NCBI GenBank assembly: GCA_965140585.1
Contig: OZ223265.1
Location: forward strand, 288,001 to 352,000
Direction: 5' to 3'
DNA: 64,000 nt
Source: Spirochaetia bacterium
GTDB taxonomy: Bacteria > Spirochaetota > Spirochaetia > UBA9216
Made by a program: the position numbers and the translations under genes. The notes beneath the pieces are model-generated. The model searched no databases. It was not told the DNA's origin and worked only from the letters and a program-made list of their open reading frames with translations. Positions 1 to 64,000 of this stretch are shown piece after piece; position 1 is the stretch's first letter, and every line of letters begins with the position of its first letter.

Positions 1-146
1 TTTTGCCCAGTGGCCTTTGCGATCGTCGATTTACCGGAACCGGAAAGCCCGGTAAACCACAGAAGTGTTCCCTGATGTCTGTTCTTTTCAGTTCTTTCAG
101 CTTTGCTGACAGCCGGAAGTTCCGGAAAAATATTGATTCCGCTCAT
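1..146 (-). CDS. cysC: adenylyl-sulfate (APS) kinase, N-terminal part (runs off window)
   Basis: Manual translation from ATG at 146: [56 protein letters not shown] is the APS kinase P-loop signature. Not in the ORF track. Confidence 0.85.
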
Positions 147-406
147 ACTGGATAATCATTTTACAGGATTATTCGGCAGAAATTTAAAAAATGGAAATTA
201 TTAACCTATTTTTCACAATCGCTGAACCCCTTAGCCTTTATATCAGTCTTGAAATAATCATCTATATAGATCCTGAGTTATGTTACATTTCTGCTTTTCG
301 ACTTTGCCTTTTCCGCAACCTTTGTTACTTTTTCAAGCCCAAGCACTTCCCTTTTCAGCAGGCTGGTATTTTTAAGAAAAATATAAACTTCGGACATTTT
401 TAGAAA

Positions 407-1555
407 TTAACCGTATATTTTTTTTATTAAACAGAAATCGCTTTCTATTCTTTCCTTGGAAAAACCGGCAAAGCTGAAATCAATATTTGTATGCTTTTTA
501 CTGTGCTTTTCTTCACGTTTTCGGGCAAGGATTTCAATGTAGGAAGGATCCGGATTAAGATCAGCATATCTGAAAATTTCAGTTATTACTTTGTCCGGTT
601 CTGATCTGAGATCATTGAATTTAACAGTCAACAGCTGGCCATCAGGAATTTCATTCTTGATCTTCTCAAAATAGAAATACAGCTTCAGTGAAAATACATA
701 TTTGTTATTCAGATATTTCACCATTTCCTTTTTATTCAGCCTATTTTTTACAAAATTGTAATGAAGTGAGAAAAAGGAAGGAATAGTCTCAGATGGATCT
801 CTGTATATGTAGACAAACCTGGCATCAGGAAAATGTTTGAGAATCTGTTTGATCCGCAGGACCGAAGGATTTGACTTCAGAAGTGAACGTTTTTTGCCTT
901 GTGAAACAAGCTGACGTTTGATGTAGTCTTTGAGAAATAAAATATCTACCTCTTCATTCCTCTCATCGTTCCAGCCAGCCCTTATTCCGGGTTCGCTGTT
1001 ATAGTCATCAGTAATCATCCAGGGACAAAACACTGTTATCATCTCAGAGTTCAGCGTATGAAGAAAAAGGCCTTCATCTTCCTCAATATCATAAAGAGCC
1101 ATTTTGTGTCCCTTTTCTTCGGACTTCAGGAGGTTCATCCTGTTGAAAATGCCTGCAATGGGCGTAAATAATTTCATCATGATGAGTGAGGGAAAAAGCA
1201 GGGTCCTAAAGGTACTAAACGATACAGTATCTGAACCGGCAATAAGTTGCTGAAGATATGTTGTACCACTTCGATGATGGCCGAGTACGATGATAGGTTT
1301 TTCAACTTTAATAGTGTTGATCTGGGGGTAGAACAGAGGATCAAATCTAAACAGTAGACGCATAAAACCATGAAACGGTAGAAATACAATCAGGTAAAAA
1401 AAAGTCTCAATTATTTTCCCCCTTTTCAGATGGGCTGTGAGAAAGTCTCTAAACCTGAATAAAAGGATTCGTAAATAGCTATTTTTAATATCTCCCATTA
1501 AAAAATAATAGAATAAAAAAACCGGTGCAGCAACAAACCACTGAGTAATTAACAT
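407..1555 (-). CDS. PAPS-dependent sulfotransferase family protein
   Basis: PIIVLGHHRSGTTYL (5'-PSB loop), LLKSNP and FPDARFVYIYRDP (3'-PB motif); hydrophobic N-terminus; start uncertain. Confidence 0.85.
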   Translation of the reverse strand: MLITQWFVAAPVFLFYYFLMGDIKNSYLRILLFRFRDFLTAHLKRGKIIETFFYLIVFLPFHGFMRLLFRFDPLFYPQINTIKVEKPIIVLGHHRSGTTYLQQLIAGSDTVSFSTFRTLLFPSLIMMKLFTPIAGIFNRMNLLKSEEKGHKMALYDIEEDEGLFLHTLNSEMITVFCPWMITDDYNSEPGIRAGWNDERNEEVDILFLKDYIKRQLVSQGKKRSLLKSNPSVLRIKQILKHFPDARFVYIYRDPSETIPSFFSLHYNFVKNRLNKKEMVKYLNNKYVFSLKLYFYFEKIKNEIPDGQLLTVKFNDLRSEPDKVITEIFRYADLNPDPSYIEILARKREEKHSKKHTNIDFSFAGFSKERIESDFCLIKKIYG

Positions 1556-1723
1556 TTAACTAACGAATATAGAAAACTTTTAATAATTCATTTGTTCTCC
1601 GGAATAAACAAGAATATTGCCTGGAAGTCCAACTAAATCAACTTTGCAATATATCTTTCAAACTTTTCCTTAACCTCTTCCGTAAAAAGTCAGAAAGCTG
1701 ATTATTTCAAGGCTGCCTGAATA

Positions 1724-1903
1724 TTATTTAATTAAATCGTTCAGGGGTGCGGGAATCCTTCCCATATACAGGGGACCGCATAATACTGCAGAATTATAAT
1801 TACTGAAATCTTTTTTTCTGCCCTGTTGCCTAAACTCAATCCTGTTAAAGTCGCAATCAATATGAAAAAAATCCCGGGACTCGCGGTGGCAGGTATTTAA
1901 CAT
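1724..1903 (-). pseudogene. remnant of a flavodoxin-domain (HemG-like) gene
   Basis: Manual translation contains DFSNYNSAVLCGPLYMGRIPAPLNDLIK*, resembling the flavodoxin_5 'DLSxYDxVVLGxPxYxGxI' segment. Lacks the N-terminal FMN loop and stops early. Confidence 0.45.
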
Positions 1904-2009
1904 CCTTACCTGCTTATTATTCTATAGTTAGTGCGATTCTGCGTACAAAAAATATTAAATTTAAATAAATTTACGGACAGAAACGGGATTTTTGTAATTT
2001 TCCTTGTTA

Positions 2010-2035
2010 TATAATATAACATGCGTTATATTATA
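2010..2035. promoter_or_regulatory. putative TetR operator overlapping the -10 box
   Basis: Perfect 11-bp inverted repeat TATAATATAAC-atgc-GTTATATTATA containing TATAAT, about 30 bp upstream of an operon encoding a TetR regulator. Confidence 0.75.
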
Positions 2036-2066
2036 AGTGTTATACAAATAAAAAAGGAGTCAGGCA

Positions 2067-2525
2067 GTGAGATTATACGTTTTCTTATTAACAATACTCG
2101 TAACTGGACTGATATTGCCTTTTTCTCTTTTTTCAGAATCGGAGGGTGAAAAACTCTTATCGATTAAAGGAACAATACTGCTGAATAAAAATACTGAGGG
2201 AGATCTTCACATACTACTTGTAGACAGGCAGACATTCAAAGTTCCTTTGAAAGGCATTTCAGAGCTCATAATTGCTGTCGCGGAAGAAAATTATACGTAT
2301 GGACCTGTTCAATTTGATTTTAATAATATCCCCCCAGGAATCTATGGTATCAGGTGTTTCATTGATACTGACGGCGATGGAAAACTTAACAGGGGGATGA
2401 CTGGACCGACAGAACCCTGGGGAATGAGTTGGCGGGAAGATATAAATGCAGGATGGCCCAAATCTGAAAACATAGCCTTTGAACTGAATAACAACCTTTC
2501 TGGTATAGAAATTGAAATTAAATAA
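2067..2525 (+). CDS. DUF2141-like exported protein
   Basis: Signal peptide; PPGIYGIRCFIDTDGDGKLN..GPTEPWGMS motif; AGGAG RBS before GTG. Confidence 0.75.
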   Translation: MRLYVFLLTILVTGLILPFSLFSESEGEKLLSIKGTILLNKNTEGDLHILLVDRQTFKVPLKGISELIIAVAEENYTYGPVQFDFNNIPPGIYGIRCFIDTDGDGKLNRGMTGPTEPWGMSWREDINAGWPKSENIAFELNNNLSGIEIEIK

Positions 2526-2539
2526 ACGGAGTTGAAAAA

Positions 2540-3145
2540 TTGCCGCCGAAAGAAAAATACAACAGGAGAATCATCTTGGAGAAAGCCTTTGAACTTGTAA
2601 GGGAAGACGGTTTCGAACAGCTTTCTGCCCGTAATATCGCTAAAAGAATGGGTTGCTCAACTCAGCCTGTTTACAGTTCATTCAATTCAACTGAGGAAAT
2701 TGAAGCGGAACTGATTATCAGAACAAAGGCCTATGCACAGAGTGAAATTCTTTCACATGTGGATAAAGAAAGCAATTTCCTTTCAATAGGAATGGGATAT
2801 TATCTCTTTTCACAGAAAGAACCGGCACTGTTCAGAGGTCTTTTTATAAACGGAGGCTGGAAATGGAATTTCTCAAAGGAAGATCCTTTTTTCTGCCCAA
2901 TACTCGCAAAAATGCGTAAAGACAGTTTCCTTGAAGATCTTGAAGACGATAAACTCGCAGAACTCTTTAGGGACATGTTTATCTACACACATGGACTGGC
3001 GGCGCAGGCGGATCTAAGTGACAAAGTATCACCTGTCGATTATGTCAGGGGTTTATTGAGAAAACTTGGCGGAATACTCATTGTATCCGCAAAGATGAAT
3101 AATTCACTCGATATTGAGAAATTAATGAGGAGATTTCACGGATGA
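2540..3145 (+). CDS. TetR/AcrR family transcriptional regulator
   Basis: N-terminal HTH: AFELVREDGFEQLSARNIAKRMGCSTQPVYS. Confidence 0.9.
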   Translation: MPPKEKYNRRIILEKAFELVREDGFEQLSARNIAKRMGCSTQPVYSSFNSTEEIEAELIIRTKAYAQSEILSHVDKESNFLSIGMGYYLFSQKEPALFRGLFINGGWKWNFSKEDPFFCPILAKMRKDSFLEDLEDDKLAELFRDMFIYTHGLAAQADLSDKVSPVDYVRGLLRKLGGILIVSAKMNNSLDIEKLMRRFHG

Positions 3146-4569
3146 AAAGTATGAAGATTGTAATATTAAACGGCTCACCAAAAGGAATGTTAAGCGTAAC
3201 CATGCAGTATATGAAATATCTTGAATTAAGATATCCGAACCATCAATATGAATATATCAATGCCGCCCAAAGCTTTAAAAAATACGAGCGAAATATTGAT
3301 GCTTTTAATGAGGTCATGGCAAAGATTTCGGAAGCTGATCTTATTCTATGGGCCTACCCCCTTTACTTTCTACTGGTATGTTCCCAGTATAAAAGGTTCA
3401 TCGAACTTGTGTTTGAAAGAAACAGGGCATCAGTTTTTGAAGGTAAATATTCAGCAGCTTTAAGTACATCAATTCACTTTTTTGACAACACCGCACTTAA
3501 TTACATACATGCTGTAAGCGATGATTTGAATATGAAATTCCTTGATGGAATTACTGCAAAGATGGATGATCTTAAAAATCCGGTTTTCCAGAAGGATTTT
3601 GATCTGATTTTTACAGAATGGATCAAGGCAATAGAAAACAGGCAGTCTTATACTAAAAACTTTACACCTGTCAAGTATAGCACAGCCGAATTTATCCCTC
3701 AAATTCAGCCGGCTTTTTTAATGAAGACCGGTAAATTTTCAGAAAATATTCTAAAGGTCAGTATTGTAGGTGATCTTGAGGGTGAAAACAGCAATATTAG
3801 AAAAATGGCAGAACAGGCTGCTTTAGAGTTCGGATTATCGAATATAGAACCTGCGATTATTGATTTGGGAAAACTGAAATTCGGGCCATGTACCGGCTGC
3901 CTTAAATGCGGATTCGATAATATTTGTGAATATGACGGAAAGGATGAATTCATAAACATCCACAGACATACGATACTTGAATCAGACATAATTGTATTTG
4001 CCGGAGAAATCCACGACAGATACCTAAGCGCAAAATGGCAGCGTTACCTTGACCGAAGCTTTAACAAAACCCATAAACTCACTCTTAAAGATAAACAGAT
4101 TGGATTTCTAATCAGCGGACCTCTGTCGCAGAACTATAACATCAGAACAGTTCTGCAGGCTTATGCAGAAGTAAACATGGGAAATATTGCCGGATTTATA
4201 TCCGACGAATCAGGTAACAACGATGAAATAAGCGACACTATTTCCGCCATGACTGAAAAACTTAGAAGCAGGGTTTTAAAGAGTTTTATAAAACCAACAA
4301 GTTTTCTGGGGGTCGGCGGACAGAAGGTTTTCAGGGACGATATTTTCAGTCATCTCCGGTTTGTATTTCAGGCTGATCATAAATTCTTCAAAGAACATGG
4401 ACTTTATGATTTCCCGCAACGGAAACTGAAACAAAGAATGATGACCAGCGCTGCAATTATAGCCACAAAAATTCCTCCGCTGAAACGCAAAATCAGACAG
4501 CAACTGAGACAGGGAATGGTGAGTTCATATAAGGGAGTTCTAAAAAAGGTAGAAGCAAATAAATATTAA
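3142..4569 (+). CDS. two-domain flavodoxin-like NAD(P)H-dependent oxidoreductase / iron-sulfur flavoprotein
   Basis: ILNGSPKG FMN-binding start; second domain with CTGCLKC...C (Isf-type Cys motif). Confidence 0.8.
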   Translation: MKSMKIVILNGSPKGMLSVTMQYMKYLELRYPNHQYEYINAAQSFKKYERNIDAFNEVMAKISEADLILWAYPLYFLLVCSQYKRFIELVFERNRASVFEGKYSAALSTSIHFFDNTALNYIHAVSDDLNMKFLDGITAKMDDLKNPVFQKDFDLIFTEWIKAIENRQSYTKNFTPVKYSTAEFIPQIQPAFLMKTGKFSENILKVSIVGDLEGENSNIRKMAEQAALEFGLSNIEPAIIDLGKLKFGPCTGCLKCGFDNICEYDGKDEFINIHRHTILESDIIVFAGEIHDRYLSAKWQRYLDRSFNKTHKLTLKDKQIGFLISGPLSQNYNIRTVLQAYAEVNMGNIAGFISDESGNNDEISDTISAMTEKLRSRVLKSFIKPTSFLGVGGQKVFRDDIFSHLRFVFQADHKFFKEHGLYDFPQRKLKQRMMTSAAIIATKIPPLKRKIRQQLRQGMVSSYKGVLKKVEANKY

Positions 4570-4830
4570 TTAATTTCTGCGACTGTTTTCAAGTGAGATC
4601 AAAAAGCTGATACAGGAGATGAAGCGTGAGAGTCGCTTTGGAGAGGTGATAGAATTGCCGATGTAGATAGCGATTCATACCTCGGGAATGTTAAAACAAA
4701 CATATTTGAGGCGGATTATATCACCATTATTTACCGCTCAACTGCCTAATAATCTAAATAGCCAGAACACGTGCAGATCTGTAATTCACACGGAGATATA
4801 AATTCAGCAAATATAACCAGCTACATTATT

Positions 4831-5229
4831 TTATTCATCTTTCCATCTGAAAGCAATAATAATAATTATCACTGTAGTTGTAATTTCTACTATACTGAAG
4901 AAAATATAGTGATAAGAATTAGAGTCTGAAAACAAGGAACCTGCCTGTATCAGGGTTAATAAGATTCCCGTAATAATGTTTAATAATTTATTTAATCTAA
5001 ATTTTAAAATTCGTGATAATACTATCATCACCATCGGGATTTCCATTATTATGGCAAATGCTAAGAGAAAACTCTGGGTTATCTTGATTCCTCCGATATT
5101 TCCTGCCAATATCTGTTTTAATTCTTCATGATACATGAGTGTAAAGACATCACAAAAAATATAGTTTATTGTTACAAATACCCAGAGAATTGATAAAAAT
5201 AATTTCACATCGATTTTTTCTGTTTTCAT
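4831..5229 (-). CDS. DUF6326-like small membrane protein
   Basis: LSILWVFVTINYIFCDVF and MEIPMVMIVLS motifs; about 4 TM segments; AGGAG RBS. Confidence 0.7.
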   Translation of the reverse strand: MKTEKIDVKLFLSILWVFVTINYIFCDVFTLMYHEELKQILAGNIGGIKITQSFLLAFAIIMEIPMVMIVLSRILKFRLNKLLNIITGILLTLIQAGSLFSDSNSYHYIFFSIVEITTTVIIIIIAFRWKDE

Positions 5230-5244
5230 GTTTTTTAAACTCCT

Positions 5245-5958
5245 TTATTTATTCCTTGTTACAAGATAAAAAACTGCTGCTATGAGAAACCAGGTAATTG
5301 ACAAGGGAATTATGTAAATCAATTCCCCGATTACTGGAATTAGAAAGACATTTCCGAGGTTTATTGCCCAGTGAAAAAGAACTGCACAAAAAAGAGGGAG
5401 ACCTTTCCTGGTAAGTGAGCCTAAAACATACCGATAGCTTACCATCAGTAAAATAAAAAACAGAAAGAAAACAATGCCGTTCTGATATTGTCCGACGTGC
5501 CAGAGAGCCCATAGTACTCCTCCGATAAAAGCCCTGAGCGGCAGAGAACGCGTATTCTCCAATTCTCTGTCCATAAAACCCTTCCAGCCTATTTCCTCGC
5601 CGATTGCCCCTATCGGCATCCAGATTAGTAATAAAAACGACGGGATGGATACTGGCGTCAGGTTAAGTTCAGATTCAATTAAATTTAAAATGAAGAAAAA
5701 CAGCAATCCCGATACTGCCGGTAGAATAAAAGCTAAAGCAGGCTTTATAAATAATTTTTCTTCACTGTTCCGTATCTGTAATTTCCGGTAAAAAATAAAT
5801 GAGACAATTAACCCCGACAATCCCGGAGCCAGCTGGGGCAGAATAAACATATTACTGCTTATTGACGCCTGCTGCTGTATGCCCCCAAGCAGTATTGTAA
5901 AAACGAAGGTTACAACATAGTAAAGCAGGATTTTCAGGATTATTCTTTCATTACTCAT
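5245..5958 (-). CDS. CPBP (CAAX/Abi) intramembrane metalloprotease
   Basis: GEEIGWKG, LWALWH and HWAIN motifs; start moved to ATG 5958, which has GGAG upstream. Confidence 0.85.
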   Translation of the reverse strand: MSNERIILKILLYYVVTFVFTILLGGIQQQASISSNMFILPQLAPGLSGLIVSFIFYRKLQIRNSEEKLFIKPALAFILPAVSGLLFFFILNLIESELNLTPVSIPSFLLLIWMPIGAIGEEIGWKGFMDRELENTRSLPLRAFIGGVLWALWHVGQYQNGIVFFLFFILLMVSYRYVLGSLTRKGLPLFCAVLFHWAINLGNVFLIPVIGELIYIIPLSITWFLIAAVFYLVTRNK

Positions 5959-6739
5959 TAACATGCTCCAGGAATCACTGAAATAAATAATCCTCATAGT
6001 AGATATCGCTATAAATATAATGTAAACCTTTGTCTGTGATTGTATACTTTACGTTTCCGCCGGCCTTTTTCAGTTTATTAATATAATTCACTTCATCTTC
6101 AAGTTTTATTGATGGGTCATTCCGATCATGAAACGCCCATATTGGAATATTTACAATTTTTTTGGGGTTATTATTCATAACAACCGGATAGCCCCCTCCG
6201 CTGATAGGGGATGCAGCGGCAAAAAGATCAGGGCAATCAGCAGCAAAATCCCATGTACCCATTCCTCCCATACTCACACCTGTCAGATAAATCCGTGATT
6301 CATCAATACTGTAAACTTCTATAATTTCATCTGTAAGCTTTTTCAGTTTTCCTGAAATAATTGACCATCCTGTTGTCTTGGGACAAAGCGGAGAAACAGT
6401 GATAAAAGGAAAATCCTCTTTTGTAGAGGCATAGTGTGCAAGACCCCATCCTTCACCATCAGGATTATTCAATACTTTTTCGATTCCGGTTTCGCGTTCC
6501 TCCAGGCTATGGAGAAAAATGATCAACGGATAATTTGCACCGGGCTCATTGAAGTAATTAGCCGGCAGTGTAATTATATAATTCAGTTTAGACTTCTGAG
6601 AATGTTCAAATTTAATCTCGCTCCCATTTTCCCCAGTCGCAGGATCAGGCAGCTCAATTATATTATTCGGAACACATGAATTTAGAATTGGAATTATTGT
6701 CAGTATCACCATTAATGAAAATTTAGTTTTCTTTTTCAT
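5951..6739 (-). CDS. alpha/beta-hydrolase lipoprotein (predicted peptidase/esterase), with premature TGA at 5975-5977
   Basis: Lipobox LNSC; YPLIIFLH; GVSMGG nucleophile elbow; PIWAFH. The frame continues past the TGA as FLEHVNE* to 5951. Confidence 0.75.
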
Positions 6740-7499
6740 TACGAACCGAATTATTTTTCTTTAATAAATATATTGAAATGATAATCATCATAAGCAGAAT
6801 TCCAAGCCCTCGGAACATTGATAAAGGGCCGTTTAACTTATCGGTACCGAAATTAACAAGGACATCCCATACCGCTCCAACTCCCCAGTAAAAAGGAAAC
6901 ACTATCAGAATGTTGTTTGTTATCCTGAAAACTGAAGCATACATAATTCCAACAAAGAACAATTTAAAAAACTCCGGCTGAAAACCAGCATGGTGAAAAC
7001 TGTAAAATACCGCAGTAAGCAGTATTCCGGGAATAATGCCGAACGATTCTTCAAAAATCTTTCTCAAGAATCCGTATATAAATACCATCTCAAAAATACC
7101 TGACACAAGAATATAAAGAATGGGAAAAATAACTGAGGGCTTTAATAGAATATCACTGCCCATATCGCCGGATTCAAAAAGAAACTGCATAAGCAGAAGT
7201 CCCGCTAAAATAATTCCTGCAATTAAACTGGCGATGGATTTTTCCTTTTTAATACCAAAAAAGGAGACCTTCTCTTTTTTTATTACAAGGATATAATACA
7301 TCGGCAAAGCAAATCCAAGGATTGTCCTTATTAGAAAATCAAGAATTACGAAATTCAGGATGCCAGCCGCGACTGAATCACCGCTATAGAGATACATTGA
7401 ACTGCTTAACAGTATTACTGCAATCCCTGAGATTAAAGCAACTGCAGTGTCTTTAGTGAACTTGAACCTGAAAGTAAACAAAGACCTAATTCTACTCAT
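6723..7499 (-). CDS. CPBP-like intramembrane protease family protein
   Basis: Multi-TM; FEMVFIYGFL and FYSFHH motifs (degenerate CPBP). Confidence 0.65.
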   Translation of the reverse strand: MSRIRSLFTFRFKFTKDTAVALISGIAVILLSSSMYLYSGDSVAAGILNFVILDFLIRTILGFALPMYYILVIKKEKVSFFGIKKEKSIASLIAGIILAGLLLMQFLFESGDMGSDILLKPSVIFPILYILVSGIFEMVFIYGFLRKIFEESFGIIPGILLTAVFYSFHHAGFQPEFFKLFFVGIMYASVFRITNNILIVFPFYWGVGAVWDVLVNFGTDKLNGPLSMFRGLGILLMMIIISIYLLKKNNSVRNEKEN

Positions 7500-7506
7500 A
7501 GCAGTT

Positions 7507-8187
7507 TTACCTCCTGTGTAGAAATACTGATGCTATTTTAATACAGAAAATATACCATGGGATAAGCGAAAGCATTGAGAAAATCAAGCCTATCGTTCCG
7601 AATGTTGAAGGGATGCTCATAAGCAGTGCAGATATTAATCCAAATACAGCTGTACTACGGCTGAAGACAAAACTCTTCAACATCACGATTGTATAGAACA
7701 TAAGAGAAACGGCATTCAAAAAATAGTAAACAGTAAATGCGGTACCCTTCCATTCAAGCATAAGAATATCTGCGGACTGCTTCAATTCTGAAAATTCAAA
7801 AGGGGAAATCGAGGCTGAAACGTTCCTGGTTAGGAAAAACATTTCAACACATTTATTGGAGGAAAAATAAGCAGTAGTTCCTATCAACCCCAACATGAGG
7901 GCTATTAGAATTAAGCTTTTATTATCATTAAACAGCGCTGCAGCAATGGCAAGATAAATTACAGCGAGTATAGCATTATTTACAAGATATAAACCATCCA
8001 GGTGAAGGATCCCCAATAAGGGATTGTCCATAAAAAGATAAATCCAGGCTTCCGTATTCTCCGGCATTGGAAAGAGCACGTATATTATAATTTGTACCGG
8101 GATTATAACAAGCATCAGTACAGTTAAGATTCCGGATAGTTTAAAAAGGAATTTCCATTCAGTGAAAATAGAATTACTATTTTCCAT
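7507..8187 (-). CDS. DUF4386-like membrane protein
   Basis: Multi-TM; NPLLGILHLDGL, WKGTAF and SIPSTFG segments. Confidence 0.55.
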   Translation of the reverse strand: MENSNSIFTEWKFLFKLSGILTVLMLVIIPVQIIIYVLFPMPENTEAWIYLFMDNPLLGILHLDGLYLVNNAILAVIYLAIAAALFNDNKSLILIALMLGLIGTTAYFSSNKCVEMFFLTRNVSASISPFEFSELKQSADILMLEWKGTAFTVYYFLNAVSLMFYTIVMLKSFVFSRSTAVFGLISALLMSIPSTFGTIGLIFSMLSLIPWYIFCIKIASVFLHRR

Positions 8188-8659
8188 TACTGGCAGACTC
8201 CCTGAATAATATTTCAGATTCTTCTTTTACTATCATCATTTCTTTTCTATAAATAGCTATAAAATCTTCTTCATATGGTTTAAACATTTTTGTTCTTATA
8301 TACATGGAATATAATGCTTGAATTTCATTTACCGGTGATGTTTCAAGGATGGAGGTTCCTGTATCACCTTCAAGATCTTTCAGAACTACCTTTCTGTTTT
8401 CATCATATTCAGTGACTGTCCATACTGTAATAAACTCATGCCCCTTAAATGTTCCGGTTGACTTCCAGCTAACACCAAGACCTTCAGTCTCATCGGAAAC
8501 AATCTCCAGTTTGTCATGCAGCATTGGCAGTAATTCATCATAATGCTTATAATCAGTTATTACTGAAAAAACAATTTCTGCAGGCGCATCAATTTCAATT
8601 ACATCATGAAATTCCAAAACCGACATACATCCGGTTAAAATTGACTTTATATTTCTCAT
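8177..8659 (-). CDS. SRPBCC/START-like ligand-binding protein
   Basis: IEIDAPAEIVFSVITD...LLP N-terminal SRPBCC pattern; start uncertain. Confidence 0.7.
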   Translation of the reverse strand: MRNIKSILTGCMSVLEFHDVIEIDAPAEIVFSVITDYKHYDELLPMLHDKLEIVSDETEGLGVSWKSTGTFKGHEFITVWTVTEYDENRKVVLKDLEGDTGTSILETSPVNEIQALYSMYIRTKMFKPYEEDFIAIYRKEMMIVKEESEILFRESASNGK

Positions 8660-8717
8660 GTATAATTATCCTAAACAATACAACACATCTTTTTACCAAG
8701 TATGTGTTATAATTTGG

Positions 8718-9182
8718 TTAAATAAGGGATATAGAAGAGCAAGAGTCAGTATATATGGTTTGGCCGGCTACAAGACCTAATGCAATAGCTTGTCTTACAA
8801 TTTCATCAAATATCTTTTGACAGATATCGGTTTGATTAAACCTTCTTCTTCTGTTCTGACTTAAAGTAGATGCATCGGGAATCTTATCATAGAAGCCGTA
8901 TCCAAGAAACCATCTGTAAGCAAGATTTACCTGGATTTTTTTAACAAGCTGTCTTTCAGTTCTTACCCCGTACAGATATCCTATGAACAAGATTCGAAAC
9001 AGTATTTCAGGATCTATCGTCGGGCGGCCATTATTCTGACAATACAAACCTTTTGCTTGTTCACGAATAAAACTAAAATCTATTGTTGATTGTATTTTCC
9101 TTAACAGGTGGTCTTCTGGTATTAATTCTTCTAGTACTACTGCTTCTATCTCATATTGTTTAGGCTGAACTTCTTTTAACAT
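8718..9182 (-). pseudogene. truncated IS1182-family transposase
   Basis: LEELIPEDHLLRKI, GRPTIDP, YLYGVRTERQL, AYRWFLG and IPDASTLSQNRRRRF (DUF772). Breaks off just after YTDS, so most of the DDE domain is missing. Confidence 0.9.
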
Positions 9183-9266
9183 AAATTCCCCCTATAGGAG
9201 AATTTTATAACAAAAACCCCACCAGGTAAATTCCCTGTGGGTTCTTTCTGACTTTGTCAGCAGTCT
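8740..9266 (-). mobile_element. IS1182-family fragment with left end only
   Basis: Left end AGACTGCTGACAAAGTC at 9266-9250 (IS1182-type terminal repeat) upstream of the transposase; no matching right end seen. Confidence 0.75.
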
Positions 9267-9267
9267 G

Positions 9268-9423
9268 AAGGCAGCACTGCTGCCCCCTTCATATCAATTT
9301 CAATTTCACCGGCAAGAGCGGTTCCAATTTCCGTAATTATATCGCCTTCGACCAGGATATCAGTTACAGTTCCCCAGTTAAGCGCATCGTGGACGGCTGC
9401 ATTTTTAGCAGAATCTTTTTCAT
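9268..9423 (-). pseudogene. N-terminal fragment of an amidohydrolase, cut by IS1182
   Basis: With one frameshift: MKKILLK/AAVHDALNWGTVTDILVEGDIITEIGTALAGEIEIDMKGAAVLP. This is a typical amidohydrolase N-terminus, ending at the IS just before the expected GFIDxHxH. Confidence 0.75.
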
Positions 9424-9435
9424 AGGCACAGAATA

Positions 9436-10746
9436 TTATACCAACCCAAGTCCTGAAATAATTGCAGCCGCTATGGTCATCACAAAGGTCAGAATTACTG
9501 TGGTCTGAAATATACTCGGAGAGATTTCCTTAACCGACAATCCCATCATACCCGCACAGAGCGGAACAGAGGGGTTGTTCGGAAGCGAATCGAATACCTG
9601 GGAATTCCAGATTGCAATGAGAGCAATACCCATATCGCTCATCCCTGCCGGAGCTCCTATAGTCATGTAGAGTGCACCGACTACTGCAGCACCGGACGAA
9701 CCGGCAAACCCCATCATGATGAGACAGAGGATAATCATAATCAGGTTAACGTGCATTCCGCTGGCTCCGAGAAAGTCGGTTATTACCTACATGCCAGAAG
9801 AGGTGGCCATTGCCATCGCCGGAACCATAAACATCATGAAAGCCAGAGGCAGGGCAAGAGTTCCGCTGTTTACAGTTTAAATTACAGTGAAGAACTTCGA
9901 TTTGCCGTCTTCTGCTACAATAAAGGGTCCGAATATAACTGCTGACAGAGCCGCTCCGATCATAAGAGCCTGCCAGCCCTGAAGATGAAGGTAGTTATAG
10001 GCACCGAAAACTGCAAGCAGCGGAATCGACGAAAGAACCCAGTGGGACTTCCTCGGGCCGAATTCCTCAGGTACCTTGAATGCAACTTCAGTGAATCTAC
10101 TGCCTGCTTTTACATCCTTGTCAATCTTATAGGTTAGAAACATCGAACTTTGAAGGAGCCAGATTAGCATCATCACAAGACGGAGTACCATTGTGCTGCC
10201 TGTAGTAAAATCAGGAATAAATTTCTCAAGCATCATATTTACAATAGTTGGTGTTCCCGGAATGAGGTTTCCGATACTTGATGCAATCATGATGAGCGCA
10301 GGTGTATATTTACTGGGCATATTGGCCTTTCTGAATGCCACAACAACCATTGCCGTCATTGTTGGAATGTCCGCCCCTGCACTGATTCCCGCCAGGCCGA
10401 GAAGAAACCTTGCCAGGATGATAACCCAGATAACAGCAAAATAGCGGCCCTTTCCTTCATCCATTTTGTCAACGGGAATCATCAGAAAATCAGCAAGGGA
10501 TTTTATCGCCCCTGATTTAGCGTATAACAGGCCCATAACACCGCCGAGGATGAAAAGCGGTCCCATCATCGTAAAAACTCCGCTTACCATTCCCATGGCG
10601 GCATTCCACCCCTGAGTCACGACGGAAGCACCGGTTACCACAATCATCAGAGTTCCAACAAAGCCTGCGATGGCAGGATTCAGCCCCTTATAAATGTCTA
10701 TACTTAAAAACACTATTGCACAAAGAATTCCCGAAACAGAAAGCAT
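9436..10746 (-). pseudogene. GntP/IT-superfamily organic acid transporter with two in-frame stops
   Basis: ORFs 9877-10746 and 9436-9756 are in the same frame, separated by a TAA and a TAG; PGTPTIVN and DSLPNN motifs. Confidence 0.75.
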
Positions 10747-10891
10747 TCACTTCTCCTATAAAACAGACTCCGGCAATTATAAGTTATTGGGATTCCTGCT
10801 GTCTAATTCAATTACTGCATAAACTTCATAACATTCTTTTATAAACTTCCACAAATTGATTAGCATTGAATATTGGTTTATAGTTGTTTTA

Positions 10892-11959
10892 ATGGATTTT
10901 TTAAAGCAGATCCGTGAAAAATGGAGCAGATTTATACTCGGAAGATACGAAGGCTACAGCTTCTATGAAAGAAGAAAGGCCGAATACTCATCTGCCTTTA
11001 TGCTGCTTCTTCTACTGTACATCATACCAACTATAGTTATTGATTTTATCACTACTGATGTTAAACCCATTGAAATTCTGTCCTACTTTCTCTACTACCT
11101 GATTATCCTGATATTAATCATTATTCTCAGAACCGGAAAAATTAAATTTATATCATGGGCCCTTACCGCACTGGGCTGCCTCAGGGGGATTCAGGTCTTT
11201 TTTATTCCCGAATCGGTGCACTTCTACTCTCAGTACTACCTGGCAATACTGGCCATCAGCCTAATTTTCCTTTACAGAATTCAGACTTATATCATCTATA
11301 TCATTTTCAATATCATGCTGATCTGCCGTCCATTTATTGTTTCGCACTATATCAGCAGCGGAAGGCTTCCGGATTCAGCCTTTACCCAGACTCTTTATGC
11401 CATTGCAAGCGGAATCATTTTTACTCTTACAGCCGATTTTATAACGAGAATCATTGAGAAGGAAATTCACGAATCGCAGAAACTTGAAACCCTTGCACTG
11501 ACAGACCAGCTCACCGGACTTGCTAACCGCAGAAAACTTGAAGAACTGTATACCCACGGCCTTACTTCGGAAACTGTACGGACAATGTTGTTAATAGACC
11601 TGGATCTTTTTAAATCAGTAAATGATGATTTCGGTCATGAAGAGGGCGACCGCGTTCTAAAGGAATTTTCCGTACTTCTTGACAGCAGTCTCAGAGAAGG
11701 CGATTCTTCCTACCGCTGGGGAGGAGAAGAGTTTATTGCAATACTGACCGGACAGGATCTGGATGCAGGTATGATAGTTGCGGAACGTATTCTTGAAAAA
11801 GTCTCAAAACATAACTTCGGGATTGGCCGCCAAATAACAGTCAGCATTGGCCTGACTGAAGGGCTTGCAGGGGACAGACTTGATACTATGTTCAGCAGGG
11901 CCGACAAGGCGCTTTACAGAGCAAAAAACCTCGGAAGGAACCGTATTGAGGTTGAATAG
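10892..11959 (+). CDS. membrane-bound diguanylate cyclase (GGDEF)
   Basis: N-terminal TMs; TDQLTGLANRR, DLDLFKSVND, RWGGEEF, ADKALYRAK; start reassigned to ATG 10892. Confidence 0.92.
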   Translation: MDFLKQIREKWSRFILGRYEGYSFYERRKAEYSSAFMLLLLLYIIPTIVIDFITTDVKPIEILSYFLYYLIILILIIILRTGKIKFISWALTALGCLRGIQVFFIPESVHFYSQYYLAILAISLIFLYRIQTYIIYIIFNIMLICRPFIVSHYISSGRLPDSAFTQTLYAIASGIIFTLTADFITRIIEKEIHESQKLETLALTDQLTGLANRRKLEELYTHGLTSETVRTMLLIDLDLFKSVNDDFGHEEGDRVLKEFSVLLDSSLREGDSSYRWGGEEFIAILTGQDLDAGMIVAERILEKVSKHNFGIGRQITVSIGLTEGLAGDRLDTMFSRADKALYRAKNLGRNRIEVE

Positions 11960-11987
11960 ATAAAACCTAAGGGTTTATTATTCAATC

Positions 11988-12467
11988 ATGAAACAGAAAA
12001 AAATTGCCCTTGTGGCTCACGATAACCGTAAAAAAGATCTTATTGAATGGGTCGAATTCAACTGGGAAACACTGATCCCTCACAAACTCTACTGTACAGG
12101 AACGACAGGAAGTCTGGTTGAACAGGCTATTCTTGCAAAAATTGCCCGAGATTCTGAAAACAATAATTTCACCGAGAAGGATTTGAAACTTGAAAAGATG
12201 AAATCGGGACCTCTCGGCGGAGATCAGCAGCTTGGAGCACTTATATCAGAGGGAAAGATCGATATGATGATATTCCTCTGGGATCCAATGGAGCCCCAGC
12301 CTCATGATGTCGATGTCAAAGCCCTTACCCGAATTGCAGTCCTGTATAATGTGCCGATTGCGAACAACAGAGCCACAGCAGACTATATGATCTCATCACC
12401 GCTGTTCAAATCTGACTATAAGCCGGTACTCAAGGATTATTCGTCCTATATAAACCGGACTGTCTGA
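11988..12467 (+). CDS. mgsA: methylglyoxal synthase
   Basis: IALVAHD, TGTTG, SGPLGGDQQ, PHDVDVKAL. Confidence 0.95.
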   Translation: MKQKKIALVAHDNRKKDLIEWVEFNWETLIPHKLYCTGTTGSLVEQAILAKIARDSENNNFTEKDLKLEKMKSGPLGGDQQLGALISEGKIDMMIFLWDPMEPQPHDVDVKALTRIAVLYNVPIANNRATADYMISSPLFKSDYKPVLKDYSSYINRTV

Positions 12468-12480
12468 GCAAAGACCTGAA

Positions 12481-13869
12481 TTAGAACATCAGATCAATTT
12501 TCTCTTTAAACGTCAATAGCTCGTCCTCTACTGACAGAGTATCATCTTCTACAAGCCTCCGCAGCAGTTCCGCCCATTCTGTCGCAAATTCAAAAAAATA
12601 GGGTTCAGGAGTAAAAAGAATTGATGTGCCTTCTATTGTTACATTAAAAGCCTCAAGATAACTTTCAGATTCACTTATCATTTCTATGAACGCAGGATCA
12701 TAAAAAACAGACTGACGCGGAGGGTTAACTGATTTTGCACTGACTGCAGCATCAAGCTGGAATTCTCTTCCTGTAAAATATTGCACAAACATCCAGGCAG
12801 CATTTTTACTTTCGGACCTGCTGTTAATTGCAAGCCCCCACACCCATAAATTTGACTGCAGAGCCCTCCCCTGTGCGGACTCCGGCATCGGAGCTTTCAC
12901 CCAGGCAATATTTCCCGCCTCACGTGAACCGCCTTCAACATTCTGAAAATAACTGACAATATCTGCATCAAAAAGCATTGCTGCCTTACCCGCACCAAAA
13001 TCTCTTGATGCATGATACCAGGTGTATGACGGCCACTGCGGCGAGGCACCTGCTCTGATAATTTCTATCCATTTACTTATCATCTCTACAGCCTGGGCAG
13101 AATCAACAGCAGAAATAAGCCTGCCGTCACTGATTTCAAAATCTACAGCTCCATAATTTGCATAAGTTGTCATAAAACCGGGATGAGTAGTAGCCCAGTT
13201 ACACGTTCCCCTCAATGCAATAGCATAGGTTCCCGGACCTCCGAACTCATCAAGTGAATAACAGAGCTCAAGTAACTGCTCCATCGTAGTCGGAGGAGAC
13301 AGCCCCATTTCTGTGAAGATTCTTTTGTTATAGGCAAGAACATACTGTTCGAACCCCATTGGAATAGCCCAGAGAGGACCGCTTCCGGGACGATGTCCTG
13401 TGACGGTATCCCACCTGAATGCCCCTATGATGTTGGGAAAGAAATCCTGTACGTTGTAATCTTCAGATGTGATTCGCCTGTCTTCAAGGAAATCATCAAA
13501 ATCGGCAAGAAGACTGCGTGCACTGTAATCCCAAATCTGATACGCTCCGGTCATGAAGACATCAGGATCTCCGGATTCTGATTCGAGCATGTAATTTATT
13601 CTGTCAAAATAGTTCTCTTCAGGAGTGAAGGAGTAATGAACCGAAATACCTGTAAGATTCTCAAATTTCTTCAACTGCTTTATTACAGCTGCGGAATAGG
13701 GATGCTGATTAAATTCGACTTCTATTACTTCACCGGCCTGAGAGTCCCAGCTGAAGCCCGGAGATTCTACGGCGGTTTCTGTTTCCTGTTCTGAAGAGGA
13801 TTTTTTTGTACCGCACCCCGAGAAGAGGATTAAACCTGCAATAAGAATAAAAATAAGCGATATTTTCAT
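12481..13869 (-). CDS. sugar ABC-type substrate-binding lipoprotein
   Basis: Lipobox LFSGC; PDVFM, LAYNKRIF, FGAGKAAM, WGLAIN...AAWMFVQY (SBP family 1). Confidence 0.88.
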   Translation of the reverse strand: MKISLIFILIAGLILFSGCGTKKSSSEQETETAVESPGFSWDSQAGEVIEVEFNQHPYSAAVIKQLKKFENLTGISVHYSFTPEENYFDRINYMLESESGDPDVFMTGAYQIWDYSARSLLADFDDFLEDRRITSEDYNVQDFFPNIIGAFRWDTVTGHRPGSGPLWAIPMGFEQYVLAYNKRIFTEMGLSPPTTMEQLLELCYSLDEFGGPGTYAIALRGTCNWATTHPGFMTTYANYGAVDFEISDGRLISAVDSAQAVEMISKWIEIIRAGASPQWPSYTWYHASRDFGAGKAAMLFDADIVSYFQNVEGGSREAGNIAWVKAPMPESAQGRALQSNLWVWGLAINSRSESKNAAWMFVQYFTGREFQLDAAVSAKSVNPPRQSVFYDPAFIEMISESESYLEAFNVTIEGTSILFTPEPYFFEFATEWAELLRRLVEDDTLSVEDELLTFKEKIDLMF

Positions 13870-13875
13870 ATCAAC

Positions 13876-14268
13876 CTAACCGGTCAGTTCTTCTATTTTC
13901 TCAGCAATCTGACTGAAGTCCCATGGTTTGGTTATCACACTCTCAAGTCTGAGCTTTTCTCTCAAAGCAGATATAGCACCATCATCTCTCTGTCCGGTTA
14001 TTATCATTTTATGTGTTTCAGGATGCTTTTCATCAGTTTTCAGAAGGAATTCATCACCGCTCATACCGGGCATAACCCAGTCGGAAATGATGAGAAAAAC
14101 AGAACCGCCTTCTTCGTAAATTTCATCAATAATCTCCAGAGCTTCAATTCCGTTTACAGCAGTTTCATATGAAAAATCTCCGCCGAAATAATTCATAAGC
14201 TCCAGCTTTAATGCATAGAGAATAATGGCTTCATCATCAACGCATATAATATATTTACTCTTCATCAA
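13876..14268 (-). CDS. single-domain response regulator (receiver)
   Basis: ICVDDE, ISDWVMPGMSG, IITG, KPW. Confidence 0.9.
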   Translation of the reverse strand: MMKSKYIICVDDEAIILYALKLELMNYFGGDFSYETAVNGIEALEIIDEIYEEGGSVFLIISDWVMPGMSGDEFLLKTDEKHPETHKMIITGQRDDGAISALREKLRLESVITKPWDFSQIAEKIEELTG

Positions 14269-16075
14269 TCCTCCTGAATAGTATTGAAAAAACTGTATTA
14301 CCGGGAATACTGCTGAAAGTTACATCACCGTCTATCCTGTTCAAAATATTCTTTACCAGATTAAGGCCTATTCCGCTTCCCTCTCCGTATTTCTTGGTGG
14401 TAAAAAAGGAATTAAAAATCATCGACTGTATTTCTTCAGGTATTCCTGGTCCGGTATCTGAAAAGGAGACAGAAAGACCATCCGGAACTTCATTTACTTT
14501 TATCTCAAGTCTGCCGGAATAGCGCATCGCCTGAAGGGCGTTGTTGATCAAATTTATCCAGATTAAATTCAGCTGATCTTCGAAGCAGATAATTTTTTTC
14601 TCCGAATTATAGAATTTCTCAATTGTTACATTGCCTACAGTTTTCGTGAAATAGAGTTTTAGTACATTATCAATTGATTCTGAAGGACTTATTGCTGTAA
14701 GGGCTCCTTCGGATTCCGTATATGCCAGGGCTCTGAGAGATTTTATTACAACAGCCATCTTCTCCTCAGAGTTTTCGATGACTTCACCAATCGAATACAG
14801 GGTGGATATAATTGAGGCAGTTTCTACTATTCCGGATCCATGATTCAGTTTTAAAATTTTTATAAACCGTTCCAGATCTTTCGGAGGAAATTTCAATTCC
14901 ATGAAATATTGCGAGAACAGCTCCGGATTATTTATTTCATTTTCAATCAGACAGGCTTTAACCTTATTTCTAAGCCGGCGATCAGTGGAAAGAAACATAC
15001 CCTCTTTGTCCTTCCGGATTCCCAGAATCATTGTTTTGAACGCTTCAACCTCCGCAGAGTTCCATTCAATTATTTCACCGCTGATTGTCTTTAGAATCTC
15101 ATCAAGCTGATTCCTGAGCGTCCTGGTAGATGACTTTATTGCTCCAAGCGGTGTGTTAACTTCATGAGAGAGACCTGCAGCCAGCTGTCCAAGAACTGCT
15201 TTTTTTTCGGAAAATATCAGCTGATCCTGTGTCTGCTTGAGTGAGTTCATCGCCGTTTCAAGCTTTTTATTTGTTCTGATAAGGTTATTATTAGCGGTCT
15301 CAAGTTCACTGTTTGATTCCTCAAGCTGGGCGGTCCGTTCATAAACCTTGAGTTCAAGTTCCTCATTTTTCAACCGCAATGAATCCCACAGCTTTTGACT
15401 GAATTTCACAGAGATAAAGATGGTAAAGGCTACGATAAGTGCAACAATAGCCATGGATATTTTCATTCTTCGGTTGTTGGATAATACAATCTCAGAGTTC
15501 AGATTCTCAGAATTCAAAGACAGTGCTTCCAGCATTCTTTCTGAATAAACCTGTGAAAGTGATTCCAGGTTTTTCCGAATCCTGATAAGGTTGGCAAAAT
15601 CTTTACCGGAATCGGTACCTCTGTTCCGATCGGCCTGAATCATAAGCAGAACTCCGATTTTCTCGGAATCAAAAAAATTATCAGACGTAAAAATCACGGA
15701 AAAATCGTGATATAACTCTTTAAAAATATTCAGCTGCAGCATCCATAAAGTTTCTATCTGATTAAACTGGGCATCTGATTTCTCTGAAAACAATTCTCTT
15801 GAGGGATGGGTCTGCATTATTTGATAAATCTCTTCAAAATCACTCACAGACTGCTGCCACTGAAAATACATAATCTCAAGAGAAATATCACTTGAAAGAA
15901 GGGCTAAAGTACGATCATTCATCCGGGTATAATAGTTAATACAGAGAAGTGAAGTCTCTCTAAGATTTTGAACCTTCTCAGTATAGCTATAGGAATATAA
16001 TAACACTGCAAAGGCTGAAAAAAATCCTAGAATCATTATCAGTATTGATACCAGAATTTTTGAGAATATTTTCAT
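14255..16075 (-). CDS. sensor histidine kinase
   Basis: Two TMs; H-box GLSHEVNTPLG, N-box NLINNALQAM, G1 DTGPGIP, G2 GEGSGIGL. Confidence 0.92.
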   Translation of the reverse strand: MKIFSKILVSILIMILGFFSAFAVLLYSYSYTEKVQNLRETSLLCINYYTRMNDRTLALLSSDISLEIMYFQWQQSVSDFEEIYQIMQTHPSRELFSEKSDAQFNQIETLWMLQLNIFKELYHDFSVIFTSDNFFDSEKIGVLLMIQADRNRGTDSGKDFANLIRIRKNLESLSQVYSERMLEALSLNSENLNSEIVLSNNRRMKISMAIVALIVAFTIFISVKFSQKLWDSLRLKNEELELKVYERTAQLEESNSELETANNNLIRTNKKLETAMNSLKQTQDQLIFSEKKAVLGQLAAGLSHEVNTPLGAIKSSTRTLRNQLDEILKTISGEIIEWNSAEVEAFKTMILGIRKDKEGMFLSTDRRLRNKVKACLIENEINNPELFSQYFMELKFPPKDLERFIKILKLNHGSGIVETASIISTLYSIGEVIENSEEKMAVVIKSLRALAYTESEGALTAISPSESIDNVLKLYFTKTVGNVTIEKFYNSEKKIICFEDQLNLIWINLINNALQAMRYSGRLEIKVNEVPDGLSVSFSDTGPGIPEEIQSMIFNSFFTTKKYGEGSGIGLNLVKNILNRIDGDVTFSSIPGNTVFSILFRRIDEE

Positions 16076-16253
16076 CCGGAACTCCGCCACTTTAGAACTT
16101 GACTTTTACGGCATTCAATACATTTGCTATCCTGTATATCATTATATGAAAATAAAATTGAAATTCCAAATTTATATCTCTGCATGCCAGTTCAAATTCT
16201 GTATCGAGGGTTCCGGTGATAAATAAAGAGAAATCTGGAAAATATTGCAGACG

Positions 16254-17531
16254 CTAGTCTTTTTTAGAAATCACACCCATCATCGGTGATTCTTTTACCA
16301 TGAGTATCAGAATCAGTGCGGCAACGGCCAGCAGACTGAAAAGGATCATCATTGTACCCAGATATATATTACTTCGAACACTCATAAGCGCTGTAAAAAG
16401 AAGTCCGGTGATCTGGCCTGCCAGAAGGAGAAGCCCCTGGGAGCTGGATTCGGGTGCCGGGTAGCTGACTTCGGCAGCATACTGAAAGCCCACAGGACCG
16501 GCACTCATAACAAAGAAACCGAGTACGAAGGCTGAAACAAGGGCCGCTGTATAGACAGCATCAGCAGAACTGAACAAAAGATCTGAAAAAGCAAGACCGG
16601 CAACCCCGGGAATCATTCCGGCCATGCAAATAACCAGAAACAGTTTGCGTTTCCGAAACTTATCGGAAAGCATCGGAATTACAATCGCACCTATTACCCC
16701 GCCCACTATCATCAGAACTCCTATCATGCCGTCTGAGTCATCAACTCCCAATGCACCTGAAATTGAGTCAACCATTGAACTTACAGCGTTGAATATCCCG
16801 AGGCCGATAAAAAACAGAACGATAGTCAGAACCATGTCTCTGCTTCCGAAGATGTATTTGAATCCCTCGGAAAATTTGGTATGCACATACTCTTCACCGG
16901 AAGGCTGCGTCGGCGGCTTTTCCTTGATAAGTACGAATGCTGCAGCTGCTGTCACTGCGCTTATAAGACCGTAGATCATCAGCATTGTATCAATTCCCTG
17001 TCCGTAGTCGGGATCGGAAGGGGAACCTGAAACAAGCATCGGCGTCACAGCCATGGCTATGGCAATCCCTATATACTGGGCAAGTGCAGCAAGCCCGGCG
17101 GCTGTACCGCGTTCTTCAAGCGGAAACCACCGCACTGTAACGGCAGTCACTGCATTGAGTATAAACGGCTGGGCAACAGCCAGTCCCGTCTGGGCAATCA
17201 TAACAAGAATAAAGCTTTCGCCACCGAAGCCCTTAAGCAGGCTGAACGCCGCGGTAAGAATACAGCCTATACCTAGTCCGGTTTTTATTCCAAAGGTGTC
17301 GATCACAAATGAAGCAGGAATACATACAATCAGAAATACAAACATGTACGACATTGCCAGAAAATCAATATTGAAGACAGACTCCGGACTGAACTGACCT
17401 GAGTAGAAAGCTTCAGCAGCCCGGGCTACCGAAGCATGCGCAAGCCACTGTATCTCTATCACCACCGTAACTGCCATGAAAGCGGCAAGAACAACCCACC
17501 TGTAACCATATACCTTGTAATCTTCCTGCAT
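16254..17531 (-). CDS. MFS transporter (FLVCR/SLC49-like)
   Basis: YKVYGYRWVVL start, AQPFILNA..VRWFPLEERGTA and AAEVSYPAPE motifs; about 12 TMs. Confidence 0.85.
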   Translation of the reverse strand: MQEDYKVYGYRWVVLAAFMAVTVVIEIQWLAHASVARAAEAFYSGQFSPESVFNIDFLAMSYMFVFLIVCIPASFVIDTFGIKTGLGIGCILTAAFSLLKGFGGESFILVMIAQTGLAVAQPFILNAVTAVTVRWFPLEERGTAAGLAALAQYIGIAIAMAVTPMLVSGSPSDPDYGQGIDTMLMIYGLISAVTAAAAFVLIKEKPPTQPSGEEYVHTKFSEGFKYIFGSRDMVLTIVLFFIGLGIFNAVSSMVDSISGALGVDDSDGMIGVLMIVGGVIGAIVIPMLSDKFRKRKLFLVICMAGMIPGVAGLAFSDLLFSSADAVYTAALVSAFVLGFFVMSAGPVGFQYAAEVSYPAPESSSQGLLLLAGQITGLLFTALMSVRSNIYLGTMMILFSLLAVAALILILMVKESPMMGVISKKD

Positions 17532-17563
17532 TTCTTCCTCCCGGACCTGATAGCAACTTCAGC

Positions 17564-19168
17564 TTAACTGCCGCTGTTCATCATGGAGAATAAGATCCTG
17601 TTCTGTCTGTATAGATTCTTGAAAACTTTATAGTTGCGGTCATAAACCTTCTTATTGCTCAGATCGGGGTAATACACATCCTGCTGCTTAATTCTGGAGG
17701 GTATTTCATCGAAGGAGCTCATCATCCCAAGCCCGAAAGCTGCTGTGAGAGCGGCGCCGAGGGCTCCGGAATTATGAGGGTTTTCAGGCACTTCAATTTC
17801 ATGACCGGTGACATCAGCCATGATCTGTGCAGTTACCGGAGAAAGTGCACCGCCTCCCGCAAATCTCAGCCGTTTATTGCATTTTACCCTTGTTTCGATG
17901 CTTTCCAGCATCCACCTGTTGCTATAGGCAAGGCCTTCAACAACAGCCCTTATCATATCCCTCTTGCCGCTACTCAGTCCGATGTTGAAAAAGATACCCC
18001 TTGCATTCGGGTCCTCAAATGGTGAACGGCTGCCGTGTAGCCATGGAGTAAAAATAACCCCGTCACAGCCGGGAGCTGTATCACTGATAACTTCATTTAA
18101 ATATTCAAAAAGATTTCGGTATATCGATTCCGGATCATCAGTCACTGAAGTTTTCTTAAGATAAATTCCAATTTCATCCAGTGCAAGATGATCCTTCACC
18201 CACTCCAGACACTTCCCTGATGTTTCCTGCTCACAGAAATAATGATAACGATCGGGAACAGCGCATGTGATGGATGCAATCTTGTGCTCAAGATCAAGCC
18301 TCCTATGCTTTGTCACGGCAGAAACCCAGCCTGAAGTTCCCATGTAGATATGGGCCGAGTTTTCACTGACAGCACCGGCGCCAAGCCCAATCATCGAAGC
18401 ATCTCCGCCGCCGCCGAATACGATTGTACCCGGTTCCAAGCCCATAGCCTCAGCCCATTCCGGAAGCAGAACCCCGGCCGGTTCATGTGATTCAATAATA
18501 GAAGGTAGATGCTCATAATTTACACCGTAGCGTCTGCACAGTGATTTGCTCCAGCAGTTTTTACCCGGCCGGTTGTCAAAAAGACCTGCTGCGCAGGCGG
18601 AATCGCGGGTAGCAACAGCCTTTCCGGTAAGCCTGAAGATTATAAAATCCTTTACGTCAAACCAGTATGCAGTCCTTTTGAAGATATCAGGCTCATTCTC
18701 TTTAACCCAATGATACTTCCATAGCGGATCTTTTACGCTTGTAGGAGCAATTCCTGTAATTTTTATGCTTGAAAGAAGGGTAAAAACCGGAATCCCTTCA
18801 ATTTTTAACCCGCGGCCGAAATCAGCTTTCTGCTTCACAGCCCGCTGATCCATATAACTCATCGCAGACCTTACCGGGAGACCTTCTGCATCGGTAAGAA
18901 CAAGCCCCTGCATTTGAGATGAAAATGAAACAGCCTTTACAGCGGCAGGCTCCATGCCTGATTCATTAATCACTTCCTTTGTGGTCTCGGTAAGGGCTTC
19001 TATCCAGTCCTCCGGATTCTGCTCCGCAGCACCGCTGGCAGATATCGTAATTGCATACTCCTGCATCGAACTTCCAAGCAGTTCAAACACATCACCGATC
19101 CGGTACAGACAGGTTTTTATACTCGTCGTTCCTATATCATAGGCAAGGATGCAGGTTTCGCTTTTCAT
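17564..19168 (-). CDS. FGGY-family carbohydrate kinase (xylulokinase-like)
   Basis: LAYDIGTT, GGGGDA, GTSGW, PWLHGSRSP, AGGGALS. Confidence 0.9.
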   Translation of the reverse strand: MKSETCILAYDIGTTSIKTCLYRIGDVFELLGSSMQEYAITISASGAAEQNPEDWIEALTETTKEVINESGMEPAAVKAVSFSSQMQGLVLTDAEGLPVRSAMSYMDQRAVKQKADFGRGLKIEGIPVFTLLSSIKITGIAPTSVKDPLWKYHWVKENEPDIFKRTAYWFDVKDFIIFRLTGKAVATRDSACAAGLFDNRPGKNCWSKSLCRRYGVNYEHLPSIIESHEPAGVLLPEWAEAMGLEPGTIVFGGGGDASMIGLGAGAVSENSAHIYMGTSGWVSAVTKHRRLDLEHKIASITCAVPDRYHYFCEQETSGKCLEWVKDHLALDEIGIYLKKTSVTDDPESIYRNLFEYLNEVISDTAPGCDGVIFTPWLHGSRSPFEDPNARGIFFNIGLSSGKRDMIRAVVEGLAYSNRWMLESIETRVKCNKRLRFAGGGALSPVTAQIMADVTGHEIEVPENPHNSGALGAALTAAFGLGMMSSFDEIPSRIKQQDVYYPDLSNKKVYDRNYKVFKNLYRQNRILFSMMNSGS

Positions 19169-19824
19169 TTATCTTTCATCCTGATTTTTGAATATTTTTT
19201 AAGGTAGATCTGATGCATCAGTCCGGCCTCAAACTTATTTATTGATTTTGCACCGCCAAGGAACTCCGCCTCAATAAAAGCTTTACAGCCCTTCTCTAAA
19301 ACCTCGGCAGCGGTGAAAACCTCATCGATATCGCGGCCCAGACAGACTGCACCGTGATTTGCCATCAAAGCCGCATTCCGCCCCCTAAGCGCCTTCAGTG
19401 TCTTTTTCACAATTGCCTTCGTACTGGGCAAAGCATAATCTGCCACCCTGACAGTCGGTCCAATAATCTGGGCAAGATCATCAAGCACTGGCGGAACCTC
19501 ACGTCTTGCCGCGGCGGCAACACTGGCATTTGTACTGTGGGTGTGGATAACAGCATTAATATCCCTGCGGTCTCGGTAAATTGCTGAATGCAGTTTGTAT
19601 TCGCTGGAAGGTTTTGCAGAACCGCTCCAGCTGTCATCGGAAATCTTCACAAGTGCAAGGTCTTCAGGCTGTATCGAAAGATAATCGGCGCCGCTTGGAG
19701 TAACAAGCATCTCATCATCGGAAAACCGCAGACTGATATTACCCCAGGTTCCGGTAGTCAGGCCTGATTCAACAAAACGAAATCCCGCATCACGCAGAAT
19801 TATTCTTGCATCAGCTTCTGTCAT
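19165..19824 (-). CDS. class II aldolase (L-fuculose-1-phosphate aldolase-like)
   Basis: GTWGNIS, TPSG, PSSEYKLH, HTHS and NHG Zn-binding motifs. Confidence 0.9.
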   Translation of the reverse strand: MTEADARIILRDAGFRFVESGLTTGTWGNISLRFSDDEMLVTPSGADYLSIQPEDLALVKISDDSWSGSAKPSSEYKLHSAIYRDRRDINAVIHTHSTNASVAAAARREVPPVLDDLAQIIGPTVRVADYALPSTKAIVKKTLKALRGRNAALMANHGAVCLGRDIDEVFTAAEVLEKGCKAFIEAEFLGGAKSINKFEAGLMHQIYLKKYSKIRMKDK

Positions 19825-21281
19825 ATCATCTTCCTTACATTTGAAAATACCCGTTTAAAACCTGCGAGAGCTTCATCAATTACCTCATCGGTATCCTCAG
19901 CATTCGTATACAGTCTGCTGCCTGCCAGTGTTATCAGTCCCTCCATGGTATAAGCGGCTCCGAAAAGCTCCATAGATGCCTTTCGGTCATGGGCATTCTT
20001 TATAGTATTTTTAATAGTCCAGAATTTTTTGATGTTTATATCAAGAAGCATGGCTGCACTGGTTTCTAGATGGCAGATCGCACCCTGGTTGAAGGCAACA
20101 AAGGGAAGCGCCAGCTCACTGATTATTTTCTGCAATCCTGCAGTCAGTCTGTCTGCGGCAGCTCCCGCCTTCTCGCAGGCCTTCTGCTCTTCCATCTCGC
20201 AGAGGGTGAAATACCCTGCGGCGGAACTTAGAGGGTTGGCGGCCATTGTTCCGCCAATGAGAGCCTTCTTCTGTCCCGTCTGGATTCCGGCTGCCAGAAA
20301 TTTCATGTATTCGCGCTTTCCGCCAAGCCCTCCTGCCGAAGGATAACCGCCCGCCACAACCTTTCCGAACACTGTCAAATCGGGGCTTACACCAAAATAC
20401 CCCTGAGCTCCGGACATTCCTATCCTGAAGGCGGTAACTACTTCATCAAAAACAAGAAGTGCACCGTACTTATCACAAAGTCTTCTGACACCCTCATTAA
20501 AATCACGGTCCAGCGGTCTGGTTCCGCTCTCGGGACCCATCGGTTCAATCAGTACAGCAGCGGTTCCACCCCGAAGCTGATTGCGCTTGAGGACTCTTTC
20601 GAGACTGCCCAGATCATTGGGATAAAACTCCTGGGTATTTTTAAAGATGTATCTCGGAACACCGTGGGCTTCGAAGTGCATGCTTCCCGGCAGACGTATT
20701 CCGTAGGCAAGTTGATCGCTCCAGCCGTGATAGGCTCCGCCCATTTTCACAATATTCTTTTTGCCGGTCGCAAGCCTTGCGACTCTTATTGCCGCCATAC
20801 ATGATTCAGTTCCGCTTCCAAGCATTCGAAACATTTCTACCGACGGAAAAAGCTGTGCAATCTTGTCGGCAAGCAGAAACTCGTATTCATGAAAGAGGCC
20901 GGTTGAAGGACCGCAGTCATTAAGCAGGCTGATAACCTTCTCACGCACTGATGGCATATTGCTTCCGAGGACTGTCGGTCCGCCGGCCTGCAGAAAATCG
21001 ATGTATTTATTTCCGTCGGTATCATAGAGGTAGGCGCCTTCGGCCTTTGTTATTACCAGCGGAAAGGGATGGTTGAATGCAAGGTTATGCTGAACTCCTC
21101 CGGGTATCCGCTGCTTTGCAGTCTCAATCATAGCCTTTGACCCGGAACATTTTTCTTCGAAATAGGAATCGATCTTTTTTGAGTATTCATCAGTGAATGC
21201 CGGCACCGGAAGCTTTACAAGCCTCTGCAGATCAGAAGTTACGGTTGCTGTATCAGGATATTCTGAAATAGAGAATGACAT
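19821..21281 (-). CDS. class III aminotransferase (GSA-aminomutase-like fold)
   Basis: SGTES, YHGWSD, FDEVVTAFR, DLTVFGKVVAGG, GGTMAANP. Confidence 0.88.
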   Translation of the reverse strand: MSFSISEYPDTATVTSDLQRLVKLPVPAFTDEYSKKIDSYFEEKCSGSKAMIETAKQRIPGGVQHNLAFNHPFPLVITKAEGAYLYDTDGNKYIDFLQAGGPTVLGSNMPSVREKVISLLNDCGPSTGLFHEYEFLLADKIAQLFPSVEMFRMLGSGTESCMAAIRVARLATGKKNIVKMGGAYHGWSDQLAYGIRLPGSMHFEAHGVPRYIFKNTQEFYPNDLGSLERVLKRNQLRGGTAAVLIEPMGPESGTRPLDRDFNEGVRRLCDKYGALLVFDEVVTAFRIGMSGAQGYFGVSPDLTVFGKVVAGGYPSAGGLGGKREYMKFLAAGIQTGQKKALIGGTMAANPLSSAAGYFTLCEMEEQKACEKAGAAADRLTAGLQKIISELALPFVAFNQGAICHLETSAAMLLDINIKKFWTIKNTIKNAHDRKASMELFGAAYTMEGLITLAGSRLYTNAEDTDEVIDEALAGFKRVFSNVRKMI

Positions 21282-21304
21282 AATGTCCCCCTGTAGATTT
21301 TAAA

Positions 21305-21328
21305 AAAAGTGAGCAGCCACTCACTTTT
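21305..21328. promoter_or_regulatory. putative TetR operator for the aminotransferase operon
   Basis: Inverted repeat AAAAGTGAG-cagcca-CTCACTTTT about 25 bp upstream of the aminotransferase start. Confidence 0.7.
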
Positions 21329-21380
21329 CAAGTTTACCACGTCTCCACAGAAAGTCAATTATTCTTATGCTGTAACAGGG

Positions 21381-22022
21381 CTATTTAAGTGCATTTTTAA
21401 TGAAATTCATCATGCCGGCAACAACACGCTCATCATCATCGAAGATATTTTCATCAACATATATCTTCATGCGCTCCTTCCAGTACTCCGAAGCGTATGA
21501 AAACTGAAGAGCCATGAACAGGTTATCCATACAGAATGCAGACATGCCGGCATCACCACCCGGCTTCAGCTCACCGGATTCGACAGCCTCACTGATAAGC
21601 CTGCGGTAGTATTCGGCTGAAACCGATTCCATCTGGTATGAAAGTTTTGAGGCAAGCTCACTGTTGCCCTCTGTGGTTATTTCTATATAAAGGTTAATAA
21701 GTTCGCTGTATCTCCGGGAATGGGAAAGAATTGTACGAATTACATTTTCAACTTTTTCAAATATTCCGCCGCCGCCCTCTTCCACAGCCTGAAGACTCTC
21801 AGAAAGCTGACGGACCGCATCCATACAGACTGTAAGAAAAAGATTCTCCTTAGTTGTGAAATACTTATAAAGAGCCCCGACACTTACACCGCATTTATCT
21901 GCGATGATATTAATATTAGCAGCCTGATATCCGAAAACTGAAAATTCGGCGGCTGCAGTGGTCAGAATCCGGTTTTTCTTTTCGTTGGATAGTTTCTCAA
22001 ATACTCTGGTATGGTAAATCAT
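21381..22022 (-). CDS. TetR/AcrR family transcriptional regulator
   Basis: AAAEFSVFGYQAANINIIADKCGVSVGALYKYFTTKE HTH. Confidence 0.92.
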   Translation of the reverse strand: MIYHTRVFEKLSNEKKNRILTTAAAEFSVFGYQAANINIIADKCGVSVGALYKYFTTKENLFLTVCMDAVRQLSESLQAVEEGGGGIFEKVENVIRTILSHSRRYSELINLYIEITTEGNSELASKLSYQMESVSAEYYRRLISEAVESGELKPGGDAGMSAFCMDNLFMALQFSYASEYWKERMKIYVDENIFDDDERVVAGMMNFIKNALK

Positions 22023-22080
22023 CGGTATAACTGTATCATATTTGTTTTGAATGATGAATAAAATCGGTTATTATTGACTC

Positions 22081-23373
22081 ATGGAAAGAAAAAAAACAGC
22101 CTGGGAGGAAGCCGACAAAGACCAGAAACTAAGTTATTCAGGATTCATGATTCATGGAATTTTTCTTGCACTTGCGGTTACCTTCACTGAAATCAACACA
22201 GTTCTTCCGGCCATGGTAGTACAGGCCGGTGGTGCGGCAATCCATATAGGAATACTGTCTACTATAATGACCGGACTGCCACTGGTTTCCCAGCTGATGT
22301 TCTCACCGTTCCTGCAATCAAGGAAGAGAAAGAAACCATTTCTGCTGGGTGGAATATACGCCAGGATGATTTCATTCTATCTGATAGGATTTCTGCTTCT
22401 TAACTCGGGACTTTTCAATAAAGCACTGGTGCTGCTGCTTATCTATGCGGGGCTGATTGTCTTTACGCTCAGCGGGGCCTTTGCCGGCATCACCTATGTA
22501 ACCCTTATAGGTACAACAATTCCCGACAGCCTGCGGAAGCGCTTTTTTCTGAACAAGCAGGTATTCTGGAGTATAGGAGTATTTATCTCGGGGATTCTGA
22601 CCCGTTTTATAATCTCGGCTGAAAAGGGGCTTGAACGCTACGGCTTTCTTTTTCTGGCAGCGGCATCAATGCTTGCAGCAGGTTCCATAGGCTTCTGGCT
22701 GATCCGCGAGAAAAAGGATACAGGCGCCGCAAAAGAGGGAATACTTAAAGTTCTCGGCTCTATGCGGGAAATCCTCAAAACCGATCACACCTTCAGAAAC
22801 TACACAATTACTGCAAACCTGCTCTCCTCGGCTATCGTTATGATTCCCTTCTATATTCCGTCCTTCATGAAGGAGTACAAAATAAGCGGAGACTTCATTG
22901 GGGTTATAGTCCTGCTTCAGATAGGCGGAATGGTTATTTCCAACCTGATCTGGCCTTCGGCAGTGAGGAAGGCAGGATTCAAGGGGATGCTTAGAATTCA
23001 GTCTATTATGGGATTTGCCCTTCCTGTGGCCGCAGCCGTGATGACAGCAGTCGGGGCAGGACGGGTTACAATGTTTATTATCATACCTCTGCTCGGTGCC
23101 CTTGCCGGCGCACAGAAGATGTCGTCGGAAGCAGTTCTTGTTCAGATTAGCCCTGACGGAAAACGGGCACTGTATTCAGGAATTTACGGGGCGCTTAATC
23201 TGACGGCAGCGCTTTTCCCGCTGCTTCTAGCCCCGGCGTTAACCTTCTTCGGCTGGAAGGCTGTATTTCCAGCCGCGGCACTGCTGCCCCTTGCAGCGCT
23301 TCTGTCAATCAGAAAGATGATATGCCCCGTTGACCCGGAATGGCGGCAGACACATCCGGCCGGTGAGCTTTAA
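22081..23373 (+). CDS. MFS transporter
   Basis: About 12 hydrophobic segments in two halves; TVLPAMV and RKRKKPFLL patterns. Confidence 0.8.
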   Translation: MERKKTAWEEADKDQKLSYSGFMIHGIFLALAVTFTEINTVLPAMVVQAGGAAIHIGILSTIMTGLPLVSQLMFSPFLQSRKRKKPFLLGGIYARMISFYLIGFLLLNSGLFNKALVLLLIYAGLIVFTLSGAFAGITYVTLIGTTIPDSLRKRFFLNKQVFWSIGVFISGILTRFIISAEKGLERYGFLFLAAASMLAAGSIGFWLIREKKDTGAAKEGILKVLGSMREILKTDHTFRNYTITANLLSSAIVMIPFYIPSFMKEYKISGDFIGVIVLLQIGGMVISNLIWPSAVRKAGFKGMLRIQSIMGFALPVAAAVMTAVGAGRVTMFIIIPLLGALAGAQKMSSEAVLVQISPDGKRALYSGIYGALNLTAALFPLLLAPALTFFGWKAVFPAAALLPLAALLSIRKMICPVDPEWRQTHPAGEL

Positions 23374-23392
23374 TCCGGCCGAACCGTTTATC

Positions 23393-23551
23393 CTAATCCA
23401 GCGGGTCGAACATATCCTTAGAGGTATAGCAGAGCGGGCATACCCAGCTGTCGGGAAGATCATCAAATGCTGTTCCCGGAGGAATATTTCCCATCGGGTC
23501 TCCAACCTCGGGGTCATAGATATATCCGCAATTTACACATATATATTTCAT
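23393..23551 (-). CDS. rubredoxin (52 aa)
   Basis: Manual translation [52 protein letters not shown] with two CxxC motifs; GGAG RBS; below the ORF-track size cutoff. Confidence 0.95.
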
Positions 23552-23581
23552 CAAATAATCTCCCTGCCTCTTTCGGGCACA

Positions 23582-26029
23582 TTATACCGCAAAATACTTG
23601 GCCTGCGGATGGTGGGCAACAAGGGCTGAAGTACTCTGCTCCGGAACCATCTCGTAATTCTCAGTCAGGCTTATACCGATTCTTTCAGGTTTTATAAGTT
23701 CAAATACTATCTCATGGGCACTGAGGTCCGGACATGAGGGGTAGCCGAAGCCGTATCTTGAGCCCTGATACTGCTGGGTAACATAGCCGTGGATATTCTC
23801 AGGCTCATCAAGGGCAATTCCAAGCTCCTTCCTCATCTGCTTATGCCAGTATTCAGCAAGGGCATCAGTCACCTCTACACTGAAGGCATGAAGCATCAGG
23901 TAATCATGATATTCATTTGCCTCATAGAGTTCGGCTGTGCGCTTTGAAACCTCCGGTCCTATTGTTACAACAAAGAGGCCTGCGACATCGCCGCCTTCTT
24001 CCGCATTTTTGTAGTAATCCGAAAGGCAGAGAAAGGGAGCCTCCGACTGTCTTGGAAAATCAAAGTTGTATTCCTTTCCTGAATCCTTAAGCACCAGAAG
24101 GTTGTCTCTGCTTTCACAGTCAAACCAGCCCCAGGCGGCAGCCGGACGGACAAGCCTCCCTTCCACAAATTCCTTCCTGAAGGATTCATAGAGGGGTTCA
24201 ACCTTTGTCTTTATAAGTTCATCATATTCTGAGGCGCTCATCTTACCCCGGCGGTAGCCCCAGCGGCCGCGGAAAAGCGCCTGCTTGTTAACAAGAGTCA
24301 GGACCTCTTCAAGATCGATATCCTCTGTCACCCTGCCGCCCTTAAACGGAGGTTCGGGTACCGGGTTGTCGCGGACTATGGTCATATCCTTTCTGCCGGG
24401 TTTTACCGATACGGCATCAGGATTTGCTTCCCAGGTGGTGGCTTCAAGTGTTCCCGCTTCAAATTCCCGCACATGCTTCAGGCCGTCAAAGGCATCTGAA
24501 TTATAAACGACCGGGCCAGGATAAACCGGAACACAGCTCTCGGATACAAATTTCCTTGTAAGAGCCGCACCGCCGAGAAAGATTGGAATCTTGAGCCCGG
24601 CCTCAGCATACTGCTCCATACTGTCTTTCATTACCATCGCCGATTTTACAAGAAGGCCTGAAAGTCCGATTATATCTACATCAAACTCCTTAGCCTTTTC
24701 AATTATCGTCTCAGCCGGGACCTTGATTCCTATATTGTAAACTGTGTAGCCGTTGTTACTTAGAATAATCTCTACCAGGTTTTTCCCGATATCGTGAACA
24801 TCGCCCTGAACTGTCGCAAGCAAAATCTTTACAGCAGCTCCGTCATCCTTCTTCTCCATCAGAGGTTCAAGGTAGCTGACCGAAGCCTTCATAGTTTCTG
24901 CCGACTGCAGAACAAACGGCAGAAGTAGCTCGCCCTTTCCGAAAAGCTCTCCGACATGCCGCATTGCGGGTATCAGGATTTCATTGATGATTCCAATCGG
25001 TGAACGCCGCTGAAGAAGCATATCAAGAATGTCTTCGAGATCCTCCCTGCTTCCGTCGACAATATGATCGTAGAGCTGCTGTTCGGCAGGTTTCCAGGTC
25101 TGATCGTCGCTTTCGTCGCTGTCGCTTCTGTTTCCGAAGTGATCAATAAAGGTCAGAAGCGGAGACTTTGTCTCATCCTTTACCCTGTCATACAGAAGAT
25201 CCAGACAGATTTCCCGGTCCTCTTCGGAAATGGATGCAAGCGGGATGATCTTTGCCGCGTCGATAATGCAGGCATCAAGCCCGGCTTCAAGCGCCTCATG
25301 CAGAAATACAGCATTAAGAATCTTCCTTGATTTCGGAGAAAGCCCGAAGCTGATATTGCTAAGTCCGAGCACGGTGAGACAGCCGGGAAGCTGCTGCTTT
25401 ATCAGCTTCATTGCATCGAGAGTCTGAACCGCTGCATCCCGGAGGTTCTCATCGCCCGCACCTACCGTAAAAGTCAATGGATCAAAGAGGATATCCTGCG
25501 GACGCAGGCCATGCTCATCGACAGCAATGCTGTGGATCCGCTTCGCAACTTCCAGTTTTTTTTCCGCGGTCATTGCCATTCCATCCTCATCGATGGTAAG
25601 GGCAACAACGGCAGCTCCGTATTTCTTGACAAGCGGAAGCACGCGGTGAATGTTCTTTCCGCCGTCCTCAAGGTTTACTGAATTTATTATACTGCGTCCG
25701 GGATAAATCTTAAGCGAATGCTCAATCACCTCGGGCGTAGTTGAGTCAATCATGAGCGGGGTCTTCAGCGATGTCGAGAACATTGGAATAAGTGTACTCA
25801 TGTCGGCAAACTCATCACGCCCGGCATAGGCGGTACAGAGGTCAAGCACATGAGCCCCCGCACTCTGCTGCTCCTTGGCTATGGTCAGACATGAGTTCCA
25901 GTCATCGTCCAGAAGGCATTCGCGGAAACGTTTGGAACCGTTTGAATTGCAACGCTCGCCGATTATCAGAGGCTTTATCGGCTGAATGAGATCAACACTT
26001 TCATAAAGACTTGCTACAGAAGGTTTCAT
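23582..26029 (-). CDS. metH: B12-dependent methionine synthase: pterin-binding, cobalamin-binding and activation domains
   Basis: IIGERCNSNGS, ATVQGDVHDIGKN, SGLL, GSRYGFGYPSCPD, PEQSTSA. Confidence 0.93.
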   Translation of the reverse strand: MKPSVASLYESVDLIQPIKPLIIGERCNSNGSKRFRECLLDDDWNSCLTIAKEQQSAGAHVLDLCTAYAGRDEFADMSTLIPMFSTSLKTPLMIDSTTPEVIEHSLKIYPGRSIINSVNLEDGGKNIHRVLPLVKKYGAAVVALTIDEDGMAMTAEKKLEVAKRIHSIAVDEHGLRPQDILFDPLTFTVGAGDENLRDAAVQTLDAMKLIKQQLPGCLTVLGLSNISFGLSPKSRKILNAVFLHEALEAGLDACIIDAAKIIPLASISEEDREICLDLLYDRVKDETKSPLLTFIDHFGNRSDSDESDDQTWKPAEQQLYDHIVDGSREDLEDILDMLLQRRSPIGIINEILIPAMRHVGELFGKGELLLPFVLQSAETMKASVSYLEPLMEKKDDGAAVKILLATVQGDVHDIGKNLVEIILSNNGYTVYNIGIKVPAETIIEKAKEFDVDIIGLSGLLVKSAMVMKDSMEQYAEAGLKIPIFLGGAALTRKFVSESCVPVYPGPVVYNSDAFDGLKHVREFEAGTLEATTWEANPDAVSVKPGRKDMTIVRDNPVPEPPFKGGRVTEDIDLEEVLTLVNKQALFRGRWGYRRGKMSASEYDELIKTKVEPLYESFRKEFVEGRLVRPAAAWGWFDCESRDNLLVLKDSGKEYNFDFPRQSEAPFLCLSDYYKNAEEGGDVAGLFVVTIGPEVSKRTAELYEANEYHDYLMLHAFSVEVTDALAEYWHKQMRKELGIALDEPENIHGYVTQQYQGSRYGFGYPSCPDLSAHEIVFELIKPERIGISLTENYEMVPEQSTSALVAHHPQAKYFAV

Positions 26030-26946
26030 GCCTCTACCTCTCTCTTTGCCGGATTCATACCGCTGACAGCCTGCTTAAGCGCAGCAATATGGGCAGGTGT
26101 TGATCCGCAGCATCCACCTACAACCGAAACACCCAGATCTTTTACAAAATGCCCGAGTTCTCCCGAATAATGTTCAGGACTCATCGGGTAGCAGGTCTTT
26201 CCGTCGACTATTTCAGGTATTCCCTGGTTGGGCAGACAGGAAATCCGGCCTCCCCAGTTATGGCTGAGCCATTTGATGCTTGAGACCATATCTTCCGGCC
26301 CGGTTGCACAGTTAAGTCCGAAGGCAAAGACAGGAAATGGCTCAATGATTGCCGCAGCTGCTGAAATATCGGTTCCTGCAAGCATTGTACCGGTTTTCTC
26401 TATCGTAACAGATACAACTACAGGAAGATCTTTCGATTTTTCCTTCATCACATCAAAGGTTGTTACAAGCAGTGTTTTCAGCTGAAGGATATCCTGTGCC
26501 GTTTCGAGCATAAACATATCCACTCCGGCATCAATAAGCGCCGCAATCTGCTCACGGTAGGAGGCTTCAAGTTCCTCCACGGTGATATGCCCCAATGTCG
26601 GCATCTTTGTACCCGGGCCTATGGAGCCGGCAATAATACCGCTGCCGTGTTCATCAACCGCAGCCCTTGCAGCCTTCACTGCCGCTGCATTTATCTCTTC
26701 CACTCGGCTTTCAAGTCCGTATTCGGCAAGGACTATCCTGTTCGCACCGAAGGTATTAGTCTCTATTATGTCCGCACCGGCTTCCAGAAACTCCAGATGC
26801 ATCCCGGTTATCTTTTCGGGCACCGTTAAGTTAAGATACTCGTTGCAGCCTTCGTTGCCGTCCCAGACTTCATCACCAAGTTCCATATTCTGTATGCTTG
26901 TGCCGCAAGCACCGTCAAAAATCAATATTTCTTTGTTAAAATTCAT
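26026..26946 (-). CDS. metH: methionine synthase homocysteine-binding domain (separate gene)
   Basis: FDGACGT, ETNTFGAN, GLNCATGP and GGCCG Zn ligands; start reassigned to ATG 26946. Confidence 0.9.
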   Translation of the reverse strand: MNFNKEILIFDGACGTSIQNMELGDEVWDGNEGCNEYLNLTVPEKITGMHLEFLEAGADIIETNTFGANRIVLAEYGLESRVEEINAAAVKAARAAVDEHGSGIIAGSIGPGTKMPTLGHITVEELEASYREQIAALIDAGVDMFMLETAQDILQLKTLLVTTFDVMKEKSKDLPVVVSVTIEKTGTMLAGTDISAAAAIIEPFPVFAFGLNCATGPEDMVSSIKWLSHNWGGRISCLPNQGIPEIVDGKTCYPMSPEHYSGELGHFVKDLGVSVVGGCCGSTPAHIAALKQAVSGMNPAKREVEA

Positions 26947-27094
26947 GATAAAGAAAGTATAATAGATATTTGCGTTTGAGTCTAAACTTTGGGCATAGAT
27001 TTTATCCTTATATATATTTTTTTTCATATATAAGGATTGACTTTTTCAGACTGCCTAATTATTTTATTAATGTAATTTACAGGAGGATAATAAT

Positions 27095-27325
27095 ATGGCA
27101 GTAACAATGTACACTACACCGACTTGCACATACTGCAGACTGGCAAAGGACTACTTCAGGCAGCATAAGATTAACTTCACAGAATACAATGTAGCCGCTG
27201 ACACCCGCCGTGCAGAAGAAATGACCAGAAAATCAGGACAGATGGGAGTTCCGGTTCTCGATATAAACGGAAGAATCCTTGTCGGATTCAACAAGGACCA
27301 GATCGAAAGAGCTCTGCATAGATAA
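27095..27325 (+). CDS. glutaredoxin-like protein (NrdH/YruB type)
   Basis: YTTPTCTYC, GQMGVPV, VGFN; AGGAGG RBS. Confidence 0.92.
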   Translation: MAVTMYTTPTCTYCRLAKDYFRQHKINFTEYNVAADTRRAEEMTRKSGQMGVPVLDINGRILVGFNKDQIERALHR

Positions 27326-27766
27326 TCAGTATTTCTCAGGGTCTTCGACAACAAAAATCTTTTCATACCTCCCCGAATGCGCGGGAGGTTCCCTTTCCGG
27401 AAGATAAACACAGGAATAATGATAAATTAAATCAAGCATGTCATTCATGGTTTCTATGATAGTGTATCTGTAATAGCAGGTCTTGTTCAGAAGAACCTCC
27501 CTGCGTGCTGGGTCAGGAACAGCATCCGGCTCGGTTGAGCGTCTTATCTCGGCTCTCAGACCTCCATACCAGACTCTTTCCATGTAAAAACGCTGAAGCT
27601 CACTGTTGTCAAGTTCGTAGAAAAGTTCGAAGATCCCCGGTCTGGCCGGAACCTTTGAGGTGATAACGTAGGGATTCACTTTTTCATAATCAGACCACCT
27701 TACCGCGTATTTAACGTTCGGCGGGATAATTTTCTTTGTGGTTACGTTATCGGTATTATAATTCAT
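27326..27766 (-). CDS. hypothetical protein (weak GIY-YIG-like pattern)
   Basis: 146-aa ORF coupled to the patatin gene by ATGA overlap; VPARPGIFELFY...LRAEIR. Confidence 0.6.
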   Translation of the reverse strand: MNYNTDNVTTKKIIPPNVKYAVRWSDYEKVNPYVITSKVPARPGIFELFYELDNSELQRFYMERVWYGGLRAEIRRSTEPDAVPDPARREVLLNKTCYYRYTIIETMNDMLDLIYHYSCVYLPEREPPAHSGRYEKIFVVEDPEKY

Positions 27767-29043
27767 TCAAGCAGTTTCCCCAGACTGTAATAACTTTCCG
27801 CATAAAGCCCGGAAGGTTCAGCCGGTCTGTAAGGATTATATCCCGAATTAAGTCTCAGGTACACTGCAAATTCAAACTGCTTAATCTGGAAAATACTTCC
27901 GATGTATCTTGAAATAATCCTGTCAAACAGGGATACCTGCGAATAGAACGGACTGTTATCTATGCCGGCAAGTTCCGCACTGTATTCAATAAGAGCGGCG
28001 GACGGTGTCTTCAGGTCCTCTTCAAATGGAAGGTTCTCATAAAGCACAGAAAAAATCTTTTCATCATAGAAAACAGCAGGATCATCAATTGAGGTAAAAA
28101 GCATTCCAAGAAGTTCAGCCGCCTCGGCCTGTTTCTCATATGGAAGGCTTATAAACATATCCCTGAAAATATCTTCACAGTCGGCAAACAGGTAATTCCG
28201 CCCGCATATAGCACCCAGGGCCTTCAGGGTATCCAGATATCCAAGCTTCATTGCCTTCACGGCGTTTTCAGGCTCAAAGTCAAGAAACCCTCCGATATCT
28301 CCGCTAGGACTTATAACAACGGGATCAAAATCATAATCACTGTAGTTTGAATAATAATCAGCAAAATCACCGGGGGTTATCAGTTCAAGCACAACGATAA
28401 TGACATCTCTGTAGCCCCTGTCAGCTGCAAGCTTAACAGGTATATTGTTTGCAACCCCGCCGTCAATAAAAACCTTGCCGTTTATCGTCTTTCGCTGAAA
28501 CAGCGGAAAATTAGCGCTTGCAGCTATGTAATCGGCAAGCTGCCCCTCCGGAATATCTTCAATAAAGAGACTTTCCTCTTCCATATCTGTGAGATTATAA
28601 GTCAAAAGCCCGAAATCAATATCAGAATTTCTCACCTTCTGTTCATCAACAAACCTGGAAAGAGTTTCTGAAAGCGGTGAAGCATCAAGACCTTCCTCGT
28701 TATATGCAAGTCGGGATGCACGCATCAGCTGTCTCAGATTAAATTCCCCCTCAAGAACGTCCTCCTGTGAAGTACTGAGATCTATGACATCTGATTTCTT
28801 AAGCTTAAGCCACATATTATAGGCCAGTTTATAATCATGCATGGCTACTGCAGCAGAGTTTATCGTTCCGACGGAACATCCATAGGCAGCACTTATATCA
28901 ACATCCAGGTCGGTAAGAGCCTTCCATACACCAATCTGATAGGCTCCCATAGCTCCCCCGCCTGAAAGAACGAGAGCTGTGTCTGAAAATGCCGGGAAAT
29001 TGCCTGCAAGCAGAATCACTATTAAAAAGTATAACTTTCGCAC
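27763..29043 (-). CDS. exported patatin-like phospholipase
   Basis: Signal peptide from GTG 29043; LSGGGAMG, GCSVG and DGG motifs. Confidence 0.88.
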   Translation of the reverse strand: MRKLYFLIVILLAGNFPAFSDTALVLSGGGAMGAYQIGVWKALTDLDVDISAAYGCSVGTINSAAVAMHDYKLAYNMWLKLKKSDVIDLSTSQEDVLEGEFNLRQLMRASRLAYNEEGLDASPLSETLSRFVDEQKVRNSDIDFGLLTYNLTDMEEESLFIEDIPEGQLADYIAASANFPLFQRKTINGKVFIDGGVANNIPVKLAADRGYRDVIIVVLELITPGDFADYYSNYSDYDFDPVVISPSGDIGGFLDFEPENAVKAMKLGYLDTLKALGAICGRNYLFADCEDIFRDMFISLPYEKQAEAAELLGMLFTSIDDPAVFYDEKIFSVLYENLPFEEDLKTPSAALIEYSAELAGIDNSPFYSQVSLFDRIISRYIGSIFQIKQFEFAVYLRLNSGYNPYRPAEPSGLYAESYYSLGKLLE

Positions 29044-29103
29044 AGAAGTAAAATACAACAATTTAGACTTAATATCAATTTCAACCTCTGATATACTTAA
29101 GCC

Positions 29104-30306
29104 ATGACAGAACTGATATATTACAGCGAACCTGAGAGAAGTTCGTTTTCCGCTAAAATACTCGAAATCAGAGAAGATAAAAGAGGTGTCTCCCTGATTC
29201 TTGATCGTACATGCTTCTATCCCGAAGGAGGCGGACAGCCTGCCGATAAAGGACGCATTGCGGAGCTGAATATAATCGACGTACAAAAAACCGATGATGA
29301 GGTCCTCCATTATTTCGAAGAAGGGAAAAATCGAACTGATCTGCCCGCTGAAGGAAGTACAGCTGAATGTGAAGTCGATATGGATCATCGTTTTGACTAT
29401 ATGCAGCAGCATACAGGTCAGCATCTTGTTTCTGCGGCTCTCGTAAAGATAGCGGATATTCAGACGGTTTCAGTTCATCAGGGTGAAGAATACACGGCAA
29501 TTGAAACTTCGGCTGAGGAGATCGATGCACTGACAATAGCCGGGGTTGAATCTGAGGTAAATAGAATTATCTGTCTCAATCTACCGGTGAATGCCGTTGT
29601 AACTGATGATGAGGGGCTCAGTGAGTTCAATCTTCGAAGACCCACCAAACGAAGCGGTAAAATAAGAATAGTTGAAATACCCGGCACAGACTGTGTTGCA
29701 TGCGGAGGTCTGCACCTTTCATCGACCGGCCTCACAGGTCTGGCAAAGTGTACCGGAACCGAAAAAATCAGAGGTCATGTCAGACTTCTGTGGAAAATAG
29801 GCAGAAGGGCATATGAGGATTACAGCCTTAAAACTGCAGTTACAGATGAACTCTCTGTTCTGTACAGCGCACCACTTGCCGAGATTACGGACAGATGCAA
29901 AGACTCACTTGAAGCCTTTAACCGTTTGAAATATGAGCTTGGGCAGATGGAAATCGCGCGTGCGGAAAAAACAGCTGGTGATATAGCCGAATACGGCAGG
30001 CCCTGGACAGAATCGGCGAAAGTGCATACCGTCATTCTTGAGAATGAAAGCTCGGATTATATAAAAAACCTCTGCCGTTTACTTTCAGACTGTGACGAAG
30101 GAAAAATATTCATGCTTTTCAACAAGTCTGCAGATAAGACAACCTGGGCCCTCGTTCAGGCCGGTGAGTCTGACTTTAATTTTAATGCTTTCAGCAGTGA
30201 TTTTCTGAAACCCCTCGGTGTAAAGGGAGGCGGCAAGTCCCCGATATGGCAGGGAATTCTTACTCAGCCTGAAAAACTCCCGGAACTTATGGAACGCATC
30301 AGCTGA
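29104..30306 (+). CDS. AlaX-type alanyl-tRNA editing protein
   Basis: FYPEGGGQPAD, QQHTGQH, CGGLH, C-terminal KGGG. Confidence 0.88.
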   Translation: MTELIYYSEPERSSFSAKILEIREDKRGVSLILDRTCFYPEGGGQPADKGRIAELNIIDVQKTDDEVLHYFEEGKNRTDLPAEGSTAECEVDMDHRFDYMQQHTGQHLVSAALVKIADIQTVSVHQGEEYTAIETSAEEIDALTIAGVESEVNRIICLNLPVNAVVTDDEGLSEFNLRRPTKRSGKIRIVEIPGTDCVACGGLHLSSTGLTGLAKCTGTEKIRGHVRLLWKIGRRAYEDYSLKTAVTDELSVLYSAPLAEITDRCKDSLEAFNRLKYELGQMEIARAEKTAGDIAEYGRPWTESAKVHTVILENESSDYIKNLCRLLSDCDEGKIFMLFNKSADKTTWALVQAGESDFNFNAFSSDFLKPLGVKGGGKSPIWQGILTQPEKLPELMERIS

Positions 30307-30339
30307 GTATTATATAAGATAGGCGGTTTATCAGGAGTT

Positions 30340-31527
30340 TCAGCTCATCAGCCTTGTAACCGCGTTCTCAAGCCCCTTCATGCTGATGTCGTACATCGGG
30401 AAGATGTCGCGTATTATTCCGATGGAACTTGTATACTGCCACAGATAATCAGGTACCGGGTTCAGCCAGACGGTATGCCGGAACATTGAAGCCAGCTGTT
30501 TCAGATATTCAAGGCCGGGTGCATTTTCACGATCTTCGGTCCGTATTACTCCGTTTCGGTATAAAAGCTCATATGGCGACATACTGGCGTCACCCACAAT
30601 AATCAGCCTGGTCTCAGGGTCACGTCCCGAAAAATCCTCTATGGGCACAGGTTTCTTAAAACGCTGCGGATCCGACCAGATACGCCGGTAGATGGTATTG
30701 TGAAAGTAATAGACGTTAAGATCCTTGAAAAAACTGTGCGCATGATCGAAAAGCTTTTTAACTGTCCCGATGTGGGGATCCATTGAAAAGCCGCCGTTAT
30801 CAATCATCAGAATAACTTTAAGCCGGTCACGCAGACTCTGTGAAAATACCAGTTCTATTTCACCCGCATTGCGCATTGTCTGGTAGATGGTGGCATCAAT
30901 ATCAAGCCTGTCCTTCGGACCATGAGGAACCATGATTTTCAGCTTCTTGAGAGCTTCCATCATTGTGGCTTCAGACAGCATTACATCATCAGAATAATCC
31001 CTGTACCGTCTTTCCCCGGCAACCTTCATTGCAGAACGGCTTGTGGAAGTTCCACCTACCCTCATTCCGTCCACATGGCATCCGGAATGCCCTGTGGGAG
31101 ATGTACCTGAGGTGCCTATCCACTTCGTCCCGCCGTCGTGCTTCTCCTTCTGTTCTTCAAGTCTGTCCTTGAAATACTGCAGAAGCTCGTCGGGGGTCAT
31201 ACTCTCAAAATCCAGACTGTCGGAATCAAACTGACGCGCCGGATCGGAGGCTTCCCGGAGCCACAGTTCAAGCAGGGCTGCCATCTTTTCATCAGGCATT
31301 ATCCCGTCAAGAATGGACTCATCGGCTCCTTCAAAATGATAGGCAAATATACGGTCATATGCGTCGAAGTGGCGTTCACTTTTCACAAGAATACTTCTGG
31401 CGCAATGATAAAAGCTGTTCAGGCTGATAATAAGCCCCTTGTACAGGGCTCTCTGAAGGTTAAGATATGCGGTAAAACTTACCGGAACTCCGGCTCTTTT
31501 AAGTTCCAAGAAAAAATCTGCAAACAT
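30340..31527 (-). CDS. VWA domain protein (CoxE-like), MoxR partner
   Basis: HDGGTKWIGTSGTSP, LMIDNGGFSM, YFHN, VGDASM, WLNP. Confidence 0.85.
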   Translation of the reverse strand: MFADFFLELKRAGVPVSFTAYLNLQRALYKGLIISLNSFYHCARSILVKSERHFDAYDRIFAYHFEGADESILDGIMPDEKMAALLELWLREASDPARQFDSDSLDFESMTPDELLQYFKDRLEEQKEKHDGGTKWIGTSGTSPTGHSGCHVDGMRVGGTSTSRSAMKVAGERRYRDYSDDVMLSEATMMEALKKLKIMVPHGPKDRLDIDATIYQTMRNAGEIELVFSQSLRDRLKVILMIDNGGFSMDPHIGTVKKLFDHAHSFFKDLNVYYFHNTIYRRIWSDPQRFKKPVPIEDFSGRDPETRLIIVGDASMSPYELLYRNGVIRTEDRENAPGLEYLKQLASMFRHTVWLNPVPDYLWQYTSSIGIIRDIFPMYDISMKGLENAVTRLMS

Positions 31528-32363
31528 CAGTCTGTCAGTGTTTCGGAGGCCTTTTTAAGATCTTCACTCCGTTTGAAAAGAACTCCAAGGAATGGAACCC
31601 TGCCCCTTCTCAGCTGATCGGTATCAAATTCCGGATCTGCAGAAAGCGCGCGTATCCAGTTGATAAGCTCTCTGGTAGCAGGCTTTTTTTCTATGCTTCC
31701 GATACTCCTGAGCCGGTAGAAAGTCTCTATTATATTATCAGCAGTTTTTTTACCCATGTCGGAAAAATGCACTTTTACAATTTTATCCATCTGTTTCCGG
31801 TCAGGAAAGGCAATATGATGAAAGTTGCACCTGCCCAGAAAGGGGTCGGAAAGGTCTTTCTTGCTGTTGGAAGTGATTATAATTACAGGTCTGTGAACTG
31901 CCTTGATTGTTTTATCTGTTTCTATTATATCAAACTGCATCTGATCCAGAACATCAAGCATGTCATCCTGAAAATCGGTGTCGGCCTTGTCAATTTCATC
32001 GATTAGAAGAACTACACGTTTATCGGCGGTAAAGGCCTGACCGATTTTCCCCATACGGATATAATCATCAATACGGCTTACATCACGATCTGAATCACCG
32101 AAACGGCTGTCATTAAGTCTTGTCAGAGTATCATACTGGTAGAGGGCATCAACCAGCTTCATACTTGATTTAACATTCAGAATAATAAGCGGCATATTCA
32201 AGCTGTCGGCAACCGCATGAGCGAGCATCGTCTTTCCAGTTCCAGGCTCCCCTTTTAAAAGCAGGGGCATTTCCAGCTGAATTGAAATATTAACTATATC
32301 AGACAGCTCGCCGTCAAGAACGTAACTGCCCGAACCGCTGAAAATTTGTTTATCTGATGACAT
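31527..32363 (-). CDS. MoxR-family AAA+ ATPase
   Basis: LLKGEPGTGKT, LLIDEIDKAD, IITSN. Confidence 0.9.
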   Translation of the reverse strand: MSSDKQIFSGSGSYVLDGELSDIVNISIQLEMPLLLKGEPGTGKTMLAHAVADSLNMPLIILNVKSSMKLVDALYQYDTLTRLNDSRFGDSDRDVSRIDDYIRMGKIGQAFTADKRVVLLIDEIDKADTDFQDDMLDVLDQMQFDIIETDKTIKAVHRPVIIITSNSKKDLSDPFLGRCNFHHIAFPDRKQMDKIVKVHFSDMGKKTADNIIETFYRLRSIGSIEKKPATRELINWIRALSADPEFDTDQLRRGRVPFLGVLFKRSEDLKKASETLTD

Positions 32364-32374
32364 AAAAAATCCTG

Positions 32375-33340
32375 TTACTGCTTGTGGTTTCTGAGTCTGA
32401 GAAGTTCGTTCGCCGTATCTTCATCAGTGATAAGCGAGTTGATATATCCGCCGTTGATAGCTCCGAGAATAGGCAAAGCCTTTTCTTTTCCGGAGGTAAC
32501 ACCGATTCTAAGCGGAATAGCCTTCAGCTCCTCAAGAGATATTGCCATTACCCGGTCGGCAATACTGCTTTTTACAACTTTGCCCTTCAGATCATAATGA
32601 CGGCAGAGGATATCGCCCACTGCACCTGCAAGCTTCAATTCGTGGTTCTCCTCACGTGTGATCGAACCGGTGACAACAAGCGAAGCCGTGTCGCTGAAAT
32701 CTCCTATACCGACAAGAGCCTTTGTACAGCTGCGTCCCAGTGTCAGGGCTTCATTGATGCTTGAATCGCGGATAAGAGCCTTCTTAATGTCCAGATGTGC
32801 AACAACAGCCGGAGTATTCAGCCATATCCCCTTTGCACTCAGTTTGGAAACCATCATTTCCATAACCTTCTGAGGCAGAAGCTCTCCGCCGGTGTTCATT
32901 CCGCCGCTGAGCTGCACAACTGTCAAGTCACGGTCCTTCACAGGCCTTATGGCCATACCGACATGAAAAAGGTTTCTTCCCCAGGAACATCCGATTATAT
33001 CGCCGTCCTGCAGATTCTGTTCAAGGAAACCTGCACATGCTACACCTACGCCTTCCCGTGTATCTTCGGGGTTATCACCCTGCGGAACAACCCGGACAAG
33101 GTCCAGATCAAAGGTTTCACGTACCATTTCTTCTATTTCAAAGCAGGTTCTGAATGTTCTGCTGATATTTATCTCGACAACACCCTCATCCTTTGCCTGG
33201 GCAAGGAGTCTGGTGACTTTTGTCCTTGAAAAATCTAACTTCCTGGCAATCTCTTCCTGTGTAAGGCCCTGTATATAGTACATCCAGGCGATTCGGGCCA
33301 GGAGAGATATTTTTCTATGCGAACTGGTTTTCTCACTCAT
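32375..33340 (-). CDS. SorC/DeoR-type sugar-binding transcriptional regulator
   Basis: IAWMYYIQGLTQEEIA..SRTKVTRLL HTH; WGRNL, GAVGDI, LITDE. Confidence 0.92.
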   Translation of the reverse strand: MSEKTSSHRKISLLARIAWMYYIQGLTQEEIARKLDFSRTKVTRLLAQAKDEGVVEINISRTFRTCFEIEEMVRETFDLDLVRVVPQGDNPEDTREGVGVACAGFLEQNLQDGDIIGCSWGRNLFHVGMAIRPVKDRDLTVVQLSGGMNTGGELLPQKVMEMMVSKLSAKGIWLNTPAVVAHLDIKKALIRDSSINEALTLGRSCTKALVGIGDFSDTASLVVTGSITREENHELKLAGAVGDILCRHYDLKGKVVKSSIADRVMAISLEELKAIPLRIGVTSGKEKALPILGAINGGYINSLITDEDTANELLRLRNHKQ

Positions 33341-33437
33341 TGCATAACTTTAACCATATATTGTAGAGAAAATCAACTAAAAAGTTTGACATTTGTGCAT
33401 TTTTTTACTCTGTAACCAATGTGCGGATTCAGCGGAT

Positions 33438-33476
33438 AAAAAAAGAGCTGAACAGAACATTTGTTCCGCCCAGCCC
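33438..33476 (-). terminator. intrinsic terminator after the protease gene
   Basis: Minus-strand stem GGGCUGGGCGGAAC/GUUCUGUUCAGCUC (with G-U pairs) followed by U7. Confidence 0.7.
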
Positions 33477-33501
33477 GCAATTAACACAACTAATTTACCT
33501 A

Positions 33502-34992
33502 TCAGGAAGCAGCCCTTATCATTTTCAGCCAGGCTTCCGGTATCATCGAAACTGGGTATATATAGCCCATTGAGCTGTTGTCCGAATCGATGACAAAGCC
33601 GGGAAAACCGATTAGCTCAAAGTAACTGTCTATCACTGCACCTCCGGAGTTTCCGCTGTTGATAAGGCTGTCGGTTTTCACCAGCAGACCGCTTGAGGTA
33701 AGCTCAAAACCGCTTACTATGCCGGTAGTAAAAGTAACCGAAGTCCTGGAGCCGCTGCCTCCTATAGCCGGGAAGCCTATGGTTCCGACCGGCTGACCTA
33801 TGCGCAGCCTTGAGGAATCCCCGATGCTCAGAAAAGGAAAACTGTAGCCGAAGGGAAGCTCCTGACCATAGAGTCCGCCGCTGACTTTCAGCAGGGCAAG
33901 ATCGAGCTCTTCATCGTACTCCAGTACCGACAGACTGAACAGCTCCTGCGGAGGATAGCGTTCATCAAAGGTCAGAGCAGCGTACAGCGCATCCGACGGA
34001 TTCCCGTCAGGACCGCGAATTACATGCCAGTTTGTAATTATCAGACCGTCACGGCTTACTAAGCAGCCGGAGCCCTTTCCATTTGATGATATAACCTCTA
34101 CCACCGCCTGAAGTGCAGAGCCGAAGCTGCTGTCTTCCGAAGGAGCGGAAGGGATCTGCAGAAGTGCCTCAGGAACATCTGCCCCGTATGTAATATAAAT
34201 AGAAAACTTCTGCGGGATGTCATGGACTACCTGATCGGTAAAGGAAATAAAATACTTTCCCGGAATCAGTCTGGCACCGTCCATTCCGCGGACAATCAGA
34301 CTTTCATTGCCGAGAAGGCTTTCTGCAGCATACATAGCCTCAGCCCGGGTCTTGGCCGGAGTTTTCATTGAAGCAAATATATCTATATCAGCGTTTGTAT
34401 CAAAAACATCAATTCTAAAGCTCTCTGTTCCGGCCGGAATGTTTACAGCGGCTGTGAGATACATTCCGTTTTCCGGCAGCAGTTCAAGATTATAACGCTG
34501 ACCTTCAACCGCTGTAACTTGCGGATCGGCAGAGATAATTTCGCATTTAATGGAAAAGTCCACAGAAGTACGGGTTTCACCGTCAATCACCGGAAGATAA
34601 TCGAACTGATAGGCAACCTTGACAAAGTAGATGCCGGTATCAAGACCGGGGTCATCCATCCTTGTAACAAAGAGTTCTTCGTTATAGTCTTCAGTTTCCG
34701 CAACATAAAGGGCATCTGAAGCCTGCTCAGCAGGAGCACCGGGATTGATAAAAAGATCCAGATCCGCAGAAGCACCGGAAAGGCTGATCCTAAGACCGTA
34801 GGCATTTTTCGGGATTCGTATCCTGAAGTTTTCAGACTGTTCTGTAAAACTGCCGGAAAGGTCGATAGTGCCGTTCAGGCTCTGTCCATTGTTAAGATCT
34901 GTATATCGGATTCCCTTGTAGGTCTTTTCTGCTGAAACGTTAAAAACCGAAAGCAGGAAACAGAATGCAAGTAATAAAACTTTTGACTTCAC
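33502..34992 (-). CDS. secreted trypsin-like serine protease with N-terminal PPC-like domains
   Basis: Signal peptide; ADLDLF/ADIDIF repeats; ITNWHV, DLALL and GNSGG triad motifs. Confidence 0.88.
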   Translation of the reverse strand: MKSKVLLLAFCFLLSVFNVSAEKTYKGIRYTDLNNGQSLNGTIDLSGSFTEQSENFRIRIPKNAYGLRISLSGASADLDLFINPGAPAEQASDALYVAETEDYNEELFVTRMDDPGLDTGIYFVKVAYQFDYLPVIDGETRTSVDFSIKCEIISADPQVTAVEGQRYNLELLPENGMYLTAAVNIPAGTESFRIDVFDTNADIDIFASMKTPAKTRAEAMYAAESLLGNESLIVRGMDGARLIPGKYFISFTDQVVHDIPQKFSIYITYGADVPEALLQIPSAPSEDSSFGSALQAVVEVISSNGKGSGCLVSRDGLIITNWHVIRGPDGNPSDALYAALTFDERYPPQELFSLSVLEYDEELDLALLKVSGGLYGQELPFGYSFPFLSIGDSSRLRIGQPVGTIGFPAIGGSGSRTSVTFTTGIVSGFELTSSGLLVKTDSLINSGNSGGAVIDSYFELIGFPGFVIDSDNSSMGYIYPVSMIPEAWLKMIRAAS

Positions 34993-35083
34993 GTGTCTTA
35001 CCTCGATGGAAAATATAGCACACTTTATCTCTATTGCCTATTGTGATTAAGGGATTTATAATTTCCACAAATAAGGAGTAATT

Positions 35084-36868
35084 ATGAATAATGATATTCC
35101 AAAATGGAAAGCGGAAAATCCCTACAAGGGCTTTGATGACCCCGATTACCTTTTACTTAAAAGAGAACTTAAAGAATATACAGAAAAGCTTAATAAAGCG
35201 GTTACAGATCACAGCGGACATCTTACCGCAGAAAAACTCACAGAAATAATGAAGATGTACAACGCGGCATCCGACCGTTTTGAGGAACTCGATTCCTATA
35301 TATACTGCTGTCATTCCGTCGACACATCCGACCAGAAAAGCCTGAATGAAATGAATGAATTTGAGGGAATGTCAGTTCCCTTGCAGTCCTTCAGGGTAAA
35401 ATTCAGGGACTTGCTGGCTGCCGAGGGTGAAAGCATCTCCATTCTTATTAAAAATGATCCGTATCTCTCAAAATTCTCATTCTTCTTTGAAGAGGAGATA
35501 CTTCTCCAGAAACACCAGATGACAGCCGAGATGGAAGAATTTGCCGCAGATCTGGCCAGATGCGGGGCTGAATCATGGACAAGACTGCATAACAACATCA
35601 CTTCCACAGCATCAGCCCTCTGGGATGAGAAAACAGGAGAAATGAAGACGGCTACCCAGCTGCGGGCCCTGGCCTTTTCTCCTGATGCTGAAACAAGAAA
35701 AAGAGCCTGGGAACTTGAGAACGTAATATGGAAGGATAACGAAGTTCCCCTTGCATTTGCTCTCAATGGGGTTAAAGGATTCAGCACCGCTGTAAACTCA
35801 AGACGCAGCTTTGAATCAACACTCCAACGTTCAACCATGCAGTCCAGAATAAGCACTAAGACCCTTGAGTCCCTCATCGGTTCACTAACAGATTCACTGC
35901 CGGTATTCAGACGCTATATGCGTCTTAAAGCAGGACTTCTGGGACGAAAGACCCTGCCTTTCTTTGACCTGTTCGCCCCTGTTGGAACTTCGGATAAGGT
36001 ATGGAGCTTTAAGGAGGCATCTGATTTTATAGTTGAAAAATTTACAGCCTTCAGCAGCGACCTGGGTGAGCTTGCATCAACAGCCTTCCGCGAAGGATGG
36101 ATTGATGCCCTTCCGCGTAAAAATAAGATAGGCGGAGCATACTGTGCCGGCCTCCCGGTCGCAGGCGCCTCCAGAATAATGAGCAATTTTGACGGCTCAT
36201 TCAGCGGACTTACAACAGTCGCCCACGAACTAGGTCATGCATACCATAACTATGTGCTTAAAAACGAGGAAGGACTCCACCGCGACTTTCCTATGACGCT
36301 CGCAGAAACCGCTTCAATATTCTGTGAAACCATTGTCTTTGAGGAATCACTTAAAACCTCCCCGGAAAGCGACAAACTGGGAATTATTGAAACCGAACTG
36401 ATGGAAGCCAACCAGGTTGTTGTCGACATCCTTTCAAGGTTCATCTTTGAAAAGGAAATTATGGAGAGACGAAAGACCGGAGAACTCTCTGCTTCGGACT
36501 TCTGCAGCATAATGCTTGATGCACAGATGAAGACCTACGGAGACGCTATGGATCCGGATTATATGCACCCCTACATGTGGGCGGTAAAGGGACATTACTA
36601 TCGTCAGGACCTGGCATTTTACAACTTTCCCTATGCTTTCGGAAAACTCTTCGGTATGGGCCTATACTCGCTCTATCTGAAAGAGGGTGATTCATTCCCC
36701 GAAAAATACCGCAATCTGCTTCTTATGACCGGAAAAGATAGCGCAGAACAGGTGACATTAACAGCCGGCTTTGATATAACAAGTAAAGACTTCTGGATGC
36801 AGGGTATCGACCTTATTGAAAAAAAGGTCGATGAGTTCGAAGAACTCTGCAGCAGAAACATGGGGTAA
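35084..36868 (+). CDS. pepF: oligoendopeptidase F (peptidase M3B)
   Basis: AHELGHAYH, LAETAS, HYY..FYNFPYAFG. Confidence 0.9.
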   Translation: MNNDIPKWKAENPYKGFDDPDYLLLKRELKEYTEKLNKAVTDHSGHLTAEKLTEIMKMYNAASDRFEELDSYIYCCHSVDTSDQKSLNEMNEFEGMSVPLQSFRVKFRDLLAAEGESISILIKNDPYLSKFSFFFEEEILLQKHQMTAEMEEFAADLARCGAESWTRLHNNITSTASALWDEKTGEMKTATQLRALAFSPDAETRKRAWELENVIWKDNEVPLAFALNGVKGFSTAVNSRRSFESTLQRSTMQSRISTKTLESLIGSLTDSLPVFRRYMRLKAGLLGRKTLPFFDLFAPVGTSDKVWSFKEASDFIVEKFTAFSSDLGELASTAFREGWIDALPRKNKIGGAYCAGLPVAGASRIMSNFDGSFSGLTTVAHELGHAYHNYVLKNEEGLHRDFPMTLAETASIFCETIVFEESLKTSPESDKLGIIETELMEANQVVVDILSRFIFEKEIMERRKTGELSASDFCSIMLDAQMKTYGDAMDPDYMHPYMWAVKGHYYRQDLAFYNFPYAFGKLFGMGLYSLYLKEGDSFPEKYRNLLLMTGKDSAEQVTLTAGFDITSKDFWMQGIDLIEKKVDEFEELCSRNMG

Positions 36869-36875
36869 TTTTTTT

Positions 36876-37964
36876 ATGGAGAAACCAAACGGCAAGAAAG
36901 TCGGCATAATAAACGCAGGAGCCTGGGGCACTGCAATCGGAAAAGTACTTGGAGATTTGGGACATGATGTAACTATGTGGGATTTCATGGCCGATGTCGT
37001 CTCCGAGATAAACAGCAAACACTCAAACTCCCGCTATCTGCTGGGAGTCAATCTGAAGGAAACTGTAAAAGCAACCACTGAGCTTACAGAAGCTGCTTCA
37101 GATAAAGATTTTATTATTATTGCGACCCCTTCACTGTACATCCTGGATATAGTGAAGAAACTCGTACCCATTCCCGACATAATGGAAGGAAAACCGGCAA
37201 TCGGAGTCCTTACCAAGGGATTTATACAGACTCCAACTGGGCCTATGCTTATAACAAGAGCAATGGAATCATACCTTCCCGGTTTCTACAAGGACAGCCT
37301 GGTTTACATTTCAGGTCCGAGCCATGCCGAGGAAGTATCAAGGGGAAAGATTACAGGTCTTATCAGCGCCAGTAAAAGCGGGCTGAACTCTATCAGGTTC
37401 AGGGAACTGCTAACAGGCTCAAACCTCCTGGTGTACTCTTCTTTAGATGTCGAGGGTGTTCAGACCTGCGGTGCCGTAAAAAATGTTATTGCAATTGCAT
37501 ACGGAATACTCGATGCACTGAGTGAAATATCAGACAACTTCGGAGATAACACCGAATCGCTGCTGCTCGCTGCAGGTCTTAACGAGATTCAGATACTCGG
37601 TAAAACCCTGGGTTCAGAATACCCGGAAACCTTCACAAGCATTGCAGGTGTTGGCGATCTTGATGTTACCTGCCGAAGTATTCACGGCAGAAACCGGAAA
37701 TTCGGACGCGAGATCATAAAGGCCCATGTCCTTGACAGCTTTGATTCTCTGGATGATCTTATAGCCAACATTTCAAGAATCGGATATCTGCCGGAGGGTG
37801 TGGTTGCCGCCCGTTTTGTAAAGCAGATAACAGAAATATCAAAACTGAAACTTCCAATTTCGGAAGCAGTCTACCGGATCCTAAATAAAGAGCAGATGCC
37901 GATGCAGGCAGTTCAGGATATTGTAAAAAGCCTCAGTACGCAGGCTTCTTCGAAAGAACTTTAA
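36876..37964 (+). CDS. gpsA: NAD(P)H-dependent glycerol-3-phosphate dehydrogenase
   Basis: AGAWGTA, SGPSHAEEV, GAVKNVIAIA, GVGDLDVTC, RNRKFG. Confidence 0.93.
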   Translation: MEKPNGKKVGIINAGAWGTAIGKVLGDLGHDVTMWDFMADVVSEINSKHSNSRYLLGVNLKETVKATTELTEAASDKDFIIIATPSLYILDIVKKLVPIPDIMEGKPAIGVLTKGFIQTPTGPMLITRAMESYLPGFYKDSLVYISGPSHAEEVSRGKITGLISASKSGLNSIRFRELLTGSNLLVYSSLDVEGVQTCGAVKNVIAIAYGILDALSEISDNFGDNTESLLLAAGLNEIQILGKTLGSEYPETFTSIAGVGDLDVTCRSIHGRNRKFGREIIKAHVLDSFDSLDDLIANISRIGYLPEGVVAARFVKQITEISKLKLPISEAVYRILNKEQMPMQAVQDIVKSLSTQASSKEL

Positions 37965-39261
37965 GCCGCTGCATATCGGCGCGCGTAAAGCCTTCCCATT
38001 CCATGGGGAAGAAGCTGTTGTTGTGAAACAGCGGCTCTTCCTCAATCGGATACCGGCATTCTTTAACACATTCATTCCATAATGGAGAACCGGGAACCGG
38101 CGAAAACTCGGAAACCGAGAGCCGCACACCTGTCCTAGAAGCAAAGCGGATCGACTGCTCAACTTCATCCGCTTTTTGACGCGGAAGACCTGCCAGCAGG
38201 TAGACTATTATCTGATTTCTCTCAAAACCGGCATCGGTAAGCATTTCAATACGGTCGTAAAAATCCTGGATACCGAACTTCCTGTCGTGGTTTTCATGAA
38301 AATCATCTGAAGAGCTCTCAAACCCCAGACGGATTTCCCGAAATCCAGCCTTCTTCATCAGATCAGCAGCTTCAGTATCCATATAGCGGATATGCATGGC
38401 ATTGGGTGAATAAAAACTGTACTGAACGCCACTCTTTTCTGATTCATGTATTATTCCCTCAAGAAAGGGTTTAAACACGTCATCTGAACGAAAAAGAAGG
38501 GCATCGTCATAAAATGCAAAATTAAAAGTGCCGTGGACTCTGTTTACCATTTTTATCCATTCGACTGCAGTATCCGGACGGCCCTGATAAAACCCGTCGG
38601 TGAGTTTAAAAGAAGCGCAGTAATCACAGCGCAGCGGACATCCGGAATTAAGATTGATAATTGCAGAGTTATCCCAGACAGGCCCGTCGGAGGGCAGCCG
38701 CCCGGCCTCCACTGAGATCCCCGGCAGAGCCCTTTGCTTCAGCCATAGGTCAAGCCCGGCTCCGGCTGTCCCGGTGTTAACAAAATCAGAGCCGGTTACA
38801 GCTGTGCAGTGCTCCGGCATCAGGCTTGCATAGACTCCTCCTGTGATTACAGGGACATCAGGCCACAGCCTTTTTGCAATTTCAGAAGCCTCCACTGCCC
38901 CCTCATACCAGTATGTCATCCCTGTAGAGATAAAAACAGCATCCGGTGTGTTCTCCGACATCCTGCGTTCAAGCTCAACCCGACCAATACCGTAACAGGC
39001 AAAATTACGGGGAATATTATTCAGTGCATCAGGTTTTTTAACAAGGGTTCTTATAAATTTCCCTGTTCCGTTCTCTTTGGTCTTCCCCGGAGCATGCTCA
39101 AGAGAATTTATAAGCTCAACCTTCCAGCCTGCGGCCGAAAGCATGGCATGCAGCCTCATCAGACCATATGGCTTAAGATAGAGATCAAATAATGCAAACT
39201 CATAGACATTCGGATATATTAGAAGGGCAGAAGGCCGGTCCGGTCTTCCGCGATCAGTCAT
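37933..39261 (-). CDS. B12-binding-domain radical SAM protein
   Basis: GGVYASL, GCPLRCDYC (CxxxCxxC), FYDDALL, LGFES. Confidence 0.88.
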   Translation of the reverse strand: MTDRGRPDRPSALLIYPNVYEFALFDLYLKPYGLMRLHAMLSAAGWKVELINSLEHAPGKTKENGTGKFIRTLVKKPDALNNIPRNFACYGIGRVELERRMSENTPDAVFISTGMTYWYEGAVEASEIAKRLWPDVPVITGGVYASLMPEHCTAVTGSDFVNTGTAGAGLDLWLKQRALPGISVEAGRLPSDGPVWDNSAIINLNSGCPLRCDYCASFKLTDGFYQGRPDTAVEWIKMVNRVHGTFNFAFYDDALLFRSDDVFKPFLEGIIHESEKSGVQYSFYSPNAMHIRYMDTEAADLMKKAGFREIRLGFESSSDDFHENHDRKFGIQDFYDRIEMLTDAGFERNQIIVYLLAGLPRQKADEVEQSIRFASRTGVRLSVSEFSPVPGSPLWNECVKECRYPIEEEPLFHNNSFFPMEWEGFTRADMQRLKVLSKKPAY

Positions 39262-39616
39262 CGCGCCTCACTGTATCCGGTGAGAATGCCGGAAGGCAGA
39301 CTGCAATATACTCAGCACCTTCAGGCTCGGGCGAGCTGTAGCGGACCCATTCACCTGCAGTTATGTGGACGCCTTCGCCGGCGCCTACCGTAAAATTTCC
39401 GGTTTCAGTTTCGACAAGAAGCTTTCCTGCAAGGACAACTGTATACTCATCAAATTCTGGCCGCTGTCCCGGTTCAACCCAGCCGCCGGGGCTCTTCATC
39501 TTTGCAATACTGACAGAACTGTCTCCGCTGTTAACCAGTCCGAAAAACTCTTCAATACGTTTCGGCATGTTTCCGGCAGATTCAACTACCGAAGGCTTAT
39601 CTATTTTGATACTCAT
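39254..39616 (-). CDS. cupin domain protein
   Basis: SPGGWVEPGQRPEFDEYTVVL, GEWVRYSSP. Confidence 0.85.
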   Translation of the reverse strand: MSIKIDKPSVVESAGNMPKRIEEFFGLVNSGDSSVSIAKMKSPGGWVEPGQRPEFDEYTVVLAGKLLVETETGNFTVGAGEGVHITAGEWVRYSSPEPEGAEYIAVCLPAFSPDTVRRDD

Positions 39617-39794
39617 GAATTAATAATAACGTACAATTATTGCGGTGTCACGCAATGAAAGGGACATAATTTTACAAATTTGTGAAGATTTTCCTTGCAT
39701 TTTTACAATTCTGGTTTAGAATAAATTCACATCCAAAATGAGAGAACAATTCATAACTTATCAAAGATTATTTTTTCACATAAAAGGTTGATTA

Positions 39795-39960
39795 ATAGAG
39801 GAGCTGTTTAGACGTTTCCGGAGGTTGGTTGAAAAAAGAGGCGTTTAAACTACTTTTCAGGGGGAGATTTAAAAAAAGCCCCTCAGGGGAAAGGAGGTAG
39901 CAAAACCCTGAGGGGAATATCTAAAAAAAGGAGGTTAATGAAAAAAACTCCACGCTTCAT
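39795..39960. ncRNA. candidate structured small RNA with repeated GGAGG/CCUCC motifs
   Basis: 10-bp stem 39879-39888/39906-39915 enclosing AAGGAGGT, with A7 at 39871-39877 (U7 on the minus strand); second stem 39806-39814/39842-39850; three GGAGGT copies in a 420-bp intergenic gap. Confidence 0.45.
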
Positions 39961-40037
39961 AAATAGGAACAACATAGCCTGGTAAAGGTTACAAATCATT
40001 TAAAAAAAAGTTATAATTTTTCCGGACGGATAAAAAA

Positions 40038-41102
40038 ATGAAAATCATCAAGGCAGTTCTTATACCCATAGCGGTCATTCTTTTTCTTTTTATTGCATTT
40101 CTTCTTTTTTTCACAGTTACAGAATATAAGCCCGATTCAGTTGAAAAACTCAGTTCTATCAGCAGCCCCGTTATCACCACATCAAACCCGGGCGGTATCA
40201 GCATACTTTCCTGGAATATCGGCTACTGCGGACTCGACAGGGATAATGATTTTGTAATGGAAGGCGGGAAAAACAGCAGGGCAGAGTCAGTGGAAGCTGT
40301 GAGAAAATCGCTTGACGGAATACTTGAATTTGCCCAGCTCCAGGAACCGGACATCTATTTTATCCAGGAGGCCGACAGCGGTTCCAGAAGATCATTTAAT
40401 ATAGATCAGGTTAAAACTATTACTTCAGTTCTTGGGCAGTATGAAGCCTGGTACGGGATAAACTACAAATCACTCTTTGTTCCTTATCCCGCCTCCTCGC
40501 CCATGGGGAAGGTAAAATCAGGAATTTTGACACTGTCACGATTCAGTACAGATTCGGCACAGAGGCTGAGCCTCCCGGGCAGTTTCGGATGGCCGGTTAA
40601 GCTTTTTCATCTTAAAAGATGCGCCGTAATTACAAGATTTCCTTCTGCCGTTGAAGGAAAAGACTGGTGCATTGTCAATCTGCATCTGAGCGCCTACGGT
40701 GACGGCAGCATGAGAGAACAGCAGCTTGAATATGTAAAACAGCTGCTTACCGGGCTGTATAATGAAGGACATTATGTTGTCGCCGGCGGCGACTGGAACT
40801 CGATTTTCCCGGGAATGGATATGGACAGCTTCGGACCCTATACAACTCCTGCTGAAAACCTGTTCTGGGTTAAGTCGATTCCGGATGGATGGACGCCTGC
40901 CGACTGGCAGTGGTGCTATGACAGAGATATTCCTACCTCGAGATCACTTGAAAAACCGTACAGAGGCGGTGAAAACTTTACAACTGTAATTGACGGCTTC
41001 CTGGTTTCGCCCAACCTGAAGGTTGACGACATAAGGGGATTTAATCTGGGCTTTGAATATACAGACCACAACCCGGTATCACTGACTGTCAGTATCAGAT
41101 AA
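40038..41102 (+). CDS. endonuclease/exonuclease/phosphatase family protein, membrane-anchored
   Basis: SWNIGY, QEAD, NLHLSA, GGDWN, IDGF, TDHNPV. Confidence 0.9.
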   Translation: MKIIKAVLIPIAVILFLFIAFLLFFTVTEYKPDSVEKLSSISSPVITTSNPGGISILSWNIGYCGLDRDNDFVMEGGKNSRAESVEAVRKSLDGILEFAQLQEPDIYFIQEADSGSRRSFNIDQVKTITSVLGQYEAWYGINYKSLFVPYPASSPMGKVKSGILTLSRFSTDSAQRLSLPGSFGWPVKLFHLKRCAVITRFPSAVEGKDWCIVNLHLSAYGDGSMREQQLEYVKQLLTGLYNEGHYVVAGGDWNSIFPGMDMDSFGPYTTPAENLFWVKSIPDGWTPADWQWCYDRDIPTSRSLEKPYRGGENFTTVIDGFLVSPNLKVDDIRGFNLGFEYTDHNPVSLTVSIR

Positions 41103-41123
41103 TCAGTTAGGTTTGAATTGGGC

Positions 41124-41930
41124 TCAGTAAACAGAATCTATTAAGAGGCTGCCGTCCCAGTTGAGATAGGCGGCCTTTATTTTATCATTTTCAAAAATCA
41201 GCGCTGATGCATTCGCCTCATTCAGGCCCATAGCCGTATCAACGCAGATATATCTGCCGTCAAGACGGCTTTTTATCTGCCCATCCACCGACGGTGTATG
41301 GCCGCAAACCCAGGTTTCCGCTTCATTAGCCTTAAGAAAGTCACCCAGTGCAAGTTCATAATTCAGGTCGGCCTTCCGTACTTCACGGCTCCAGATTATT
41401 CTGTTTTCACCCTGATCTCCGTATTTAAGTGACTTTTCGAACAGCTCCCAGCTGGTCTTTTCTACTTCATCAACAGTCATTTCGGCGTACTCTGCAGGAA
41501 AATCAGCATGTGCGACAATAAAGGGTTCTTTTTTTACTATGAAATGCTGCTTTAAAAGCCAGTCATAGACCCAGCCGCCCCGGGAAAAGGCTTTCAATTT
41601 TTCCGCAGAGCCGTCACTATCAGCCGATTCTGCATATGATCGTGTTTCGGCTTCGGTGTTGTAAAAATAGTATCCGCAGATGTTCATTACCTCATGGTTT
41701 CCGATGATGAAATCAACTGAGGAACCGAAGGCCGGAGCCTGCTGCTGCCATTTCATTATACTGCTGTAGATGATCGCAGAATCAGTCCCTCGGTCGCATA
41801 CATCACCGGTAAAAACCAGAGACACACCAGCCATCTTCCAGTTCATATCTTCGTCTACAAGCCCCAGAGCCGTCACAATCCTTTTAAGAGGATAAGGATT
41901 ACCATGAATATCGCCGATTACTGCTATCAA
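41124..41930 (-). CDS. metallophosphoesterase (Shewanella-like phosphatase type)
   Basis: GDIHG, GDVCDRG, GNHE, GHTP, VDTAM. Confidence 0.88.
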   Translation of the reverse strand: MIAVIGDIHGNPYPLKRIVTALGLVDEDMNWKMAGVSLVFTGDVCDRGTDSAIIYSSIMKWQQQAPAFGSSVDFIIGNHEVMNICGYYFYNTEAETRSYAESADSDGSAEKLKAFSRGGWVYDWLLKQHFIVKKEPFIVAHADFPAEYAEMTVDEVEKTSWELFEKSLKYGDQGENRIIWSREVRKADLNYELALGDFLKANEAETWVCGHTPSVDGQIKSRLDGRYICVDTAMGLNEANASALIFENDKIKAAYLNWDGSLLIDSVY

Positions 41931-41931
41931 A

Positions 41932-43251
41932 TCAGTTTTTCATTGTCAGCGGCATTCTTGTTGTCTGAAGAACATCTCTCCATAAACTGCCTTCGGGATC
42001 TACAAAGTTGCGCTTTGAAACGGCAAGCTCCATCGGTACAAGGACGAAACGGTCATTAACCATGCTTATAAGGGCCTTTGTCTTTCCGGCCATAGCAGCA
42101 TGAACTGCGTGGGTTCCAAGCCTGAGACAGTAAATTGAATCATTAGCATCTGCAGCTGTGCTTCTTATAAGATAGCTTGGATCGATGTACTTGATGTTAA
42201 CCTCAATCCCCTCTTTATCAAAGTATTCAGCTATCTGCTCTTTCATGAAACGGCCGATATTTCCAAGGGTCTTGTTGCCTGAATCATCGGTTTGTTTCAG
42301 ATCCTCCAGCATATCCTGGCCGGCACCCTCAGCGACTATGATTACTGCCCTGTGCTTCTCACTGATCCTCTTCTTCAGATGCTCCAGAAAACCGTTGGGT
42401 CCATGCAGGTCAAAAGCGATTTCAGGAATGAGCACGAAATTAACTACGCTCATTGCAAGGGCTGTGTGGGCAGCAATAAAACCACTTTCACGCCCCATCA
42501 GTTTAACAAGACCTATTCCGTTAAAAGCGTCCTTGGCTTCAACATGGGCAGCAGCAACAGATTCAACAGCCTTTGATACCGCAGTTTCAAACCCGAAGGA
42601 GCGCTGAATAAAACTCAAATCATTATCAATGGTCTTGGGAATACCGATGATGGCAACTTTAAGACCGCGTTTTTCTATTTCATTGCTTATGGCTATGGCA
42701 CCCTTGGTTGTTCCGTCGCCGCCGATGGTGAAAAGCATATTCATGTTCAGCCGTTCAATGGCATCAACAACCTCTTCAATCTCACCGCCGCCGCGGGATG
42801 AACCGAGCATGGTTCCGCCCATATTATGGATATCATCAACAACATCGGGGTTAAGCTCAACTATCGGAAGGTTATACTCAGGAAGAAACCCCCTGTAACC
42901 GTTTCGTATTCCGGTGATGCGTCTTACACCGTACTGGTACCAAAGAGTCCGCACTATCGCCCTTATGACATTGTTAAGCCCCGGGCAGAGCCCACCGCAG
43001 GTTACAACACCGGCATGCACATGACCGGGGTTAAAATAGAGCAGTTCATGAGGACCGGATTTTTCCAGACAGAAATTTGAGTCGCATTCCGGCAGCACCT
43101 CACCCTTTTCAACTTCAACGTCGTAGAGGATGCATTCCTCATCCCTTATATAATTGACTATTCGGTCTCCGTATGTCTTTGACATCTGTATCGGTGACTT
43201 AATCTTGGCTTCACCAAGCTTCGGAATACTGAAATTATATTTCTTCGCCAT
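41932..43251 (-). CDS. pfkA: ATP-dependent 6-phosphofructokinase (long, group X type)
   Basis: TCGGLCPGLN, GGTMLGSSRG, GGDGT, PKTIDND, MGRESG, YIDPSY. Confidence 0.92.
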   Translation of the reverse strand: MAKKYNFSIPKLGEAKIKSPIQMSKTYGDRIVNYIRDEECILYDVEVEKGEVLPECDSNFCLEKSGPHELLYFNPGHVHAGVVTCGGLCPGLNNVIRAIVRTLWYQYGVRRITGIRNGYRGFLPEYNLPIVELNPDVVDDIHNMGGTMLGSSRGGGEIEEVVDAIERLNMNMLFTIGGDGTTKGAIAISNEIEKRGLKVAIIGIPKTIDNDLSFIQRSFGFETAVSKAVESVAAAHVEAKDAFNGIGLVKLMGRESGFIAAHTALAMSVVNFVLIPEIAFDLHGPNGFLEHLKKRISEKHRAVIIVAEGAGQDMLEDLKQTDDSGNKTLGNIGRFMKEQIAEYFDKEGIEVNIKYIDPSYLIRSTAADANDSIYCLRLGTHAVHAAMAGKTKALISMVNDRFVLVPMELAVSKRNFVDPEGSLWRDVLQTTRMPLTMKN

Positions 43252-43282
43252 CCGGGTTCTCCTGATGTTACAAAAAGTATTG

Positions 43283-43316
43283 TAAACACCTGAAAACAGC
43301 TTTTTTCAGGTGTTTA
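43283..43316. promoter_or_regulatory. 14-bp inverted repeat in the pfk 5' region
   Basis: TAAACACCTGAAAA-cagctt-TTTTCAGGTGTTTA, just downstream of a minus-strand TTGAAA-17-TAGTAT promoter-like sequence. Confidence 0.55.
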
Positions 43317-43383
43317 GCGTACACTAATACTAAGGTTTTTGTGCCCTGTTTTCAAGCAGGATTTTCTGCCTTAATACCGCAGC

Positions 43384-44685
43384 TCAGTTACTTGCAAGAT
43401 AGGTCCGTATTGAGTCGCCAAGCGTTTTATAAATATTCCTGCGTTTCTGATCATCAGCCTCAAGCAGTGTGAATCTGAATCCCTTGAGCTGCGAACAGAA
43501 ACCTGTAAGCGGTACTACACATATTCCAGCCGCACCAAGAAGGTAGTAAACAAAGCGCTTATCAAGTTCAAGGCCTTTAACCTTTTCTTCAACATAGTTT
43601 CTGATATCCGGCTCGGAAATCTCTAGAAACTGACCTTCATTCAGAACTCCATCTTTAAAAAGGACTGTAAAATAGAGGGCCCCCTGCGGTTTTAGAACCT
43701 GAATACCCGGAATATCCTTCATATTGATATAGGCTTCCTCAGCTCTTGAAGCCAGCATTTCAGACTGGGTACGGATATGTTCAGGGTATCTTGGATCTCC
43801 CATAATCAGAGGGATTGAAAGCTGAGGCAGAGTCGTTGAACAAACCTCAAGGCGCTTGGCGTTGATAAGGCTCGAAATGTATGTATCAAACTCCGGATCT
43901 TTTTTACGGTTGTAGACTTCAATCCAGCCGCATCTTGCACCGGGCCAGGGGTATTCCTTGCTTACGCTTTTCATCGAAACAGCAGGGACATCGCCGATGA
44001 CCTCGCATATATAGCTGAAATCGACATCGGGAAAAACCACCCTGCTGTAAGTCTCATCGGCAATAATAAACAGGTTGTAATCAGCAGCTATCTGTACGAT
44101 CTCACTTAGAAGTTCACGTGAATATACAATGCCTGTAGGGTTATCGGGATTTATAAGCAGAATTCCGGCAATTGAGTCATTGTATTTTACTTTGTTCCTC
44201 AAATCTTCGATATCAGGCAGCCAGTTATTTTCCGGATCGAGCTTGTATGTCAGATGCTCATAGCCTGAGTGAGCTGCTTCAGCTGATGAGTGGGTTGAAT
44301 AGGCAGGAGACGGTCCTATGACCCTTGCTTCTCTCTTTAAAAAACCGAAAATCTTTGCAACAGCGTCTCCAAGGCCGTTGAAAAAAATTACATCATCGTG
44401 ACTGATATGAGCTCCGCCTATTGCGTTGCATTCGGCGGCAAGAAATTTTCTTGTTTTAAGATCACCCTGACTGTCCGTATAGCGGTAACTGCTGTCGGCA
44501 GCCGCCAGGCTGGAAATTATGTCTTTCATCCAGGGTTCGATGTTGTTCCCCTTTTCAACCGGATCACCGATGTTCTCCCAGCTTATTTCCCTGCCGAGCT
44601 CTGCAATCTCATTTGCAACCGATACGATCTGCCTGATCTCATAAGTCAGCTGCCTTGCACCTTCATGTACTATCGCTCTTCTCAT
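43384..44685 (-). CDS. alaA: PLP-dependent class I/II aminotransferase, AlaA-like (probable glutamate-pyruvate aminotransferase)
   Basis: LTYEIR..ENIGDP N-terminus similar to AlaA (YDIR..LNIGNP); INPDNPTG, ADETY, SVSKEYPWPGARCGW. The Ala-rich leader supports alanine synthesis. Symbol tentative. Confidence 0.75.
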   Translation of the reverse strand: MRRAIVHEGARQLTYEIRQIVSVANEIAELGREISWENIGDPVEKGNNIEPWMKDIISSLAAADSSYRYTDSQGDLKTRKFLAAECNAIGGAHISHDDVIFFNGLGDAVAKIFGFLKREARVIGPSPAYSTHSSAEAAHSGYEHLTYKLDPENNWLPDIEDLRNKVKYNDSIAGILLINPDNPTGIVYSRELLSEIVQIAADYNLFIIADETYSRVVFPDVDFSYICEVIGDVPAVSMKSVSKEYPWPGARCGWIEVYNRKKDPEFDTYISSLINAKRLEVCSTTLPQLSIPLIMGDPRYPEHIRTQSEMLASRAEEAYINMKDIPGIQVLKPQGALYFTVLFKDGVLNEGQFLEISEPDIRNYVEEKVKGLELDKRFVYYLLGAAGICVVPLTGFCSQLKGFRFTLLEADDQKRRNIYKTLGDSIRTYLASN

Positions 44686-44723
44686 TTCAACTCCACTCCA
44701 CCGTTTTTAGTAATCACCTCTGC

Positions 44724-44756
44724 AAAAAAAAAGCAGAGTCTGTAAAAAGACTCTGC
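44724..44756 (-). terminator. attenuator terminator upstream of the aminotransferase
   Basis: Minus strand GCAGAGUCU-uuuuac-AGACUCUGC followed by U9, between the promoter and the gene start. Confidence 0.88.
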
Positions 44757-44814
44757 CATCAGCTTCAATATTAACCGGACCGCGAGCCTTTTATAAAGAC
44801 TGCGGCGAAATATG

Positions 44815-44892
44815 TCAGAACCTGTTCAACCCCGCAGTCAAAGTAGCTGCGGCCGCGGCGGATATATTCTTGTTTAAGATTGATTCCAACAT
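44815..44892 (-). CDS. Ala-rich leader peptide (25 aa)
   Basis: MLESILNKNISAAAAATLTAGLNRF*; Ala codons GCC GCG GCC GCA GCT at 44859-44845; ATG 6 nt after the -10 box. Confidence 0.8.
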   Translation of the reverse strand: MLESILNKNISAAAAATLTAGLNRF

Positions 44893-44898
44893 ATTGAG

Positions 44899-44927
44899 AA
44901 TGTACCGTCAGTCAGTGTTTATGTCAA
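44899..44927 (-). promoter_or_regulatory. sigma70 promoter of the leader/aminotransferase transcript
   Basis: TTGACA (44927-44922), 17-bp spacer, TACATT (44904-44899). Confidence 0.85.
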
Positions 44928-45058
44928 GGGGGATGATATTCTGCGATTATCATCCCGGCACAAAATCATAGATTTTCTGCGAAACCGAACTAATAAAATT
45001 GACAATCGCTTTTAACCTGAGTTAATTTGTCAGGATTTAATTTTATAAGGATTATTAT

Positions 45059-46072
45059 ATGAAAAAAAAAATTAAAACTTAAAGCTTTTCTGATAGTACT
45101 TGTCATTACTCTATTCGCATTTTACAGCTGTGATGGAATCACTACAGCAAACAGCGGTATAACCGTAACAAACCTGTCACTGAATGATACTGAGCTGACA
45201 GTTAAACTTACATCTACAGCTCAGCTTGCAGCAACAGTTGAGCCTGAGGCAGCTTCAGAGATAAGCCTCATATGGGCCACTTCTGATGAAAGCATCGTTA
45301 CCATCAGCGATGACGGAACCGCAACAGCGGTTGGTGCAGGAACTGCTGAAATAACAGTATCAACTACTGACGATTCTTTCTCTGCATCGGCGAGCGTTAC
45401 GGTACTGCCCATTTTATATGGAGTCAGCAAAGGAAACAGCAGCCTGGGAACAAGCATCCTTTATGAAATTGATTCAGAAACAGGCGAACAGCTTGCCGAA
45501 ATTGGTGATACCGGCTACTACCTTAACGGGGTCTGGTTTATGATAATGATAACGGAAAACTGTATGGAACTACATCAACTAATGATACAACACTCTCTTC
45601 CGGAATTGTAGAGGCCGGTTTTCTTAATCCGGCATTCGGACCTTCGGGTACTCTTTACGCCTGGAGTGAAAATACAGATGTACTGGTTACCGTAAACCCG
45701 TCAACCGCAGAAATAACAGAATTTGAATCATCCGGACTTTCAACATGGACACATGGTATGGATTTTGACAGCAGCGGCAATCTATATCTGATTAATCCGG
45801 AACAGGAAAATGAATCAATCGATGCTGTAGATATATACAGCATCAACACTTCCACCGGTGCTGCAACATTTGTCAAAAAGATAACAACAGATACCACCCA
45901 TGTCTATGCTCATCATGGAAAATTCAACCCTCTGACCGGATTTTTCTGGGGCATAGATAACAATTCCGGAACAGAACGTTACTTCAACATACTGGATGTA
46001 GACGCCGGAAGCAGATCATCAACCGCACAGACTATCAACAATCTGCATTCCATAGCTTTCAGAAGTAAATAG
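45059..46072 (+). pseudogene. frameshifted lipoprotein with Ig-like (Big_2) domain and beta-propeller-like C-terminus
   Basis: ATG followed by A10 puts it out of frame; the shifted frame gives KLKAFLIVLVITLFAFYSC and QLAATVEPEAA..WATSDESIVTISDDGTATAVGAGTAEITV. Second shift at G4 near 45528-45531. Confidence 0.78.
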
Positions 46073-46091
46073 ATTAGCCGGTTCAACTAAT

Positions 46092-46120
46092 AAAACAGCC
46101 CCTGTAGAGGGGCTGTTTTT
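46092..46120 (+). terminator. intrinsic terminator
   Basis: AAAACAGCCCCT-gtag-AGGGGCTGTTTTT. Confidence 0.85.
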
Positions 46121-46189
46121 GTCTTCATAAAAAGCCGGTATATCTAAATCATGCTTGCAATTATGCCTGATCTGATATTATTATTCACT

Positions 46190-47296
46190 ATGGCTTTTTC
46201 CTGCATACGCATTCACCGAAAACTGTTATTTGCCTCAATCCTTCTAACAGCAGTCTTTCAATCCATATGCGCTCAGGATGTGCAGGTTAATCTTTTTATC
46301 GGAAGCAGTCCAATAAATGCAGCCGTGTTTATAGACAGAGAACCGCAGGCCCAGGCAACACCGGTGCTTCTGAGGGGAATCAGCACCGGAAGCCATGAAA
46401 TAAAAATAATCAGCGAAAATTATCAGCCTTGCATAGATATTATTGAACTTACTGATAAAAACAGCAGCTTCTTTGCCGACCTTAACTCAAAGGTCATACC
46501 CTCATCCTTTGTTTCCGAGGAAAATATTATCCTGAGGGCTGATGAAGATAAGATCCTGGGGAATAATCTGTTAATGCCTGAAAGCTGGTACAGAATCTCA
46601 CGAGAAGGACGGGATGTAATTATCACCCCGATTTATCAAAAGGAAAAACTTTTAACCGCAATATCCACCCTGCTTCCAATATCATTCGGATTTACAGCTG
46701 CAGCCTTCGGAATAGACTGGTATGAGAGCAGCCGGATAAGATGGCCGCAGCCGCTGTATCTTACAGCGCTGGAAAGCACAACTCTGCTTCTGGCAGCTAC
46801 TGAAATTGCCCTGCTGATTGACAGAAGCGATTATCTTAAACATTACGAGATAGCCGAATTCCAGCCGGGAAGCACCGAAGCCGATGCGGAACTGATTTTC
46901 CAGCAGGCTGGTGATGCTCTTGCCGGAGGAAGCCTTGAAGAAGCGCTCAGCCTTTACAGTGAAATAATCAGCTTTCACAAAGACTCAAAATTCTACGCCG
47001 AGTCTATCTACAGGAGCGCAAAAATCCACATTATAACCGGCGACACTCCGCTGGCTGTAGCAGAACTGAATATGATAATAATGCGTTACCAGACCCCCGA
47101 AGTCTACGACAGGGCCTGTCAGGCAATTGCCCTTCTTTACTACAATCTTGATGAACCCGGAAAAAGCAAAGAATATGCAGAAAAGATGGTTTTTATTGAT
47201 CCACTGTTCTCAGGCACCGAAGAAGAGATTCAGGCAAGCGGGATAGAAACGGTCATTGAATCCTGGGCCCGCAACCCCGGGGAGAGGCTTGAATAG
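46190..47296 (+). CDS. PEGA-domain and TPR-like protein
   Basis: SSPINAAVFID..TPVLLRGISTGSHEIKI (PEGA); two TMs; C-terminal helical TPR-like repeats; start uncertain (46151 or 46190). Confidence 0.75.
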   Translation: MAFSCIRIHRKLLFASILLTAVFQSICAQDVQVNLFIGSSPINAAVFIDREPQAQATPVLLRGISTGSHEIKIISENYQPCIDIIELTDKNSSFFADLNSKVIPSSFVSEENIILRADEDKILGNNLLMPESWYRISREGRDVIITPIYQKEKLLTAISTLLPISFGFTAAAFGIDWYESSRIRWPQPLYLTALESTTLLLAATEIALLIDRSDYLKHYEIAEFQPGSTEADAELIFQQAGDALAGGSLEEALSLYSEIISFHKDSKFYAESIYRSAKIHIITGDTPLAVAELNMIIMRYQTPEVYDRACQAIALLYYNLDEPGKSKEYAEKMVFIDPLFSGTEEEIQASGIETVIESWARNPGERLE

Positions 47297-47297
47297 C

Positions 47298-47891
47298 ATG
47301 AAAAAGACTACCCCCGCAACAATACTTATACTTTTTCTTTTACTGCCTCTTGGCACTGTTTATGGACAGGAATCCGAAGTTTATGTTGATGAACTGCTGA
47401 ACCGCTACATGGAGCTGGAAAATTCTATAATTGAAAACCAATCATTAACTGAATCTGATATCACTGACATCGATAATCTGATTAATACTGCGATAAATGA
47501 AAACCGCAGGGATATTATCAGCAGAGCCAGAATGCTTAAGTTCATAGCAGAATCTTCAATAAATAAAAACAGGACTGTTCAGAACAGCACTGAAATTACC
47601 GCCTCACTGCTTCTGGCTGAAAAGGACAGGATAAATTCCGGACGGACAGAAAAACTCATAAAAAGCCTTACTACTGCAGATCTATGGGTTGCCGGAGTTT
47701 CCACTGTTGTTTTTGCAGCCTCTGCAGCGGGCTATGAACACTTTTTCAATAAATACACTGAGACTGAATACAATGATCAGGCAGCCTTCTACCTCTTCTG
47801 GTGGCAGCTTCTTGAGGATACATCGATAATATCGGGAATCACAGCAGTCACAACCCTGCTTACAGCAGGAATCCTGTCAGCAGTATTTTAA
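47298..47891 (+). CDS. hypothetical exported/membrane protein
   Basis: Signal peptide MKKTTPATILILFLL; two C-terminal hydrophobic segments. Confidence 0.65.
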   Translation: MKKTTPATILILFLLLPLGTVYGQESEVYVDELLNRYMELENSIIENQSLTESDITDIDNLINTAINENRRDIISRARMLKFIAESSINKNRTVQNSTEITASLLLAEKDRINSGRTEKLIKSLTTADLWVAGVSTVVFAASAAGYEHFFNKYTETEYNDQAAFYLFWWQLLEDTSIISGITAVTTLLTAGILSAVF

Positions 47892-47920
47892 TCTTCTCGA
47901 TTCAAAAAATCAGAGGCTTT

Positions 47921-49579
47921 TTATTTAGTAGTCATTATCTCAACGCCGGTCCAGTCATCGGGCGGCGGAGTGGTCATGTACCTGCGGCTTCGCTCCATGA
48001 ACATGTTTGAAAGATAGTCGTCGTGGTCGATGCTCATAGCAGCACCGAAGTATTTTATGGCTTTTTTAAAATCACGTGAATAAAAGAGTCTTGCCCCGGC
48101 GTTATGGTAAGCCCAGGCCTTCTTTTCTCTATCGGAGAGGCTGGTACTTGCGGTGTAAATGCTTTCCCCCTGAGTTTTGCCCTTAACCTGGACCTTGTCG
48201 ACAACCCTGCAGGGCACCTTGCTTCGAACCTTCCGGTACACGCTCTCAGAAATTATAACGCCCTGTTTATAGGGTTTGGTTAGGCCTTCAAGCCTTGAAC
48301 CAAGGTTTACCATATCACCGATAAGAGTGTAATCCATTTTCTTCTCTGATCCGATGTTTCCTACAGTCACAACACCATAGTTTATACCGATGCCTGTCTT
48401 GAATGGATGCTTGCCTTCACTTTCAAGCTGCTCATTAAACTTTGCCAGGGCATCCTGCATCTCAAGAGCAGCCATAACCGATTGGTATGCATCATCATCG
48501 TGTTTAACAGGCGCGCCGAAGTAAGCCATTATAGCATCACCTATATACTTATCAATAACACCACCGCGGCTGATGATTATATCAACCATGATCTCAAAAT
48601 ATTTATTAAGATCAATGACAAGCTGATCCGGAGAATAACTTTCAGAAATCGTCGTAAAACTTCTGATATCCGAGAACAGGATTGAAATTACCCGGTTTTC
48701 TCCTATCAGCATCGATTCAGGATTCGCAAAAACGGTTTCTATAACATCCTTTGGTACATATTTCTGGAAAATATTTCTAATCTTGTGCTCGCTCTTCTTT
48801 GCAAGTACGGCCTCTATTGCGTGTTCCTTGATCTGCTGGTTTGCCCGCTCGAGAGCACCGATCATGGTATTGAATGTATCTGCAAGCTGTCCGGTCTCAT
48901 CACGGTATTCAACCTCAACACGGCGTGAAAGATCGCTGTCGCGGATTATACCTTTCATAGCCGAGACAACCCTTGTAAGAGGGCCAATCAGATATGAGGC
49001 AAGAATCAGTATAAATATCAGCGAGATTACTATTGATATACCAAGAATTATGTAATTCTGCTGCAGCAGTTCAGAGACTTCACGATAGAAGGCTTCACTG
49101 TCTTCGGTAAGAAAGACATACCAGTCAAATGGCTCAAAATAAAAGTAATCTCCTACCCTGGCTTCACCTGAGATATCGAGTTCTACCCATCCTGTTTCGG
49201 GTCGTTTAAGAGTATCTGTAAAAACATCTTTTTCCTCAGGAAGAACCGAAACTCCTGCAGTTTTCATTACAACATTAGAATCAGGTGTTACAGCAAAGAT
49301 TAGCTCAGTCTCGCTTCGCAGAAGGGTAAAGGCATATGAAAGCACGGCACTCTTTGCTACCTCTACATATTCCGGGCGCTCACTGAATCCGTTATCCTTC
49401 AGAAGGGTCCACTGGTTCTGCATGTATTTTTCAAGTTCTTCGGATTTAAAACCCAGAGAAGACATCGCGAGCCTTGTCATACCGCTTCTGGCCGAATATG
49501 ATGAGAATATTCCCGTAATGAGCAGGGCCGCCGCAAGGAGAGGCATTACAATAAGGATAAGTCTCGCGCGAATTTTCAT
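47921..49579 (-). CDS. class III adenylate/guanylate cyclase with HAMP domain
   Basis: Two TMs; HAMP (DETGQLADTFN); FSDIRSFT, DKYIGDAIMA, YTLIGDMVNLGSRLEG. Confidence 0.93.
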   Translation of the reverse strand: MKIRARLILIVMPLLAAALLITGIFSSYSARSGMTRLAMSSLGFKSEELEKYMQNQWTLLKDNGFSERPEYVEVAKSAVLSYAFTLLRSETELIFAVTPDSNVVMKTAGVSVLPEEKDVFTDTLKRPETGWVELDISGEARVGDYFYFEPFDWYVFLTEDSEAFYREVSELLQQNYIILGISIVISLIFILILASYLIGPLTRVVSAMKGIIRDSDLSRRVEVEYRDETGQLADTFNTMIGALERANQQIKEHAIEAVLAKKSEHKIRNIFQKYVPKDVIETVFANPESMLIGENRVISILFSDIRSFTTISESYSPDQLVIDLNKYFEIMVDIIISRGGVIDKYIGDAIMAYFGAPVKHDDDAYQSVMAALEMQDALAKFNEQLESEGKHPFKTGIGINYGVVTVGNIGSEKKMDYTLIGDMVNLGSRLEGLTKPYKQGVIISESVYRKVRSKVPCRVVDKVQVKGKTQGESIYTASTSLSDREKKAWAYHNAGARLFYSRDFKKAIKYFGAAMSIDHDDYLSNMFMERSRRYMTTPPPDDWTGVEIMTTK

Positions 49580-49657
49580 ATGTTCCTACTACAGAATCGG
49601 ATTGCACAGCTTTAAAATTAACCGGCTTTTGCCGATAAAAAAGTCAGGAGGAAGGCT

Positions 49658-51991
49658 TTGAGCGAACATCAGACTGATAACGGGATAGAAGAACAGGAAC
49701 GTCTTGAAATTCTCGAAGAAATTGACCGTGTTATTGCCGATAACCGTCTTACCTCCTCCGATGAATCAGGTTTAAAAAAGGCAAAGACAGGAGCTATTCT
49801 GCCTCTTATTATAAACATCCTTGCAATTTCCGCCGTTGCAGCAACGGTATATTTTTCAGGCAGGATGTTCGAGCAGAAAAAAGATAATCTGAACCAGCTT
49901 AACTCTACATATACCTCCGCTGAAGGAAAACTGCTTGAGGAACTAAAAAAGGAATCTGAACAGAAACTTTCCGAAAAAGACAGCCAGATAAATCAGATTC
50001 AGTCCGAACTTTCTGAACTCGACAGGCAGAGCCGTGAACTGGCAGATACCATGGAGCAGAGGATAGCCGACAGGGAGACTGAGCTTAGAACAGCACTTGA
50101 AGCAGAACTTGAACGTGAACGCCAGAGCATGAGAAGCGCCGGAAGGACTGAGGCTGATATAAGTACGGAACTTGAGCGAATTGAAGCTGCCCGAATGGCT
50201 GAATACCAGGCAGAAATAGAATCATTCCGTGAAGAAAATGAAAAGGCTCTTGAAGCACAGCGGGAGGAGCTTGATGCAGCAAGAAGGCAGAATGAGCAGC
50301 TTCTTGCCCGGGTCAATTCCGAGAAGGACCAGATAAGACAGGAAACTGCAGCCAGGGAAAACGAACTCACCGCCCAGTATGAAGCCGAAAAAAGCGCCTT
50401 AGCCGAGGAAGCCGCAGCTGCAGCGGCCAAAATTGAAGAGCTTACCCGGAACAGGGAAAGAGAATCTCTTATCATTGACCAGATAAACGGTTCATATGAA
50501 CAGATCTTCAACCTAATCAGAAACAGCAGTTACGAGCAGGCCATTTCGGCTATTCAGTCTCTAAATGACTATATAAATGACCCGACACTTTCAAATCTGG
50601 CAGCGGTTCAGAGAAGAAAAGCTAATGATATAGAAATCCTTAATGTGCTCAAACAGCGGATTGAGGAGCAGACCTATAAAACCAGTGTGGATAACAGAAG
50701 CCGCACAGAGACGGCGGAACTTCTGCTGTCGGCGCGTGAGCTGGCAAGACTGGGCGATGAGGCCCTCAGCGCCGGTGATTCTTCGGCTGCGGCTGATTAC
50801 TACAGCAGGGCTGTTGAAAAGCTGCCGTCAATCTCAACCGCGGTTAACAATCTGGAATCTATTACCAGGCAGAGAGAAGCTGAACGAATCAGCCCTGCAC
50901 TGACTCAGGCTGAAGCCCTTGAGAGCAGCGGCAGTCTGGAAAAGGCAGCTCAGCAGTATGTAAACGCAGCAGCAGGGGCGGAAACCGAAAATCCGGAGCT
51001 TCTGAACAGTGCTATCGAAGGGCTTATCAGAAGCTATGAGAAATCATTTTCAAGTCAGCTTGCAGCGAAGGATACTGCAATTAAAAACCTTGAAGCGGAA
51101 CGCAAGAGTGCCGTAGCTGAGATTCAGAAAACACTTGATGACACTATCAGCGGATATGAAACACGGATCACCGAGGCCGACAGCCGGATTACCGAGCTGA
51201 CAGAAGCAAGGAATGCGGAACTTCAGGAGCTTACCGCAGCCCGCGAAGCCCAGGTTGAAGAGTTAACCGCACAGCGGGATGCCGAAGTTAAACAGCTTAC
51301 TGCCGAACAGAATACCGAGATTGATCGCCTATCCAGGATGATAGGCGAAAGAGACCAGGAAAACCTTAGGCTGAACAGTCTTAATGTCGAAAGCGGTGAA
51401 AAGATAGCCGAACAGGAAGCTTCAATTGAAGAACTCAACCTGAAGCTTACAGAAGCTGCATCAGAGATGACTGCTCTCAATGAGTCTTTCGAAACAGAGA
51501 AAGACAATCTTGAACAGAAAGCTGTGGCGGCAGAAAAAAGCGGATATACTAGCGGATATGGCGACGGAAGAACCGAAGCCCTGGAGGATGTCCTGACGCT
51601 TACCGACCACCTTTCAGGTACAGCTTCAGCTTCATCAGCACAGAAGATAAACGAACTCAGTTCAAAGGAACTGCTTTTTGCCCAGGCAGTCAGGGAAATA
51701 TCAGCCCTTGCTTCCAGATCTGACGGTTCATCAACCGGACTCACCCGTGAAATACTCGTCGGCTCAGTATCCTGGGCATCAGGCAACAGACTTATAATTG
51801 AACGACTTTCCGATACAAGGATTGCAGACGGAGCGGAGATTATCATAAGGCGGAAGGAACGCGGCAAGAGCGAGTACCTAATCGGAACGGCAACGGTAGT
51901 ATCCTCTAATTCGGGAAGGATAGAAGCGGAACTGTCGGCAGACTCAGAGCAGTCGCCTCGTAGTCTGGACCTGGTTTATGTCAGGGAGTAG
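49658..51991 (+). CDS. membrane-anchored long coiled-coil protein
   Basis: One TM near the N-terminus; extensive E/K/R/A-rich helical sequence; small beta-rich C-terminal domain; TTG start with AGGAGG upstream. Confidence 0.75.
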   Translation: MSEHQTDNGIEEQERLEILEEIDRVIADNRLTSSDESGLKKAKTGAILPLIINILAISAVAATVYFSGRMFEQKKDNLNQLNSTYTSAEGKLLEELKKESEQKLSEKDSQINQIQSELSELDRQSRELADTMEQRIADRETELRTALEAELERERQSMRSAGRTEADISTELERIEAARMAEYQAEIESFREENEKALEAQREELDAARRQNEQLLARVNSEKDQIRQETAARENELTAQYEAEKSALAEEAAAAAAKIEELTRNRERESLIIDQINGSYEQIFNLIRNSSYEQAISAIQSLNDYINDPTLSNLAAVQRRKANDIEILNVLKQRIEEQTYKTSVDNRSRTETAELLLSARELARLGDEALSAGDSSAAADYYSRAVEKLPSISTAVNNLESITRQREAERISPALTQAEALESSGSLEKAAQQYVNAAAGAETENPELLNSAIEGLIRSYEKSFSSQLAAKDTAIKNLEAERKSAVAEIQKTLDDTISGYETRITEADSRITELTEARNAELQELTAAREAQVEELTAQRDAEVKQLTAEQNTEIDRLSRMIGERDQENLRLNSLNVESGEKIAEQEASIEELNLKLTEAASEMTALNESFETEKDNLEQKAVAAEKSGYTSGYGDGRTEALEDVLTLTDHLSGTASASSAQKINELSSKELLFAQAVREISALASRSDGSSTGLTREILVGSVSWASGNRLIIERLSDTRIADGAEIIIRRKERGKSEYLIGTATVVSSNSGRIEAELSADSEQSPRSLDLVYVRE
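51193..51330 (+). repeat. degenerate 33-bp (11-aa) tandem repeat inside the coiled-coil gene
   Basis: ELTEARNAELQ / ELTAAREAQVE / ELTAQRDAEVK / QLTAEQNTEID. Confidence 0.65.
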
Positions 51992-51993
51992 AT

Positions 51994-53199
51994 TCAGTAG
52001 GTATCGAACTCAGCAGCCGTTACGCTTATAAGACCGGTTGAGGCTCCATAGATTTCATTCAGCATCCAGCCTATAGTAGTTGCATTCATGTGCATATTAA
52101 CCCCTGCAGCAACTGCATCTGTATACGGAGTTATTGTGTAATATTCCATTGAGACAACAATCAGCTGGTATGTATCTCCGACCGACATTGTGGAATTTGG
52201 AACCGAGAGAACACCGGTGCTATTATAGATACTGTCATCTGCGGGATAATAAGAGCCATCTGTTTTATTCACTATATATGCAAACACTGAACCGGTCGAA
52301 GTAGTATCCGGAATTTCCCAATCAAATGTATGAATGATTGTGGAATCGACATCCGTTGATATAACTCCGGCTCCATCCATTCCTGTAAGAACCGGAATCT
52401 TATCTTCTGTGACCAGATTGTAATCATAAGTCAACCGGACAATATTACTCGAATTATCAACAGCCTTGACAGTATAAGATCCGTTAAAAGAATCAAAAGC
52501 CCTGCTGAATCCGTCCTGTATACTTATAAGGCTTTCTTCAACATCCGATCCGCCAAGAAACAAATCCTTCGGGTAATATTCATAATTACTCACTCTGACT
52601 GTGGAATCATCAGGAGATGTAATCTCAAGATAATTAAGCCCATTCAGAAAATTGGTTCCTGAGACCTCAAAGGCAGCGTACCCGAGTTTTGTATTACCAC
52701 GGTAGGACTTGAGTATTAGCGGACTTACTAACAACGAATCAACTGTAATTGCAACTGTTGAACTGCTGCCGTCACTTCCATCCGAATCCCACCAGTTTAC
52801 ATAGTAATTGTAGTCTGTACCGTTAAAACTGACATCAATTCTTCCTCCCGTCTGTTGATCTGAAACTATTTCAAAATCAACAGGTGAATCAAAAACTGTA
52901 TCAGCATCAGGCAGAATTGTTACATTAAGCTGCCATGTCCCTATATCCATATTTTCCACATCAAGGCTGCAGAAACCGCCCTCAATTGCTTCTGTGAATA
53001 TTACATCACCGCTGCCGTCCGGCGGAGTCAGGGTAAATTCTATTTCAGTTGCGGAATAATCGCCGTTAAACTCAAGTTCAAATCTGAAATAGCCTGTTTC
53101 TGCAGAAAAATTAAAAATACCGTAACTGCAAGAGAAAAGAAATAACATTAAAAAAAAGAATAAGGCTGTTATTCCAGAAAATCTAAGCATTCGCTTCAT
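51994..53199 (-). CDS. hypothetical acidic beta-rich lipoprotein
   Basis: MKRMLRF...LFSC lipobox; shares SC..GIFNF and GTWQLNVTI with its neighbour. Confidence 0.7.
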   Translation of the reverse strand: MKRMLRFSGITALFFFLMLFLFSCSYGIFNFSAETGYFRFELEFNGDYSATEIEFTLTPPDGSGDVIFTEAIEGGFCSLDVENMDIGTWQLNVTILPDADTVFDSPVDFEIVSDQQTGGRIDVSFNGTDYNYYVNWWDSDGSDGSSSTVAITVDSLLVSPLILKSYRGNTKLGYAAFEVSGTNFLNGLNYLEITSPDDSTVRVSNYEYYPKDLFLGGSDVEESLISIQDGFSRAFDSFNGSYTVKAVDNSSNIVRLTYDYNLVTEDKIPVLTGMDGAGVISTDVDSTIIHTFDWEIPDTTSTGSVFAYIVNKTDGSYYPADDSIYNSTGVLSVPNSTMSVGDTYQLIVVSMEYYTITPYTDAVAAGVNMHMNATTIGWMLNEIYGASTGLISVTAAEFDTY

Positions 53200-53215
53200 A
53201 TCTTTTCCCGATACC

Positions 53216-54382
53216 CTAGTTGGAGTACACCGATATTCCGATGTAATGAATTGAGCTGCCGTAGTATGTATACAGCCATTCAGGAACAAGTCCAACGCTC
53301 ATATCAGTTGTTCCAGGTATATAAATTGCACTTAAATCACTAAGCGGAACTGTGTAATCGGTTGTAACCAAAACATAATCATAACTGGGAGATCCTATTC
53401 CCGGAAGAGCTATGCTCGAAACACCATCGGGATTTTCGACAATCGTGAGGCTTGAGCCCTGAACCATTGTTCCGGTTCCCTGAAGCACACAATATGCAAT
53501 ATATGAACCGACACCCGTGGCATCACCCGAATCATAACCGCTTGTGGTTATGGGGTTTGCCTCGCCATAGGATGATGTAAAAATCGCTGTTCCGTTATAG
53601 GGATCCAAATCAAAATAAAGATTGAAAGTCTGTTCAACTACATTTCCATAAACATCGATCAGCCTGATGTAATAATCTCCCTTTGAATAAAAACCCTTCC
53701 GGCTAATCGTCATATATGATGCATCAGTTGATATACTCAGCCCCGATATTGCACGCGAGGCATCGCCGGAACTGAAGCTGCTTCCATCAGGATATTGTAT
53801 GTATAAACCGGCAAGACCGCTTGTGAAGCCGTAGCCCTTAACCATAACTGAACAGGTAAAATTGATTGAATCTCTGGAGTCGTCTCCCGCAGCATGAATA
53901 CCAACCACTAAAACATCCATAGCGGAAATTCCGATTACGGGATCCTCAGTTCCATCACCTACATCGATGTCCGCCTCGATCCAGTAATTGGTACCATCGT
54001 AATTTAATATAAGATCAACATTTGCTGTTTCCGCCAGTTCCAGATCAAAGGAAAAGGGACCGTCAGAGTTCTGAAAGATCTGAGTTCCGCTTGAATCATA
54101 TACTGTTATTGTCAACTGCCAGCTGCCGGTATTTATACGTGATATGTAATCATCAATACTACCGTCATAATCATATTCCTTTCTGAGATAATCGCCGGAA
54201 TCCTGATTTTCCAGAATAAACACAACACTGCCTATATCAATCGAATATGTTGTGGATTTTTCAAAGGAGAGCGCGAGATTCCCTGTCTGGTCATTAAAAT
54301 TAAAAATTCCCTCATCACAGGAACTGAAGGTTAGTAATAGAAGAATTACTGCAGTAAAAGCAGTGATTTTTATTCTGGACAT
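53216..54382 (-). CDS. hypothetical acidic beta-rich lipoprotein (paralogue of neighbour)
   Basis: MSRIKIT...FSSC lipobox; SCDEGIFNF, GSWQLTITV. Confidence 0.7.
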   Translation of the reverse strand: MSRIKITAFTAVILLLLTFSSCDEGIFNFNDQTGNLALSFEKSTTYSIDIGSVVFILENQDSGDYLRKEYDYDGSIDDYISRINTGSWQLTITVYDSSGTQIFQNSDGPFSFDLELAETANVDLILNYDGTNYWIEADIDVGDGTEDPVIGISAMDVLVVGIHAAGDDSRDSINFTCSVMVKGYGFTSGLAGLYIQYPDGSSFSSGDASRAISGLSISTDASYMTISRKGFYSKGDYYIRLIDVYGNVVEQTFNLYFDLDPYNGTAIFTSSYGEANPITTSGYDSGDATGVGSYIAYCVLQGTGTMVQGSSLTIVENPDGVSSIALPGIGSPSYDYVLVTTDYTVPLSDLSAIYIPGTTDMSVGLVPEWLYTYYGSSIHYIGISVYSN

Positions 54383-54394
54383 CGACAACTTCTC

Positions 54395-54775
54395 CTAGGG
54401 AATATCCACAGTAAATGTATATGATTCATCAAGAAATTTAAGGGCAGTATATTCACCGTTCTTTTCCGTGTAGACTGTAAAATCGAGCTGATAATCTCCT
54501 TCCGCCAGCCCTTCGAACAGCAGGAAATCTGATTCAGGCAGTTCGCCATAATATTCATAGCCAAGATAAGCTGATGAATAATCATTTTTATTGTATAGTG
54601 CATAAGAACAGGTCTGAGCTTCCCCCTCACAGACATATGTATAGTATATCTTTACAGTTGAACTGCTATAAGTATTTTCTACATTAAGATCCAGATAAGG
54701 AATGACATAACTGCTGCATGATAATATGAGAAATACCGCGGCCAGTACTTCAGCCGTCAATTTGAAGGTCCTCAT
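54395..54775 (-). CDS. small hypothetical lipoprotein
   Basis: LILSC lipobox; FEGLAEGDYQLDFTVY Ig/FN3-like strand pattern. Confidence 0.65.
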   Translation of the reverse strand: MRTFKLTAEVLAAVFLILSCSSYVIPYLDLNVENTYSSSTVKIYYTYVCEGEAQTCSYALYNKNDYSSAYLGYEYYGELPESDFLLFEGLAEGDYQLDFTVYTEKNGEYTALKFLDESYTFTVDIP

Positions 54776-54886
54776 AACGATAAGATATCACATCTTGGGG
54801 TTAAAATACCACTAAAAAACTTCTCAGGATAGAAATGTTGTTGAAAAAAGAAATCTCAGTCCTTAAAATGATTATAGAGGAAAATT

Positions 54887-56053
54887 ATGCCCGATATAAA
54901 AGACATTCTTGAAATTCTTCCAGATTATGAAAGTAAACTGAAGGAACTCAGCGAAACGGTGCTTGCCAATCTGGTGATGATTGGAGAGATTCCATCCCCC
55001 ACTTTTAACGAGGAAAAGCGGGTAAGGTTTCTCATTGAACGTTTTGCTGACAATCACATGCTCAACTGTTCTACAGACGAGAAAGGCAATGCTCTTGGAA
55101 TACTTCCCGGAGAACGGGGAGACCGCAACATACTTATTGTAGCCCACACAGACAGTATTTTTGACGAAAAGATTGATCATACAATTAGTGTTCAGCCTCA
55201 GTATATTACAGGCCCCGGAATAGGCGACAATGCCCTTGGTGTAGCAGCAATTGCCAGCCTTCCCACAATACTGGAACACCTGGACATTAAGCTGCGGTCC
55301 AACCTGGTGCTTATGGGATCTTCCCGGAGCCTCGGCCGCGGCGATATCGAGGGGCTAAGCTTCTTTCTTGACAATTCAAACATTCCCATCCACGCAGGAT
55401 TATGTGTAGAGGGAGTAAAACTCGGGAGACTGAGCTACAGTTCAATAGGAATGATAAGATGTGAACTGAAATGCGAGGTTCCGGAGCAGTATGACTGGAC
55501 CCGCTTTGGCGCGGTCGGTTCAATAGTAACCATAAACGAGGTTATCAACCGGATTCTTGAGATACCGCTGCCTAAACGCCCCAGGTGCAACATTGCTTTC
55601 GGTTCAATCGAAGGCGGAAAATCATTCAATGCCCTGGCCTCAAAGGCTATTCTGCGTTTTGAGATTCGCAGTGAATCCGGCGATATGGTTTCCAAGGTTC
55701 TCCGATCTATTTCAAACATTGCATCCGAGGTTTCAAGTCATACCGGGGAAGAAATAGAACTTGATGTACTTGCCAGAAGACATCCGGGAGGAATTGATTT
55801 TTCACATCCTCTGGCTTCATCAGCAAGGCAGATAATGACACATCTAAAAATTAAACCGAGAATCTCGCCGAGTACATCTGAACTGGCAGCTTTTATTGCC
55901 CATGACATTCCGGCTCTTACAATCGGTCTTACAACAGGTGATTATCTGGACGGAATAAATGAAAGCATAGAGGTTGACCCCATCTATACGGGGCTTACCC
56001 AGCTGATAGGACTGATTCTTGCAATTGACCGGGGGTATTCCAGTGAATCTTGA
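54887..56053 (+). CDS. M20/M25/M40-fold protein with degenerate active site
   Basis: IPSPTFNE, AHTD and GPGIGDN are present; the EE motif and final His are not recognisable. Confidence 0.8.
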   Translation: MPDIKDILEILPDYESKLKELSETVLANLVMIGEIPSPTFNEEKRVRFLIERFADNHMLNCSTDEKGNALGILPGERGDRNILIVAHTDSIFDEKIDHTISVQPQYITGPGIGDNALGVAAIASLPTILEHLDIKLRSNLVLMGSSRSLGRGDIEGLSFFLDNSNIPIHAGLCVEGVKLGRLSYSSIGMIRCELKCEVPEQYDWTRFGAVGSIVTINEVINRILEIPLPKRPRCNIAFGSIEGGKSFNALASKAILRFEIRSESGDMVSKVLRSISNIASEVSSHTGEEIELDVLARRHPGGIDFSHPLASSARQIMTHLKIKPRISPSTSELAAFIAHDIPALTIGLTTGDYLDGINESIEVDPIYTGLTQLIGLILAIDRGYSSES

Positions 56054-57044
56054 TAAATGGATTAAAAATAACACATTTCATCATTCAGATTTCGAGGATC
56101 TGAATGCGCTAGTAAAAGAAAAGGAAAAAAAGAACCTTAAAATATCCCTTTGTATTCCCACTTTAAATGAGGAGAAGACAATCGGTAAGGAAGTCGTCAT
56201 ATTCAAATCAGAGCTGATGACAAGGATTCCGCTGCTTGATGAGATAGCCATTATTGACTCAGGTTCAGAAGATCGAACCCTTGAGATTGCAAGCTCCTTC
56301 GGCGCAGACACCTACCTTGCTTCGGATATTCTGCCCGGCATTGAACCCAGACGCGGTAAGGGCGAGAACTTATGGAAAGCGATATACCAGTTGAAAGGTG
56401 ACATTATCGTCTATATTGATGCTGATATCAAAAACATTCACCCCAGATTTGTCTACGGCCTTGTTGCGCCGCTTATTTTCAACGATGAAATTCAATACGT
56501 AAAGGCCTTCTATGACAGGCCGCTGGCTTTTTCTGAGGGTATAAGGCCATCAGGAGGCGGCAGGGTAACAGAGATTCTTGTACGCCCGCTTTTTTCACTT
56601 TATTTCCCTGAGCTTTCAGGCGTTATACAGCCTCTTTCCGGCGAATATGCTGTAAGACGTGAAGTTCTTGAAGCAATCCCCTTCCCTATCGGCTACGGTG
56701 TTGAAACCTCACACCTTATTGATGTTTACTTAAAATGGGGGCTTAAGGCTTTTGCACAGACTGATCTGGATCAGAGGGTTCACCGGAATCAGGCCACCAG
56801 AGACTTAGGAAAGATGGCTTTCGGTATTCTGCAGGCCTTCCTGAAAAGGCTGCATATGAAGGGTTTGGTAAATGATATTCCGGAACACAATATTCTAAGA
56901 CAGTTCATCGCGCATGACAGTGTTTTTGAGGCAATTGAGCACCGGATTATAGAATTCGAAAGGCCTCCAATGATAGAAATACCTGAATACCTTGAACGAC
57001 GGAAAGAGCTTCAGAATGAGATTGAGCAACCGGGAAAGAAATGA
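56043..57044 (+). CDS. gpgS: glucosyl-3-phosphoglycerate synthase
   Basis: PTLNEE, DSGSED, GKGENLW, IDADI, GGGRVTE, QPLSGEYA, GYGVE, RVHRNQ. Confidence 0.9.
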   Translation: MNLDKWIKNNTFHHSDFEDLNALVKEKEKKNLKISLCIPTLNEEKTIGKEVVIFKSELMTRIPLLDEIAIIDSGSEDRTLEIASSFGADTYLASDILPGIEPRRGKGENLWKAIYQLKGDIIVYIDADIKNIHPRFVYGLVAPLIFNDEIQYVKAFYDRPLAFSEGIRPSGGGRVTEILVRPLFSLYFPELSGVIQPLSGEYAVRREVLEAIPFPIGYGVETSHLIDVYLKWGLKAFAQTDLDQRVHRNQATRDLGKMAFGILQAFLKRLHMKGLVNDIPEHNILRQFIAHDSVFEAIEHRIIEFERPPMIEIPEYLERRKELQNEIEQPGKK

Positions 57045-57916
57045 AGCGGTTTTCCAATAAACGCTGATAGTTCAGAATAATGATTTATACGGCTGCTGTC
57101 GGAAGGGTTAATCTCCGATACGCAGCCTTTTTTAATTGAAAACCTGTAGTTTTCGGCTGAATCCCCGGCCTCTGCTGTATAAAGAAATGAAAACTCGGGT
57201 GTGTTTCCATATATCCATTCAGGGCTTATCATCCGTTTATAAAACCCATCTTTAACAGCTCCAGCCCCGTCAGCAGTTGCTGTATCAGCACTGCCGTATT
57301 CCGATTCAAATGAATCAGAGAGGGCTGTTTTCAATACATCAACAGTTAGATTCGGATTGTAACGGCTAAGATTAACAACACTTGAGCGGACAGAGCGAAT
57401 GCCCTTTGATTCTATACCTTCAAGCGAAGGGCCTGAAAGCGATGCCTTTAACGGATGAAGATCTGAAGAAACCAGCAGGGTTCCGTGATGAAGAACACGT
57501 CCGCTGCTTATCCTAAAGGCGCTTCCTGATACCTTTTTACCTTCGACAACAACATCATGACGCTCATTAATCTCTGCGCTGACACCCAGAGCTCCAAGGG
57601 CTTTGACTACTGTTCTTAAGTTTCTTTCCCTATCGTATAGCTCCTTCCCGCAGATAAAACTGAAATTGAGGTTGCCTTCATCATGATAGACAGCTCCGCC
57701 TCCGCTTTGCCGCCTTGCAAGACTGATACCGGAATCATTCATTGACTCAAAACTGCATTCAAGCCATGGATTCTGGTAACGGCCGATGATCACAGAGGGA
57801 TTGTTTACCCAGAGTAACAGCGTATGTCCGCTTCCGGATGCATCCGTAAAGAGAGAATTTTCTATTGTAAGATTTATGTAAGTATCTCTATTCTGTGATA
57901 TAACAAGCCTGTTCAA
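57011..57916 (-). CDS. lplA: lipoate-protein ligase A
   Basis: IGRYQNPW, RRQSGGGAVYHDEGN, KVSGSA, HHGTLL, SVRSSV. Confidence 0.92.
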   Translation of the reverse strand: MNRLVISQNRDTYINLTIENSLFTDASGSGHTLLLWVNNPSVIIGRYQNPWLECSFESMNDSGISLARRQSGGGAVYHDEGNLNFSFICGKELYDRERNLRTVVKALGALGVSAEINERHDVVVEGKKVSGSAFRISSGRVLHHGTLLVSSDLHPLKASLSGPSLEGIESKGIRSVRSSVVNLSRYNPNLTVDVLKTALSDSFESEYGSADTATADGAGAVKDGFYKRMISPEWIYGNTPEFSFLYTAEAGDSAENYRFSIKKGCVSEINPSDSSRINHYSELSAFIGKPLHFFPGCSISF

Positions 57917-57959
57917 GCTAAATTTCCTCCTGAATGAGCATATAATGGGATTAATCTAC

Positions 57960-57981
57960 GAATCACCCCTATGGGTGATTC
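57960..57981. promoter_or_regulatory. inverted repeat between divergent lplA and acyl-CoA ligase genes
   Basis: GAATCACCC-ctat-GGGTGATTC. Confidence 0.45.
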
Positions 57982-58034
57982 AATCATACCATAAAACTAT
58001 AGCTAATTTGTAAAATCAGCTTTATATTAATATT

Positions 58035-59639
58035 ATGAAAAGCCTTTATAATTACAGCATCGGCGAGGTATGGGACTTTGCAGCTTCAAGCTATTCCGAC
58101 CTTCCGTTCACAGCGTCACTTAACGGACGAAACTTCACATATAAAAAAGCAAATTCAGTAATAGACAATCTCATCAGTCACCTGGAGTTAACCGGAATTG
58201 AAACCGGCAGCAGAATAGCTCTTTTGAGTGAAAACAGGTCCGAATGGGGATTATGCTGGCTTGCAGCAGTTACGTCCTCCAGGATTGCCGTTCCTATTAT
58301 GACTGATTTTGCTGCTGAACAGATTCAGAATATACTTGAGCATTCCGATGCATCATTTATATTCATCTCTGAGAAGATGCTTCCCAAAATCAGGGATACA
58401 AAACTTTTCAGTGAAAGGAAATTCCTGCTTATAGATGAGGCTGAACTCTTTGATAAGCCTGATACTGCGCTTTCTATCTCAGAATACAGCCCTGCATCAG
58501 AAGATACTGCAGCTATAATATACACATCAGGCACAACAGGAACATCCAAGGGAGTTATGCTCTCTCATAAGAATATTGTTGTAAATGCCTGTGATTCAAC
58601 ACTTGTCGGCGGAATGGAGGCAGGAGATGCGCTTCTGTCGGTTCTTCCTCTTGCACACATGTACGAGTTCACTCAGGGTTTCATGCTTCCTATTCTTGAA
58701 GGGGCTAACATAACCTATCTTGGAATGAAACCCTCTCCCAGACTGATGCTTGACGCAATAGCGAAGACTAAACCTCATTTTATTCTTAGTGTTCCCCTGC
58801 TGATAGAAAAAATATACCGAAGCTCTGTACTTAAAAATATCAACAGCAGTAAAGTACTGAAAACTGTCTACAAAATTTTACCGGTTAGAAAACTGCTTAA
58901 CCGCTTTGTAATCGGAAAAAAACTAATGAAAACCTTCGGAGGCAGACTCAAATTCTTCGGAATCGGAGGAGCTCCGCTTTCTGAAGATGTTGAAAGATTC
59001 CTGAGGGAAGCAAAATTCCCCTACGCTGTAGGATACGGACTTACCGAGACAGCTCCCTGCCTTGCAGGCTCTCCACCGAATAAATCAGTCTTCAGAGGCC
59101 CGGGACAGCCGTTTAAAAGTGTTGAACTTAGAATATTAGATGGTGAGATCCAGGTTAAAAGCGACTGTGTAATGCAGGGCTATTACCTTGATGAAGAAAG
59201 AACTGCAGAAGTCTTTACTGAAGACGGCTGGTTCAGAACCGGGGATATCGGTGAACTTGATGCTGCAGGCAACCTTTATGTTAAGGGTCGTATAAAAAAT
59301 GTCATTCTCGGCCCGGCAGGTGAAAACATCTATCCTGAAGAAATTGAAAACATCCTCAAAACAGATCCTGTTGTTGCTGAATGCCTTGTTCTTGGCAAGG
59401 GGTCCGAGCTTGTTGCCAGGGTAATGCTGGATGAAGAAAAGCTGAAGCAGTATTTTGAAGAGCTTAAGCACAACATCAGTCATTTTCCGCAATGGAAGGA
59501 AGAATTCCTCGAGAATATGCGTAAAAAGATGAATACAAGTCTGAGCTCTTTCTCAAAGATAAGCAGAATAATTGAGCAGGAAGTGCCCTTCGAACTAACT
59601 CCTTCTTTAAAAATAAGAAGATTTCTTTACCAGAACTGA
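58035..59639 (+). CDS. long-chain fatty acid-CoA ligase (AMP-binding)
   Basis: IIYTSGTTGTSKG, GYGLTE, GWFRTGDIG, GENIYPEEIE. Confidence 0.9.
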   Translation: MKSLYNYSIGEVWDFAASSYSDLPFTASLNGRNFTYKKANSVIDNLISHLELTGIETGSRIALLSENRSEWGLCWLAAVTSSRIAVPIMTDFAAEQIQNILEHSDASFIFISEKMLPKIRDTKLFSERKFLLIDEAELFDKPDTALSISEYSPASEDTAAIIYTSGTTGTSKGVMLSHKNIVVNACDSTLVGGMEAGDALLSVLPLAHMYEFTQGFMLPILEGANITYLGMKPSPRLMLDAIAKTKPHFILSVPLLIEKIYRSSVLKNINSSKVLKTVYKILPVRKLLNRFVIGKKLMKTFGGRLKFFGIGGAPLSEDVERFLREAKFPYAVGYGLTETAPCLAGSPPNKSVFRGPGQPFKSVELRILDGEIQVKSDCVMQGYYLDEERTAEVFTEDGWFRTGDIGELDAAGNLYVKGRIKNVILGPAGENIYPEEIENILKTDPVVAECLVLGKGSELVARVMLDEEKLKQYFEELKHNISHFPQWKEEFLENMRKKMNTSLSSFSKISRIIEQEVPFELTPSLKIRRFLYQN

Positions 59640-59673
59640 TGCAGATATAAACCGCATTAGAAACTGATTAATC

Positions 59674-59709
59674 AAAAAAAAAGGCTGTTCAAACTGAACA
59701 GCCTTTTTT
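59674..59709. terminator. bidirectional intrinsic terminator
   Basis: A9-GGCTGTTCA-aac-TGAACAGCC-T6 between convergent genes. Confidence 0.88.
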
Positions 59710-59740
59710 CATATACGCAGCTTTCTAAAAGCCGCGTCAT

Positions 59741-60448
59741 TTACATTCCAAGATAGGCTTTCTGTACCTCATCGTTTTTAAGCAGGTTCTCACAGGTATC
59801 AGCCATGGTAATACGGCCGGTTTCCATAACATAGCCCTTGTGAGCTATCTTGAGAGCCAGGTTGGCGTTCTGCTCAACAAGGAATACTGTTGTACCCTGT
59901 TCTTCATTTATCTTCTTAACAATGTCGAAGATCTGACGAACGATGATTGGAGCAAGCCCGAGTGAGGGCTCATCAAGAAGCAGTATCCGCGGTTTTGCCA
60001 TAAGCGCACGGCTTATAGCCAGCATCTGCTGTTCACCGCCGCTGAGGGTACCTCCACGCTGGTTTCTTCTGCGTGAAAGGATAGGAAACAGTTCGTAAAC
60101 ATATTCAATGTCACGCTTAATCTGTTCCTTGTCCTTTCTGAGGAAGGCTCCCATATCGAGATTCTCAGCAACCGTAAGATCGGGGAAAATCCGCCGCCCT
60201 TCAGGAACCTGAATAATTCCCATAGGAACTATATCATCAGGATTCTTTCCTGTAATATCCTTACCGTCGAGGGTAATTCGACCTGACCGGGCGGGAACTA
60301 CTCCGCTGATTGACATAAGAGTTGTTGTTTTACCGGCACCGTTGGCGCCGATAAGAGTAACTATTTCACCGTCGGCAACTTCAATACTTATCCCTTTAAG
60401 GGCCTGAATGTTTCCGTAATAGGTTTCAATTTTATCAAGTTTAAGCAT
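59741..60448 (-). CDS. livF: branched-chain amino acid ABC transporter ATP-binding protein
   Basis: GANGAGKT, VPEGRRIF, LSGGEQQML, DEPSLGLAP. Confidence 0.95.
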   Translation of the reverse strand: MLKLDKIETYYGNIQALKGISIEVADGEIVTLIGANGAGKTTTLMSISGVVPARSGRITLDGKDITGKNPDDIVPMGIIQVPEGRRIFPDLTVAENLDMGAFLRKDKEQIKRDIEYVYELFPILSRRRNQRGGTLSGGEQQMLAISRALMAKPRILLLDEPSLGLAPIIVRQIFDIVKKINEEQGTTVFLVEQNANLALKIAHKGYVMETGRITMADTCENLLKNDEVQKAYLGM

Positions 60449-61232
60449 CTACATCCTCCCCAAGGTAAGCCTTGATTACATCAGGGTTTTTCTTAATATC
60501 TTCAGGAACTCCAGTTGCTATCAGTTTTCCGTAATCGACAACATAGATTCTCTCGGACAGGCTCATTACCAGGCTCATATCATGCTCGATGAGCAGAATT
60601 GTTATCCCCTCAGTGTCACGAATCCTGACAATGGTCTCGTCGAGTTCCCTGGTTTCCTGTGGATTCATACCGGCTGCAGGTTCATCAAGAAGAAGCAGGA
60701 AGGGGTCGGTAGCCATAGCTCTGGCTATTTCAAGCCGTCTCTGCGCACCGTAGGGAAGATTCTTGGCCAGGTCATTGACATGCTGCTCAAGATTCAGTTT
60801 TTTGAGAATTTCGTAACTCTCATCAATGACATTCCGTTCTTCCGCTCTGGTTCTGGGATCCCTGAGAATTGCGCCGGGAACACCGGCTTTCATCCTTGGA
60901 TGCCGTCCGATCATAACGTTCTCAAGCACACTCATGTTCTGGAACAATCTGATATTCTGAAAGGTTCTTGCAAGACCCTTTTCTGTTATCTTGTTCGGCT
61001 TCATGCCGTTAATCCGCTGCGCCTTGCCTGTTGAGGGAGGGGTCAGAATAATATCGCCTGCGGTAGGCTTGTTTACACCTGTAATACAGTTAAAAAAGGT
61101 TGTCTTGCCTGCACCGTTTGGCCCGATCAGGGCAACAATCTCTTTCTCGTTTATAAAAAGATCGACATCATTTACAGCTCTGAGTCCGCCGAAGTCCATC
61201 CTGAGTTTTTTAACATCTAGTATAGGGGCCAT
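60441..61232 (-). CDS. livG: branched-chain amino acid ABC transporter ATP-binding protein
   Basis: GPNGAGKT, RTFQNIRLF, LPYGAQRRLEIARA, DEPAAG. Confidence 0.95.
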   Translation of the reverse strand: MAPILDVKKLRMDFGGLRAVNDVDLFINEKEIVALIGPNGAGKTTFFNCITGVNKPTAGDIILTPPSTGKAQRINGMKPNKITEKGLARTFQNIRLFQNMSVLENVMIGRHPRMKAGVPGAILRDPRTRAEERNVIDESYEILKKLNLEQHVNDLAKNLPYGAQRRLEIARAMATDPFLLLLDEPAAGMNPQETRELDETIVRIRDTEGITILLIEHDMSLVMSLSERIYVVDYGKLIATGVPEDIKKNPDVIKAYLGEDVDA

Positions 61233-62497
61233 TATTTCTCTCCCTCAGCAGGTGCTTTTTTCTGTTTGAACTCGTACTTCTGCCTGATAGCAGGAATAAT
61301 TCCGCCCGGCTTGAATACCATCATCAGTACAAGAACAGCACCGAAAATAATCATTCTAAGCTCGGAGAAAGCACGCAGATATTCGGGAAGAAGCGTCATT
61401 ATCAGCGCTCCGGCAATTACACCCGGAATTGACCCAAGGCCGCCAAGAACAACCATACATAGAACTATAATTGACTCCCACATTGTGAAACTTGCCGGGT
61501 TAATAAACGTTGTCTTACCCGCAAAGATTACACCGGCGACTCCGGCCCAGAAAGCACCGAGAGCGAAGGCGGCAAGCTTTGCCTTGGCAATATCGATTCC
61601 CATTGACTCACTTGCAATTTCATCTTCACGCATAGCAACCCAGCTTCGGCCCAGTCTTGAATCTTCAAGCCTTCGAACAACAAAAATTGTTACGATTACA
61701 AAAACAAGGATAATGTAGTAAGTGAGGTTTGTTGACTGCTTCAGACCGAAATCAAAACCGGGGAGCGAAGGCCTGGGGATATTTGCAATTCCGCTGGGAC
61801 CGAAACTGAAAGCATTCCAGTTTTCCATAACAATCCTGAATATCTCACCGAAAGCCAGTGTAACTATTGCAAGATAGTCGCCGCGAAGCCGGAGTACCGG
61901 AATTGCTATGATTGTGCCGAATAATGCTGCAAAAATACCGCCGAGAGGCAGTGCAAGCCAGAAATTGACCCCGAAGTGGTGGTTTAAAAGTGCATATGTG
62001 TATGCTCCTACACCGTAGAAAACGATGTAGCAGAGGTTAAGCAGACCGCCAAGACCGACAACGATATTAAGACCGAGAGCAAGCACCACATAAAGCAGAG
62101 CTGTGGTCATGATGCTGGTCTGGTACATGCCGGTTATAAATGGAAAAATTGCCGCAAAGGCAAGAATCACAATGCTTCCGGTTCGTACTATCACAGGCTT
62201 CTGTCCAATCCGTTCCCGGAGGGTCACAGTCTCAGCCTTGTCCGCTGAAGGTTTTTTCCCGATAAGACCGTTCTTGCGGTCGATCAGAAGCTTCCATACA
62301 TGTGAAAGGATAAAGGAGGCGAAACCTACAATTATCATATTTTCCCATCGCCACTCTACCGTATCGGTTACAGTGTTGACCTTAATAACCATAATAGGAA
62401 AGGTCAGGAACATAAACCATACAGCAAGTATTGCCGAACGTTTAATATCCGCAGGCGTCAGAAGTTTATAGCTGTTATCTTTAATAGTATCAGACAT
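61232..62497 (-). CDS. livM: branched-chain amino acid ABC transporter permease
   Basis: LGLNIVVG, LRLRGDYLAIVTLAFGEI, AMREDEIA. Confidence 0.95.
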   Translation of the reverse strand: MSDTIKDNSYKLLTPADIKRSAILAVWFMFLTFPIMVIKVNTVTDTVEWRWENMIIVGFASFILSHVWKLLIDRKNGLIGKKPSADKAETVTLRERIGQKPVIVRTGSIVILAFAAIFPFITGMYQTSIMTTALLYVVLALGLNIVVGLGGLLNLCYIVFYGVGAYTYALLNHHFGVNFWLALPLGGIFAALFGTIIAIPVLRLRGDYLAIVTLAFGEIFRIVMENWNAFSFGPSGIANIPRPSLPGFDFGLKQSTNLTYYIILVFVIVTIFVVRRLEDSRLGRSWVAMREDEIASESMGIDIAKAKLAAFALGAFWAGVAGVIFAGKTTFINPASFTMWESIIVLCMVVLGGLGSIPGVIAGALIMTLLPEYLRAFSELRMIIFGAVLVLMMVFKPGGIIPAIRQKYEFKQKKAPAEGEK

Positions 62498-62506
62498 ATA
62501 ATCCCC

Positions 62507-63412
62507 CTAAACCTTTTTACTCGGAGCCTTACCGAGAAGTCCGGAAGGTCTGAAAATAAGGATGACAATCAGGATGATAAAGGCGAAAACGTCTTCATAG
62601 TCACTGGAAATATATCCGGTTCCGAAACTTTCAGTCAGTCCGAGAACAAAACTTCCGAGCACTGCTCCCGGAATACTTCCGATTCCACCAAGCACCGCAG
62701 CAACAAAGGCTTTGATACCGGCGATAAAGCCGATATAGAAGTTAATCTGGCCTACATGAGAACTGATTAGAACGCCGCCGATAGCAGCAGTTGCAGAGCC
62801 GAGAAGGAAGGTCACCATAATCACATTATTGATGTTGACACCTACAAGCTGAGCCATGACCTTATCCTGCGCTGTAGCACGCATAGCCTTACCAATTCTT
62901 GTATATTTAATGAGTAATGTAAAAAGTATCATTACTACAGTTGATGTCACGAGGATAATGAACTGTGTGGTATTCATGATGTTTTCAATCGGTTTCAGAA
63001 ATCCAAAATCCGGAATAAGGATTGGAAATGGCTGAAAGTCTGAAGTCTGAGCAAGAAGCACATAGTTCTGAAGGAACATTGACATTCCGATGGCGCTTAT
63101 AAGAGCAGAAAGACGCGGTGCGTTTCTAAGCGGTTTATAAGCTATCTTTTCCATTGTAATACCGTAGCCTGCTGAATAAACTATAGCAACAACCGCGGCA
63201 ATTAGAAAAATAAGTACAGGAGGAAGTCCTGTAAAAGCGAGAGCACCTGAAACAATAAGAGCAGTGAAAGCTCCTATCATGTAGATCTCGCCGTGAGCAA
63301 AATTAATAAGCTGAATAATACCGTAGACCATTGTGTAGCCCAGGGCGATCAGTGCATAAATACTTCCTCTTGTCAGCCCTCCAAGAAAAAGCTCAATAAA
63401 ATAAGTATTCAT
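62507..63412 (-). CDS. livH: branched-chain amino acid ABC transporter permease
   Basis: GSIYALIALGYTMVYG, NFAHGE, KAFVAAVLGGIG. Confidence 0.95.
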   Translation of the reverse strand: MNTYFIELFLGGLTRGSIYALIALGYTMVYGIIQLINFAHGEIYMIGAFTALIVSGALAFTGLPPVLIFLIAAVVAIVYSAGYGITMEKIAYKPLRNAPRLSALISAIGMSMFLQNYVLLAQTSDFQPFPILIPDFGFLKPIENIMNTTQFIILVTSTVVMILFTLLIKYTRIGKAMRATAQDKVMAQLVGVNINNVIMVTFLLGSATAAIGGVLISSHVGQINFYIGFIAGIKAFVAAVLGGIGSIPGAVLGSFVLGLTESFGTGYISSDYEDVFAFIILIVILIFRPSGLLGKAPSKKV

Positions 63413-63504
63413 TGCAGAATTACTCCTCTAAGTATTTGAGGCTGGATTCATGTCGAGGGTATCAACGAATCCTCAGAAATCCGGATAGGACATTTTATAA
63501 TTGC

Positions 63505-63530
63505 AAATAAAAGCGGGCCGTGTGGCCCGC
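63505..63530 (-). terminator. hairpin/terminator between livK and livH
   Basis: Minus-strand GCGGGCC-acac-GGCCCGC followed by UUUUAUUU. Confidence 0.7.
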
Positions 63531-63540
63531 CTGTGATTAA

Positions 63541-64000
63541 CTATTTGAGTTCGACATAAGCGCCGTTCTGTACCTGGAATACAGAGAAACCAACGCCAAT
63601 TGCATCACCCTTCTCGTCGAAGCTGATGCTTCCGAGAGTTGTGTCTACGTAGTTGCTCTTAAGAGCTTTTGAAACTGCTTCATAGTCAGTTGAACCGGCT
63701 TTTTCAATTGCATTGAGGATTGCAGCAGTTGCAGCATATGCATTGAGGAAAAAAGCACCTGGATCTTCGCCGTATTCAGCTCTGTGAGCTTCTTCAGCAG
63801 CCATTGTCAGTGCGTTTGTAGATGTATCCATAGGACCTGTTGCGTAAACGCCTTCTGCAAATTCACCTGCAACCTTGATAAAAGTATCGTCTTTTACACC
63901 GTCGTCAGAGATGAAGATAGTGTCCATACCTTTCTTTTTAATCTGGCTGATAAGCTTTGAAGCTTCCGGATGGTATCCACCGAAGATAATTGCTTCTGCG
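63541..64000 (-). CDS. livK: branched-chain amino acid ABC transporter substrate-binding protein, C-terminal part
   Basis: The frame extends to the window edge (IFGGYHPEASKL); GSISFDEKGD C-terminal motif; position in the liv operon. Confidence 0.88.
   Translation of the reverse strand, partial: AEAIIFGGYHPEASKLISQIKKKGMDTIFISDDGVKDDTFIKVAGEFAEGVYATGPMDTSTNALTMAAEEAHRAEYGEDPGAFFLNAYAATAAILNAIEKAGSTDYEAVSKALKSNYVDTTLGSISFDEKGDAIGVGFSVFQVQNGAYVELK

Follow-up and report, generated by a model that had tools for sequence, protein, structure and literature searches.

A probable alanine-tuned leader-peptide attenuator upstream of an aminotransferase gene in Spirochaetia

The window analysed here is a stretch of 64,000 nucleotides of DNA from a Spirochaetia bacterium. 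Its minus strand carries a promoter, a short open reading frame (ORF) with five tandem alanine codons, an intrinsic terminator and the gene for an aminotransferase. In our view, this element is very probably a transcription attenuator of the ribosome-mediated (leader-peptide) kind that responds to alanine, and it would most likely turn on the aminotransferase gene only when charged Ala-tRNA is scarce. Comparison of the orthologue loci gives the attenuator reading strong support. The leader in the window is a real element, since its conservation among relatives excludes a chance origin.

Anatomy of the leader locus

The features of the locus are listed below in the direction of transcription.

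44922..44927, minus strand: -35 hexamer TTGACA, located by a promoter consensus scan
44899..44904, minus strand: -10 hexamer TACATT, 17 nt from the -35 hexamer and ending 6 nt 5' of the leader ATG
44815..44892, minus strand: leader ORF MLESILNKNISAAAAATLTAGLNRF*, 25 codons and UGA; its start is predicted as leaderless, the A of the AUG lying at about +1
44845..44859, minus strand: run of Ala codons GCC GCG GCC GCA GCT, five in tandem, the putative regulatory codons
44852-44847, minus strand: segment 1, CCGCAG, within the Ala run
44832..44839, minus strand: segment 2, GACUGCGG, which can partner segment 1 or segment 3
44795..44807, minus strand: segment 3, CGCCGCAGUCUUU, with the core CCGCAGUC at 44805-44798, which can partner segment 2 or segment 4
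44780..44792, minus strand: segment 4, AAAAGGCUCGCGG, which can partner segment 3 or, as a predicted antiterminator, the 5' arm and loop of the terminator
44724..44757, minus strand: intrinsic terminator, in which segments 5 and 6 form the hairpin at 44757-44732 and the U9 run occupies 44732-44724
43384..44685, minus strand: aminotransferase gene (433 amino acids, class I/II PLP, NF005334 (PRK06855) family), the putative downstream regulated gene

The TTGACA-17-TACATT promoter of the original prediction, the ATG that it placed 6 nt beyond the -10 box and its leader ORF, which has 25 codons, were each found in place on the minus strand. The five consecutive Ala codons that it reported are present at 44859-44845 and include all four Ala triplets, and its coordinates for the pairing segments (CCGCAG at 44852-44847, GACTGCGG at 44839-44832, CCGCAGTC at 44805-44798 and AAAAGGCTCGCGG at 44792-44780) proved to be exact. 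A hairpin of ten pairs, one G-U among them, followed by T9 is also present. The terminator does precede the gene as predicted, but the distance from the T-run to the aminotransferase ATG (44685) is 38 nt and not 39 nt.

The promoter scores 10/12 against the consensus and is the best of five promoter-like sites in a scan of positions 43000-46500. An ATG placed 6 nt after the -10 box leaves no room for a Shine-Dalgarno sequence. The leader RNA folds with an energy of -56.3 kcal/mol, compared with a mean of -41.6 kcal/mol for shuffled sequences (z = -4.06), and none of 200 shuffles folds as well. A search of sequencing runs for this DNA gave three contig-level matches and no RNA run. No Rfam family was found in the leader (44686-44927) at E <= 10 when positions 43000-46500 were scanned; the nine matches in this region all lie elsewhere than in the leader and are far below the gathering scores.

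In a scan of its own genome, the window leader is the sole short ORF (no more than 70 codons from stop to stop) in which at least four tandem Ala codons are followed by a hairpin and a T6 run within about 160 nt. The own-genome scan also gave one short ORF with poly-Cys and two with Trp-Trp, which were dropped because longer ORFs contain them or have them at their ends, and a Thr-rich leaderless short ORF before proC-proA was taken as chance, its amino acid being mismatched to those genes. The ilvB-ilvN genes of this organism are preceded by TTGACA-17-TAATCT-6-ATG, an Ile/Leu-rich leader and a terminator, with a promoter-6 nt-ATG layout identical to that of the Ala leader.

The aminotransferase and alanine metabolism

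The aminotransferase matches PF00155 at 1.8e-36, which places it in the class I/II PLP fold, and it scores 657.5 bits against the NF005334 equivalog, for which the cut-off is 443. The closest solved structures are those of Escherichia coli AlaA (4CVQ; 7e-43) and 1XI9 (2.9e-37); its closest solved relatives are alanine aminotransferases. The alanine aminotransferase equivalog PRK08363 is not reached by the leader-linked enzyme (164 bits, compared with a cut-off of 534). The NF005334 (PRK06855) family carries a generic name only, and our literature search returned no mention of the PRK06855 family. Two other relevant enzymes are encoded in the same genome, namely an alanine dehydrogenase (TIGR00518; 487.6 bits, above the cut-off) and a second AlaAT-like aminotransferase, the best match of which is PRK08363 (341.8 bits, compared with the cut-off of 534). 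Given these two enzymes, we infer only that the leader-linked enzyme may make alanine.

Conservation among relatives

Among 41 related genomes, all 15 orthologue loci with a 5' end carry the promoter, the ATG, the Ala run and the terminator. A class-wide sample of 301 Spirochaetia genomes yielded an orthologue in 53 and gave 51 loci with upstream DNA, and in 42 of these 51 a short ATG-initiated ORF with at least four consecutive Ala codons lies upstream. The original expectation that orthologous aminotransferases would be preceded by conserved poly-Ala ORFs is thus borne out in both sets. Two further loci of the 51 have AAAGA instead of a full Ala run. Two low-GC loci (L113 and L114) keep the layout of promoter, ATG and terminator with only two to three Ala codons, which are scattered; low-GC relatives retain the ORF and the terminator, and their helices are different. 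No such leader was found at five of the 51 class orthologues (L127, L129, L131, L133 and L143). As a control, at least five Ala within a span of eight were found in 41 of the 51 upstream regions read forward, compared with six of the 51 read as the reverse complement. Among the loci searched outside Spirochaetia by taxon label, those labelled Leptospira or Leptospiraceae included, there was no convincing leader; a Fibrobacter locus (L109) was set aside, its Ala-rich ORF lying more than 300 nt 5' of the gene.

The arrangement of the leader is closely maintained across the 51 distinct leaders. A hairpin and T-run are present in 49, a -35 of the type TTGAC(A/C/G/T) stands at the equivalent place in 46, and a promoter with a score of at least 8/12 ends 3-12 nt before an in-frame ATG in 46. 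Between the -10 box and the ATG there are 6 nt in 25 leaders and 7 nt in ten (35 of the 46 with a promoter match), a spacing which suggests that the leader mRNA would be leaderless. The Ala run is 3-8 codons in length (mode 6), and its codons have fixed first and second positions and a free third position (GCC, 95; GCG, 81; GCA, 78; GCT, 23). Its median distance from the ORF start is 13 codons, and the median length of the ORF is 25 codons; no stop occurs ahead of the run, and the stop codon is found 0-15 codons 3' of it. Outside the Ala run, the sequence of the leader peptide is unconserved between families.

A covariance-model search of 151 genomes returned 21 matches at E <= 1e-9, many of which are training sequences; 20 lie directly 5' of an orthologue, which ties the element specifically to this gene, and one lies at a contig end. 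Ten weaker matches were inspected and L247 alone is a poly-Ala leader. The matches rejected were two ilvB leaders rich in Ile and Val, a tRNA together with a terminator, an Ala run inside a protein and further short ORFs that have terminators.

Alternative pairings and predicted folds

The window leader belongs to a family of nine leaders with a predicted six-segment, his-like relay. Most relatives have a predicted four-segment, trp-like switch, examples of which are L010-L015 and L130-L145, with the stop codon 17-43 nt 5' of the 5' arm of the terminator. One six-segment leader (L147) was added when metagenomes were scanned for close relatives; the only other metagenome locus with an identity of more than 62% (L164, 68%) carries a leader of the four-segment type. 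Other types of poly-Ala leader occur on metagenome contigs (L184, L187, L190, L194, L217, L218, L221, L222, L225 and L226). When metagenome loci were compared with named loci, the best protein matches were all about 55-67% identical, which is uninformative for taxon.

The duplexes of the window leader have energies of -13.5 (1:2), -17.9 (2:3), -16.4 (3:4) and -12.8 kcal/mol (4:5), the last consisting of 11 pairs and one bulge. The alternative pairings of the original prediction recur throughout the family: the five predicted pairings are found without exception in the nine six-segment leaders, with energies between -11 and -23 kcal/mol, 2:3 is the strongest every time and segment 2 is invariant. 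Duplex energies were calculated for each sequence separately because a MAFFT alignment of the nine leaders misaligned segment 3 in L006 and L007, where there is an inserted hairpin. We note compensatory changes in the 4:5 pairing, with a C>U change in segment 4 accompanied by G>A in arm 5 in L003, and AA:UU in L007 where L008 has UU:AA. Within the genus of the window the terminator is wholly different and the 4:5 pairing is nonetheless kept.

In a four-segment subgroup of 13 sequences, 93.7% of the cells of the antiterminator are paired, compared with 33-51% when it is slid, and RNAalifold recovers the 1:2 helix and the terminator, with five of 22 pairs compensatory. The original prediction had looked to covarying stems. 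Compensatory changes are indeed seen, but the covariation statistics are weak: 46 to 89 of 500 shuffles attain the observed values in the 13-sequence test, and the six-segment set holds nine sequences only. The Ala codons GCC-GCG-GCN are palindromic (GCCGCGGC), so that part of the complementarity between the segments comes free.

Equilibrium folds were calculated with the 3' arm of the terminator not yet made and with a ribosome mask at Ala codons 1-3 or at the stop codon. The mean paired probability of the terminator 5' arm is 0.86-0.88 for a stall at Ala codons 1-3, compared with 0.50 for a ribosome at the stop, and the pairing of this arm crosses from above 0.5 to below 0.5 in 28 of 49 leaders. 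The expected geometry, in which a ribosome stalled at the regulatory codons frees the antiterminator and one at the stop blocks it, is seen in the masked equilibrium folds of these 28 leaders but not at equilibrium in the leader of the window itself, for which the 5' arm is paired with a probability of 0.88 whether the ribosome is stalled or has reached the stop. At full length its terminator probability is 0.98 versus 0.95 and, even with a stalled ribosome, the minimum is the terminated fold (-39.0 compared with -34.4 kcal/mol). As equilibrium folding leaves the window leader unswitched, the model needs kinetic trapping. The estimated barrier from the antiterminated to the terminated fold is 11.6-16.3 kcal/mol in seven of eight six-segment leaders (13.2 kcal/mol for the window type), and in L003, the eighth leader tested, the minimum is already the antiterminated fold. 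The modelled folds are consistent with a six-segment relay that would work only if folding tracks the order of transcription.

Proposed mechanism

In the mechanism that we propose, transcription would start on the A of the leader AUG, or immediately beside it, to give a leaderless mRNA, and the 25-codon leader would be translated by a ribosome while RNA polymerase moves ahead. When Ala-tRNA(Ala) is plentiful, the ribosome would pass the five Ala codons, cover segment 2 and reach the UGA. With segment 2 covered, segments 3 and 4 would pair once both had been made, the 5:6 hairpin would form and transcription would stop at the U9 run, before the aminotransferase gene. When charged tRNA(Ala) is scarce, the ribosome would stall on the first Ala codons, where it would cover segment 1 and leave segment 2 free. 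The 2:3 pairing, which is the strongest, would then form, and segment 4, left single-stranded, would pair with the 5' arm and loop of the terminator (4:5). The terminator would thereby be blocked and the aminotransferase gene transcribed. Were there no translation at all, the 1:2, 3:4 and 5:6 pairings would be expected to form, leading to termination.

Comparison with known leaders

The regulation of alanine metabolism is poorly understood even in model bacteria. To our knowledge, leader-peptide attenuation is established for a handful of amino acids, with alanine outside the classical cases. The leader of the enteric his operon, hisL, is a classical attenuator in which seven His codons follow one another and several hairpins act as a relay. 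Like hisL, the window leader has a short ORF in which codons of a single type form a long tandem run and an intrinsic terminator before a biosynthetic gene, and in both the terminating form consists of three successive hairpins and the read-through form of two alternative pairings (1:2, 3:4 and 5:6 versus 2:3 and 4:5 in the predicted logic of the window). The window leader differs in that it encodes alanine, is apparently leaderless and without a Shine-Dalgarno sequence, belongs to Spirochaetota and precedes a single aminotransferase gene, whereas hisL precedes an operon. The sequence of hisL is unrelated to that of the window leader, which no Rfam leader family matches.

The trp operon leader, trpL, is a four-segment classical attenuator with two Trp codons. 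Most relatives of the window leader likewise have exactly four segments, namely the regulatory codons, the partner acting as anti-antiterminator and the terminator arms. They differ from trpL in having 4-8 Ala codons, an apparently leaderless start and segments that are all made up of the Ala-codon palindrome CCGCGG. The ivbL and ilvBNC attenuators are ilvB-type branched-chain leaders; the ilvB-ilvN leader in the genome of the window shares the promoter-6 nt-ATG layout of the Ala leader but would sense different amino acids, and is an internal parallel only.

The original statement that no characterised alanine attenuator was known has to be narrowed, as a mycobacterial whiB7 'Ala leader' (PMC10274678) and the Streptomyces lividans alaL (PMC8079986) are in print. 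According to the available passages on whiB7, its uORF, termed an 'Ala leader' by the authors, is Ala-enriched and is followed by a rho-independent terminator; Ala shortage relieves termination and raises expression of aspC, the alanine aminotransferase on which the system feeds back (PMC10274678). The whiB7 uORF is described there as having a long, mixed sequence that responds to many amino acids and to drugs, and as controlling a transcription factor that activates aspC (PMC10274678). The spirochaete leader, in contrast, has a pure tandem Ala run and lies directly in cis before the aminotransferase gene.

The alaL leader, upstream of alaS, was proposed from RNA-seq as an alanine-dependent attenuator, of a type that its authors call previously undescribed in the passages available (PMC8079986). 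It resembles the window leader in being a short leader peptide with alanines, but these passages describe six scattered Ala with AAA at the C-terminus, a position before the alanyl-tRNA synthetase gene and a proposal presented without comparative or functional support (PMC8079986). Mycobacterial polycysteine short ORFs, in the part of the report available, are leaderless, with tandem codons for one amino acid, and control downstream genes by sensing charged tRNA (bioRxiv 10.1101/834739). They are described there as acting on translation by masking of the Shine-Dalgarno sequence, with transcription termination shown to be uninvolved (bioRxiv 10.1101/834739), whereas the spirochaete element has a canonical intrinsic terminator. 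Our literature searches, one of which was swamped by unrelated words, found no poly-Ala attenuator acting directly on an aminotransferase gene; searches on spirochaetes, attenuation and leader peptides found nothing on the Ala-leader element.

Alternative explanations

We considered whether the element might be a general sensor of translation stress, in which any slowing of the ribosome, by antibiotics or by shortage of any amino acid, would relieve termination and alanine would not be the specific signal. There is precedent in the whiB7 uORF, which in the available text reacts to many amino-acid shortages and to ribosome-targeting drugs (PMC10274678), and in the predicted folds any stall 5' of segment 2 would free the 2:3 pairing. 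However, what is conserved in the spirochaete leaders is the tandem Ala run, with 4-8 codons at a median distance of 13 codons from the start, while the other residues vary freely, and the regulated gene is that of an AlaA-like aminotransferase and no stress regulator. The parallel Ile/Leu-rich leader before ilvBN also fits a set of amino-acid-specific leaders, and we regard a general sensor as unlikely.

We give less credence still to an RNA switch that works without translation (a riboswitch, or a protein or tRNA site), in which GC-rich helices merely read as Ala and the ORF is accidental. Palindromes of the GCCGCGGC type do form good helices and the motif is common to all of the segments, but the reading frame is kept, with the ATG at a fixed distance from the promoter and the stop confined to the region after the run, and the variation in the Ala codons falls at their third positions. 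Low-GC relatives retain the ORF and terminator despite their different helices, and the leader lacks an Rfam match at the threshold given above. The least probable reading is that of an independent gene for a small poly-Ala protein with its own terminator, the aminotransferase being transcribed from elsewhere. The ORF is conserved in presence and in length, as such a gene would be, but the peptide beyond the Ala run is not conserved between families, the window scan gave no further promoter-like site in the interval from the terminator to the gene, and the alternative pairings that overlap the terminator would have no role.

Biological implications

An attenuator tuned to alanine thus remains our preferred reading. 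The element may well be the first direct, cis-acting, alanine-specific classical attenuator, with a leaderless poly-Ala leader and an intrinsic terminator, and it would extend across many Spirochaetia genera and probably to further lineages represented by unplaced metagenome contigs. If this is correct, alanine would join the short list of amino acids that are sensed by leader-peptide attenuation, and in spirochaetes the charging of its tRNA would be sensed directly by the ribosome. The PRK06855 aminotransferases, which are widespread and carry a generic name, would gain a functional label, alanine synthesis, from sequence alone. The element would also provide a clear case, outside actinobacteria, of leaderless translation coupled to control by an intrinsic terminator. 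The four-segment and six-segment forms are natural variants in which the evolution of such switches may be studied, and they would represent a natural series from a four-segment switch to a six-segment relay as the terminator moved away from the stop codon of the leader. Finally, the element may be usable as a marker for regulon-mates of the gene and for short ORFs that are overlooked by gene callers.

Overview and leader anatomy

In our view the element on the 5' side of the AlaA-like aminotransferase gene (43384..44685) is a real, conserved regulatory element. Given the sequence conservation and the predicted pairings, leader-peptide transcription attenuation, as originally predicted, is very probably its best explanation. 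Minus-strand reading and promoter, ORF and terminator scans confirmed the leader features described earlier, and the positions of the four segments named there are exact. The features are the following.

44927-44922, minus strand: -35 box TTGACA (sequence reading)
44904-44899, minus strand: -10 box TACATT, after a 17-nt spacer
44892, minus strand: leader ATG, six bases beyond the -10 box
44892..44815, minus strand: leader ORF, peptide MLESILNKNISAAAAATLTAGLNRF*
44859-44845, minus strand: five Ala codons, GCC GCG GCC GCA GCT, in which all four Ala triplets are seen
44757-44732, minus strand: terminator hairpin of 10 pairs, then nine T (terminator scan)

A consensus scan of 43000-46500 places the leader promoter (10/12) at the top of five promoter-like sites, and 38 nt separate the T-run from the aminotransferase ATG (44685). 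The leader RNA folds to -56.3 kcal/mol versus -41.6 for shuffles (z = -4.06).

We note two neighbouring features. A 9-bp inverted repeat GGGATGATA...TATCATCCC (44930-44956, minus strand), with no T-run after it, adjoins the -35 box and is present twice in L002, a relative of the same genus; a protein regulator that adds a second layer of control to attenuation could use it as its operator. A plus-strand ORF (45059-45600) runs divergently from the leader promoter. Its ATG is followed by a ten-A run and then by an open frame one base off, about 178 codons long, in which a lipoprotein signal peptide (lipobox FYSC) and a domain of Ig-like appearance can be read. In L002 the A-run of the corresponding ORF is interrupted and the start is intact. 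A frameshift in the homopolymer, phase variation or an error of assembly could account for the offset.

Conservation and range

In 41 related genomes, searched at the protein level, 16 orthologue loci were found (58-95% identity); the 5' end is included in 15. All 15 have a TTGAC-type -35 box, a -10 box, an ATG a few bases on, a short ORF containing an unbroken run of 4-7 Ala codons, and a hairpin and T-run ahead of the gene. In a class sample of 301 genomes the orthologue (E <= 1e-100) was found in 53, two of them cut at contig ends, and 42 of the remaining 51 loci carry a short ATG-ORF with at least four consecutive Ala, in agreement with the conserved poly-Ala uORFs foreseen in the original prediction. 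As a control, at least five Ala in eight within a short ATG-ORF occurred in 41/51 forward versus 6/51 reverse-complement upstream regions.

In two class loci (L115 and L120) AAAGA stands in place of the run. In the AT-rich class loci L113 and L114, and likewise in the AT-rich L035, the promoter, the 6/7 nt to the ATG, the short ORF and the terminator are kept, but the Ala codons number no more than 2-3 and are scattered (SAEAT, SAKAS and SASAKA), and the helices are formed from GCCACAG/CUGUGGC. No such leader was found in five of the 51 loci (L127, L129, L131, L133 and L143). The gene lies within about 20 nt of the preceding coding frame in L127, L131 and L143, while in L129 (genome G155) a TTGACC-17-TAATAT promoter ends 6 nt 5' of the aminotransferase ATG without a leader peptide, and the aminotransferase mRNA may itself be leaderless. 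After the leaders of L033/L120 (MYQSRFDSLLTRLSAAAGARCPVVLR*) and L036/L118 (MICFRFDSHLTRHAAAAVARCPVAMR*) comes a GCCGCAGUCC...GGACUGCGG hairpin without a T-run; these loci may use a non-terminator type of control.

Among 80 orthologue loci on named genome contigs, convincing leaders were seen only under non-Leptospira spirochaete labels (Spirochaetaceae, Spirochaetales, Treponema, Treponemataceae and Marispirochaeta). None was found in this set under Leptospira/Leptospiraceae, Desulfobacterota, Planctomycetota, Hydrogenedentota, Gemmatimonadota or Fibrobacter labels, apart from a long-ORF match in L085 and an Ala-rich ORF in L109 that is distant and doubtful. A short ORF with at least four Ala is also present in 20 of 80 metagenome-contig loci, which include layouts absent from the genomes, some with tandem terminators. 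These contigs may come from further lineages, and the element may therefore extend more widely than Spirochaetia. Within the upstream 330 nt, seven metagenome poly-Ala leaders (L190, L194, L218, L221, L184, L217 and L225; example peptide MSSEAASAAAAAVVPVVLGGPSMA*) carry a tandem pair of terminator-like hairpins and lack an obvious promoter beside the ATG; the Ala-rich leaders of L187, L226 and L222 have a single such hairpin.

Signs of leader translation and a probable leaderless start

In the 51 distinct leaders the Ala run comprises 3-8 codons (mode 6), which vary freely in their third base (GCC 95, GCG 81, GCA 78 and GCT 23), three or four different Ala codons being used in 40 runs. The leaders have a median length of 25 codons, with the run beginning after a median of 13 and the stop 0-15 codons beyond it; the peptide outside the run varies between families. 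A promoter of at least 8/12, whose -10 box has A2 and T6 and which ends 3-12 nt before an ATG in the frame of the run, is present in 46 of the 51. The gap from the -10 box to the ATG is 6 nt in 25 of these 46 and 7 nt in ten, with 1-3 leaders at each other distance. The -10 box thus occupies the place of a Shine-Dalgarno sequence and leaves no room for one, and the arrangement is strong indirect evidence for a leader AUG at the 5' end of the mRNA.

Proposed four-segment and six-segment switches

The terminator stems of the relatives are mostly GCCGCGG...CCGCGGC, the same palindrome as the Ala codons form. Each leader was folded with the terminator 3' arm not yet transcribed and with a ribosome mask.

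Mean pairing probability of the terminator 5' arm in masked folds
Stalled at Ala codons 1-3: 0.86-0.88
Stalled at last Ala codon: 0.71
Ribosome at stop codon: 0.50
No ribosome: 0.74

On masked refolding, 5'-arm pairing falls from above 0.5 to below 0.5 in 28 of 49 leaders, but not in the window's own leader (0.88 versus 0.88 at equilibrium). Leaders of the ...AAAAAA...GIAG* group give about 1.0 versus 0.13-0.5. RNAalifold on 13 sequences of this group returned the helix between the Ala codons and segment 2 together with the terminator, 5 of 22 pairs being compensatory. For the proposed antiterminator helix 93.7% of cells are paired, a figure that drops to 33-51% on sliding by 1-3 columns, and two pairs are compensatory. 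Of 500 shuffles, between 29 and 89 do as well as the observed antiterminator, according to which measure is taken; for the paired-cell percentage, the both-sides counts and the covariation score the number is 46 to 89. Covariation by itself is therefore no proof of the helix.

In nine leaders, including that of the window (L001-L008 and L147), the stop codon lies 51-72 nt 5' of the terminator, too far for direct control, and an extra hairpin lies between the two. Here segment 1 is in the Ala codons and segments 5 and 6 are the terminator arms; pairings 1:2, 3:4 and 5:6 make up the terminating form and 2:3 and 4:5 the read-through form, the extra hairpin being 3:4. Duplex energies indicate all five pairings in all nine.

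Duplex energies of the nine six-segment leaders (kcal/mol)
1:2: -12.9 to -20.6 (window, -13.5)
2:3: -17.9 to -23.0
3:4: -14.1 to -21.4
4:5: -11.3 to -18.0
5:6: -16.3 to -18.7

Segment 2 (GACUGCGG) is unchanged across the nine. Pairing 4:5 is supported in L003 by a C>U change in segment 4 paired with G>A in the terminator 5' arm, and at the terminator-loop junction by AA:UU in L007 and UU:AA in L008; the window's genus has a differing terminator (GGCAGAGUCUUUUUACAGACUCUGCU), yet retains an 11-pair 4:5 via AAAAGGCUCGC. When the ribosome is stalled and the 3' arm is missing, 2:3 together with 4:5 gives the fold of lowest energy. For the full-length window leader the terminated fold is lower (-39.0 versus -34.4 kcal/mol), and the estimated barrier to leaving the antiterminated fold is 13.2 kcal/mol, with values of 11.6-16.3 in seven of the eight leaders tested; L003 is the exception, its antiterminated fold being the one of lowest energy. 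Given these barriers and the lack of an equilibrium switch, the six-segment form would agree with the model only if the relay is ordered kinetically. Such ordered folding is accepted for classical attenuators.

Search for further targets and similar leaders

A strict scan of the genome (promoter, ATG 5-8 nt on, short ORF and terminator) gave seven raw matches and five distinct sites with an enriched residue, the Ala leader ranking first among the five. With the promoter omitted, a poly-Ala short ORF with a terminator occurs only once in 4.85 Mb, as the window's element. A covariance model built on 31 four-segment leaders and run over 151 genomes gave 21 matches at E <= 1e-9, 20 of them immediately 5' of an orthologue (many being training sequences), and found no second target gene. 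The remaining match, at a contig end (L247, G145:C130:5181-5282), is a strong poly-Ala leader (MIERITNYRIDAAAAAAMRGWTAG*) in a genome that carries the orthologue and its own leader on another contig.

The strict scan also picked up, elsewhere in the window's own genome (G000:C6, about 646552, minus strand; L227:2940-3090, minus), an Ile/Leu-rich leader (MFNNIVSGKSIISILSIIIILLSGYSMQGD*) with TTGACA-17-TAATCT-6-ATG and a hairpin plus T9, which precedes ilvB and ilvN (acetolactate synthase large and small subunits) and is a candidate second leaderless leader-peptide attenuator. Two genomes from another family (G054 and G018) have an Ile/Val-rich leader ahead of ilvB. This short ORF (MTFVIISLISVLVIIIGASAPQGEIA* at L262:2051-2149, minus; Ser at residue 2 in L263:302-400, plus) has a TTGACA/GAGTAT promoter-like pair 9 nt 5' of its ATG and is followed by a terminator and the large-subunit gene; both copies are weak matches of the covariance model.

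The presumed target enzyme

The gene product (433 aa) is a class I/II PLP aminotransferase (PF00155) that matches the NCBIfam equivalog NF005334 (PRK06855; 657.5 bits, cut-off 443), a family with only a generic name. The nearest solved structures are the E. coli glutamate-pyruvate enzyme AlaA (4CVQ, 7e-43) and the Pyrococcus-type 1XI9 (2.9e-37). The label AlaA-like is therefore fair, although the protein is outside the curated alanine aminotransferase families. The next gene encodes an ATP-dependent phosphofructokinase, with a separate hairpin and promoter-like site between the two. The genome also encodes alanine dehydrogenase (TIGR00518, over cut-off) and another aminotransferase, which comes closest to PRK08363 (alanine aminotransferase) but scores below its cut-off, so the regulated enzyme is one among several possible alanine routes. 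The leader and the nearest solved relatives suggest that it would synthesize alanine.

Comparison with known attenuators

By its logic the element would belong with the classical leader-peptide transcription attenuators, resembling the trp layout in most relatives and the his layout in the window. It is in no Rfam family. The mycobacterial whiB7 uORF is reported to be alanine-enriched, with a terminator relieved by alanine shortage, and WhiB7 to raise the alanine aminotransferase aspC, the authors using the term 'Ala leader' (PMC10274678). An alanine-sensing uORF had thus been published, but that system is indirect and broadly stress-responsive, whereas the spirochaete leader lies directly before the aminotransferase gene. 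For Streptomyces lividans, RNA-seq led to the proposal of a leader, alaL, ahead of alaS (PMC8079986). The leaderless poly-Cys short ORFs of mycobacteria are reported to act on translation and not on termination (bioRxiv 10.1101/834739). Our literature search, with subscription journals mostly outside it, turned up neither a poly-Ala attenuator that acts directly on an aminotransferase gene nor one from a spirochaete; given that coverage, an earlier description is conceivable. What sets the element apart from known attenuators is the amino acid, the leaderless start, the phylum and the target gene. Together with the ilvB leaders, it makes leaderless leader peptides look like a habit of the group.
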